Part shown: positions 1 through 64,000 of the stretch, piece by piece
Layout of the letters: each line of letters opens with the position of its first letter
Position numbering within the stretch: the first letter of the stretch is position 1
Assembly: GCF_006345805.1 (NCBI RefSeq)
Contig: NC_042997.1
Location: 69,626,001 to 69,690,000, forward strand
Length of the DNA stretch: 64,000 bases
Direction: 5' to 3'
Source of the DNA: Octopus sinensis
Lineage: Eukaryota
Notes under the pieces: model-generated
The model's input: only the letters and a program-made list of their open reading frames with translations
Databases searched by the model: none
What the model was told of the DNA's origin: nothing
Position numbers and translations under genes: made by a program

Positions 1-19
1 ATATAACAGCAGGTATTAT

Positions 20-138
<119 letters not shown>

Positions 139-2404
139 CCAGAAATACAGACAGACAGACACAGAGGTACATACATACATTTGCTAGTCTATATTCTCCC
201 CAATGCCTCTGAGTCTTATGTCTCAGCCTTTACCTCTGTGTCTGTCTAGCTCTCTCTCCCTCTCTCGCTCCCTTCCTCGTTGTCTGTTTTTATATTCATT
301 CACCTCTTTAAATATCTTTTGTTTCCTATTTAGTCCACTTCCATTCTCAGTCCACATGGGTCATTGTCCCTTTTTCCTGTTCACCAAAAACGCCCTGTTC
401 AACCTATTTTCCTGTTCCACTTCTCATATTAATCTCTAATTCATCTTATATTACTTTTCGTTTTTTTATATTTTTTCTTCTCTTCGTCCTTCTTCAAAAG
501 CGTATCCGTTTCCGTGAATGGTCCACTTTGCTTATAATTCTGACATAGTGTTACATTGAGACAAAACTGAAGTGTTCTTGCCAAACAGGGTTCCTCTTAA
601 TGCAAAGAGGCAGCTTCTTGAGCTGAACAGGGAATCACTATGCGGGCACTCAACTGCAAGAAATAACAGCCAGCCAGTTGAATCTCCATCAAATCAAACT
701 CTATTATCTTAAAAATGAAAACAGGGATGTAGTCCTAGCTACACTTCACGTTAAAAAAAAATATGATAGTATCACATTTTGGGCGATTTTAGTAACATAC
801 CTGCACCAGAGTCAAACAGCAAGCAACATGTGAAGTACTTACATGTCTTTTGCCTCATATCATGACCTCAATGTTTACATTGAAAAGCTACAGGAAAACA
901 CCACGAAAACCTACGGTTATTAGGAGTGTGGAAATGCATATAACACACGTATGTACACTGATATATTCAGACTAGTGTACTAATGTCCTCATATTTACTG
1001 TTATAATCACAACTTTCGGACACTGTACTCTCGGCCCTTTTTCATGTAGAGTTATTTTTATTATGTTGCTCATCTTAAGGATATTTTCCTGCTTATTACT
1101 CTACTTGTGGTGTTGCTTGCTTGACCAGCTTATGCATATATTGTTTGACTGACTCAAGAATTGAACCTACTAGTGAAACTACTGCACCTAACACTTCAAT
1201 GGCTATGTTATGACAATCAATACCTAGGTTCCCTCTCTTATTCTTCAAAGGACAATTACGTAATTACAATGAGGAGCTTTAATCACAACTTCTTATGGTC
1301 GTAGGAGTAAAATTTAATATGTTACAGTTATGCCCTTCTTAACCGCATACATTAATAACTGTAGGATAGGGTAAGATCGAATGATTTACAGATACACTTC
1401 ATAATTATGCGGCTCAGAGTTCGAAAGTACTATCTGAAACTTGGCTTATCTCTAACTATGAAAGTAGGTAAACTGAAAATACTTGGAAGCTAATTTAATC
1501 AACTACAACAGTTATTAAAAGAGCCAACCATGTCAAATATTGTGTCATGCTGATCCTTGCTGAGGATTACGTTAAGAGCAAGCATGTGTATCAGTAGAAT
1601 ACTGAAGAACTTGGACACAAAGTAACCGAATAATTTAAGTATACTTCATAATTAGGAGATGCCCTATTTAATTTCATAGCGCAGCATCTGGAGGAAATAT
1701 ACTTTACTTTAACCTTGAGTTGATTCAAACCGTGTGAGAGAAATTAGGTAGATGGAAACTACGTTGAAGCCTGTTAGATGGTTTGTATTTGTAATTCAAA
1801 GCTCCAGCTTTTTCATACTATGTTACCCGCATTACGTTAAGTTTAAACAAGAATGTGCTGAGTTCAATCACTTAAACGCTAATTCGTTGTGCAGGTAATT
1901 CAGTTTATCGAACAAGTTGCTACTTAACTGGATTATTTAAACTCATTTTTTATAATTCAGTCTGTAAATATAGTTCTGTTGACCCAACATTTGGAACCTA
2001 CATTATTCACATTACGAACATTTCGTCGTAACTGACAGATTCACTTTTAACAACTGCAACGAACGAAAATTAAATAAACACTGCAAAACAAAATCAAAAT
2101 TGATCTATTTGCAAGTTCATACTCAGCTTCAGAGTGCTCAAATCCTTTATTAGCCTCTTCCTCCTGTACAGTATAAATGCTCATATTTTTCTCTACCTTA
2201 TATGGATAATCTCTCATTTAACTTTCAGGTACATTGTATTGATGACATTTATGTAATTACAGTTGAAACTCAACTAATGTGTGAGCATTTACAACAATAT
2301 CAGAGTGGCAACCATAGATAATTCAAGTTCAAATCCTGCCTTGTTTGATGCTTTCCCGATCATATTTTCTGGTTTTCGTACAAGAATCATTTGAGAAACA
2401 CACA

Positions 2405-2532
<128 letters not shown>

Positions 2533-4477
2533 TTCACATTCACGTGTTTCAAAAGTAAATGCTTCGGAGGATAGGTCTACTCGATCAAGTTTAACCCTAA
2601 ACTAAATAACAATAACAGCATCTTTAACAACTTCTTCCTTTTCCTTACTTTATTATTACCCTGCATTGACTTCTTATTTGTACAAATTAGACCACCTAAC
2701 CAATAGAAGCCATAAATTGCTTTTAAAGTACTCTTCGAACAGATCACGGAATTCGAATCGTCAGTACTCTTATCGCTACCTCCATCTGGACATTTACTGC
2801 ATCTCACATCCTCTTACTCTGAAATCTTACCACAATTGCTATTGTATCTTTCATGCATCTATGACATGCATCTATAAAACAGTAATATATTCTTACATAC
2901 GTCTAACATAATAAGTGAAGCCCCTTGACAAATGGCACTGTGTTGATAGATTTTTTGTTATTAACTTGTATGATATTTTCTCATTCTCACATAATGATTT
3001 CTGGGATATGTAAGTAGGAAGCCAAACTGTTAACTATGAATAAATTCTAACTGAAAAGAGACTTCCGTCATTTTGTTAAGCACCAGCTCTTATGATATAA
3101 CAGAGAAAAAATATAGCACTTGAATAGTCTTCAAAGCATACATGCAAGTGCTTGAGTATATTTCTCTCTGTGCTTGCGTGTGCGTGTGTTTGTGTGTGTG
3201 TATGTGCATATATTTTCTCTGGTAGGGGATAGGAATATTGCTATAAGGAGGTTTCAGTGGGTTCATGAATGTTTTATTTATTATACTTTGGAAATTCAAA
3301 TTGCTCAAATTTACATATACTATAATTTGAATATATGTGTACTTACATGCATACACACTCATACATAGATATCGTTTTAAATATATTCACACACATCACA
3401 CGCACACACACACACACTCACACGTGCGCATATATGAAAATTGAGTGCATTTATCGCACTGACCATCACATCACAGTGAAAAATTTCTTAAGGATACCTT
3501 CCACACAAGAAGCATATAGTCATGTGCAGTTTATCATATACAACATTGTAAGGTGATTATAATTCTAAATCAACTGAAAGTATAAACTTTCAAGAAAAGG
3601 GTCGTTAGTGTTAATGAAAATTATTCTCTAAATCACTAAATCAGCGATCTCTCGACATTTCAATTAATCGCAAATTAAATGGAAATATGCAAAGGGTAGG
3701 TGAGTCTAGTGTTTAGTAGAATTGATCACAGCTCTTGTCATTTGTTGGTTATACTAGACCACTTCGACAAAGCGTAATTCACTGACAGCGATAAGAAAAG
3801 CAGAACAACTGATAAATGTAGCATTTTTGTCTGCAAATAATTAACCGACAAAGGAAAGGAAAGTAATGACATAGGAAAAATCTCCCTTGTGGGCGTTTTG
3901 CATTGAGAACGTAAAAATAAAGTGCAAGTTACACTTAAATTAATTCGTCAAAAATAATTTCTAGCCAATTGGAATGATAACTGATGAGAAGTCATTTGTC
4001 AGAAGAGGGGTAACTCACTGACGTTAATGACAATTAATTACGAAATCAGTAAGGATCAGAACTCCCGAAATTTCAATAGACTAAAATTTCTATGGAGATA
4101 TACACGGAAGGTATGAATCTGTTCTGTGGTAGCTACTGTAATAAATATCTTTGGCGAGTAATTTTCACAAACGTAAATTGCTTTTCTGTGATTAAGTATG
4201 ATTTTCAGGTCGCTACTTGAAGTATCAGAATCATTCATTCCAATAATTACCACAGGAACCATTAGTATATGTAAGAAAGGTTACAGGTTTAAAATATGAT
4301 TATATATTCTTTTATTCGTAGCACTCACTCACTCACTAACTCTCACTCACACTCATTCTATATGTGCGTGAGTAGGTGTGTGTAGGAGTACGAGGAAGTG
4401 AGGTTATCATAGAGAGGAGTTGTGACAGACAGGATATATGTTCCTCCTTGTTGCAATAGCATTCATTTGTCTTAGAT

Positions 4478-4755
4478 CAGTGGTTCCCAAAATAAGTGGT
4501 ACTGCTCCCCCACTGGAGGCAGTGGAAAGATCCAGGAGTGGGGGGGGGGGATGATTGGGTGGCCAAAAGGGGACGATGGATGTAAAAACAAGAAAATAAT
4601 GGCTTAATATGGTTAAGTTCTATTTGTGAAATACAGTGTTTTTTTAATTTGCTGCAGAAAGAGGTCTATGTTTGTGGTGGTGGTGTGTGGTGAGGGCTAC
4701 GAATGCAACGTGGGTCCCAAGGGGGCGGTAACCCGAAAAAGTTTGGGAACCATTG
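4478..4755. mobile_element. Non-autonomous hAT-type MITE
   Basis: TIRs CAGTGGTTCCCAAA / TTTGGGAACCATTG; 8-bp TSD TCTTAGAT (4470-4477) vs TCTTATAT (4756-4763). Confidence 0.8.
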
Positions 4756-6129
4756 TCTTATATAAATATGTAGGCAATATTTTGTTTTCTTTAAAAGTAT
4801 ATTAGACCAATATTTTAAAAGTCCTCTTCAAGTTTTGCCTATGTATGTATATATGTATATATATATATATATATGTGTGTGTGTATGTGTGTGTATAATT
4901 CAGTTTTGGGGATTAATAGATAAGCGGGTATTCTATTTCAGATCATACACAAAAAGTAACCTAATGAGTATATCTGAAAGTAAGCTCATGGTATCCATTT
5001 GCACATTACGAAATAATGCTTTAAAGGATATAACCAGTATATCAGCAGGGTGTATAATATACTTCCTTAATTATCTCCTACTTAAGTTAACACTTAAATT
5101 TATTAATTATGACGGAACTACACGTGTTTCAGTATTGGAAGATTACAATATATATACATACGCACAAATGAATACAAATATATATACATATATAAATATA
5201 TATACGCAATCATCAGATTTACAATTATTCCAACACATCTTCAGGTTCTTTTTCAAAGTATTGTTAATTTTACATCCCTTTAAAAATAAGCGTCAAATTA
5301 AGCAATAAATTAAACATTGAAAATTAAAAATAAAAATTATACTTTGTAATATTAAGAATTAAAACTTATAAATTATACATAATAAATATGAATTAGTATA
5401 TATATCAACCTTATTAAGTCAAGTATATAATGTCAAATACAAAATATAAGATATAAAGTCATACATCAGAATAAAAATGTATGTGTTTAAATGTAAAATA
5501 TACCAAGAAAAATGCAAATACATAATAATAGAGGATAATTTAAATTAAACTATGCATAGTGTAATTACCCACCTTGGTACTAATCACGTTTAAATTCCCA
5601 TAGTTCCCTGCTATCTTCTTCCTCTAATCGCCATTTTGGAAAGAAATATTGGTTCCAACAAAAAGGAAGATATGTATTTGCATTTTTCTTTTAGAAAATT
5701 TTACTATCAGTGTAAAAATATTAGTCAATATACGAGCACGGGGAACATGCTTGATTTGCCTCATACTTATATGTTTAACCTAGGAGTACCTGTTGATGAA
5801 GACTTCGCCTAGCAAATTATTTTATTTGCTAATAGATGGTAAATGATCACACAGGAGATACATGGCAAGTGTTTTTATTTTTCATTTCCTTTGAAATTTA
5901 TCTCTAATAGCGGTTTGGGTTTTGGCTATTCTTTCTAGCGTGCCTATGATGGATACCTCTTATGTGTTTAAATGTACACTGTATTTATATGAATAGTATA
6001 TAGTCTATTGACTAATTTTTCTACACGCTAGGCCTCAGACTCGCTAAAAATTTTCTTACCCTGATATTATTAATTATTGATATTTTTTTGGCAAATTTTC
6101 GAAGTAACTCTAGCATTATTTTATATACG

Positions 6130-6270
6130 CGACAGGATATTTCAATTTCCATCTATCAGGCTTTGGTCGGCCCAGGACCATAGCAGAAGACACTTGCCCG
6201 ATATACCACGCTGTAGAACTGAACCATGTGGTTGGGAAGCAAACTGCTTGCCATACAGCTACACTTGCAC
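6130..6270 (-). mobile_element. tRNA-derived SINE family A, 5' half
   Basis: Reverse complement matches the head at 7000-7125 (ACCACATGGTTC...GGGCAAGTGTCTTCT...GGGCCGACCAAAG). Confidence 0.75.
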
Positions 6271-6479
6271 CTATGATTATTCTCATTCTTCGCTGCATAA
6301 TTGCTTCTAATTTTCTTCAGACATTTCGTTTTGGCTTCAACTCATGCAGTGTGAATAACAGTAGAGGTATGGTATAACTAAAATATGTTACCAAAGTATG
6401 CGTTCGCTGTTGTTGTTCTTGAAACCTAATTCAATCTGCATCAAAAATACAAATACTAAGCTGTCTTTTTATCTTTAAT

Positions 6480-6825
6480 CTTTTACAACACCACTTGAAG
6501 GATTTTAGTTGGATAAATCAACCCTAGTGCTTAATTTAAAGTCTGTTACTTATTCTATCGGTGTCTTTTGCCGAAATGCTAGGTTACAGGTAACGTAAAC
6601 AAACTAAAATCAGCTGCCAAGTGGTGTGTGTTTGGGGAGCGGACAAACACAGAAAGAAAAGCAACACACGCGCTCGGACGCACACGCATACCCACACACA
6701 TATACGGGCTTCCACATAATTTCCATCTACCAAATTCACTCACGAAGTATTTGTCGTCCCGACATTAAAGGGAAGACACTCGCATAAGGTGCCCTGCAGT
6801 AATACTGAACCCGAACAACCATCGT
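6480..6825 (-). mobile_element. tRNA-derived SINE family A, diverged
   Basis: TACTTATTCTATCGGT...TTTTGCCGAA and CTACCAAATTCACTCAC motifs shared with other copies. Confidence 0.75.
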
Positions 6826-6847
6826 ATATATATTTATATATACATAC

Positions 6848-6892
<45 letters not shown>

Positions 6893-6941
6893 TAGATAGA
6901 TAGATAGATAGATAGAGAGATAAAGATATAGATTTATAGAG

Positions 6942-6989
<48 letters not shown>

Positions 6990-6999
6990 TATATATATA

Positions 7000-7292
7000 G
7001 GCGCAGGAGTGGCTTGTTTACCAACCACATGGTTCCGAGTTCAGTCCCACTGCGTGGCACCTTGGGCAAGTGTCTTCTTCTATAGCCTCGGGCCGACCAA
7101 AACCTTGTGAGTGGATTTGGTAGACGTCGTATATATGTATATATATGCATGAGTGTGTTTGTGTGTCTGTGTTTGTCCCCCTAGCATTGCTTGACAACAA
7201 ATGCTGGTGTGTTTATGTCCCCGTTACTTAACGGCTCGGCAAAAGAGTCCGATAGAGTACGTACTGGGCTTACAAAAGAATAAGTCCCGGGG
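7000..7292 (+). mobile_element. tRNA-derived SINE family A (a further 3' fragment lies at ~7497-7590)
   Basis: GGCGCAGGAGTGGCT head, B-box-like GAGTTCAGTCCC, CACCTTGGGCAAGTGTC core, internal (TA)/(TG) tract, CGGCAAAAGAG.CCGATAGA 3' part; many related copies in the window. Confidence 0.85.
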
Positions 7293-7592
7293 TACTTATA
7301 TACGTAATATAATTATAAACAGGGAAAATTTTATCCATTTCTCCGCAGATGAAAAAATGCTGAACAACCTTAAGCAATTTTCGAACCTTATTGGGTTCTC
7401 AGCAGAGGCGTCCACATGGTTTTAACAATCTCCAGAGTAACAATCAGCCAAATTGTTTGTATATACATATATGTGTATATGTGCGTATGTGTGTGAACCG
7501 CTAGAATAAGTACTAGGCTTACAAAGAATAAGTCCTGGGGTCGAATTCCTCGACTAAAGGCGGTGCTCAAGCGTTGCTGCAGTCAAAATGAC

Positions 7593-8681
7593 CCAGGGCA
7601 GCACTACCTCCTCTAGGCACTTGATATAGGCCTCCATGTTGAGTCTGGAGGCATAACGTCGCCATCATTAGTGATCACACCAAACATCATGATATTGACT
7701 GGATGTTTGATTTTTATCACCTTCGGTACATGTTTAGGGGATACGGCAACCCAACGGTTGTTCTATGTGTTTACCATCTGATCCTGGCAAAAATTTTCCT
7801 TTCTCGTCTGAGAAAAACCAAAGCATATTCGGTTGTAAAGGATGTTTGAGTTTGTTCAAAAGCTTTGTAGAGCAGTCTTTCCTCTTGTCCTTGGTGATTT
7901 GTGATAAAAATTGGCCTTTTCTCATCTTTTATTAGGAATACCGAACGCCTTTATGCACTACCTGCCTTATAAGAAACTCATGCACTCCCATATCTCTGTC
8001 GATGGACCTGATTGACTTGGAGGGATCATTATCAATCATGGCCTGGATCTCACCAATAAATTCAGGAATTCTTTTCTTATCAGGACGATCAGAGTGAGTT
8101 TTCTGAGTTGCCGTACCTTTCTAATCACCATTAGACTCATCCAACTCTTCCCGAATCCTCTACACTGTCCCCGGATTGACACCCAAACATTCTGAAATGT
8201 TCGTATTGGAGCTTCCGGTGCGAATGCCAAGCCGAACAAAATGTTGTTTACAATTTAGGGCAAACGAATCGGTGGATGCTCCACTTTAGCAATTAGTGAC
8301 GGAAAAGTGCGATGACGTCCTAAGAGAGACACTGGGCATTGACGAAAACGAACTGGTTGGTCTGTTCCTGAGGCCCATCCGGTCGGAGACTACCATGGTT
8401 AACTTCCGAAGGGCGCTACCGGTTCGAGATAAACCCTACAGGCATGGATGTGCCGTCAGGCGGGTTTGAACGAGGTGCGGGAAGAGCGACGAAGCTGTTC
8501 TGCATGCATCCATTCAGCGTCCGAGCATTGGTGACTTGTAGAGTTGTGCCGAATAGATGCTGTCGTGCATGATGGTGCCCAACTGACCCTACTATACTAT
8601 GTAGTCGATAAAATCAAAAACAAACATGCACATGCACGAAATCAAAAATATAAATGGTGACAATTTACCCATCGCACCCTG
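7593..8681 (-). mobile_element. Decayed mariner/maT-like DNA transposon (transposase pseudogene), interrupted by a LINE fragment
   Basis: Minus-strand translation gives LWFFSDEK, KHPVNIMMFGVITNDGDVMP and RLNMEAYIKCLEEVVLPW; terminus ...CACCCTG followed by TA at 8682-8683. Confidence 0.8.
8255..8566 (+). mobile_element. Tx1/L1-clade LINE 3' fragment (zf-RVT region) nested in the mariner
   Basis: Encodes LPVRDKPYRHGCAVRR...RCGKSDEAVLHASIQ; close match to 9590-9905. Confidence 0.75.
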
Positions 8682-9129
8682 TATATGTATATATGTATGT
8701 GTGTGTGAATATATATATATATATATATATAATATATATATATATATAGACTATGAGTGTATTTGCACAAGTTGAGCTGCTGCAGTTAACGGAAATAGAT
8801 GGATTCATGTGCTGATTATATCTAGTAATGTGTGGAATGTAAAAAATGATTTTTTTAAATAAATGAAACCAAATTCGCATTGGTATGATAAGTATGTGGT
8901 AAAAATGGTTGATATTTTCTGGAGACTACTTCTAGATCATTCTTTCTACACAGACATTTCACCGCCAACTTCTCATCGTTATCTACTTCTCTCTTTTTTT
9001 TAAACATTTTTACTTTTTCTTCTGTTTCTTCCTTTTACTCCTGTCTTCGTTTCAACCTAACTTTCCTGCTTTCGTTCACTCTTTCCTTTCTTCCTTCTTT
9101 TTTTCTTTCTTTCTTTCCTTTCTTTCTCT

Positions 9130-9362
9130 CCTCCACCTCCTCCTCCTCCTTCTCATCCTCCTCCACCTCCCCTCCACCTCCTTCTTCTTCTTCTTCTTCT
9201 TCTTCTTCTCTTCTTCTTCTTCTTCTTCTTCTTCTTCTTCTTCTTTTCATCTTCCTCATTTTAATCATCATCATCATCATCATCCTCATCCTCATCATCA
9301 TCATCATCCTCATCCTCCTCCTCATCATCATCATCATCACCACCATCATTGTCATCATCATT
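9130..9362. repeat. Compound trinucleotide SSR (CCT)n/(CTT)n/(CAT)n
   Basis: Directly visible; explains ORF 9035..9361. Confidence 0.9.
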
Positions 9363-9589
9363 AGGGAGTTGAATTGGCAGAGTTCTCAGAGCATCAGACA
9401 AAATACATTGTGCATTTCTTTCTCAGGTCAAATCCTACCGAGATTTCAACTTCGCTTTCATCCCTCCGGAGACGATAGAATAGAACGTCAATTGGAGAAG
9501 GAGGTTAATGTCATTGACTACCCTACCCCTAAATTACTGTCGTGACCCCTATAATGTCGTTAGGTGCTCATGTCCCCCCTATAATGTCG

Positions 9590-10075
9590 TTAGGGCAATG
9601 GAATCAGTGGATGTTCCACTTTAAGAGTTAGTGACGGTAAAGTGCGACGACGTCCTAGGAGAGACACTGGGCGTTGACGAAAACGAACTGGTTAGTCTGT
9701 TCCGGAGGTCTATCCGATCGGGGTCTACCATGGATAATTTCCGAGGGATGCAACCGGTTCGAGATAAACTCTACAGGCATGGATGTGCTGTCAGACGGGC
9801 TTGAACGAGGTGCGGGAGGAGCGTGGAAACTGTTCTGCATGCACCCATTCAGTATCCGAACATTGCTGACTTGTAGAGTTATGCCGAATAGATGCTGTCG
9901 CGTATGAGACAGTCAATCTATCGGCAGAGTCCTTCATTTAATCGGGCATATAAAGCAGTTTTCCTAATCCTGCCAGGTGGCTGTGGTAAAAGAGGTCGTC
10001 TGGTAGACGAGGTTGAAAGGCATGAGGACAGAGACATTCTTGTTTGGTAGAGCCCTCATTGACTTTTTCATGTTC
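9590..10075 (+). mobile_element. Tx1/L1-clade LINE ORF2 3' fragment
   Basis: CDDVLGETLGVDENELVSLF, PVRDKLYRHG and ETVLHA motifs with stops and frameshifts. Confidence 0.75.
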
Positions 10076-10711
10076 CACATACAGGCACACTCATTAACAC
10101 AAACATGCACCAGCCCATATCTGGGACGGACTCTACAGACTCTGGTTCCTCCACATCACGGAGTGAAGACGAGGATAAATCCCACAAGCCGAAAAGGGAA
10201 AAACGAAAGCACAGGAAAAAACACCTGGCTTCACACTGTCACGCACACACTGGAGGACACAGAGAGCGCATCCGCAGGAGGCATAAACACATCGATAATA
10301 GCACCAACTCCTCCAGCTCCACAACCGTCAACACAAGCAACGTTACCATCACCAGCACAACCAACACTATCAAACCCCACCTCGCTCCAGAAAGAAAACT
10401 TACAAAAGAACAGTCAACCACAGACTCCAAATTTTGTGCTAGTGAGGAGAGCCAACAAAGATTTGATGACCTTCATAGCTCGAAATGAAGAGATTGAGAG
10501 GAGTGCAATATATGACACAAGCACTCTTAAAATGCCCGAAGAGCTCATGTTAGTGTGCAAGCTGCTAACAGCATATAAAAACATTATGGAGGTTTTTTCC
10601 TCCGACGTGGGAACCCCTAATGTAAAATCCACCAACAGACTTTTAAATTGGTTCCTAGAGGAGCCCGAAGCAGAGCCGGAGGTCGAGCCACCCGGTCGCA
10701 AACAACACTAG
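10075..10711 (+). pseudogene. Probable C-terminal part of ORF1 of a Tx1-like LINE (Pro/Thr/Ser-rich linker plus globular tail)
   Basis: Part of ORF 10013..10711, the longest non-SSR ORF in the window. It is followed by a ~50-nt spacer, then ATG-GCG-ATT-ATT-AGA-GTA-GGT (MAIIRVG, 10763, resembling an APE-endonuclease start) and RT motifs. Confidence 0.5.
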
Positions 10712-10762
10712 GAGGGTAAGTAACCCCGCTCGTTTCTTTTCTCTCCACTCTTTCCGGTCAAG

Positions 10763-12030
10763 ATGGCGATTATTAGAGTAGGTGGTATATAACAATCGAT
10801 GGTGGATAGTTCTGAAAAAGGGTTATTAGAGTAAAGTCGGTAGAGTTTAGCCGAGGTGTTTGTAAAAAGAATGGCGCTTGTCGTCGAGTTACATCATAGA
10901 GAGGGTGAGTAAATAACCTGGCATGAGTAGGGCTCTGATTAATTTGGATCAATCAAAAACTTTTGAAAGGGTCAACCATCTATACTTGGATGCTGTTCTC
11001 GCGGCGGCCAGTTTCTGTCCTGTTTTCAGAGGCTGGATCGCTCAATATACAACATCTGTTCAGTGGTCAAAGTAAATCTCTACTTACCGGAATCGTTTAG
11101 CATCGCATTTTCAATGTATCAAGAATGACTTCTCACGCACCTTCTATACATGCCATTGCTACGGAAGCTGTCCCTGAAGGGTCGGACAGAGGTGGCGAAT
11201 GCGCACATCGCTTCCGTCATCTTCTAGCGCCTGACCGTCGTCCTTTGCCTAGCTTCATGGAGGATCAAGTTGGAGTGCTCGCTCTTTCACTTTCTGTGAA
11301 AGGGGCGCTGAGTGGAGGACTGGGCATGCCGTAGCTAATGATGTGCATACATGCAATGAGGCTGCGACATCTCCAGCGTTTCCTTAACGGTGAGCAGTTG
11401 TGGGTCGCCGCTTGTCATACAGGATTTCCCGCAGCTCGTCTCATTGACCGAGCAACAGTCCTGGTTCAAACGCAGACTGACAAAGGGTTCTTAGCAACTG
11501 AAGTGTCGATAAGAGCTCACAGTCCTCGGCCAGTCGAGCAATGAGGAAGGTCGAAGTTCTATATTGGTGTTCTATAGAGGGTTAGTAGCAAGCACGAGCG
11601 ACGACGTCCCCGTGAAAACTCTGGGCATCGGCAGGGATCAATTAGCTGGTCTTTTCTGGAGGAGCTTCAGGCGGGGCTTATCGATAATTTCCAGAAATCT
11701 CTGGTTTGGCAGTGCTACATGGGTGCTGTAATGATTCGAGCTCTACAAGCACGAATGTTCTGTCAGACGGACCTATCCAAGATGTGCGCAAGGCGATGAA
11801 GCAATTCTGCATGCACTCGTCCAGTATCCGGCTATTGCTAACTTGTGAAGCTTTGTCAAACAGCCGTTGATGCGTGTAGGATGGATCCAGCTATCAAGCC
11901 GATTTCATCGTGGGGATTGCCCCACCATCTTTTGGACAGAGAGGGAAGGCAGTTTTCTTCTGTCTGGTGATTATAACGAAAGACGTAGTGTGGTAGACGA
12001 GGTCGAAAGGACTGAAGACATACTCTCCTC
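10763..12030 (+). mobile_element. Internally deleted Tx1/L1-clade LINE ORF2 (RT and zf-RVT remnants)
   Basis: ALINLDQSKTFERVNHLYLDAVL...FRGWI (cf. LDxxKAFDRV), GGLGMP, HAMRLRHLQRFL, PRCAQGDEAILHALVQ; multiple stops and frameshifts. Confidence 0.8.
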
Positions 12031-12139
12031 TTGATTTCTATCCACAGGTTTCTTTACATCTTCATTCATTATCGGTTTGGTAATGAGGTTAATTTGTTCG
12101 ACTAAAACTCTTCAAGGCGTGCCCCAATGTGTTGGAAGT

Positions 12140-13190
12140 CGAATGATAAAATTCAATCAAAACTACCCTCTGGCCCAATAATTGCATCGATGCAACCAGG
12201 GAAGGGACTGCATGTCAAGATTAGAAGAATCTCTTCTCATACCGCTCAGCAGTTTTACAACGGCAGTCCTCAAAATTTCATTTGCAGCATGGTGTCATTG
12301 GCCGGCTCACTTCCCCTACGGCAGTCCAATCACAGCCTTCCTGAGCTGCATCGCCATGGTCCACATTAATCCACTAGTGTTGTAGTCGATGATGTCGTGA
12401 CTATCTTAACGATGCTTGATCGCAGAAAATATATGTCTTTCTTGGTCACTGATGTCACTGACACTGAAAGCATTCATGTAGAATGGGTTCGTCTCCCTCT
12501 GCGCATTTTGGATACTTTCGTGCCGGTAAGGTTTGTCTCCAACTGGCGATGCTTCCCGTAACAAAGCCAGGTTAAATACTTCTAGACGATATCCATGTAT
12601 CCCAGATTGACAGTTCTCTGGAACAGGCTAGCTACAATGGTATTGTTCGTTTCCACCGCTAATCTTTTATAGCATATCAACGTAGAGCATTTACCGCCTA
12701 CATTACCCGACTAGTAGAAGGCTATGAGTGCTTGAAAATTCTATGTCATGCACCCAGGCTTTGTTTCTTGTTTGAGCCAGGACTTTAACTTCACCAAAGA
12801 AACGAAATGATAAAAGATGTGCCTGACAAAGAGCCACAACACCAGTTCAGTGTCCTGGAATATTTGTAGATGCTGCATCCTCTGCAGATATCTACGCATC
12901 ATCAGCTAAATCGTACCCAACCTTCTGTGAAGAAGTTGATAGATGGACCACCTGAAATGAAACGCATCCTTTTTGAGTATTGAAAGAGCAGAAGCTCCAA
13001 ATTAGTCAGACGTGAGCTGTGACAAGGCATGACAATATTAGGTGCAATAGTTTTGAATAAATTGGACAGGATGGTCTCGGATAGAATTGCTCTCATCATA
13101 GACCTGCCCATTCAGAGATGACTTGGGCTACTATCGTGTAATGAAAACCCACAGCCATTGTGCATTGAAAGATTTATGGTCTATAGTATG
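12140..13190 (-). mobile_element. Highly decayed LINE (RTE-like endonuclease to RT N-terminus)
   Basis: Minus-strand remnants NGCGFSL (cf. GVGF), a TW-like endonuclease motif and LRKAVIGLP*GK*AG...EILR; relatively GC-rich, non-SSR sequence. Confidence 0.4.
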
Positions 13191-13257
13191 GCGTTTGAAT
13201 GGCGGAATTGTTTGAGCGTTGTAAAAATGTCTTCTAATATTTCTTATGCCTCTTTTT

Positions 13258-13460
13258 AAGGCGGTGAGCTGGCAGAATCATTAGCATGCCAGGTAAAATG
13301 CTTAACAGCATTTCGTTCATTTTTAAGTTCTGAGTTTAAATTCCGTCGAGATTGACTTTGCCTTTCATCCTTTCGGGGTCGATAAGATAAGCACCAGCTG
13401 AGCGTTGGAGTTGATGTAATCAACAAGGTCCCTCCCCTGGTCTTGTACCAAAATTTGAAA
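13258..13460 (+). mobile_element. tRNA-derived SINE family B (Nin-like central domain)
   Basis: AAGGCGGTGAGCTGGCAGAA head; GACTTTGCCTTTCATCCTTTCGGGGTCGATAA core; many copies in the window. Confidence 0.85.
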
Positions 13461-13919
13461 TTAATATTTTTCTGTCCCTTAGGTAGAATAAATATAGTTA
13501 ACAATTTGACGTGGTTAACTTCACTTTTTACCAGTAAAGAGCTGAGATCAACTCCTGTCTTTTATTTTCTCTCTCTCCCTCTTTCGCTCTTTTTCTCTCC
13601 CCCTCCCTCTCTATTTCTCTTGCTACGTGGGAGAAAGAAATGTGGGAAAATTTAGTTTCCTTTCTCTTCAAGACAACTATTTCCACTCTATCACAGTGGA
13701 AGATTTGCAATCATCGTGACTCCGACAGAGCATGGTACACCACCGACACCACTATGATGGTGGTGAGGAGATGATGATGAGGGGGATGTGACTGATGACA
13801 ACAACGAGAACGTTGGCGATAATTATGATGGTAATTATAATCCTTGACACAATATTGTTACATAATAAAAACCTCTTTGAATAAAAAATGAAACAAATGG
13901 TATGAACGACTCGAATTGT

Positions 13920-14092
13920 AGAAAGGCAATATTTATTTCGTCCCTCTTTACGTTCTGAGTTCAAATCCCGCCGAGGTCGCCTTTCACCCTTTTCGGGGTC
14001 GATAAAATGAATACCATTTGAGCATTGGGGCTCATGTAATTGACTTACTCCTTCCCCCAAAATTTCAGGCCTTGTGCCTATTGTAGAAAGGA
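13920..14092 (+). mobile_element. SINE family B, 5'-truncated
   Basis: TTACGTTCTGAGTTCAAATCCCGCCGAGGTC...TTTCGGGGTCGATAAAAT...GGCCTTGTGCC. Confidence 0.8.
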
Positions 14093-14322
14093 ATATTTAT
14101 TAACCACCCAGTCAAATATGTCCCAAACTTTTGATCAACTTTTGTTTATCAGAGACTTGACGCTTACGCCAGTCGAATACGTTTAATCAGAAGAGGTTTA
14201 TCTGATGAAAAGTTATGACTTCCTTTCTTCCTTTCTCCAAAGTAGGGCAGCATCCTTTATCTTATGCTTGTTTCAGTCATTGGACTGCAGTCACGCTGGG
14301 GTACTGCCTAAAAAAGTTTAGT

Positions 14323-14573
14323 CCAGTGGTTCTCAATCAATGTCCATGTGAGCCTTGGGGGTCCATGTAAGATTCTGTTAAAATTTATGTCCAATAAATT
14401 CATTATTCTTCTACAATACAGAAAATATTTTAACAATTTTTTTTATAGAATTCCTAATATTTGATTCTAAAAATATTATAGGATTTTGTTAAAAATCAAA
14501 TGGCTAAGAGAGGTCATCCAAGTAAAATAGGAATCAAAAGGGTCCATAGGTAAAAAAAAAGTTGAGACAATGG
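14323..14573. mobile_element. hAT-type MITE inserted in a minus-strand SINE A (~14260-14897)
   Basis: CAGTGGTTCTCAA ... TTGAGACAATGG termini; internal GGGGTCCAT/AATAGGAATCAA motifs shared with 36962-37030; SINE A sequence resumes on both sides. Confidence 0.6.
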
Positions 14574-15329
14574 TTTAATCGAATAAATTGACCCTAGCCC
14601 TTTTTATTTATTTCTTTTTTTTAAAAGCCAGATACTTCTTTGTCGAACCCCTCAGATGTTAAGCGATGTCAAGGGACGAAGACAAATATAAAGACAAGCA
14701 TACACATATACACATGTGTATATGTATATATATGACAATCTTTTTTCTGTTTACGTCTATCAAATCCACACATAAGGTTTTAGTTAGTCTTAGGCATATA
14801 GTAGAAGACATTTCCCAAGGCACCAGACCGTAGGACTGAAACCGAAACCGTGTAGTTGGAAATCAAACTTCTTACCACGCTACAAACGCCTGCACCTAGG
14901 ATACTTGTAGCTTCATCGAAATATAGAAAAGGAGAAACTGTTTTATTAGTCATACGTTTGGTCTAGCTTTGAGAATGGAATAACGTTAAAAGAAAAATAT
15001 ATGAAAGAAAAGAAGACCTTGGATACACAATGATTCTCAAAAAGCGGAATGGTCACAGTTGACATGTGTCCTTTTGCTTGGGAGAGGACAAGGGATAAAC
15101 CAAAACAACAACGCCTCCTGCTAATATGACCATTTAGACTGCTAGGAATGGCAGCCAAATTTCCTTCCAACCACATCATACCATCTTTAAAGAGTAAGGA
15201 GTGACACATTAGGTAATAGGAGCAAAAATACGGTGAGGGATTGTCGCCGAAGTAGTGCCATCGCTTAAGGGGTTTCTTAAAAACAGCAGCGACCGTCAAA
15301 AAGTGTATGGTCGTTGTTATATTGGTTTC

Positions 15330-15920
15330 AAATTTTGACTCAAGACCAGTGATTTCGGAGAAGTGGGGGATAAATCGAATACATCTACCCCAGTGCTGAG
15401 CATCTTTCGTGGCGTGGTAACGGTTCTGCCAGCTCACCGCCTCATAAACTTTCTTATATTAATATAGGTTATATTAAAATGCGGTGAGCTGGCAGAATCG
15501 TTAGCACGCCGGCCAAAATGCTTAGTGGCATTTCGCCCTTATTTAAGTTCCGGGTTCAAATGCCGCCGAGGTTGACTTTGAATTTCATCATTTCGGGGTC
15601 ATATGATAATATATGATAAGGGGTTAGTCGATATAATCAACTAGCCACCAACCACAAAACTTCAAAACTTTCTATCAAGTAGACTGCGGCCATGGTGGAG
15701 CATGTGTAAGGCATTAAGCTGGAATACTCCTTAGTGCGGATTAATGCTTGGCGCGGACAAAATGTTTGGTATTTCTTCAGGTTCTTTACGTCCTGACGTC
15801 GGTGTTGCCTTTCATCATTTCGGCGTCGACAACATAAGTACCAGTCAGGTACTGGGGCTGATGTACTCGACTTAACCCTCCCCTCAAAATTGCAAGCCTT
15901 GTACCAAAATTAAAGAATAT
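15330..15920. mobile_element. Cluster of three SINE B copies (one minus, two plus; head-to-head pair around 15445-15480)
   Basis: TTCTGCCAGCTCACCGCC (minus head) faces GCGGTGAGCTGGCAGAA (plus head); core motifs at ~15570-15600 and ~15805-15850. Confidence 0.75.
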
Positions 15921-16370
15921 ATTATAATCATCCAAATTTTTACCATAACGCCACTTACACACACACACACGCGCGCGCGCGCGCACGAGCATACACACAC
16001 ACATACACACACACATACACACACACACAGTCATATTCATATTCGTTTATACTTACTCTGTTATAAGTTTCAGTGTCTTGATTGTGGCTATACTAGAATA
16101 CCGCCTTCAGGGTATTTTAGTCGCTCTTGTCAACGAACTCAGCGATTTCAGGCTGTTACTCATTTTATCGATCATTTTACGTGTTAAGACGTACAAATTA
16201 AACAGCACCTGTTTCTAGCCGGATATAAGCATAAACATTCAGGCGGTGCTCCACCATGGCCGCAGTCAAATGTCTGAAACAAATAAAAGAATGTGTATGC
16301 ATGTATTATGTGTGTGTGTGTATACACATATATATATATATATATATATAATATATATATATATACAAAC

Positions 16371-16428
<58 letters not shown>

Positions 16429-16484
16429 ATATATATATATATACAAACATATATATATACATACATGCATACATACATACATAC

Positions 16485-16515
<31 letters not shown>

Positions 16516-16551
16516 TTATATACACACACACACACGCACACACACACACAC

Positions 16552-16592
<41 letters not shown>

Positions 16593-17193
16593 AAACATTC
16601 AAACACTGAGAAATTTTAAAATTGATGATATCACCAGCAGTGACATAGGTGGATCGCATGCGCAATAGCATTAAATAGCTATGAATTATAAATTTGTTCG
16701 ACGCCTATGGATGCTTAACAAGCATCCACCTGCCAGAAATAAGAACTAAAGTCTTAAATTTATCCACTGTACTGCACCAAGATAAAAGAGAAAAACAGTA
16801 TGCAAGGTAAACAGAAAGGATTAACCCCTTACCCAACAATTATTTTGAAAATAAATGTATTTTTTCAGACATATTTTTTTATTGTTTTATTTTACTATGT
16901 TTTGAATGGTGATTTCGAGGTATATTTCAAACCTTATTTATTATGAATTTTAATTCAATAATATTGATTTTAAATTACCGCTTTGGGCAGAAACGAGTTA
17001 ACCCGTTTTTTTCATAAAAAGAGTTTATAATAGACAAAGGAACTCGTTTGCTGTCGATTTTGGCGAGTCTATCTTTTGACGAGTTAACTCGCCAGAGATA
17101 GAAAAAAACGATTTCGGTCAAAACGCATATATTCGTTTCTGCCGGGTAAGTGGTTAAAACATTTATCAGCACAAATAAAAATATTATGCAATT

Positions 17194-17259
<66 letters not shown>

Positions 17260-17399
17260 ATAAATATCGTGTACATTAAGACACATCAAGAGGCTTCCAA
17301 ATATGAAAGCCTTGTGCTAGAAAGAGCAGTAGAAAACTCAAACCACTAATTAAGGATAAATTCTCGAAAGGAATGAAAATTAAAAACGTTTACCATCTC

Positions 17400-17441
<42 letters not shown>

Positions 17442-17474
17442 TTATATATATATATATATAATATATATATATTT

Positions 17475-17606
17475 ATTTATTTTATAGAAGGAGCTTCTAC
17501 AGGACTAGAACTGTTTCATTCAAATGAAATCATCAGGAAGCTTCCTGATGATTTCATTTGAATGAAACAGTTCTAGTCCTGTAGAAGCTCCTTCTATAAA
17601 ATAAAT
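17475..17606. repeat. Perfect 132-bp spacerless palindrome (2 x 66 bp) centred on AAGCTT
   Basis: Arms are exact reverse complements about 17540/17541. Confidence 0.95.
17539..17589 (+). ncRNA. Type I hammerhead ribozyme motif (mirror copy on the minus strand at 17492-17542)
   Basis: Stem I AGCTTC/GAAGCT; core CTGATGA; stem II TTC-ATTT-GAA with a U-U at 10.1/11.1; GAAA; stem III CAG/CTG; GUA cleavage triplet at 17581-17583. Confidence 0.75.
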
Positions 17607-17678
17607 TAATTTACTCTGCTATGTATTGAGTACCTTACTTACTGTGGTTAACCCCGACTCAACCCGGGACCTACATAT

Positions 17679-17738
<60 letters not shown>

Positions 17739-17925
17739 ATACTAAGCAATAAAGGGTTTAGCAACGAATTGCCGTACCACATACCGAATTTAGAAATAGC
17801 AGTCAAAGAGTTATAGCTATTTCTTCTACTAAAAAGGGAGATCTCAGTAAAAACAGCAATTGGAAGGCAGACACTTGGTGTAATTGATAATTATTCCAAA
17901 TTAATTAATTTCACCCTTCATTATT

Positions 17926-17981
<56 letters not shown>

Positions 17982-18256
17982 GCATACACATACACACAGT
18001 AAAATGTATATGTATATATATATATTATTAAGTTTGTTCAGAGTTGCTTCTCTTAGGTACTTCCCATTGACAAGAGTCAAAAACTCGAAATATCGGTGTC
18101 TGAGATTCCCGAGAGATAGCGACACAGAACGAAGCGGGTATTTTTACATCTTTTTACCGTAAGAAAGATTTTTTTTGTCCACGGTAACTGCGGTGTATTT
18201 GCCTTTAATCGTTGAAATATGTGACAGACATATTTCAACTAACCTAAGTTCTGTTG

Positions 18257-18590
<334 letters not shown>

Positions 18591-18627
18591 ATGCATATTC
18601 ATGTGTGTGTATATATACATGTATGTG

Positions 18628-18659
<32 letters not shown>

Positions 18660-18861
18660 ATATATATTATATATATATATATGTGTGTGTGTGTGTATGT
18701 ATGTATGTAGCTGCGATGTGTCCCTAAAGTAACCACTTTTGAAATGGTTGGATTGGGTTTTAAAAAGCGTATTTAATTTTACTTTATTACAAATAAATTT
18801 CATACATTAATTTTTTGTGTGTGTATGTGTGCTCGTGTATGTGATTATCCACGTATATACA

Positions 18862-19490
18862 CACTAGCTGAATAGTCCGTCCGATGCCGGCTAATTTTTA
18901 CAATAAAATGTCTTACATAATTTTTTGTTTAATCCATGTCAAACCATGTCTTCCCAGACAGATAAGTCTCTTGATCAGGACAGATTTGTGCAATTTTTCG
19001 AAAACTACTTAGTTGCGGATTTCTTTTTTCTGTTCGACCATTTCACGTGACTTTCTTCATTAAAACTTACTAAAATTTTAGAAGTTCTAACAACTTTGGT
19101 TGTCGTAATGCTTTACTTTCGTTTGTTGAATACAATTTCCTCCTCGTAATGAATTTGCTTTCATTTTGTGACAGACAGTTATCATGCAGAAAAAGCCGGC
19201 TTCCAAACCCTGTTTTCTGTTTAGTTAAAATTGATTAAACGTTAAACGTCAGTAACATTTTTCTGTAATTTTTCTGGAACAAATATATAGGAAAATGCGA
19301 AAATTATTTCAATATACAAAATTTGAAAATCTTGACGTAACTTTAAAATTTCACAATATCTGACTGCAACAGGGAAGACCCTACAAAAATAGAGAAACAG
19401 TTATAGGACGTCTCACACACACACGCGCACAAACACACATTTACAAACACACACATAGGTAATCACGAGTTTAAAATGATGTATAGTAGA
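18862..19490 (+). mobile_element. Non-autonomous Helitron/Helentron-like element (Lep1/HINE-style ends)
   Basis: Starts ACTAGC...CCGTCC hairpin; ends in a (CA)-rich tract then TATAGTAGA; same layout as 37313-37850. Confidence 0.4.
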
Positions 19491-19512
19491 CATATATATG
19501 TATGTATGTATG

Positions 19513-19543
<31 letters not shown>

Positions 19544-20280
19544 CTCTCTGTGTGTGTGTGTGTGTGTGTGTACGTGTGTGTGTGTGCGTGTCTGTGTATG
19601 TGTTTCTTTGCGATGGACAGTAGAAAAGCCACCTACCCTCTCCCTCCTTAAAGCTACGTATTCCTCACACACACTTTCTTTCCTTTCTTCGGCATTTTAA
19701 ATGTGTGTATGCATTTATCTATGTATTTACGAAAGTATGTATGCAGCGTCGCGTGTATATGACGGCTGTATTAACGTTAACATCCCATGGCCACTCCCTA
19801 TTTACCCCGCACTAACACTCTTTGCACCCTTCTCATTTTATCATACAATAGCCTAACCCCACTAGGGGACCCATTATAGATTTTTATTGAAATCCAATTA
19901 GCCTATATTTGAACTGGATGCTAGTTTTACACGTATGCAAAGTTCCTTCAAGATTAGTTTACTGGTGTAGACAGCAAGATGGTAACAGACAGACAGAAAT
20001 TTTCACTTATATTCTTTTATTCTTTTACTCATTTGACTTCGGCCAAGGTGGAACACCGCCTTGCAGGGTGTTAGTCGAAGAAATCGACGCCAGACCTATT
20101 TTTTGTAAGCCTAATACTTATTCTATCGGTTTCTTTTGCCGAAACGCTAAGTTGCAGTGACATAAACACATCAACACCGGTTGTCTTGCGATGGGGTGAG
20201 GACAAACAAAAACACAAAAACACATACATAATTATATACATACATACATACATACATACATACATACATACATACATACA

Positions 20281-20314
<34 letters not shown>

Positions 20315-20474
20315 CATACATGTGTATCGGACCACGGTAATGGTAACATCGTTCTTTTCGTCTGCTGTAAAGCTTAATTCTCAACACGCCAGCTGAATTC
20401 AATTCGTCTCCAGTCGAAAGACGCATGTTGCTAATATCCTGTTATTATTATTATTATTATTATTGTTTTTTTGT

Positions 20475-20725
20475 ATTTATATTCGTGTAACATCGTCCGT
20501 TTTTTTTTGTCCTTGTTTCGTATACATTCGATCCTTTTTCCAAGGAATCTAATGCTCATACTTCAGTTTTTCCTTGGGGCTGGCCAGATTGGAGCAATCT
20601 CAAGATTAATCAGCCGAAATTGCGAGGATGATCCGGTTCTTGACTGAAGATTAAAGGCTTCGAATGACCCGTCCGTGTTTTTTGCATCGTCTATTTGGAT
20701 GTTTTGCGTTCTTGTCCCATTTTGT
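20475..20725 (+). mobile_element. Small non-coding repeat carrying a permuted hammerhead (homologous to ~22060-22172 and ~55380-55615, both minus)
   Basis: Shared GACTGAAGA...CGAATGACCCGTCC...ATCGTCTAT...TTGTCC sequence; ends in (TA)n. Confidence 0.65.
20584..20659 (+). ncRNA. Non-circularly permuted (pseudoknotted) hammerhead candidate, copy 1
   Basis: GCAAT-C-TCAAGA ... AGCC-GAA-ATTGC ... TCTTGA-CTGAAGA-(5 nt)-GGCT; stems I, II and III fully paired. Confidence 0.65.
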
Positions 20726-21234
20726 ATATATATACATATATATATATATATATTTCGTTTCTTTTCTGTTCTCCAAGTAAGTTTTTATATATAATTATGA
20801 CGCGAAACTCTGTAACCCTTTGCTTGACCTTCCCTTCCTTCCTGTCTGTCTTCCTCTTTGCCTTCTCTCTCCTTCTTATTTTTCACCCTTCTGGTTTCCT
20901 TTCCTCTCTATCTCTCTCTCACTCTCACTCCTCCTCATCTCTCACACAGCCGAGTCGACCACTTCCTTTCGCTGGCGGCCTCCTACAAGTGAACATGCTT
21001 TTTTCCTGCGCTCTTGAATTTTTCCATCGTTTAGGCTAAAAAAAGGCCCTCAATGTTTGTTTCCTTGTCCTGTTTTTATTCTTTATTTGTACTGTATTTT
21101 TTTGTATTTGAATTTTCATTTTGTATTTGTTTTTTATTTGTATTGTTTTTACGTCCTGTTTTTGTCACATTTTTTTCTTTCCTTGTTTTTACTCCTCTGC
21201 AAAGGAATTTTATTTAATTCTTTCGGAGGAAGGG

Positions 21235-21312
21235 CTAGTTCGACGAGTTGTGTTCTGTCCTTACCTTCGAAACACGCATGGAGTCGAACTAGGGACAGCT
21301 GATGAAGGGGAA
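21235..21312 (+). ncRNA. Non-circularly permuted hammerhead candidate, copy 2 (divergent)
   Basis: CTAGTTCGAC/GTCGAACTAG outer helix; GTGT-T-CTGTCC ... TTC-GAA-ACAC ... GGACAG-CTGATGA-(4 nt)-GAA. Confidence 0.6.
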
Positions 21313-21570
21313 TTTTCCTTGTATTGTTTGTCTTGTACTCTGTTTTTTCGTTGTTAAAAAAAGTCCGTTTCCATGTTTGTTTTTACGTTTTCGTTTCTCG
21401 TTGAGTTCTACGTCTACTTGTGGTGTCCTGTACTCACATATATATATTTATATATGCATGTATATATACATGTAGATGTAGGTACGTACATATATGTATG
21501 TATGCACATATTTTATTTATTAATTTATTGCATGACTGAGCGCCCTCGCGTCGTTTCGTTTCTTTTCTGT

Positions 21571-21634
<64 letters not shown>

Positions 21635-21700
21635 TATACATATATATATACATATATATATATATATACATATATATGTATATATATAAGTGTGTGTGTG

Positions 21701-22014
21701 TGGAGGAGCAATAGCCCAGTGGTTAGGGCAGCGAACTCGCGGTCGTAGGATCGCGGTTTCGATTCCCAGACCGGGCGTTGTGAGTGTTTATTGAGCGAAT
21801 ACACCTAAAAAAAGCTACTCGAAGCTCCGGCATTGGGTGGTGGCGATCCCTGCAGTACTCCTTCGCCACAACTTTCTCTCACTCTTTCTTCTGTAGGCCT
21901 GCACGCTTAGTCAGCGGGGTGATGTCATTTGAAGGCTAAAAGAATGCGAAGCGCATTGTGACCAGCGATGTATAGCAACATCTGATAGCCTGGTCGGTCA
22001 CGGTGATCACGGTG

Positions 22015-22015
<1 letters not shown>
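21701..22015 (+). mobile_element. tRNA-derived SINE family C, apparently full length
   Basis: A box TAGCCCAGTGG, B box GTTTCGATTCCC; 3' tail of tandem CACGGTGAT followed by (TA)n. Confidence 0.75.
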
Positions 22016-22061
<46 letters not shown>

Positions 22062-22171
22062 GTAAAAAATAAATACAAACATGGACAAGAACAGAAACAC
22101 CAAGGAGACGACACAAGAACCACAGGACGGGACATTCGAAGCCCTCAGTCATCAGTCAAGAACCAGATCAT

Positions 22172-22322
22172 CGGGCTTCTGCCTACCAAATCCATTTAAT
22201 CAGCTTTAATCAGCACGAGGCTATAGTAGAAGACACTTGCCCAAGGTGCCACGCAGCTGGACAGAACTCGGAACTATGTGGTTAAGAGGTAAGCTTCTTA
22301 CCACTCAGCTACGCCTGTGCCT
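22172..22322 (-). mobile_element. SINE family A, 5' half
   Basis: GCTATAGTAGAAGACACTTGCCCAAGGTGCCACGCAG on the plus strand. Confidence 0.8.
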
Positions 22323-22525
22323 GTATCATTTATAATCGTCAGAAGATGGAGAGTGACACAAGGACCTAGAGTCTCGTGCGTTTGATAATTGCCAACGCAC
22401 GAAACTCTCGGCCCTTGAGTCACAGTTTAACTTCTGCCGATTATCAATAAAAAACGAATACGCATTTTATTCTCGTGTTTGCATCACCAAACCTGTGTAT
22501 GTGTGTGTGTGTGTGGTTGTGTGTG

Positions 22526-22567
<42 letters not shown>

Positions 22568-23057
22568 TGTCTGTGTGTCTGTGTGTGTGCGCGCGTGCGT
22601 GCGTGTTCTTGCTTTAAGAATATGTATTGTTCATTCTTATTATTTGAAATCGTCTGGTCATTTCAGCAAAATCCTGTCTACAGAATTGGCTCTCTCTCCC
22701 TCCCTCTCTCTCTCTTCCCCTCTCTCTCTCTCTTCTTTTCTGTTTATCAATAATTTATTGGTCAACTTGTTCACCGAACTACACAGCGAATTTCTAAAAG
22801 CACCTTAACTTAGCGGTTCGGCTTAAGAGACGTATAGAATGAATACTGGTGCCGATTACTTCGACTAAACCCTTCAAGACTGTCCCAGCATGGCCGCAAT
22901 CCAATAACTGAAACAAGTAAACAGAGAAAAAGAAAATATATATATGCGCGCACGCACACACACACACACACACACATACATATACATACTTATATACATG
23001 TATATAGACGTTGACATTTTCCAATCACCGCCCAAACATGAATTTCGCATCTCTCTC

Positions 23058-23105
<48 letters not shown>

Positions 23106-24146
23106 CTTCATCCTTAGTTATTTCACTTGACTCCGCCTTCAATTCTTTCTCCAACCATCTTACAAGCAGTTCATATTCCTCCTCCTCCTACACCTCTTTG
23201 TCTCCTGGCTTCATCCCTTCCCTACACTCTTTCCCATCCCCTCTCTCTCTCTTTCCTTCTTCTGTTTCCTCTCTCTCCATCTGTTCAGTCCTCTATTATT
23301 TTACTATGTCCTGCCTTCACCAGCCTCCAACCATTTTCCTTCGAGCCTAATTTTAATAACTCCGCCTCATCCTGGTTTCCTCCCCATCCACCATCTCAAT
23401 GCAGCTTTCTCCTCTTTCACCTCCTCCTGCATCTTCTCTTCTTTCACACCGTCTTCCTTCACCTCCTCATGACGACCTGCTTTCTGATGCATTACCTTAA
23501 CCGCGTATTCTTCTCCCTCGTCTTTCTCGTTCCTATTCACCTCTTCCTGCAGCTCTTACTCGCTCACTCTCTCTCTCTATAACACACACACACATTCTCT
23601 CTCTGTTACACATACACAAACTTCATGCCACGCCTCCCACTTTTTCTCCTCCTACCTGTCATCTGCTACAGTTTTACCGTGTCTGTGTGTTTGCTTATCT
23701 AATTCGATACATTCACAGTCGACAGTATACACAAAGCGAAGGGATATCAGTCACTAGGAAGCATTTCTATCAACTGGTAACAGCAGTTGGCAGTATATAC
23801 GTATATAATAAGAGAGTCTATGTAACGGAGGAAGTATTTCTAAGCAGTGTCGCTCAGTTAGCTAGAAATAGCAGCTAAATATCATTCACATTAGACTTTG
23901 CTGTCTATTATAGCGAAGCCTGTATTTACAATCTGGTCTCAAATACAGGGAAATGACTAGATAATCAAAGTTGATTATCGGTCTGTTTGGTCATGGCTGA
24001 CCTGGGGCTAAATAATGACAGCCACCTGATCATCTCTCTCTCTCTCTGTCTTTGTTTCTCTCCTTCTTTCTTTCCTTCTGTATCTGCTTGTCTCCCTCAG
24101 TCTTTGTCTCTGTCTGTCTCTCTGTTTCTATCTGTCTGTCTCTCTA

Positions 24147-24241
<95 letters not shown>

Positions 24242-24404
24242 CTCTCTCTCGCCCTCGAAATTATACATTCACTACTTCCACGTCACATATTGTCCTTTTC
24301 TGTTCTTCATTTCCTCTTTAAAAATAGTCGAATAAAGCGTAGAATACGTTCATTCATGTTATACATTGTTGCAAATTTATATTACATGCATATATTAACT
24401 AACG

Positions 24405-24499
<95 letters not shown>

Positions 24500-24926
24500 C
24501 GCACGCGCGCGCGCATGCATGTGGTTTTTATTTCCATATACTTCGGAATGACCACAAAACCAAATATTAATATTTTGAATGTATTTAACATGTGCGTCTG
24601 CAATAGTTACATAACAATAACTTAATATAGAACAAAAAAACTTCGTCAGTCGACATTTCATGACAGGAAGGTATCTTTTATCTTTTAATTATTTTATACG
24701 ATGGACAGCGGTCATGCTGGGGCAGCCTGGTACTTATTCTATCGGTCTCTTTTGCAGAACCGTTGATATACGGCTAATATACATAAACAAACCAACAGCG
24801 AGCAACAAACATAGACAAGCACGCAGAAACATATATATATATATCTTAGACAACTTAGATTGGTTTTGGCCATTATCGGCTCAGGCTACGACTAACTCAA
24901 TAGCACCACCTGGAAAAGTCTTTTAG

Positions 24927-25740
24927 TTAATTATTTCGGGGCACGATGGACCACCCAAGTAGAGAGTTGTTGTTGGTTGAGACGTATCCAGGTGTAGGTC
25001 GTTTATCCGGTATTTCCTGGAGGAATTTGTCTAGGTACCGTTTGAAAGTTGTGGTGTCTTTTTCTACTTTAATTTCTTTCGGGATAACATTGAAAAGTGC
25101 CGGACCATTTGTAGTGAATAAATTGTGTCGCAATGTTTTTATGTGAAGTGATCTCGATCTTTGTAGGGGACGCATTGCACGGGGGCCTAGTCTTGGGTGC
25201 ATTGTAAACATAATACCGATATCATTTAGATAATATTGGTGGAATATTTTCCACATGGTGCAAATAAGGTATCGCTCACGTCGGCGTTGCAGAGGATAGA
25301 GTTTCAGCTGTTTAAATCGAGTCCAATAATCAAGTATAAATGGCATCATCATGCCATTTATTTTTTTAGTGATTGATCTTTGTGGCGCTTCAATCCTCAT
25401 TATAGCTTGTTTTTTGTAGGGGAACTCGAATGGCAGCAGTATTCGAGGTGGGGGTCTAGCGAATGTGGGGAAGAGAAGGATGATGGCTTCATGATCCCAA
25501 GATTGAAAAGTTCTGAGAATCCAGGTTCTGCGGATAACATCGACTTATTTATTGATACGCACACTCCAGCTAAGGCTCCTGTTGAAGTTACCGAACTCTC
25601 TAATAGTATCCGACGGTTCAAGTAGGTCTCCCGACGGTAGTATGTATGGTTGTTTGAGTGTGCCCTCTTTTCCAAAGTGAATACGCTCAAATTTCTCTTC
25701 GCTCAGCTGAATGTTGTTTTTTGTTTTTTGTGCCCACATA
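24927..25740 (-). mobile_element. CR1-clade LINE 3' end (RT C-terminus), frameshifted
   Basis: PHLEYCC..SSP, IEAPQRSITKKING, DYWTRFKQLKLYPLQRRRERYLI and FKRYLDKFL motifs; ends TAA at 24927. Confidence 0.85.
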
Positions 25741-25742
25741 GG

Positions 25743-25777
<35 letters not shown>

Positions 25778-25888
25778 GAGTGAGTGGACAGACGAAAGAA
25801 AAAGAAAGACACGCAATGCATTAACTGCTGCATAATAGTTTGACTCTTACAGAAACCTATCACATTCGGGCTCATATATATATGTATA

Positions 25889-25921
<33 letters not shown>

Positions 25922-25980
25922 GAGTGTGTGTGTATGTATGTATGTATGTATGTATGTATACACATACATACATACATACA

Positions 25981-26012
<32 letters not shown>

Positions 26013-26042
26013 CATACATACATACAAGCATACATACACACA

Positions 26043-26090
<48 letters not shown>

Positions 26091-26114
26091 TGAAACACCT
26101 TAAATTTCAAACAA

Positions 26115-26830
26115 ATTTATGGCAGTAATTACAGTTTGAATTCTACGGGGCATGGCCTCATCACAGATCCTCCCCCACCTTTAACAGTTGGAAGAAGGCA
26201 GTCTGAGTCAAATGTTTCTTTTGGCTGTTTAAACACGTATATTCAAACGGTGGTCTGAAATATGGTAAAGGATGACTCGTCCGAGAAAATAACATTCTTC
26301 CATTGCTCTACAGACCAATTTCGTAGGTTTTTACTCCAATCTGAACGCTTTGTAACGTTTGATTTTGAAAGTATTAGTTTTCTAATTGCAGCCCTCTTGT
26401 GAAATCAGGCTTTGTGCAGCTGCCGGCGAACAATTTTTGTGGAAACTGGGTTCTCGAGGTGGTCATTAGGCTCTGCAGTAATTTTGGGAGCTGTACTTTC
26501 GTAATCCTTTCTAACAATTCGCGTAAGAGTCCGTGGTCCCTATCTGAAAGTTTTGGTTTCCTTCCGGAGTTTTGTTTCGACGAGGAGATTTTTCCCTCTT
26601 TCTCAAAGGCTGTCATTACTTTCGAGAGAGTACTTCTTGATACACCAAATATTTCGGCTGTTTTTGTTACGCAAGCCATACGAACACCAACAATTTGACC
26701 TCTTTGAAAGTCCGATCGATCAATCATTTTAATGAATTTTAATTTCCATTTTCTGATTATGTCTGAAAAGAAACAGTAAGTTTAGCCAAACATATTAAGC
26801 AACAATTGATAATAAATGAAAAAAACATAA
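26115..26830 (-). mobile_element. Tc1-family transposase pseudogene, 5' half
   Basis: SDFQRGQIVG...TAEIFGVSRSTLSKV (HTH), SGRKPKLSDRD (GRPR-like), VIFSDESSF (first catalytic D), PTVKGGGGSVM. Confidence 0.85.
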
Positions 26831-26937
26831 CTAAAAAATATGGATAGATAGACAGACAGACAGATAGATAGATTGATAGATGGACAGATTCTCCATCATT
26901 CTCTCCCTCACGTTCTGTCTGTCTGTCTCTCCCTCTC

Positions 26938-26939
<2 letters not shown>

Positions 26940-26996
<57 letters not shown>

Positions 26997-27071
26997 TTTC
27001 TTTCTCTCTTCCTTGCAATTATTTTTTATCCGCTTGATGTTTTCACATGTGTATCTGTTTGTGTTGCTCTG

Positions 27072-27124
<53 letters not shown>

Positions 27125-28490
27125 CCTCTTTCTTTCATTTAACTACTCACTCACAAACACATACATGCACACACACACACATACACACATACACACACGG
27201 ACACAATCTCCAGCTCCCTCTCTCTCTCTCTCATAATCTGTATGTCAGTTTATGTATGTCCACTTTCTCCCACGGTGCACATACACATGCATATTCTACC
27301 TCTCCCTCCCACATTTCCCACCACCATACACACTTATCAAAAGGTTCACACATATTCCCTATGCAAGACCCATTCTCTCTTACAAACACTGGCAAAAATC
27401 TGACACACTCATACATATACATATCTACACATACTATCAAACACACACGCACACAATACACACACGCACACAACACACACACTGTACACACACACTGTAC
27501 ACACTCACACATATATACATATACATAACAGTTTCTTTTCCTACTTCACACCGTTCCAAACCATCCACCTTTATAACGTGCTGTCTGTGTGATATCTGGT
27601 AAATGTAATATCCATTTCTCTCTCTCTCCCTCTCTCTCTATCTCTCTCTCTCTCTCTCTCTCTCGCTCTTTCTCGCTCACATATACACAGAAACACACTA
27701 AACACACACACACGCACGCACACACACACACACACACCACACACACACACTTTTTCTTTCTCTCTTCCTTGCAATTATTTTTTATCCGCTTGATGTTTTC
27801 ACATGTGTATCTGTTTGTGTTGCTCTGTATTTCTTTCTCTCTCTCTCCTCTCTCTCTCTCTCTCCGCTCTCTCTCTCTCTCTCTCTCTCTCCCTCTTTCT
27901 TTCATTTAACTACTCACTCACAAACACATACATGCACCACACACACACATACACACATACACACCCACGGACACCATCTCCAGCTCCCTCTCTCTCTCTC
28001 TCATAATCTGTATGTCAGTTTATGTATGTCCACTTTCTCCCACGGTGCACATACACATGCATATTCTAATCTTCTCTCTCCTCCCACATTTCCCACCACC
28101 ATACACACTTATCAAAAGGTTCACACATATTCCCTATGCAGACCCATTCTCTCTTACAAACACTGGCAAAAATCTGACACACTCATACATATACATATCT
28201 ACACATACTATCAAACACACACGCACACATACACACACGCACACCAACACACACACTGTACACCACACTGTACACACTCACACATATATACATATACATA
28301 ACAGTTTCTTTTCCTACTTCACACCGTTCCAAACCATCCACCTTTATAACGTGCTGTCTGTGTGATATCTGGTAAATGTAATATCCATTTCTCTCTCTCT
28401 CCCTCTCTCTCTATCCTCTCTCTCTCTCTCTCTCTCTCGCTCTTTCTCGCTCACATATAAACACAGAAACACACTAAACACACACACACG

Positions 28491-28540
<50 letters not shown>
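26940..28540. repeat. Near-identical ~780-bp tandem duplication bounded by (CA)n tracts
   Basis: Unit beginning TTTCTCTCTTCCTTGCAATTATTTTTTATCCGC at ~27000 and ~27757; differences are mostly SSR lengths and small indels. Confidence 0.9.
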
Positions 28541-28543
<3 letters not shown>

Positions 28544-28544
28544 G

Positions 28545-28582
<38 letters not shown>

Positions 28583-28744
28583 TGCACAGAAATACATTCG
28601 CTCACTTTGTCCCAAATTTATTCTGTGCCTGTGTGTATTTTATATGAATGTATGTGTGCGGGTGTGTGTGTGTGCGTGTGTGTGTGCATTGTTGACGTTA
28701 TATTTGCAGGAAATGTGAAACTGAGTCCCACGACCTGCCTTCGG

Positions 28745-28794
<50 letters not shown>

Positions 28795-28800
28795 CACGCA

Positions 28801-30940
28801 CAGAGCTGGGCGTAAGTTCGTTAATCCCTTAATAGTTAATTGACGAAGTTAACATCTTCGTTAACAATTTAACTTTTTAAGTTAACTTTGAAAATCATTA
28901 TCGGACTAATAAACTTCCGTTAGATTTAGCTTCCGTTAACTCATGTCCGTTAACCCCAAAATTTCATAAAACCGCTAAACGTTTAAAAGTTTCTATTGTT
29001 TTTAGATTTTCATAGCACATTTAATATTGTACGCGTCATTCTTTCAACCCCGATATAACGCCACTTATAAATAACTTCTAGGACTTCATTTGGCCCTGCC
29101 TGGATTTGAAACCAAATCCACCTGCTTGCTGCTTGCAAAGACAGCGGGTAATTTCTTTGTCTTGTCAAGAGGGAACAGTGATTGATGTTTTCCACTTGAT
29201 CCGTGGCCTCGCTGAGATGGATGTCAGCAGAGAAAATATTGATTTTCATAAAGTGGTAAAAATAAATGGAAGGAAAAAAGTTGGTAATATTTTGGTGTAA
29301 ACGCAAATATTTCGGTGTGAACACAAATAGCTGTTACGTAGTAGCAGGGCATGCTAGAAACAACAGCCAAATCTTTCCTTTTCTAGAAAAAGGAGCCATT
29401 TATGCGTGATTTCGATGTCACATTCGTTGAAAGCATGCAAAATAACCTGGTAAACAAAAAAAACCCTTGGTCGGAAATTTCGAGGTCCCCACCTTTCTTT
29501 TCCGGAAAAAAGTGACTTGTGACGGATTTGGAGGTCAGATAAATTGAATGCACCTGAAAAAACTCTGGGAATAAATTATTCCATACCGAGGTACGAAATA
29601 TTTACCGAAGGGATAAAATCTTGCACCGATTATACCTGTATTTTAATTAATTTAAATTAATGTACCTCATCCTTTAAAAGTGGCAAAACTTTTGTCGGCT
29701 GCCATCTGGGATAATTTTACTAACAAATCAAACAGGTAAAATGCATTAAGAATACCAATTTTAGTGTTTATCCATAATGTTATTGCTTTTACACTTGTTA
29801 ATTAGATTTACCTTCCCATAAAAGTCAAATTTACTCAGCTAAAATTGCATAACTATAAACCAGTGGTACATAAAGCACCCACTGACATAATTTCAAATCT
29901 GTATGTAAAAAATTTACAAAGTTACAAGCAAATATTGTGGACACCCCTCCTGAACCTGAATAATTCAAAATAACGTGAACAAAGAAGCATTACATTTGAC
30001 AGGTTAATATGAGCACAAAAATGTTTTTAGGTGGGGTTTTTTCTTACACTCACACATTACATGGTCACTCGGTCGGGACTACACGTGTGTTTCTTTGGCA
30101 TCATCACTCCATAAAAATTGTTTATGAGGAGAGAAATATTGAAAAATATCAATAGATGTATGTGTGAGTGAGAAAGAAACGAGGAACTTCGTTTTGGGAT
30201 GTGCTAGAAACAACAACCAGATCTCCCTTAAATCACACATTTTCCTCTGAAGTTATTCACACTTTTTTTAAAATTGAAAGTGTTTCTCTTGCGGGTTTTA
30301 AGTGGGTAGTAAAAAAAATGGCCGAAATCGTGTCGGACTGGGATGGTTAGGGGCAGGGTAAGTGAAGAAAAATTTTTTTTTATTTTTCTTTCTTTTACTT
30401 TTTTTTCGTGAAAAGATGCCTCCCATCATTTTGAAGACTTTGGTGAAGTTGGAATTTCCCCGTCAAAACGGGGAAATTCCAACTTCTGTGGGCCGTCTGA
30501 TCCGAAATTCCGTTTTCCAGAAACTCCCCCGCCCCCTTCCAAAGATTTTGCATGCAAATTTCTTTGTAATCCTAATCTACACCGTTTGAAAGGTATTTGT
30601 ATTAATTTCATTAAAAAAAACACCTATTTTCCAGAAAGTTATGAGGGGGAAAATGTCAGGTCCTGTGAGTTTTCCGAAATTCCTCTCGCCAACCCCATCG
30701 GAAAATTTTTCCAACAAATATTTTCAAGTACACAATTTACAGAATATAAGCGATTATTTGGTGAAAGTTTCTTTAAAAAGTATCCATTTTTATGGAAGTT
30801 ATAAGACAACAAAGTCAGTGGGGGTATTAAACTGTAGTTATGCTTTTTTCGATGAAAGTTAATGTTAACGGATTAACGTTAACTTCCGTTACGTTTTCAA
30901 AGAATTAACGGATTAACGATTAACGAAGTTAACTTTTCGA
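28801..30940. mobile_element. Probable DNA-transposon remnant with GTTAAC/TTAACG subterminal arrays and nested fragments
   Basis: CAGAGCTGGGC start; dense CGTTAAC/TTAACG motif clusters at 28815-28955 and 30855-30935; no intact ORF. Confidence 0.45.
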
Positions 30941-31187
30941 TGGTAGAGGGAGAAACACAGACACAAACACACACACACATACATGCATACATGAATACAT
31001 ACATACATACTACATACATACATACAAATATATATATATATATATACATGCACGACGGGCTTCCACTATACATATATACATATATGTATAGAGAGAGAGA
31101 GGGGGGAGAGAAAATGCTAATGAAAGGGGGACGTGTGCATGTCAGTCTCTCTCTCTCTCTCTCTTTCTCACTCTTTCTGTCTGTCTG

Positions 31188-31261
<74 letters not shown>

Positions 31262-31377
31262 CAGGTTTTATCAAACATTGTACGTTTGAATGTATGTATT
31301 TGTGTGCTTAGTTGCATGTCTATATATGTGCGTGTGCCTATATCTGCTGCCTACTTTACTGACACATAGGACACACA

Positions 31378-31428
<51 letters not shown>

Positions 31429-32134
31429 ACACACACACACACTCACACAAATATTTATAAACATATCTCTCCTTTCATTCTCTCTCGTTTCCTCTCTCTC
31501 TCTCCTTTCATTCTCTATCTGTCTGTCTATCTGTCTCTCTCTTTCATTTCGCTCTCATCCTTTCCCTTTTCACCTTACCAACTTTGTAACACCTCGTATG
31601 TGTGCATATGCGTGATAGAGTGCATGTGTGTGCGTGCGAGAGAGAGAGAAGGGGGAGAAAGGGAGAGAAAGAGAGAGAGCGAGAGAGGGAGGGAGGGAGA
31701 GATAGAGAAAGTGAGAGTGAGAGACAGATAGAGAGAGAGAAGCAGAGAGAAAGGGTGAGATAGAGAGAGGGAGAGGGAGTGTGTGTGTGCGTGTGCGTAT
31801 GTGTGTGTGTGTGTGTGCGTGCGTGCGTGCGTGTGTGTGTGTGTGGTTGTGTCTGTCAACTTCTGAACATCATATTTTTCACACATGTGAACACGTGCAT
31901 TTACATACACCTTCTCGTGGATTCGAGTCGTTCACACACACATACGCAAACACTCAAGCAAAACATGCACACTCATATACATTCAAATACATAATTATAC
32001 ACTCATACAGACACGCATACACTAACACACACACATAGTCATACAAACAACACATGCATGCGAGCAACCATTCATACATACACACTGCAAGCACAACCAC
32101 AGGCGGAAACACAAACAAACCAACACAACGCCCG

Positions 32135-32460
32135 CTTGAGGGGATTTTAGTCGAGTGAATCGACCTCAGTACTTATATTCTTTTAAAGCCTGGTACTTAT
32201 TCTATCGGTTCATTTCGCCGAACCGCAAGTTTACGGGGACGTAAACACACCAACACCGATTGTCAAGCTGTGATGTGGGGACAAACAGAGACACAAAGAC
32301 ACGCACACACAAATACGCACCCAACCACATATATATGTACGACGGGCTTCTTTCAGTTTCCACTCACAAGGCTTTGGTCGACCCTAGGGATATAGTAGAA
32401 GACACACTTGCCCAAAGTGCCACGCGGTAAGACTGAACCAAGAACCATATTGTTGGTAAG
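32135..32460 (-). mobile_element. SINE family A
   Basis: CCTGGTACTTATTCTATCGG...GACGGGCTTCTTTCAGTTTCC...CACTTGCCCAAAGTGCCACGC. Confidence 0.85.
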
Positions 32461-32645
32461 TAAAAAACGAACGTAAGGACGTGCACAAGAATTATATTTG
32501 TTTAACGTTCGGTGAAAGGAGAGAGTTTTAACGTTTCGAGCATGGCTTTTCGTTGGAAAGGAGAAAGGGAAAAGGCCGAAGAAAATAGAAAAAAGAAAAT
32601 CGCTAACGGTCCATGTGTGGTCCCATTTTTTAATATAAATATATA

Positions 32646-33894
32646 CACAGACATGCAGGAAGTAAATAGATACCTTTAATTTTTTAAAATCTTTTATTTA
32701 ATACGCAAAGCGAACAATTGAAATGTAATCGATAGGTAGGACACATACTTTAGCATTTAGTTGACATTCCCTTTGCAATTTTTAATTCAGAAACTCTTTT
32801 TGGCATCGAACTGAGCTTTGTGATTGTCTCTTGTGGAATTTCTGCCCACTTTCTGTGCAACAATCGAAACAATTCATCTTTAGATTTAGGTTTCTGTCGA
32901 AGTTTTCATATAGTTCTATCTAGTATGCTCCAAAGATTTTCAATTGGGTTCATGTCAGGAAGATTGGCTGGGTCAAGGAAACTTTTTGATCCCATTTTCA
33001 GTTAACCATTTTTTATTCCTTTTCGCTGTGTTGCATGGAGCCCCATCTTCTATGACTAAAAACTCAGTTTTCGATATGTTATCGTGTGAATACATAGGAA
33101 GTAGTCTTTGCTTAAGTATTTCGATGTATTTTTCCAACACATTCGATCAACTCAGAACGAACATTGCTGGTGACAGCTCCCCATACCATTACAGAGATAC
33201 CGCCATGTTTCACAGTTGGTTGGAGTCGTTTCAAATCAAATTCTTGATTGGGAAACTTCCAGACCCAAACACGTCCACTGTCTGAAAATAATGTAAATCT
33301 GGATTAATCTGTGAAAATCACTCTATCCCAAAATGAACTGGATTTTTCTGACATCTCCTTAGCTCATTTCTTTCCTTTCATTATATTAATTGGTTGAAGT
33401 AGAGGTTTTCTTCTAGCTGCTCATCCATAATACCCAAGCTTATGCAGATATATAACACACGTTCTTGGACTATCTTCTAGCTGTTTTGCAATGTCAGAAA
33501 CCTTCGAACGGGGTTTTCTACAATTCTCTTCAAACAGCGAAGCTTCCTTTCCAAGGGCCCAGGTCGGCCGGGACGAGAATTTGTTGATTCTTCTCCTTGG
33601 CTTTTGAATTGCACTATTAACAGTAGCAAGAAGAATTTGAAGATTTTCAGCAATTTTTCGCTGGCTAAGACCAGCCTCAGATTACCCAGCGATACGACCT
33701 CTTTGAACATCTGACAGTTCTGTTGAATTTTTTGTGTGTGGCTTGGTTACTCTTCGCAAATGTTTAAAATAATGGCACCTGGAATGAAAAAGAATAATTA
33801 CATTGTAAATTCTACACCGCTGAAAATATATTAAGATACTTAGACCAGAAATTTTGAAAATTAAAGGTGTCTATTTACTTCCTGCATGTTTGTG
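32646..33894 (-). mobile_element. Tc1 (DD34E-type) element with both TIRs; transposase disabled
   Basis: ~45-bp TIRs CACAGACATGCAGGAAGTAAATAGATACCTTTAATTTT / AAAATTAAAGGTGTCTATTTACTTCCTGCATGTTTGTG with TA flanks; motifs [48 protein letters not shown]. Confidence 0.9.
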
Positions 33895-33983
33895 TATATA
33901 CAAACACGCACACACACACACACATATACATACATATATATATGTGTGTGTATATATATATATATTGATATTACACACATACG

Positions 33984-34026
<43 letters not shown>

Positions 34027-34259
34027 GTGTATGTATGTATATGTACATTTATATACATATATATATATGTGTGTGTTAACGAGTAAGTTTTTTTATATAT
34101 GCATATATATGTATATATCTATATATCTATATGTATATATCTATATGTATATATCTATACACGCGCGCACACATACGCACGCACACACACACATAGATAT
34201 ATAATATATATGTAAATGCTTGAATCTACGTTTTATGTTCATAAATATATATTCATAAA

Positions 34260-34647
34260 CATGCCCGAACACACATATATACCGGACTGCGGCTATGCTG
34301 GGGCATCACCTTGAATGGTTTTAGTTAAACATATCGACCCCATTGCTTATTTCTTAAGCCTGGTACTTATTTTACCGATCTCCTTTGCCGAGTCACTAAG
34401 TTACGGGGACACAAACAAACCAACACCGGCTGCCAAGCGGTGGTGGGGAAGACCAACCCAAACATAGACACACACACGAATGAATACGTACATACGATGG
34501 GGTTTTTTCAGCTTTCATTTGTCACATCCTTTGGTCGACCCGTGGCCATAGTAGAAGATACTTGACACATATGCCAAGCAGTGGGATTGAACTCGAAACC
34601 ATGTAGTTGAGAAGAAAACGCCTTACTACACAGTCACGTCTGCGCAT
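34260..34647 (-). mobile_element. SINE family A
   Basis: GACTGCGGCTATGCTGGGGCA...CCTGGTACTTAT...CAGTGGGATTGAACTCGAAACCATGT. Confidence 0.8.
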
Positions 34648-34841
34648 CTATTCTTCATTTACCTATTGCAAATTCTGAATTTTATTAGCATATTTAAATG
34701 CAAAGAAATAGAAAAGAAGAGAGATAAAAAATGAAAAGAAAGAAAAGGGGAAAATGTGTGTGTATGTGGTGGGGGGATAAAGCTGAAGAAGATGGAGAGG
34801 AAGTGGGTGTCAGGTCACCTATCTAAAAACAAATAGTGTGC

Positions 34842-35045
34842 TCAACCGCGCCCTGCAGTAATGATCACAACGGCGTTGCCGAGGGGAATGGCCAGCGACA
34901 CTCACTGCAGCAGCCACTCCACCTCGCGGGGCTCATTTCTTTGACGGGCCGCCATTATCCCTATTTTGCGGAGGAACTCGGCAATACGGAGTCTTAGAAC
35001 ACCTGAAGTCTCGACAGCAACCGGCACAAAGTGATAACCGCCGAC
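34842..35045 (-). mobile_element. 3' fragment of a CRE-like non-LTR retrotransposon (restriction-like endonuclease C-terminus)
   Basis: YHFVPVAVETSGVL...FLRKIG...EPREVEWLLQ*VSLAIPLGNA resembles the FVP.A.ET.G...QR.S.A..RGNA motif; the internal TGA is probably a mutated CGA. Confidence 0.75.
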
Positions 35046-35246
35046 CATGGCCCCCTGCGTTATTGAGTCGCAGTTTGGTGTGGTATTTCTCGCTGCCAAT
35101 CCTCAGATAACTGCTCTAATAATGTTTGAAGTTACTTTGGATATCTGTTGCGGGTAACGCTTAAAACAATACTGATAGCGGGAATTACTAGGTAGTTTCA
35201 TTTTTGCTGAAACAATGAATAGAAATGAATACTACAAATGTATCAA

Positions 35247-35470
35247 CCCTTTCGTTACTAACCCGATTGAAACTGGCTCTGGCTCTGAGTAAAAATGTCT
35301 TGTTTTCATAAGTTTTGAATTAAAATCCTTCTCCAAACCTTAGTCACAATTTATGTTCCTAATACTAGCTTAATGATAACTAAGTTATTTTACTAAATTC
35401 TTTGTTATATTTAAAGTAATTAATTGAAAGAAACACAGAGCATCTCAAAATAAATACAGTAATGAAAGGA
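35247..35470. mobile_element. piggyBac-type MITE
   Basis: TCAA|CCCTTTCGTTACT ... AGTAATGAAAGGA|TTAA; TTAA-type TSD and CCC terminus. Confidence 0.75.
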
Positions 35471-36065
35471 TTAAAAGTTTTAAGGAATTTATGAAGATTT
35501 AAAACAATTTCTAAAGATTGGTCTTTAGAATATGCCTGTGGTTCATGAGTTCTTTTATAGAGATGTTTTTTACACTTTTATGCAACAATTTTTCTCTTGT
35601 CCTCTCAGCTCTTCATTCTCTCTCTCTCTTTCCTTCTCTTTCTCTTTCTCTTTATCTCATTTGCACGCTCGCGCGCGCACACACACATACACTGATAGAT
35701 AGATAGATAGAACTGTCTTATCGCTCACGTTCTTTCTTTCACTATTTTATCTCTTCTCTTTCTCACTTTCTTTCTCCCCTTTACTCATTCTCTCTTCTCT
35801 CCCTCCCTCTCTCTTTCTTTCTTTCTCTTTGTCTCATCTTTTCCCTTTACCTTCCACTCTGTATATTCCAGTCTTTCCCTCCGCCCACAGTTTCTTTCCT
35901 GATCCATGTTACTTCTCATTGATTCACTTTATTATTCTTACCGTTTCTCTCACTTCCTGTTTCTATCTATCTGTCTATCTATCTGTCTGTCTGCCGGCCT
36001 GTCTGTCTGTCTGTCTGTCTGATAGTCTGTCTATCTATCTATCAATATATTTATCTGTGTGTCTG

Positions 36066-36167
<102 letters not shown>

Positions 36168-37312
36168 AAATCACTTCCCTTCAACAACAGTTGCTTAAAA
36201 GATGATTCAGGCACTTCGTCGTTCACAGGTTGAACTTAGCTACTATGCAGTCCCTCCCGGGACAGCGTAAACTGTGACATAGACAGTTGAAATAATTTAT
36301 TGATACGATCGAATGGAACCCTTGAATCTACATCTAGTCCTCACATATATGACGTTCACCTATAGAACTACAATTGATTGACGATCTTCTCCTTACAGCC
36401 ATCTTTTTCTTTTCAAGCTATTCTATTCTGTTGTTTTCATTCTATTCTAACGTTGTTTCAAGTCTAACCTTAAGTCAGCAACTTTTTGGTGTGTGTGTGG
36501 GGGGTGGGGGTGGATAGAGACGATTAAATCGAACACACTATATGTCTGGTACATATTTTATCAACACCACAGAAGAGAAAGTCTACAAATTTGTAAGCCG
36601 GATTAAGGCCTACTGATGCCCTAAGCACAGGCCAGCAACGGGATCCCTCGAACATTTGTCTGACAAATAAATGTATTAAGAGAACGTGATCCATATGAAT
36701 ATTTGACAGCTAGTACAGTGGGACTGAATCGGAAACCATGTGGCAGCAAAGTGAGTTTATTTTTTAACTTTACAGCCATACCTCCACCTATAAGGGTTTT
36801 CCGAGGAATCGATTACAAAAAAAAAAGAAAAAAAAAAGAAAAAGAAGCACTGATACCAAATGTACACAACAGTTAAGGAAATGCCATTTTGATTTCTTCC
36901 AACGACATAAGATCAAGAATTTGGAGGGAAAACGAGACGGTTGATTGAACAAACTTTAGAACAGCAGTTCTCAACCATTTTTTACTTATGGACCCCCTTG
37001 ATTCCTATTTTATTCCAGTGGACCCCATATATATTTCTTTTATTCTTTTACTTGTTTCCCTCATTTGACTGCGGCCATGCTGGAGCATCGCCTCGAAGGG
37101 TTTTTAGTCGAACAAATCGACCCCAAGACTTGTTTTTTTAAAGCTTAGTACTTATTCTATCGGTCTCATTGCCGAACCGCTATACTAAAGGGACATAAAC
37201 ATACCAACACCGGTTGACAAGCGGTGATAGGGCACAAATACAAAGACATGTAGATACATACATACATACATACATACATACATACATACATACAACATAC
37301 ATACATACATAC

Positions 37313-37850
37313 ATACGAGCAAAACGCACCCGTCCAATGGACGGTACTGAATCATATCTGCTGAATATAAAGCAATCAGTGTTTTCTTTTCATTAAAAAA
37401 TAATTAAGCATGCCTTTATTTCAATAAAATTTTTGGTTTTGTTAAACGAAGTTAAGGCATAAAAAGAAAAACTTCTTGAGAAACCAAATAGTCTTTTCTT
37501 CCTTTATGCTAAGTTTGAAGAAAATATCTCTTTTGCATCTTATTTTTTTGTCTTAAATATACTGCATTTTGTGGCATTATTTCAAACCAGCCGGCTTTTT
37601 TGCGCAAACTGCACGTGCATTTTTCTCGTGTACGCGTAGTATCGATTGCAACAGCTGATACTTGCGTGTACAAATGCACATTTCCACGGCTTTATCGCAT
37701 TCTCACCTGGAATCGACTTTTTTGAAGACTTATACACGCCCTGATACCTTTAGTATCTACATATCAAATTTGAGCGCAATCGGAAGGAGGATGCCCGAGA
37801 TTGTAGAAGAAACACACACAGACAGACAGAACGGATTTTATATAATAGAT
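37313..37850 (+). mobile_element. Helitron/Helentron-like non-autonomous element inside a split minus-strand SINE A (37035-38025)
   Basis: 5' ATACGAGC...CCGTCCAATGGACGG hairpin; 3' CAAATTTGAGCGCAATCGG...ACAGACAGAC...TATATAATAGAT. Confidence 0.55.
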
Positions 37851-38228
37851 AAATATATAGGCACGACGGGCTTCTTTCAGTTTCCATCTACCAAATCCAC
37901 TCACAAGGCTTTGGTGGGCCCGAAACTACAGAAGAAGACACTTGCTCAAGGTGTTCCGCAATGGGACTGAACCCGGAACCATGTGGTTATGAAGCAAGCT
38001 TCTTACCACACAACCACGCCTGCACCTCCACACAGCCACGCCTGCGCCTCCACACAGCCACGCCTGCAGATACTTCTTTCATTATTCTTTTGTTTTCACA
38101 TGTTCACTTGTGCAGGTTTGCAACAGCCACTCTCTAAGATAAGATCTTATAGTGGCCAGAAATATGTTGAACTATGTAAAACGTCAAGGAAAGAAGCTCA
38201 GCTGTTTCTTGCGATAAATATATCTATA

Positions 38229-38660
38229 AAGGCGGCGAGTTGGCAGAAACGTTAGCACGCCGGGTAAAATGCTTAGCGGTATTTCGTCTACCGTTACGTT
38301 CTGAGTTCAAATTCCGCCGAGGTCGACTTTGCTTTTCATCCTTTCGGGGTCGATAAATTAAGTACCAGTTATGCACTGGGGTCGATGTAATCGACTTAAT
38401 CCCTTTGTCTGTCCTTGTTTGCCCCCTCTATGTTTAGCCCCTTGTGGGCAATAACGAAATAAGAAACGTTAGCACGCCAGGCGAAATGCTTAGCGGTATT
38501 TCGTTTGCTGATACGTTCTGAGTTCAAATTCCGCCGAGGTCGACTTTGCCTTTCTTCATTTCGGGGTCGATAAATTAAGTACCAGTTGCGTACTGGGGTC
38601 GATCTAATCGACTTCTCCTCCTCCCCAAAAATGTCGGGCCTTGTGCCTAGCGTAGAAAAG
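38229..38660 (+). mobile_element. Young tandem dimer of SINE family B
   Basis: Two near-identical units GAAACGTTAGCACGCC...TTTCGGGGTCGATAAATTAAGTACCAGTT...GGGGTCGAT. Confidence 0.9.
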
Positions 38661-39013
38661 AAAAAATACATCTATAGCAAACATTTTTCACGGACCCTTT
38701 AAGTACTACTGTGGGCCCTCAATTTACTTGTTTGCTGGCGTGAACACCATCAAATTTCTTATATGGATCCTGGTTGAGAACAACTGCTCCAGAATATGGC
38801 TACTGCGTGTGTGGTAGCTGTTACTGGTACAAATGAAGACAAAAAGCTCCTTCAAACTACAACCTAACTTTTTTGGAAGGACATGTTGTATAATCTATAG
38901 ACCTAGATTAATATCTGTCTGAAGCAGTAATAAAAGAGGACGAGAGTTGTCACGATTGGAACGGATTTGGTTATGATAGTAAATCTGCTAAATTAAGGTA
39001 GAACTAGAGCTAA

Positions 39014-39355
39014 ACGACATTATTTACATTATTTACATTCGACAGATATACCCTCCAGCCTTCTCCAGGGCATATGGCGTAGTGGTTAAGAGCGCGGGTT
39101 ACTAACTCCAAGATTCCGAGTTCGACTCCAAGCAGTGACCTGAATAATAATAATAATAAGAAGAAGAAGAAGAAGAAGATCGAAAAATACCTTAGGAATA
39201 ACCCAGGTTCGAAATTTCCATAAGGCACCTGAAGAAGGCTTAGAGGATATATCAGCCGAAACGTTGTGTTAGCAACAAACAAGATGACAAATATCCGTCG
39301 AATGTAAATAATGCAAATAATGTACATAATTCCTCATCTCTTAAATATAGAACTG
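39014..39355 (+). mobile_element. tRNA-headed small element with minimal hammerhead, inverted partial copy and 9-bp TSD
   Basis: TSD TAGAGCTAA (39005-39013 / 39356-39364); A box TGGCGTAGTGG and B box GTTCGACTCC (39068-39140); HHR at 39225-39269. Confidence 0.7.
39225..39269 (+). ncRNA. Minimal type I hammerhead with palindromic stem III (Penelope-associated type)
   Basis: GCAC-CTGAAGA-A-GGCT...AGCC-GAA-ACGT-T-GTGT. Confidence 0.7.
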
Positions 39356-39579
39356 TAGAGCTAATCGACTTCTATGACCTGTTTTATAGACTCTCCGGAC
39401 TAAGAGGGGAAAAAAAATTGGGTGGGGTCATGTCTCTGTGGTTAACAAGTTTCCTTTGCAATCATGTGGTTTCGGGTTCAGTCCTATTGCGTGGCATCAG
39501 GGGTATCTTTAACTCTAGCTCTGGACTGATTAATGCCTTGTTAGTGAAATTGGTAGCGGGATACTTATGTCTGTATATT

Positions 39580-39792
39580 GGTCTCAAATTTTGGCACACG
39601 CCAACAAATTCGAGGAGTGGATAAGTTGATTACATCGACCCCAGTTCTAAACTGGTACTTATTTTATCGACCCCGAAAAGATGAAAGGCAAAGTTGACCT
39701 TGATGGAATTTGAACTCTGAATGTAAAGACGGACGAAATACCTCTAAGCATTTTGCTCGGCGTGCTAACGATTCTGCCAGCTCACCGCCTTA
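39580..39792 (-). mobile_element. SINE family B
   Basis: GGTACTTATTTTATCGACCCCGAAAAGATGAAAGGCAAAG...TTCTGCCAGCTCACCGCCTT. Confidence 0.85.
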
Positions 39793-40443
39793 TATACAAT
39801 ATGAGTGTGTGTGTGAGTGTGTGTGTGTGTGTGTGTGTGCGTGTGCATGCGTGCGCGCGTGTGTGTTTGTGCTTATGGTTGCCCCGCCTTCTCCAGCACT
39901 AGACATCCGGTGTTTGCGCTTCAACAAAAGTGACGAATAAAATAAGAACCCAGCTTAACATTTAAAAAAATGTAAAAATAAATACTGGAATTGCTACGTT
40001 CAACCAAAGCCTTGAAGGTGGTGCTCCAGCATGGCTGTAGTCCAATGAGTGAAGCAAGTAAAAGATAAAATATCCTGGCAAGAGTTTTTGAGCTCAATCA
40101 TCTGTGAGCTGTAAAGATATTTTAGTCAATCAGTGTAGCAATAGAGACATCCCGAACACTTCATCGCTTCATCTATCTAAATACTTATTTATAACTTTGG
40201 CACCGGGCCAGAGGATTTGTTATTGTTTGTTGTTTATTTTATTCTTTTATTTATTTTTGGTGGGGAGAGGCAGATAATCGGTTTAATCAACCCTAATACA
40301 CGGCTGGTATTGACATTATCAATCTCGGAATGATGAAAGGCCAACCACGAGATTGCTGTGATATTTAACTTTCGTCCCTTAAAGGGACTGCCACTGTAAT
40401 TGCTGTATCTATCGTTTCTTTCCTCCTTTCTTCTTCCTCCCAC

Positions 40444-40494
<51 letters not shown>

Positions 40495-40499
40495 ACCTG

Positions 40500-40562
<63 letters not shown>

Positions 40563-41996
40563 GTTCGTCTATCTGACACTCGCTCCCACTCAAGTGCACT
40601 CTCTCTTACTTTCATTTAGTTTCTCTTTCTTCCACTCGCTCTCCCTTCACACGCTTTAATACTCCAATAGCACATAGCTCCCACACACATTTATATACAT
40701 ATACAAAAACACACATTCATATCTCATACGTACATGCAAACACACACACATACACACACATTTATACACGCGCATACACGCATACACATACGTACACCCC
40801 ATCTCTCACAGACACGCATCTCATACAGCCACCTTCCACATCCTAGCTCTGCTCGCAAACACAACGTCAGTTACATACTTTTTTCTTCATATCTCTCACC
40901 TTATCTCCCCCTCTCTTTGTTTCACACACTCTTTCTTCGTTTTTTTTCTCTCTCAAAATCTCTGCCCTCCTCTTCCCACACCTATCTCTTATTTTTCTGT
41001 TCATTCACTTCCCTCCCTCGTATTCCCTCACTTTTACTTTGCCACTCCCACCACTACTAAGACTACCACCTTGTGTTTTCTTTTGCTTCTCCTCTTCCTC
41101 CAATATTCCCGCACACCCTCCCACACACATAGACACATACACACACAATTCACACAGATAAAATCTGCTTCAAACACATACATAAATACACGCGCGCCCA
41201 CATACACACACACACGTACATTCGTACATCTATATAAAGAAACTAAGATAAACAATGACACAAAGAAAATACACATATGTGTGTGTATGTGTGTGTGAGT
41301 GTGTATATGTGGGTTGTATGTGTGTATATGTATATGTATAAATGTATGTATATATATAATATATATATATGTACACACTCACACACACACACACACACAC
41401 ATAGTTACATACATATATATACACACAGTATATATACATACATAAAGACATATTTACAGACCACACATACATATTTATAAATGAAATATATATTTCAAAA
41501 TATGTTCATATTGGTGTGCGTGTGTGTGTCTATATGGTGTAAATGTGTATGTATAAATGCATTAATGTGTCTATATATGTGTATGAGTGTGTAACGTATA
41601 TATATAATATATATATATATATAATATATATATATATTAAAATATATATATATGAATATATATACACATATGTATAAACACACACACGCACATAAATATA
41701 TTAGTTGTTTGAATAATGTATATGTGAATGTATGTATATACATCATGCACATACACACACACAATCACCCAGTCACTTACATCCGCCGCACCCGTTCAGG
41801 CGCGCACACACACACACACACACAAAAGCATAGATATTAGGGCACACCCACACACTCTCACGGAGACAGACACATACGCACACATACACACACTATACAC
41901 ACACTCATACACACATGCACTTCACATAGAGACAGTTACGAAAATACACTGCACACAAAAATCAACGAAAGCAACTGTGACTGACGACTAACGAAG

Positions 41997-42096
41997 NNNN
42001 NNNNNNNNNNNNNNNNNNNNNNNNNNNNNNNNNNNNNNNNNNNNNNNNNNNNNNNNNNNNNNNNNNNNNNNNNNNNNNNNNNNNNNNNNNNNNNNN
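41997..42096. other. Assembly gap (100 N)
   Basis: Run of N; contiguity across it is not guaranteed. Confidence 0.99.
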
Positions 42097-42097
42097 T

Positions 42098-42148
<51 letters not shown>

Positions 42149-43946
42149 TTATTTTTTCATTCATTCATTTATTCTCTTATTTATCTTTTAATTTTTCTAT
42201 CCATCATTCGTTTTTCTTTGCGTTGTTTCTTTCTTTAGTACTTTACTTTTGCTTGTTTGTTTGTGAGGTGGGGTTGGAGATGTTCGTGGTGGCGATGGTG
42301 GTGGTTTTTTTTTTCATAATCGATTTTATTTGCTTATTTCTTGTTTGTTTGGAAAATATGTTGCAGTTACATTTGTTGTTGTAGTTGTTGTTGTTATTGT
42401 TGCTTGTTTCAAGGATCGAGCATTACCCATGATCCAAAGAGGCTCCAGTCGTGACCATCCATGCACATCTTTTATATATTTACTTATAATTTTTAAAACA
42501 ACCAAAAATTTTGTTGATTGTAGGGTTACATCTGAAACAAAAAAAAAAACGAAGAACCAAAAATAAAGAGAGCCAATCAGAGAGCTTCGAATTAATAAAA
42601 ATAGTAGCCAAAACTATTCGAATCACACCACAGTGTTTTTCAGGAGAAAGTGATATTGGTTAATAAGATCTTATTTGCACAACGTCTGGAAATACGGTGG
42701 GATGGTCAAGGCTAGAATACATTTGGTCGTTAGTCTGCTTTATAAACAGTTATGTAAAACTAAGCCACAGCAGAAGCAGCAACAGCAACAAATGCAAGAA
42801 CCCTTACTTTTCTATATATTTAGAAATAGATGTTTATAGTTGGAGTTTAGTGTATGCACATATCTCAGAGGGTGTCACCCGAAGACACTCGGAGATATAA
42901 CACATCGAAACACAGAATAAATATATGCGTGTAAAAAATTATTGCATGACTGAACAGTGCGAAAAATTCAAATCTTTGCAACACAAATTTAAGGAATCAG
43001 ATGAAATGTCATGTGGTAAATATTTTAATTCCTGGTGTTTAAAGGGGTCGATGAAATAGAGTAACCGTCAGATACAGAATCGATGGCATCGACTTTGATC
43101 TAAAAAGAAAAACTGATAGAAAATTTGTTTCTCGCTCTAACATTTATGTCAAGCCATCACCTTTGATGATGATGATGATGATGATGATAGAGATTATAAT
43201 TTTTCTAATTTAAGGCACGAATACTGAAATTTTTGTGGGGAGATGGCTAGTCGTTATCATCAACCCCCTCACTAATTGATTGGTACTTTATTTTATTGAC
43301 CCAAGGCGGAAGAAAGGCAATGTTGAATATGGTGGAATTTAAGCTGAGACTAGATTCGAAAGAAATAAAACGAGATTAATTTACCCATCTGTTAGCTAAT
43401 ACCAGATAGATTTCGATACAAGACCAATAACTTCGGGGATAGAGCAAATCGACTACATTGACCTCGTGCTCAGCTCGTACTTATTTTTATCGATTTGGAA
43501 GGATGAAAGGCAAAGTCGACCCCAGTGCAATTTGAACTCAGGACGTAAAGACGGACGAAATGCCGCTAAGAATTTTGCCTAACGTGCTAACGATTCTGCC
43601 AGCACACAGCTCTAATATAGTCATTTATATCGCCATCAAGAAAAAATTTGGTTCCTTCTTTGCTCATGAGATTTGGCATTCATATATAGACATCTGCTTA
43701 CAAAGACAAACGTTCACACACGTGCGCGCGCACACGCACATGCATGTTCTGCATGCTCATATACACATAACAATTTATAATATTTCAGAAAAACCAATGG
43801 TATTTCGTTAACCCTATTCCATCAAAACAATACTTACAATTCTAACTCGAAAAGGGTAACAGAAATGTTGATAATAATAATAGTTGTAGTAATAATAATA
43901 ATAATAATAATAATAATGATAATAATAATAATAATAATAATAATAC

Positions 43947-44448
43947 CATGTACATTGTTATGTCTTAGTATAAAAGATGGGCTACAACAAATATTCTGCT
44001 TAATACCACAGATTTGCTCTTCAGTTGTTTGACCTTAACCAGTTGACCATGTCCCTTAGTGGCTGACGATATGTGCATCTCTGATCACGAGCAGAAATAG
44101 TTGGGGAGCATCATAGTCATGTGTTGAGAGGGATTATTTGGGGTTTGAATAATTCACCTCTGGAAACATGGGTGTTACGTTCAACATCCTTAAACAGCCC
44201 TTATTCAGGGACCTTTTGAATGAGATGTGTTACTCGACCAGAAGAAAATTCTAACTGGGCCCCACCTGCAAGGTCATATGCTGTTTATCTTGATATGAGA
44301 TCACCATGTCGCGCACATATGGTTGTGATGCACGTGCCTAGTGTACCCTTATCACAGACGGGTAGTCATGATGGGTTTCCTGGTCTTCGTATATTTTACC
44401 CCCCAGTGTCACTTTGATGGCATGCCTGCTGCTCTCACGCAATAAATA

Positions 44449-44485
<37 letters not shown>
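43947..44485 (+). mobile_element. Probable retroposon 3' segment ending in (AAT)n, inserted in an (AAT)n tract
   Basis: ~500-bp GC-richer block flanked on both sides by (AAT)n; no recognisable ORF. Confidence 0.45.
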
Positions 44486-44844
44486 TTGATATAAAAATCA
44501 ATCGTCTCCTTGTCATCAATCTTCTTTTCTTTCTGTATATGTATACTTATACATGCTCTGAATAAAAAAGTACATTCACACTGTTTCTTATTTTCTTCTA
44601 TACCCATTCACAATCGTACACACTCATACACTTATATATATATTCATGCCAGCACACATATAATTTGCTTGCTATTTGTGTGCGCGTGTAATATATATAT
44701 ATATACCCATACTTACTGACACACACATACACATATGCACATATATATACATATATATATATATATGTAAATGTGCATATCTATGCACATATACATACAT
44801 ATATATCATGTACTATACATATGTATGAATATATATAACACATT

Positions 44845-44905
<61 letters not shown>

Positions 44906-45196
44906 TTGTGTGTAGGTGTGCGTGTATATGTTTGTAAACTTGTGTACGTGCCTATATAAACACATGTCTTCTATGTAAGAACGAAGCCGGAAGCAATTCC
45001 TAGATTTTGACCGCATTAACGATATGAATGCATTGAGATTGAAATCGATTTCCCCTTAACTGTTTATAGCATATTAGTGTTATAAAGAGCGAGCGTGCGG
45101 GTAAAAACATATATCCATCCATCCATCCATCCATCCATCCATCAATACACACATCCATCTATCCCCACATACATACATACATCATACATACATACA

Positions 45197-45268
<72 letters not shown>

Positions 45269-45510
45269 CGTATTAAAAGGTACATGTTTATGGTGATGTG
45301 ATATTCGCGTGTTATATATTTCCTTAACTACAAAGGTATTTATGTCTGTACTGGTACACTGGGATGTTTATATACATATATGCCTGCGTGCATAACTGTA
45401 TGTACGATATATATATATATATATATATATATTATGTGTTGTGTGTGGTGTGTGTGTGTGTGTGCGTGTGTGTGTACACACGATATATATATATATCTAT
45501 ATATTATATG

Positions 45511-45555
<45 letters not shown>

Positions 45556-45737
45556 CAAATACACACACACACATATATTGTATATTATGTATATATATAT
45601 AATTACATATATATGTATGCGTAAAAACACTCATACACATCAACACGCGCACACAGACACACACACATATGTGCATATATATTATATATGTGTATATATA
45701 TATATATATACACATACACACACATATATATATACAT

Positions 45738-45771
<34 letters not shown>

Positions 45772-45824
45772 GTACATATATACATCTAAATCCATATATA
45801 TATTTATGTGTGTTTGTGTGTGTT

Positions 45825-45875
<51 letters not shown>

Positions 45876-46393
45876 TGTGTGCGTGCGTGTGTGGTGTGGT
45901 GTCTCCTACTCTTCAAAACAGTTGGAAATATCTTTAATTGCAAAATGCATGTATTTTAAACTTTGAATATATAAACTATAATTAACTTCGGTCTGAGGAC
46001 TTTTTCAGTAGAAAACTGAAGACGTAATCTCATGGTTCTGCTACAAAAATTAGTTTTGGTCTTCTTTGAATTTGATACTTTCATAAATCTTTTAAAAAAT
46101 TCGATTTTAGTTGAGACAACTCAAAACAGCAAATAAGAAAACTATAAACAAAAATCTAACATAAATTGGTTATAGAAAACTAAGATTATAAAATACTAGT
46201 GTGTATTAACAAATAAAAATTTAGTACGTTTAAGTATGCTGAGGTAAATATTAATCAAAGTGCGGTTTGTGACAAAGACATAGAATGAACCTTATCTTAA
46301 TTAGTAATTAGTAAATACACAATTTGTCAAAATTTGACACACACGCACGCACAAACACAGACACGCGCAGGCGTGCACACACACACATTCTCA

Positions 46394-46429
<36 letters not shown>

Positions 46430-47065
46430 AACACACTCACATACATATATGTGTAAAGAAGAAATAAATTCCACGAAAAGTTCAATTTTCTTTCTGGCAA
46501 AGTATTTTATACGATGTACATGATATGAAGTATTTACTTGTATGTGCGTGTGTGTGTGTGGGGGGGGGGTGAGTGGAGGTCCGTGGCATAGTGGTTAAGG
46601 CGTCCACTCAGGATTGTGGCTTTGATTCCTGGACCAAGGAATTCATTGTTGTGAAAAATACGTTACTCCAGATCTCTCGGATATCAAAAATAAGTAATCT
46701 TTCCACGAACGGTTTTCCTTCCATGTGGGAAATATTTACGACAGGAAATCTAGGAAACCAGCCTTATGAGCTTATGACGCGGGAAGGACATTTTATTACT
46801 ATATCTATTATATATATATATATACATATAGATGTGTGTGTGTGTAAGCATATACATATAGGTATGTGTGAGAGATCGAGAGTCCAAATATTTTCGTGTG
46901 TATGTATATGTAATTAAGAAGATGAGGGCTATTACTTTATGAGTCCGTTTATCAACGTATGTCTCTATGTCTGTACTTTCCTTCCAAGGGTTACTCCTAA
47001 CACATTGCAAGATTTAGAAAAGATAATACATACATGCATACATACATAAATACATACATACATAC

Positions 47066-47106
<41 letters not shown>

Positions 47107-47107
47107 G

Positions 47108-47151
<44 letters not shown>

Positions 47152-47200
47152 CATATATATACATATTATATACATATTCATATATATAATATATACAAAC

Positions 47201-47245
<45 letters not shown>

Positions 47246-47291
47246 CAATATATATATATACACATATATATATACATACAATATATATATA

Positions 47292-47345
<54 letters not shown>

Positions 47346-47354
47346 TATATATAC

Positions 47355-47399
<45 letters not shown>

Positions 47400-47458
47400 T
47401 TATATTACGTATATAACGTATATATGCATATAAATATATAAATAAATAAATAAATATA

Positions 47459-47489
<31 letters not shown>

Positions 47490-48219
47490 AGATAAAAATG
47501 TTTACTCAGTTCCAGATTGTCTGTGTGATAAAAAGAATATTCGTATATCTGAAGATTCAATATCACGATGCATGACTGTTACGAGAGCAAGAAATTAATA
47601 AACAAAAGTTATGGAGAGGAAGTAGAACGCAGAAAATAGTATATAGACTGAGTAAGTGCGACGACAGAAAAGATTGTAAGATTACAAGGCTGAAGAAATA
47701 GCATCTATGAACACTCGTACACATACCCACATGCATATATAGCCGTACCCATAAATATACATATATAAATAAAATATACATACATACAAAAAAAACCTAC
47801 AGTCACACACACACAAACACACACACACACGTACATGCACATGCACACGCACACACAAACATTAACCCTCATACATATCTGTTTATAGAATCTCGCGCAC
47901 ATATTTAAGAGGTATATTTCATTATATCCACGTATATTTATGTATGTGCATGCATATATAGATCAGAGTGCGCATGCATCTATATATGTGTATATTGTAT
48001 GTATATATATATATATACATATACATATATAATAATATATATATATATAGATATATATATAATATATATATAATAATATATATATATATATAATATATAT
48101 ATTATATACACAAATCAAATTGCGATAAAAATAAAAATAAAAATAATTATAATCGCTGGTATTACTATATATATATATATATATACATATACATACATAT
48201 ATAGAAATACATATATAAA

Positions 48220-48258
<39 letters not shown>

Positions 48259-48267
48259 TATATTATA

Positions 48268-48349
<82 letters not shown>

Positions 48350-48692
48350 TAATACCCGCAGGCACAGATATATTAATTTACAAATGTACAAGTGCATGGG
48401 AATATGTGCATGAATATGCACATATATATATACAGCTGGGAAATTCAATGCCCATATAAAATTTATGTATTTATACTCAGTTATGAATACACACATACAC
48501 ACATCCACACGCACATATATATAATATATTATGAAGTATATATATATATATATATATATAGATGTGTATATGTATAATATATATGTGTGTTTGTGTATAT
48601 ATATGTATATATATATATATACATATATATATAGGTAGGTAGGTAGGTAGGTATATATATATAATATATATATAATATATAATAATACATAC

Positions 48693-48734
<42 letters not shown>

Positions 48735-49517
48735 GATAGATAGATAGATAGATAGATGGATAGATAGATGGATTACAATAGATTTATATAGCTGTGGGAA
48801 GTGCTTCTTTTAACGAATCTCTTTACTCAAATGTACCGAATTGTCATGTTAAGACTATTATACATTATATCATCATCATCATCATCATCATCGTTTAGCG
48901 TCCGTTTTCCATGCTAGCATGGGTATATATTCCCACTTGTTGCGTATATGCCTATACATACCTGCATACGTGTGTGTTTTTGAGGCTGCGATTATGTGTG
49001 TATGTGTGTTTGAGTGTGTCTGTGCATGCTTGCATTGTATACATGCATTTCTGTATCTGTATTTATTGCGTAATCTTATTCAGATTTCGTCATGCATTTT
49101 TGCGTTCCACTTCATACACCCTCGTGCATCTTTCTTCTTTTTTCATAAATATGAGCATAAATATGAGAATATACAAATTTTCATTTTCCCTTTCATGTAA
49201 CCACGGATGCTCGCACGCGTATAAGCACAGATTCACACACAAACACACATACACACACGCACACACTCTGTCTTTCTCTCCGCCCCCCTCTCTCTCTCTC
49301 TCTCTCTCTCTCCCTCAGGCACACATACACACCCTCCTCCCTCTCATATTTCGCGCACTGAAATTAATTTCCTATGAAAACTAAAAGCCATCTTTAATAT
49401 AAACTTACATATATACATGCAGACACACACACACACACATACGCACATGCATATATATATGAATTGAACTGAATTGAACGGTTTTCAGCTCACGAGCTGT
49501 GGCCATGCTGGGGCACC

Positions 49518-49603
<86 letters not shown>

Positions 49604-51055
49604 ATAAAAGGGTAAAATTAATTAATTAAATAAATTAATTTAATCAATCAATTAATTAATAATTTTACCAAATAGATCGGCACGTTAAAATTAAGTTTGT
49701 AGGTAAATTATACAAATATTCTACACTCATAAACAAAATCATATATATATATATATATATTGCGCCCTGGAAAATATTATTGACCAACAAATATCCTGAA
49801 GAAAATATGAAAACCCAAGTTGAAGCTTAGTAATCTTTTTAGATATATTTAACTATACTCTACATTTTGTATTGAGTACTTCTTACGCTGTTCTTTGTAA
49901 CCACATTGCTTTGAGGTTAAACTGAAAATGTTCGTCTTGATGATGTTATAATAAATTTTGTTTTACTTCAACTATGGAGTTACTCCATCAGTTACCTTAT
50001 TATTCCTAAACTAAAATTAAAGATAATTTCAGGTCAACGTTTGTCCATAGCCGACGTTTATCCAACTGGCAGACTGTTGAGTACTTTCGCTTAATCTTTT
50101 AGAGGGTCTAAGTATTGTGGGGGTGGGGGGGGACATCGACACGCAAGGGGCGCAAACACATACACACATATATAAACACCATATTTACTTTTGATATGCC
50201 GGATATTTTAAAGGCAGAATTGGTAGCACGCCGGGCAAAATGGTTAGCGGGATTTCGTCTAACTTTACGTTCTGAGTTCAAATTCCGCCTACGTTGACTT
50301 TAGCTTTCATCACTTGGGGCTCGATAAAATAAGTAGCAGTCGAACACTGGTATTTTATTACACCTTCCTCAAAATTGCCTAAATGCGATTCTGATATATA
50401 GTATATTTTGATTGAAGATTCTCTTGCTTTCTCTCACATGCCCCCATCTTTTTCACCCCCCACTCTCTCTCTCTTCCCTTCTTTCTCCCTCACACATATG
50501 CTCACACTGTATTTCTCACTGTCTCTTCCTATTATTGTTCAGTTAATCCTTTATCCATAAATAATATCAATTCACATTACATTTAATGGATATTAAGTCA
50601 CACTTTCTGCTAGAGAGAGCTCCTGATGCTATATTTACGCTCGTTGTCCCCCTTCCCCTCCTTTCTTCTTTCTTTCTCTCCCTCCCTCTCCCTTTCTCCT
50701 TTCAGTTAGCTACTACAGCCTTTTTCTCTTTCTTTTCATTTCTATCCCTCTCACACTTTCACCTGCCTCTCTGTCTCACCTTTCTGCATTTCTAAATTAC
50801 TGATTTCATTCCAACCAATATCTTAGCCACAGCTTCCTCAAATTACAAGCTATCATCTAAATAATAATAGCTTAATGATAATATCACACGCACACACATA
50901 TATAAATATAAATTATTTTGGATTATATATTTCTACACACATACACACACACATATATATATATAGAGAGAGAGAGAGAAAGAGAAAGAGGGATATATAT
51001 GTGTATGTGTATGCATTTATATACGCATACACGCATTTATATATATACATGCATC

Positions 51056-51173
<118 letters not shown>

Positions 51174-51814
51174 TATATACACCCACACATATATATAATA
51201 ATTTCCAATTACTAGAATCTTTAGAGCATCGGACGAAATGCCTTGCATTGTTTGTTCCTGGCACAAGGGATGTTCTCTATTCAAACTGTATTTGCGTCAA
51301 TGAATAAAGTACCAGTCAAATTTTGGAGTCGACTTAATCGACCAACTCAATAGCCATGAACCTATATGCGCGCGCGCACACACATACATATATACATACA
51401 TACGTACATACATACATACATACATACATACATACATACATACATACATACATACATACATACATACATACATACATACATGCATGCATACACAGCCACA
51501 GTTTTATATATATATGAGATGATGTGAAATGCGTGTGAGTTTGTTGGGAATGTAGATATGACTTTTGGGATCTCCTGCTTAGATCTTAAAAAAAATTTTA
51601 TCAAAAATTAATCTATATGAGAAATATAAAACCCAAGAAACATTTAATACTCTCCCCTCAAATACAGTAAATCATTAAAAAAAATCCTGCTCTATAATAG
51701 CACTAAAATATCAAACATGAAAAATGAGATACAAGGAAAATGAAGTAAAGGGTTACAATAAAAATAACCATAGCAACAGCAAAACAACAACAGCGACAGC
51801 AATAATAATAATGA

Positions 51815-51998
51815 TTCCAAATTTTGGCACAAGGTCGGCAATTTCCGGAGAGAGACTAAGTTCAACTTATTTTATCGACACCGAATGGATGAATGGTAAA
51901 GGCGACCTCGACGGAATTTGAACTCAGAACGTAAAGACAGACGAAATGCTGCTAAACATTTTGCCCAACTCGCTAACGTTCCTGCCAGCTCGCCGCCT
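51815..51998 (-). mobile_element. SINE family B
   Basis: GACCTCGACGGAATTTGAACTCAGAACGTAAAG...CTGCCAGCTCGCCGCC. Confidence 0.8.
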
Positions 51999-53129
51999 AA
52001 TAATGATAATAATAAATAATATAATATAATAATATAATAATATAATAGTAATAAAATAATAATAATAATAATAATAATAATATAATTAATAATAATAATG
52101 ATGATGATGATACTTCTTTTGTTAATAGTAGGGTGACGGATGGAACATTAAGTGTACACAATTTGCAAAACTTTGGGGGTATACAAATTATAATTATAAT
52201 CATAATAAAGTTGATGATGGTGGTGACAGTTACAATGATGAAGATGATGATGATGATGATGATGATGAGAATGATAATTATATGTCTCTTTATGCGCATG
52301 CCTGATGTTGTTATTGTTGGTGTTGATGTTGCGTGTGTGTGTGTGTGTGTCCATGAATGTTTGAGTGTGAGCACTCGTGTCCTCTTTGTATGTTGACGTG
52401 TGCGTAGACATACAAGAATGCACACGTGCTCAGCCCTTCACCCAAATACACCGCACTTCTCCACCACTCTCTTTTTTGCTGCATTGTACATTGTACAGAA
52501 TTTCTTTCGCTCCATTTCTCATAATCCCCTTCTCTCCTCTCCGCTCTCTTTTCCTCTCTCTTCCTCTCTCTCTCTCACCTGTCGATATTATTGTGGGAAC
52601 GGGTTGAGATCACGCTAACACCAATCTGAATATGTCAGTAGTGATGATGACAACGACGATAATGATGACGAGGACAATGATGACGAGGAGGAGGAAGAGG
52701 AAAAGGAGGAACGGGGGCGGGGAAGAAAAACGAAATATTAATTTGAAGAAAGTGGCGGATGCAATCGATTAATTGATGGGGAGTGGTCTCTGGTATAGGG
52801 AGGATTAGAAGAAGAAGAAGAAAACAACAACAACAGCAACAACAAAAACAACAAGAATGCGAGAAAATGATTAAAGTCAAATAGACAGGCTAATATAAAA
52901 AAAATTTACAAACAAGAAAGGAACGGCTGATTGATTTAATATAATACATGCGGAATAAATATCTGAATAAATAAGCATGATGGTAAATTACCTCAAAAAT
53001 AAAGAAAGATAGAAAATAAAGAATATGGTCATGTTGGTAGTAAAGAAAATCAGAAGAATAAAATGAAAAGATACTGAACTGCAGGGGTTGGGACTGGTTA
53101 GTTATTTATGTAAGAACACAAATAAATAT

Positions 53130-54150
53130 TGATTCCAAATTTTGGCACAAGGCTAGCAATTTTGAGGACAGGGGGTAGCTGATTACATCGATTTCAGTGC
53201 TCAACTGGTTCTTATTTTACGGAGGCCCGAAAGACGAAGACAAAAGTCGCCAGGATTTGAACTCAGGATGAAATGTTCCCAAGCATTTTGCCCGGCGTGC
53301 TAACAATTCTGCCCGGCCACCGCCTTAGGAACGTAAACAAATACGTTAATATTTATTTCGGAATAAGGTTTGTTATTTGAGGAGAAAGAGCTTAGTTGAG
53401 TTTATTAACTCCGGTACCTGACTGGTGGAAATCAGGAAAGATGGAGGCCAAGTTCGAGCTCAGCTGTATTTGAACCCAGAACAAAAAGAATCATGAAAAA
53501 GACCTACACGACATTTTGTCCAATTTCTAAAGATTTTGCCAATTCTTCGCCCTTAGTGATAGTTCTAGCTTAGACACTGGGTCTGAAATTTGGAAGAAGG
53601 GTTAGTTGATACTATCCACTCCAGTACTTAGCTGGCATTTAATTCTATTGACCTCAAAATGATGAAAAGCGAAGTTGACCTCGGTCAGATATGTTCTCTG
53701 AACGTAAAATGCCAGAAGGAATACCATAAAACATTTTTCTAACGCTCCAACGAAGTTTTTGATTTTTAAGGAAGCTTTCTAAAATCATACAAGGTTACAC
53801 ATTGTGGAGGAAGGAAGTAGTCAATTTAATTGATCCTACTAATTGTACATATGTTTTCGTCCCAGGAAGAATAAAAACAAAGTTGTTGATAACAGGATTT
53901 GAAATCAGAAAGTAAATAATAATAATTTTGGCAAAAGGCCTGCAGCGTTACGCAGCGTTATTCGATTAAATCGACCCCACGGCTTGAATATTACTCTATT
54001 TTATCGACTCCGAAAGAATACAAAGCAAAGTTGACCTCGACAGGATTTGAGCTCAGAATGTAAAATGCCGGGTGAAATACTGCTAAGTATTTTGTAATGA
54101 CAATAATAATTCGCTATCAGGCGCACAAGGCTTGATATTTTGGAGGAGGC
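53130..54150 (-). repeat. Head-to-tail cluster of about five degenerate SINE B copies
   Basis: Recurrent TTTGGCACAAGG / GATTTGAACTCAG / AGCATTTTG motifs at ~200-bp spacing, all in one orientation. Confidence 0.65.
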
Positions 54151-54625
54151 ATTTTGTAATAATAATAGTTATGACGGAGTTCTATATCGATTTCAACAAT
54201 GGTATTTAATTGTTCGATCAACTATATAACCTAATTATTGAATTTTTGTATAATGGCTGAACTTTTCAGTCATGCATTGTCTTAGCATAATTATTCTCAA
54301 GCAGAAACAACGCTACACACTGTGACAAGATTGGTCCTTTTAATTGCAGCTACAATCCATTTTCCACACTCTGTGTACCTAAATTCACTTGCAGGCCTTG
54401 TGTCGACCGGAAGCTATTCAAAAAGACACTTACCCAAGATGCCACGAACACAAGACCTCGTGATCGCAAAGTCAACTTCACAGCTATTTTCTCATGCGCC
54501 ATCCACTTTCTTGCTAAAATTTTGGGGAGGTATAAAGGTATTGTTTTATATGGTATTACCACTACTTGACTGATACTTAATTTCTCGAACCCAGAAGGAT
54601 TAAAATTGACCTTATCTCAAGAAGA

Positions 54626-54685
<60 letters not shown>

Positions 54686-55170
54686 CGCCTCTTCCTTATA
54701 GACATTCACCTACACATATGTGTGCATGTATACAAATACAAATTGATAGAGAAAAATAAAAATATATGCACGTATAAATAAATGCATTCTGCTCAAATTT
54801 CAATTTCCAACGAGAGATTTGAAAATTCCTTGTCTGTATTTGTAGCCCTGAGTTTAGTTTCAGAAAAAAATTTTCACTATATTCCATGAGACCCATTTCT
54901 CTTCTTCTCTCTCATCTTTCATACCTGGTTATAATATGTGTCTGCACCAATTCAAATATTTGAATTTCAAACAGACACAGACTCCATGTTTGTCAACAAA
55001 TAAATTCCATATAACTTTGAGTTCGATTGTACAGAGCATGAATTTACCCAGTTGTCTACTACATGAATAAAAATAATGTCCTGAAAGTGGAATTTGTTGG
55101 GGGAAACTGTGCAGAAACTAGGCTTATATATACACAAACATACATGTATATAGGTATCTATGTACGTATG

Positions 55171-55207
<37 letters not shown>

Positions 55208-55305
55208 TATATGCATGTATTCATATATATGTATACATACATACACACGTACACACACACACACATATATAGTATATGTATATATGCATATATACATATG
55301 CATAT

Positions 55306-55368
<63 letters not shown>

Positions 55369-55475
55369 GAAATGGAAAAAAATAGAGGACAATAAACACT
55401 CGGATAGACGATACAAGGGCAGACAGGAAAAACAACAATTACATGGACAGGAAAAAATAGGACGGGTCATTCGTG

Positions 55476-55548
55476 GCCTTCTTTCTTCAGTCGAGTTACC
55501 AGATGTTCTTACAGTTTCGGCTAGTTACACTTTAGGCTGTTCGATCTG
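55476..55548 (-). ncRNA. Non-circularly permuted hammerhead candidate, copy 3 (degenerate)
   Basis: Minus strand: ACAG(C)-C-TAAAGT ... GCC-GAA-ACTGT ... ACTCGA-CTGAAGA-(5 nt)-GGC; U16.1 changed to C and two stem I mismatches. Confidence 0.5.
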
Positions 55549-56138
55549 ATTGTCCCTAAAAAAGTCTAAGCTAAGAGCATTATATTTTTTGTAAGAAAGC
55601 TAGTGAATGTGTACGGCAGATGTATATATATATATCTGTGTGTGTGTGTGTGCATGTTCGCATGCGCGTGTGTGTAAATGTATATGTGTAAGCATATATA
55701 TAATCGTCATTTAGAAAATCTTTATTTGCATCGTGTACAGCGAGATCTAGAATGATTATTTGCATATTTACTCTTAAGTATTTACTCACTCCGCTCTCCA
55801 TCTCTGTCTGTCCGTCTGTCTCTCTCTTTCTTACATTTATAATATATATGTGTGTGAGTGCGTGTGCGCATATAAATATGTATTTGTGTTCGTGTGTGTG
55901 CGCGCATGTACATATATATATTTACGTATACTTGCATATTACATTGATAGACAGATTCACAGATACGTGCACACACGCAGACACATACTCTTATATGCTT
56001 ACACTTTATACTCACACTATCTCTTTCTCTATGCCGTCCTGTTACTCAGATCTACGCAATCACACATACATGCATGCATGAATACATACATACATACATA
56101 CATGCATACATACATACATACATACATACATACATACA

Positions 56139-56170
<32 letters not shown>

Positions 56171-56775
56171 ATCATAGATATACGTACATTTACGAATATA
56201 ATACTCTCTCATGAATACATACTAAGAAAAAACTACACAGTACATATCCTAAAGCTAGCAATTAATTTAAATCTGACGAGAATATCATGTACATATATTG
56301 GTTATTAAATAATATTGCATATTTGTTTTTATATTTTTAGAGATTTTTATTATATTATGTCCTTTTTTTATGTCTTTCAAAAATACGGAATTAATTTATG
56401 TTTGATATATTGCGTTTTTATCGGTTTCATATATTATAAAGAAATATATAATAGTGTACGTACTTTCGGGTATTTAAATTGTGTGTGTGTCTGTGCATAT
56501 ATATGTGTATGTATGTGCGTATGTATGTATGTATATGTATATATATATATAATATATATATATATATGTATATATATATAATATATATTATATATAGTAG
56601 ATAGAAATAATAGATAGATAGAAACATAGATAGATATAGATTATGTAATATATGCGTGTATATCTTCATAAATATGCATATTGATACACACAGATATACA
56701 TCTATGTTTGTGCATATCAATGCACCTACATATAGACATATAATAATAATAATAATATAATAATAATAATAATAA

Positions 56776-56813
<38 letters not shown>

Positions 56814-56956
56814 TAAGAATGACTTTGTATCATATTCTTGTAATATCAATATAATCCCTGGAGGCAGGGAGCTTTTAACACTTGTAGTAGCATATGCTTA
56901 CTTATACATATGCATACATACATATATACATACATATATATATATATATATATATG

Positions 56957-57004
<48 letters not shown>

Positions 57005-57249
57005 TGACATGCATATATACACACGCATACATACATACATACATGCATACATACATACATACATGCAAATGTACATATATACATGTATATGTGTGTTTAT
57101 GTATACTGATATATGTAAACAGGAAAAGTATATATGCATACATATATATGTGTGCACGCGCGTATATATATATATATATATTATATATATATATATTATA
57201 TATAGATATAATATATATATATATATTATAATATATATCTTATGTATTA

Positions 57250-57281
<32 letters not shown>

Positions 57282-57689
57282 TATACACACACACACACAC
57301 AAACACAAACACACACACACGCATACATGTGGAGTGTATTGCATCATATAGACGTAAATACTAATTTTGTTGATCTCGGATTGATAGAAAGGAATATTGC
57401 AACTGACACGAGCAATATTTTATTTCTGCATGCAATGAAGAATAACTGAATGCACAATACATTTTGTGCGATACTCAAGCGGTTTTACCAAGAAAACGAT
57501 ACGCCTCTCATTTAATAAATAAATCATGATTTCCGTGTTTATGCTCTCTCTCCTTCCACTTGTATTAATTAATCAAAATATTAATTTCGCATTCTGTGAG
57601 ATCGGTACACTATTTAATCTACAGATTCTTGTGACGGAATCAAAATTAGTAATCAAGTATGCTGAAATTGTATTGAGTGTTATTACTAA

Positions 57690-57781
<92 letters not shown>

Positions 57782-57832
57782 TAGATAGATCGATAGATAG
57801 ATATAGATAGATAGATAGATAATAATGTATAT

Positions 57833-57910
<78 letters not shown>

Positions 57911-58138
57911 TATAATTAATCAATATAGGGTGGCAAGGAAAATCTTGTAGAATTTTATTGCCACCAGCGGCCCAGTGGGAAAAAATTAATAGTCATAGAC
58001 CATTTTTAAGTTCAACATTAACAATTAAGGAACGGCCATAATAGGCCATTCACCCACTAGAAATAACAGCCAAAGCTTCTACCGCAAATAAAGATTAATT
58101 CCGTAACCAGGAGAAAATTAAAAAACATTTACCCTGTA

Positions 58139-58243
58139 ATTTCTTGTACGGTATAACCGTTTCATCCGCTGTTTAATGGTAACTAACCTGATAAATTAAA
58201 TCAAGCCATCTTCCATAAGCCCTCGGATTCTTCAGCAAGAAAT
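58139..58243 (-). ncRNA. Type I hammerhead ribozyme
   Basis: Stem I ATTTCTTG/CAAGAAAT (8 bp); CTGAAGA; stem II ATCCG/CGGAT with ~55-nt loop; GAAA; stem III CGGT/ACCG; GUA triplet. Confidence 0.85.
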
Positions 58244-58537
58244 AGCTCAAGTCGGAACAGATATTTACACGAGGCATACCCAATCTTGCCAAGGCAATAT
58301 CTGACCTAAAATTTTCAAATCGTCGCACTCGCGCAAATTTATCGGCAGCAAATAATATCAGCCGTCGATTCCATTACGGAATCAACCAAAAATTCATAAT
58401 TAATCAATATAGGGTGGGTGGCAAGGAATTTTGTAGAATTTTATTGCCACCAGCTGCCACGATTGAAAATTTTAGGTCAGATATTGCCTTGGCAAGATTG
58501 GGTATGCCTCGTGTAAATATCTGTTCCGACTTGAGCT

Positions 58538-58641
58538 ATTTCTTGCTGAAGAATCCGAGGGCTTATTGAAGATTGGCTTGATTTAATTTAATCAGTTAGT
58601 TACCATTAAACAGCGGATGAAACGTATACCGTACAAGAAAT
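58538..58641 (+). ncRNA. Type I hammerhead ribozyme (inverted copy)
   Basis: ATTTCTTG-CTGAAGA-ATCCG...CGGAT-GAAA-CGTATACCG-TA-CAAGAAAT. Confidence 0.8.
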
Positions 58642-59094
58642 TACAGGGTAAATGTTTTTAATTTTCTCCTGTTTACGGAATTAATCTTTATTTGCGGTAG
58701 AAGCTTTGGCTGTTATTTCTAGTGGGTGTATGGCCTATTATGGCCGTTCCTTAATTGTTATATATTTCATATATATATATATATACATACATATATATAT
58801 ATGTACGTATATATATATATATATATAACATACATATATACATACATATGCATTTATACATATGCGTATATACATATATATATATACATATACATTTGTA
58901 TATATGCATATATATATATATATGTGTGTGTGTGTTTGTGTGTAATGTTAATGCATTGATTTTTTTCCTGCAATATATGGCAGATGATCGTCTATTTGCA
59001 AACTTCTTCCATTTCGCAAGTGTATATATGATTGAAGTTAAATTGCTCCATTTCTCTCTCATACTCTTTCTTTCTTTCTTTCTTTCTGTCTGTT

Positions 59095-59128
<34 letters not shown>

Positions 59129-59435
59129 GATTTCTTTTATCGTACTACCACCGTCTCCTCGACTAATAAATTATTCATTGAGCAATAGAGAAAGAACTTT
59201 GTGCTGTGACTCAATGTATCTTCTGAAATTTTCAGTTTTCTTCCAGCTCAATAACACATTAAACTGCCAATCCCGCCTTTCTTTTTTTTTTTTTTTTTTT
59301 TTGAATGGTTCTTCACTCTAAATAAATATTACCAATACAGTTTTCTGACAATTTACAAACGGTTGAAATTCCTTTTCTTGTAGCTTCCACTTATACAACT
59401 GACCAGCTTCATTTCAATATACTTCTATCAATAAT

Positions 59436-59716
59436 GAAGGCACACGGGTTAGTGGTTAGGGTATTCAGCACACGAGTTCGATTCCCGGTGGTGTATAATG
59501 TCCTTCAGGAAGATATCTTATTCACGTTGCTTCAGTTCACTCAACTGGCAAAAATCTATTGTACCTGTAATACAAAGTGTCAATCTTGTCAAATTCCATG
59601 TCACGCTGAATTTCCTTGAGAACTACGTTACGAGTATGCGTGACTGAAGAGTGCTCAACCACTTGCACGTTTTCGAATCAACTGGAATAACCGTGGTAGT
59701 AACCGACGGAGAGCCA
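59436..59716 (+). mobile_element. tRNA-derived SINE family D (older; related pieces at ~1530-1620, ~1790-1925, ~46575-46680)
   Basis: TTAGTGGTTAGG A-box-like, GAGTTCGATTCCC B box, CACGTTGCTTCAG..CACTCAACTG core, GAACTACGTTA motif. Confidence 0.6.
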
Positions 59717-60504
59717 CTTAGTTATACATAAACCAATAAATTTCTTAATATGTATGTTTTACAAGTCTTAAATTTTAGGTCAACCAATTAAAAGTCATTA
59801 TTTGATTCTAAGAGGGAAATCCATAACGTTTACTTACCATTCCAGAATGAACGGTGTGATAGAATCCTTTCTTGTTCTTGTTGATGATGTCATAGAAGCA
59901 CCATCATGTCTTCAGCATCTTTAGACCTAACGCAGCCCAAAACTCTCTATGTCTGACACATTTAATTTCTCCTTCAAAGAGAGAAAGAGGGGGGGGGGGA
60001 GAACCGATATTAGCACAGAACTAATCATAATAAACTCCGAAAGGATGGACAAAATAATTGACCTTGACAGTATTTGAAATCCAGAACGATTAACAGAAAG
60101 CAATCAATCCAATGTCCTAATGACCCTAATAATTGACTGCCAGAGATAAGTAATCACAATGTGTGCAGAGATAACTAATCACAATGCAGTATTTCTAGAA
60201 GGAAGTTACTGGGTCACGCGTTTAGTCTTTTTGTAGTAATTTTGTCCTCAGGTGACCTCTGATCCAGATGACCAATAATAAAAGGGGTTACAGACATAAT
60301 GTATTTTGGTCAGTCGTTCTCAACTTTGTAGAAACATAGCAGTTTTTCTCACTCTTGTATCTATCTTTAAACTAATTTTCTTAGTATTTTTCCCTGAACA
60401 GAATATCGGTTTTAGCACTTCCAAAAGAGTTGCAATTACTTGATGAACAATTGTATCAAGCATAACATTCTTTCCTGCTCTCCTTTCTTTATTTCATCAT
60501 TCGT

Positions 60505-60582
<78 letters not shown>

Positions 60583-61029
60583 TTACCATTCTTTCGTCTT
60601 TGATTTCAGTCTGTTGTCTCATTCTAAACATGTTAACATTTGATGGACGTGTCCTACGCACTCATGAAGCATTAAGTTATGTAGAACTGAGTCGAAGTGC
60701 TATTGTGTGTGTGTATGTGTGTGTGTGAGTGTATGTGTGTATGTATATGCTTTCTTTCATGAAAAAGAGCTTGTACCTCGAAACGTTGAACGAAACTTCT
60801 CATGTTTTACTTCACTAAATGTATTGTTATGTACATAGATAGGGAATAAAGAATTGTTTGAGATCATCTTGAAATCGTATGAGAAAAAGAAACCGAAGGC
60901 GAAATTATCTATGTTACAGAAAATTATAGTCAGAGTGTCATCTAGGGGCCCATTCAAGAAATGCTGCAGTTCTTGGTTCATACTAACAAATAAGCGAAAG
61001 TTCCTTTCCTAACTGCCATTCCCCGGCCT

Positions 61030-61640
61030 ACAGGTGCGCTAATGATTGAGGCCATTTAGTCGAAATATGCTCATCACTTTCACCACATTTAAAATTTCCC
61101 CCTCATCTTCCTTTCCAAATGGAACTTGAAAAGTTTTGGTTAAATGGAAAAATGATTGTACTCAGTGCGTTGAACCACGCGAATCTCACATCCTTTTTCA
61201 CTATAGCCACTATACAATGAAAAGCTGCTCATTCTTCCTTACTAAAAAAAGGCGCTGAACTCATAATGGATTTAGCCAATCTCCATATCCGTTCTACTCA
61301 CAACAACAGCTGTTCAACAAACCCACTGTAGTCAGCAATACTTTCAAGGTATTTTCGTTTCTTTCTGCGCAATTCTTGGGTGAGTGTCGCTGACGGTGCT
61401 ATGGTGCCTGCAGAACTTATTCCGATCAAGAGTATTTACCAATTTGGTATAAACTCTACAAGGCCTTTCTATTGCCCAACCAGCCGAGATATTTCTAAAA
61501 GTTGTCCATGGATCACGGGCCGAAAATGCTCTAGAAAAGACTATTTACTTGATCTTCCTTGATGCCGAGAATCTCTCCTATACGTCGTTGCCTTAGCTCA
61601 CCACTAATACTCTACAGTATGTAAGGGGTGCTGTACCGCT
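61030..61640 (-). mobile_element. Old Tx1/L1-clade LINE 3' fragment, same family as 8.3-12 kb
   Basis: Reverse complement GCAACGACGTATAGGAGAGATTCTCGGCATCAAGGAAGATCAA...TCCATGGACAACTTTTAGAAATATCTC aligns by eye with 11597-11705 and 9643-9745. Confidence 0.65.
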
Positions 61641-62084
61641 GGCAATATTGTTCGACTGATAGACAATAATAATAATTATATTAATTATTATTATGTTTTA
61701 TTTGTTTGCCAGAAGGGACAGCAAATAATGGGAGAGAGAAAGGGCGGAACATACAGATATAGAAAGGGATATAAGAGAAGTTTAAGAAGAGAGAAAGGTA
61801 GACATTATGTATGTATGTATGTATGTATGTATGTATGTATGTATGTATGTATGTATGTATGTATGTATGTATGTATGTATGTATGTATGTGTTTGCGTGT
61901 GTGTGTGTGCATATGTATGTATGAGTGTCTGTATGTATGGATGTGCTTATTAGAAAGAGAGACAGAAAGACGGAGTGCGGGATAGAGAGTGAAAAAGAGA
62001 TACGAAGTGTGTCTAATTTTCTCTATGAACCTGAGGCATTTGGAGCTGATCCAGCAGAAACTGGCAATCTTATGACTGAATAAT

Positions 62085-62106
62085 AACGATAACAACAACA
62101 TCAATA

Positions 62107-62147
<41 letters not shown>

Positions 62148-62240
62148 GAAGAAGAAGAAGAAGAAGAAGAAGAAGAAGAAGAAGAAGAAGAAGAAAAAGA
62201 AAAAGAAAAAGAAGAAGAAGAAGAAGAAGAAGAAGAGTGA
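62085..62240. repeat. (GAT)n/(GAA)n compound microsatellite
   Basis: Directly visible; explains ORFs 62107..62448 and 61805..62350. Confidence 0.95.
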
Positions 62241-62502
62241 TGGCGGGTCTGATGATGATGATATCGTTTATCTAGACAGGCAGAGGCCAAGTGAAAACAT
62301 AACGGCAAGACCGACCTCCTTTGAAGAGTTTCGTTTCCTCGTACACACATCTAATATATGTATTTATGCGACCAAAGGTGTTGATTTAACCCACCTATGG
62401 TTCGAGATTCTCGCTTTTGTACGTTTCTTGAGACACACTTTTTGCTAGTACATACTTCTGTACACACACACAACACACACACATGTATATATAAGTATAT
62501 AC

Positions 62503-62560
<58 letters not shown>

Positions 62561-63313
62561 TATATATATATGTTGTATGTATGTATATATGTATGTGCAT
62601 ATATATAAGTATAAATGTATGTAAGTATGTATGTATGCGTGGTATGAGATATGATATAAAGAGAGAGAGGAAGTGTGTATGTATATCTATATATGTATGT
62701 TTGTATATGTATATATGTGTGTGTGCATGTATATATATATATCTATCTATCTGTATATATATATATATATATATGGTGGATGGTGGTGGTGTAATTATAG
62801 ACGCATGAAATTTACGAAATACTGAAAAATGGGCAGAGTCAATATGCGACAAGCACTGTACCGAGGCAGTCTCTTGTTCTTACTGTGTTATCAGCCAAGG
62901 GTGAAGAACGAGTATTAAGTTATAAATTGGATAATGGTAAATAATGGATTAAGAAGGTCCGAGGAAAAAGAAAACAAATCAAAAATAAACACTAAACCCA
63001 TGAAAGCTATGGTACATTTAACGCTATAAAGTGAAGCAATTAAATACCTACACACAGAATTAATCTACCATCGACAACAGTTAATGGACAACCATTATTT
63101 TCAACATAATACCGTAAATGATAGCAGCTAATACACTCATTGAAAGATTTTCTATCAATTTGTCTGTCTTGTCTCTACTCCTATTGCTTGAGTATGTGTG
63201 TAGGTGCTCGCACACATATTCACTCAACACACACAAGCATACACACGCACACACACACATTTAATATAAATATAGTAGTTTCTGTAGAAAAATGTATAAC
63301 CCCTATCTCAATT

Positions 63314-63367
<54 letters not shown>

Positions 63368-63380
63368 TAGATAGATAGAT

Positions 63381-63441
<61 letters not shown>

Positions 63442-64000
63442 GATAGATAGATATACAGTAAAAATCTATCTATATGTATGTATGGATGGATGTATGTATA
63501 CGACGTGCTTCATTCTGTTTCTGTCTACCAAACCCACTCAGAGTGCTCTGCTCGGAAATGTAGTGACAAACACTTGTCCAATGTGCCTCGCAGTGAGACT
63601 AAACTCGGAACCATGTAGTTGAGAAGCAAATTTCTTATCACACAGTCACATATATATGAAATAATATAATATAATATAATATAATATAATATAAATGCAT
63701 ACACAATGTATTATTTTAATGTATAAAGGAAATCGGTGAAAAGTTGTTTAGATGAAATGTATACAACAGCTTGCTTTTCTGTCAAGTGAGTGTCAAGTGA
63801 GTACAGATAAATAAGTATATTTTATAGACAGTATATTAATTCAAAATACACGATTGGTTTTTAATTGTATGAATACGAATCGATTTCTTCTCAATGTTTA
63901 GCTAGATAACATGTGTACGAAGTTTTACTGTTTTTTTTTTATTTATTACAAAACGGTTTATGAACGATTTTCCTTAATCACAATGTTACATGGAAAAGGA

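Follow-up and report, generated by a model that had tools for sequence, protein, structure and literature searches.

Hammerhead ribozymes in which the strands of the core follow a non-circular order were described by Eckert et al. 2023 (PMC10085705), who distinguish three blocks: S for the cut site, G for GAAA and C for CUGAnGA. Type SGC, which includes HRIMA-1 and the SGC variant, has been validated experimentally, and the published SGC ribozymes cleave at 0.007–0.13 per min. They come from metatranscriptomes, as environmental RNAs adjoining hairpin ribozymes, and the cited sections of that paper report none from known organisms' genomes, one doubtful GCS candidate aside. A term search of the accessible part of its supplement gives 0 occurrences of “Octopus”. 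In the passages cited here, a November 2026 paper credits alternative permutations to Eckert and Forgia only, and a squid genome paper counts type I matches only. No report of an SGC hammerhead in any genome was found in the accessible part of the open-access literature.

Non-LTR retrozymes are tandem monomers without coding capacity, each with a single hammerhead, and also lie scattered as monomers, dimers and trimers (Cervera and de la Peña 2020, PMC7229834). Their hammerhead is of type I by definition, and they are typically ~300 bp in size (10.64898/2026.07.22.740005, PMC7229834), with a range of 51–972 bp (Li et al. 2026, 10.64898/2026.07.22.740005). Penelope-like elements carry a minimal, dimeric hammerhead shortly before their 3′ end (PMC4209133) and form partial tandems and inverted 5′-truncated copies at microsatellite targets (PMC4209133; Craig et al. 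2021). Naiad elements are said to lack hammerheads (Craig et al. 2021, in the part cited).

Structure of the Two Hammerheads

The window analyzed here is a 64-kb stretch of the Octopus sinensis genome. One site in it had been predicted, from the letters alone, to be a hammerhead with its strands in a non-circular order. The segment positions and letters are as predicted in 13 of 13 cases, and all hammerhead core nucleotides are in place (CUGAnGA, G10.1–C11.1, GAAA and UH). This ribozyme belongs to a repeat family referred to as family A and has the following parts:

20594..20605, forward strand: block S, with stem III′ at 20594–98, C17 at 20599 and stem I′ at 20600–05; 5′ ends of copies pile up at +1..+16
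3′ side of C17 (20599), forward strand: predicted cut
20606..20611, forward strand: 6-nt linker from stem I′ to stem II′, its middle positions conserved at 0.88–1.0
20612..20623, forward strand: block G, with stem II′ at 20612–15, GAA and stem III at 20619–23
20638..20659, forward strand: block C, with stem I at 20638–43, CUGAAGA at 20644–50, a 5-nt insert at 20651–55 and stem II at 20656–59
20584..20590 with 20630–20636, forward strand: outer helix, 82% paired, with double changes in 3/6 pairs and 5 tree switches
20576..20580 with 20666–20670, forward strand: possible closing helix P0, weak (74% paired, double changes in single rows only)

A second ribozyme of the same architecture, family B, was found 640 nt downstream:

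21235..21310, forward strand: family B type-SGC hammerhead, unrelated in sequence to family A, with a 1-nt insert; closer to the published consensus
21249–53, forward strand: stem III′, followed by H17 (U21254), stem I′ at 21255–60, stem II′ at 21265–68, GAA and stem III at 21272–76 (blocks S and G)
21293–98, forward strand: stem I, followed by CUGAUGA at 21299–305, the 1-nt insert and stem II at 21307–10 (block C)
21235–44 with 21283–92, forward strand: outer helix of 10 bp

The order in the window is S-G-C, which is the type SGC of Eckert et al., and the permutation is therefore already known. The original prediction had left undecided whether its family was among the published ones. The order is, but the family itself is not, since the cited sections of that paper report none from the genomes of known organisms. 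The window copy had also been called the best preserved, which holds among the family A copies of the window, although the family B ribozyme is equally intact.

Block order, core, the tether between stems I′ and II′ and the two pseudoknots are the same as in the published type SGC, as far as the cited part of that paper goes. The published SGC ribozymes often have a 1-nt insert after CUGAnGA, as family B does; family A differs from them by its 5-nt insert and 6-nt linker. A published helix that joins both flanks of block C was not found by inspection of the family A and B alignments. Instead, the outer helix connects blocks S and C through their 5′ flanks. This helix, which was part of the original prediction, is supported by covariation, although the window copy has one A–C mismatch in it. 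In the published SGC variants shown, GAUUA stands at the end of stem I′ and in the linker; by eye, young family A subfamilies have it one base further on, and older ones are without it. At 20661–20667, past stem II, family A has a conserved CGAAUG, and the linker has a conserved UAA; these might make a tertiary contact between stems I and II, which is speculative.

Searches built on other assumptions pass over these sites. Rfam finds no hammerhead at E ≤ 10 in 20300–21450, which is expected, the order being pseudoknotted; for the whole window, only microsatellite-driven miRNA matches appear among the 150 of 361 matches listed. The nested minimum-energy fold of the window family A copy has another, non-catalytic pairing (z 0.38), a method that is uninformative for the S-G-C order. 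The descriptor given in the cited part of PMC10085705 requires CUGAUGAG or CUGAUGAUG and allows stems III and I to lie no more than 15 nt apart. When re-implemented, it accepts 0 of 187 relaxed matches in 1.03 Mb, and it is thus understandable that these ribozymes could be overlooked in a search of RefSeq.

Two other readings were considered. A type I hammerhead that uses the downstream CGAAUG has, by inspection, no partner for stem III or stem I. Across tandem units, the blocks can be read as CSG or GCS, but both are rotations of SGC, so that a canonical order never arises. A scan of all six block orders in 268 kb gave 35 matches for SGC, 15 for GCS (one of ≥13 bp), one for CGS and none for the rest.

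Conservation and Covariation

Alignments were made from 24 copies of family A and 20 of family B, picked by eye to span subfamilies and to keep block S and an intact 5′ part. In the 24 family A copies, stems III, I and II are paired in 97.5%, 97.2% and 94.8% of cases, respectively, compared to 27–52% when slid by 1–3 columns. Double changes occur in three of five pairs of stem III, four of six of stem I and one of four of stem II, and the covariation score was reached by 0/500 shuffles. A tree built without the stem columns requires at least 10 Watson–Crick switches in stems I–III, some of them perhaps linked; the switches in the outer helix come in addition. In family B, 85% of cells are paired and double changes are seen in 8/14 pairs. 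Covariation of the three stems across genomic copies, which had been named as a check on the fold, is thus present, with about 10 independent pair switches in family A.

Stem II has the weakest covariation in family A, with two invariant and two variable pairs, the third pair being mismatched in one old subfamily. In family B, stem II includes two G–U pairs; one subfamily has CG for UG at the third pair, which fixes the register at a 1-nt insert.

The invariance of GAAA, CUGAnGA and GG is partly forced by the search patterns, whereas block S, UH and the stems are not forced. In an unbiased sample of family A copies that retain block S, 39 of 59 match the full descriptor. H17 is C in 36 of these 39 and A in three, and the U16.1–A15.1 pair is kept. 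These positions, which lie outside the anchor pattern, are compatible with cleavage.

The motif might be a chance run of hammerhead-like words in a repeat, with covariation that stems from shared ancestry. CUGAnGA alone is a frequent word (38 in the window versus 26 expected), and the shuffle control of the pair counter takes no account of kinship among the copies. However, a relaxed S-G-C descriptor is matched at just two sites in the window, with CUGAnGA at 20644 and 21299, and at none in 200 shuffles. The S block pairs in 15 of 30 genome matches, many of the other 15 being 5′-truncated, but is unpaired in 80/80 metagenome matches to the pattern, a negative control made up of chance matches only. 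The ~10 compensatory switches are independent on the tree, and the same architecture recurs in a second superfamily. Coincidence is thus largely refuted and has a negligible probability. The predicted S-G-C order and pairing scheme are upheld by stem covariation, by the structure of the copies and by the footprint of their 5′ ends.

The Five-Nucleotide Insert

In the window, 5 nt separate CUGAnGA from stem II in family A and 1 nt in family B. The insert, between A9 and G10.1, is 5 nt long in 37/39 intact family A copies and 6 nt in the other two, with a variable sequence; in the old subfamily set, it is 4–6 nt. Versions with 0–3 nt have only 17 matches in the genome, versus three for the control. 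Pairing between the insert and the linker was considered and rejected, since only 59% is paired, double changes are absent and 241/500 shuffles do equally well.

The cited part of Eckert et al. 2023 (PMC10085705) has no alignment with more than 1–2 bases between CUGAnGA and the adjacent stems. Family B, with its 1 nt, lies within this limit, and family A lies outside it. In Penelope hammerheads, a single extra base between 9 and 10.1 is usual (PMC4209133), and the insertions described in the consulted portion of PMC3088659 are other small core insertions, none of them 5 nt in size; a 2-nt core insert impaired one natural hammerhead (PMC3088659). The 5-nt insert is a real departure and could slow or abolish cleavage.

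The Host Elements

The genome of O. sinensis is 2.72 Gb in size and contains many microsatellites. The family A pattern has 8,200 matches in it, compared to two for a reversed control, and the family B pattern has 9,642, compared to 108. Family A copies share a fixed 3′ end ~125 nt past the cut, followed by (TA)n, while their 5′ ends vary. Tandem copies are spaced at 687–851 nt in family A (15 pairs) and at 805–833 nt in family B, and dimers, trimers and inverted 5′-truncated copies are found. Six monomers have a longest M-ORF of 47–131 aa and no RT or GIY-YIG ORF; the strand that carries the ribozyme is 67–70% pyrimidine. When A and B monomers were compared, no match fell below E 0.011. The window contains the following copies:

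20331..20724, forward strand: family A element, 5′-truncated, its fixed 3′ end running into (TA)n; full monomers elsewhere are 687–851 nt
20754..21574, forward strand: family B element, just over one unit, with a 21-nt terminal repeat; inserted into the (TA)n that follows the A copy on its 3′ side
22037..22173, reverse strand: family A copy, truncated inside the ribozyme, with block C and the 3′ end only
55452..55615, reverse strand: old, diverged family A copy, its stem III and stem I sequences different

Further high-copy interspersed repeats, SINE-like by look, lie beside the elements at 20006–20193 and 21703–22000, and no tRNA genes were found in the 64-kb window. There are ORF fragments at 24927–25544 and 26374–26781, both on the reverse strand, which we take to resemble the C-terminus of a LINE RT and the N-terminus of a Tc1/mariner transposase, respectively.

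Families A and B are two superfamilies of retrozyme-like, Penelope-style retroelements, both present in the window. The supposition that a small mobile element carries the ribozyme is borne out by the non-coding tandem copies with fixed 3′ and variable 5′ ends. Both families have the non-coding tandem monomers with one hammerhead each by which non-LTR retrozymes are recognized, the same dispersed monomers, dimers and trimers, and a genome that also holds Penelope-like elements, as described in the cited part of PMC7229834. Their monomer length falls within the retrozyme range. However, the hammerhead of neither family is of type I. The SGC elements thus behave as non-LTR retrozymes yet fall outside their definition.

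With Penelope-like elements, as far as the cited sections of PMC4209133 and Craig et al. 2021 go, they share the partial tandems, the inverted 5′-truncated copies, the microsatellite targets, the position of the hammerhead shortly before the 3′ end and the extra base between 9 and 10.1. Unlike them, they have no ORF, and their hammerhead, with a 5-bp stem III, is complete as a monomer.

5′ Ends of the Genomic Copies

Copies were sampled through an anchor 3′ of the ribozyme, independent of the 5′ end; the A sample comprises the first 100 of 4,415 matches listed and the B sample 71 copies from the first listed of 862. The 5′ end is the point where similarity to full-length copies stops. In family A, 25 of 100 ends lie at +1..+16 from the predicted cut, which amounts to 20.3 per 1000 nt at risk against a background of 2.9 downstream and 3.1 upstream (p 2e-10). 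Of all 16-nt windows, the best one begins at +1, and 0/5000 simulations equal it. The edge of the pile-up is sharp at +1, with only three ends in −15..0, and most of its ends are at +3..+14, not at +1. Without junctions classed as internal deletions, the ratio to background is 8.8 (23 events; 98 rows after stricter de-duplication). At positions that start with TA, AT or AA the ratio is 7.6 and at others 7.7, and target microhomology is therefore no explanation. In family B, 12/71 ends lie at +1..+16 (ratio 4.0, p 4e-4), and the best window begins at +5 or +6; the ratio is 7.7 once the deletion class, which in this family also takes in inversions, is removed.

The simplest reading of the pile-up is that the RT often copied linear RNA with its 5′ end at the cut. 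Many copies run through the site, for which circles or uncleaved multimers would be needed. So read, the pile-up would be indirect evidence, written in the genome, of cleavage in vivo. Two internal deletions have one end exactly at the predicted cut: one in family A (L188), which resumes at +28, and one in family B (L244), which resumes at +1. Re-joining of a cleaved end, or a template jump there, would be expected to leave such deletions.

In both superfamilies, the type-SGC hammerhead is real and conserved and is probably active. We consider it likely that a non-autonomous, retrozyme-like retroelement uses this doubly pseudoknotted hammerhead as its processing ribozyme. Cleavage 3′ of C17 would turn tandem copies or read-through transcripts into unit-length RNAs, the 5-nt insert of family A being looped out between A9 and G10.1. 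A host ligase would close some of these RNAs into circles, a step that has been shown for type I retrozymes. With a (TA)n site nicked, a Penelope-like RT/GIY-YIG protein provided in trans would then prime at a TA-rich stretch inside the element, and the RT would copy in the direction of the 5′ end of the RNA. If the template is linear and cleaved, it would run off at or just before the cut and so produce the pile-up at +1..+16, whereas on a circle or an uncleaved multimer it would pass the site and leave more-than-unit copies, dimers and trimers.

The fold could also be real and selected while family A cuts weakly or no longer, because of its insert. The motif would then be a recognition or packaging structure, and the pile-up would mark an internal transcription start or an RT stop. 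The insert is without precedent in the portions of the papers compared (PMC10085705, PMC4209133, PMC3088659), and minimal Penelope hammerheads cleave poorly in vitro, according to the cited part of PMC4209133. Vertebrate retrozyme dimers have a single published test, as given in the cited part of 10.64898/2026.07.22.740005, in which only 1/9 cleaved. Internal promoters are described for Penelope pLTRs (Craig et al. 2021, in the part cited), and a transcription start at the place of the pile-up is possible; the concentration of ends at +3..+14 rather than +1 also speaks for such a source. However, the pile-up stops sharply at +1, with just those three ends before it, and family B, whose sequence beyond the core is unrelated, shows it at the corresponding position. 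For an RT that travels 3′ to 5′, the helices at +20..+57 would presumably come first, and ends there are no more frequent than background. U16.1–A15.1 and H17, moreover, which the anchor pattern leaves free, stay compatible with cleavage. A structure that does not cut is accordingly given a small share of the probability, and a processing ribozyme remains the preferred reading.

Penelope-like Elements as Possible Partners

Intact Penelope-like ORFs in the genome are 775–781 aa long, with an RT plus a GIY-YIG domain at the C-terminus, and the elements end at (TA)n like the SGC elements. Their linker motif C-x4-C-x2-C resembles that of Neptune/Nematis in the cited part of Craig et al. 2021, by motif alone. 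The autonomous elements examined carry minimal type I hammerheads with a palindromic stem III, read by eye, such as the following:

L131 5540–5600: type I hammerhead of a Penelope-like element, with a U3–A8 core variant
L138 about 5050–5110, reverse strand: type I hammerhead of a Penelope-like element

At L131, a 479-aa ORF1 (874–2310), with no Pfam family above cut-off, lies upstream of and overlaps the RT–endonuclease ORF, and another repeat flanks the Penelope copy on both sides (20–448 and 5955–6383); its hammerhead is type I-like, stem II being long. Naiad elements were considered as carriers of the SGC motif; the Penelope ORFs that were recovered have their endonuclease at the C-terminus and come with type I motifs. 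From the shared insertion anatomy, we infer that the SGC elements are mobilized in trans by Penelope-like proteins.

The SGC hammerheads could instead belong to the pLTRs of an autonomous Penelope-like family that is absent from the sample in full-length form, with the tandem units derived from it. Vertebrate retrozymes match pLTRs, according to the cited part of 10.64898/2026.07.22.740005, and a B-type core lies ≤2.5 kb downstream on the same strand at 4/53 loci with Penelope protein matches. At L122 (about 2690, reverse strand), a single case, a Penelope 3′ end is joined directly to a B-superfamily element without (TA)n; if this junction arose by an RT template switch, it would name the partner. 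However, the other three of the four loci have (TA)n in between and look like co-insertions, and the Penelope copies examined have a type I-like hammerhead of their own. Family A was found at 0/30 GIY-YIG loci, and a loose screen of 16 longer Penelope loci gave an SGC core at 0/16 (three flagged sites are not SGC), among the best 150 of 5029 GIY-YIG candidates that were scored. Unlike retrozymes with a pLTR relation, the SGC elements have no pLTR homology in a comparison of six monomers with four Penelope-like families, few as these are, and no similarity was significant (best E 0.023). Derivation from an autonomous family is thus improbable, even more so than a fold that does not cut, and mobilization in trans of a non-autonomous element is preferred.

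Implications

The S-G-C permutation was already known, and what is new here is the presence of type-SGC hammerheads in animal genome repeats. Non-circular hammerheads had been known only from environmental RNAs without a host, and their biology could therefore not be studied. A high-copy animal family provides a named setting, thousands of natural variants for structure–function work and a direct test of function. Two working rules are broken: that animal retrozymes use type I hammerheads and that no more than two extra bases are tolerated in the CUGAnGA block. The absence of Rfam matches, together with the 0/187 of the published descriptor, shows why standard searches miss SGC motifs. The pile-up of 5′ ends also gives a way of reading ribozyme cleavage in retrotransposition from genome sequence alone; for Penelope hammerheads, in vivo evidence of cleavage was lacking, according to the cited part of a 2014 paper (PMC4209133).

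In its widest form, the proposal is that two animal retrozyme superfamilies, old but young at their tips and with ~18,000 recognizable cores, run on active non-circular hammerheads, one of them a new core variant with five extra bases; that the permutation arose or was acquired independently of viroid-like environmental RNAs; and that genomic 5′ ends record cleavage in vivo. We put the chances of this whole statement at about even. If it is true, motifs of this kind may have gone unnoticed in other retroelements that circular-order descriptors led to be counted as ribozyme-free.
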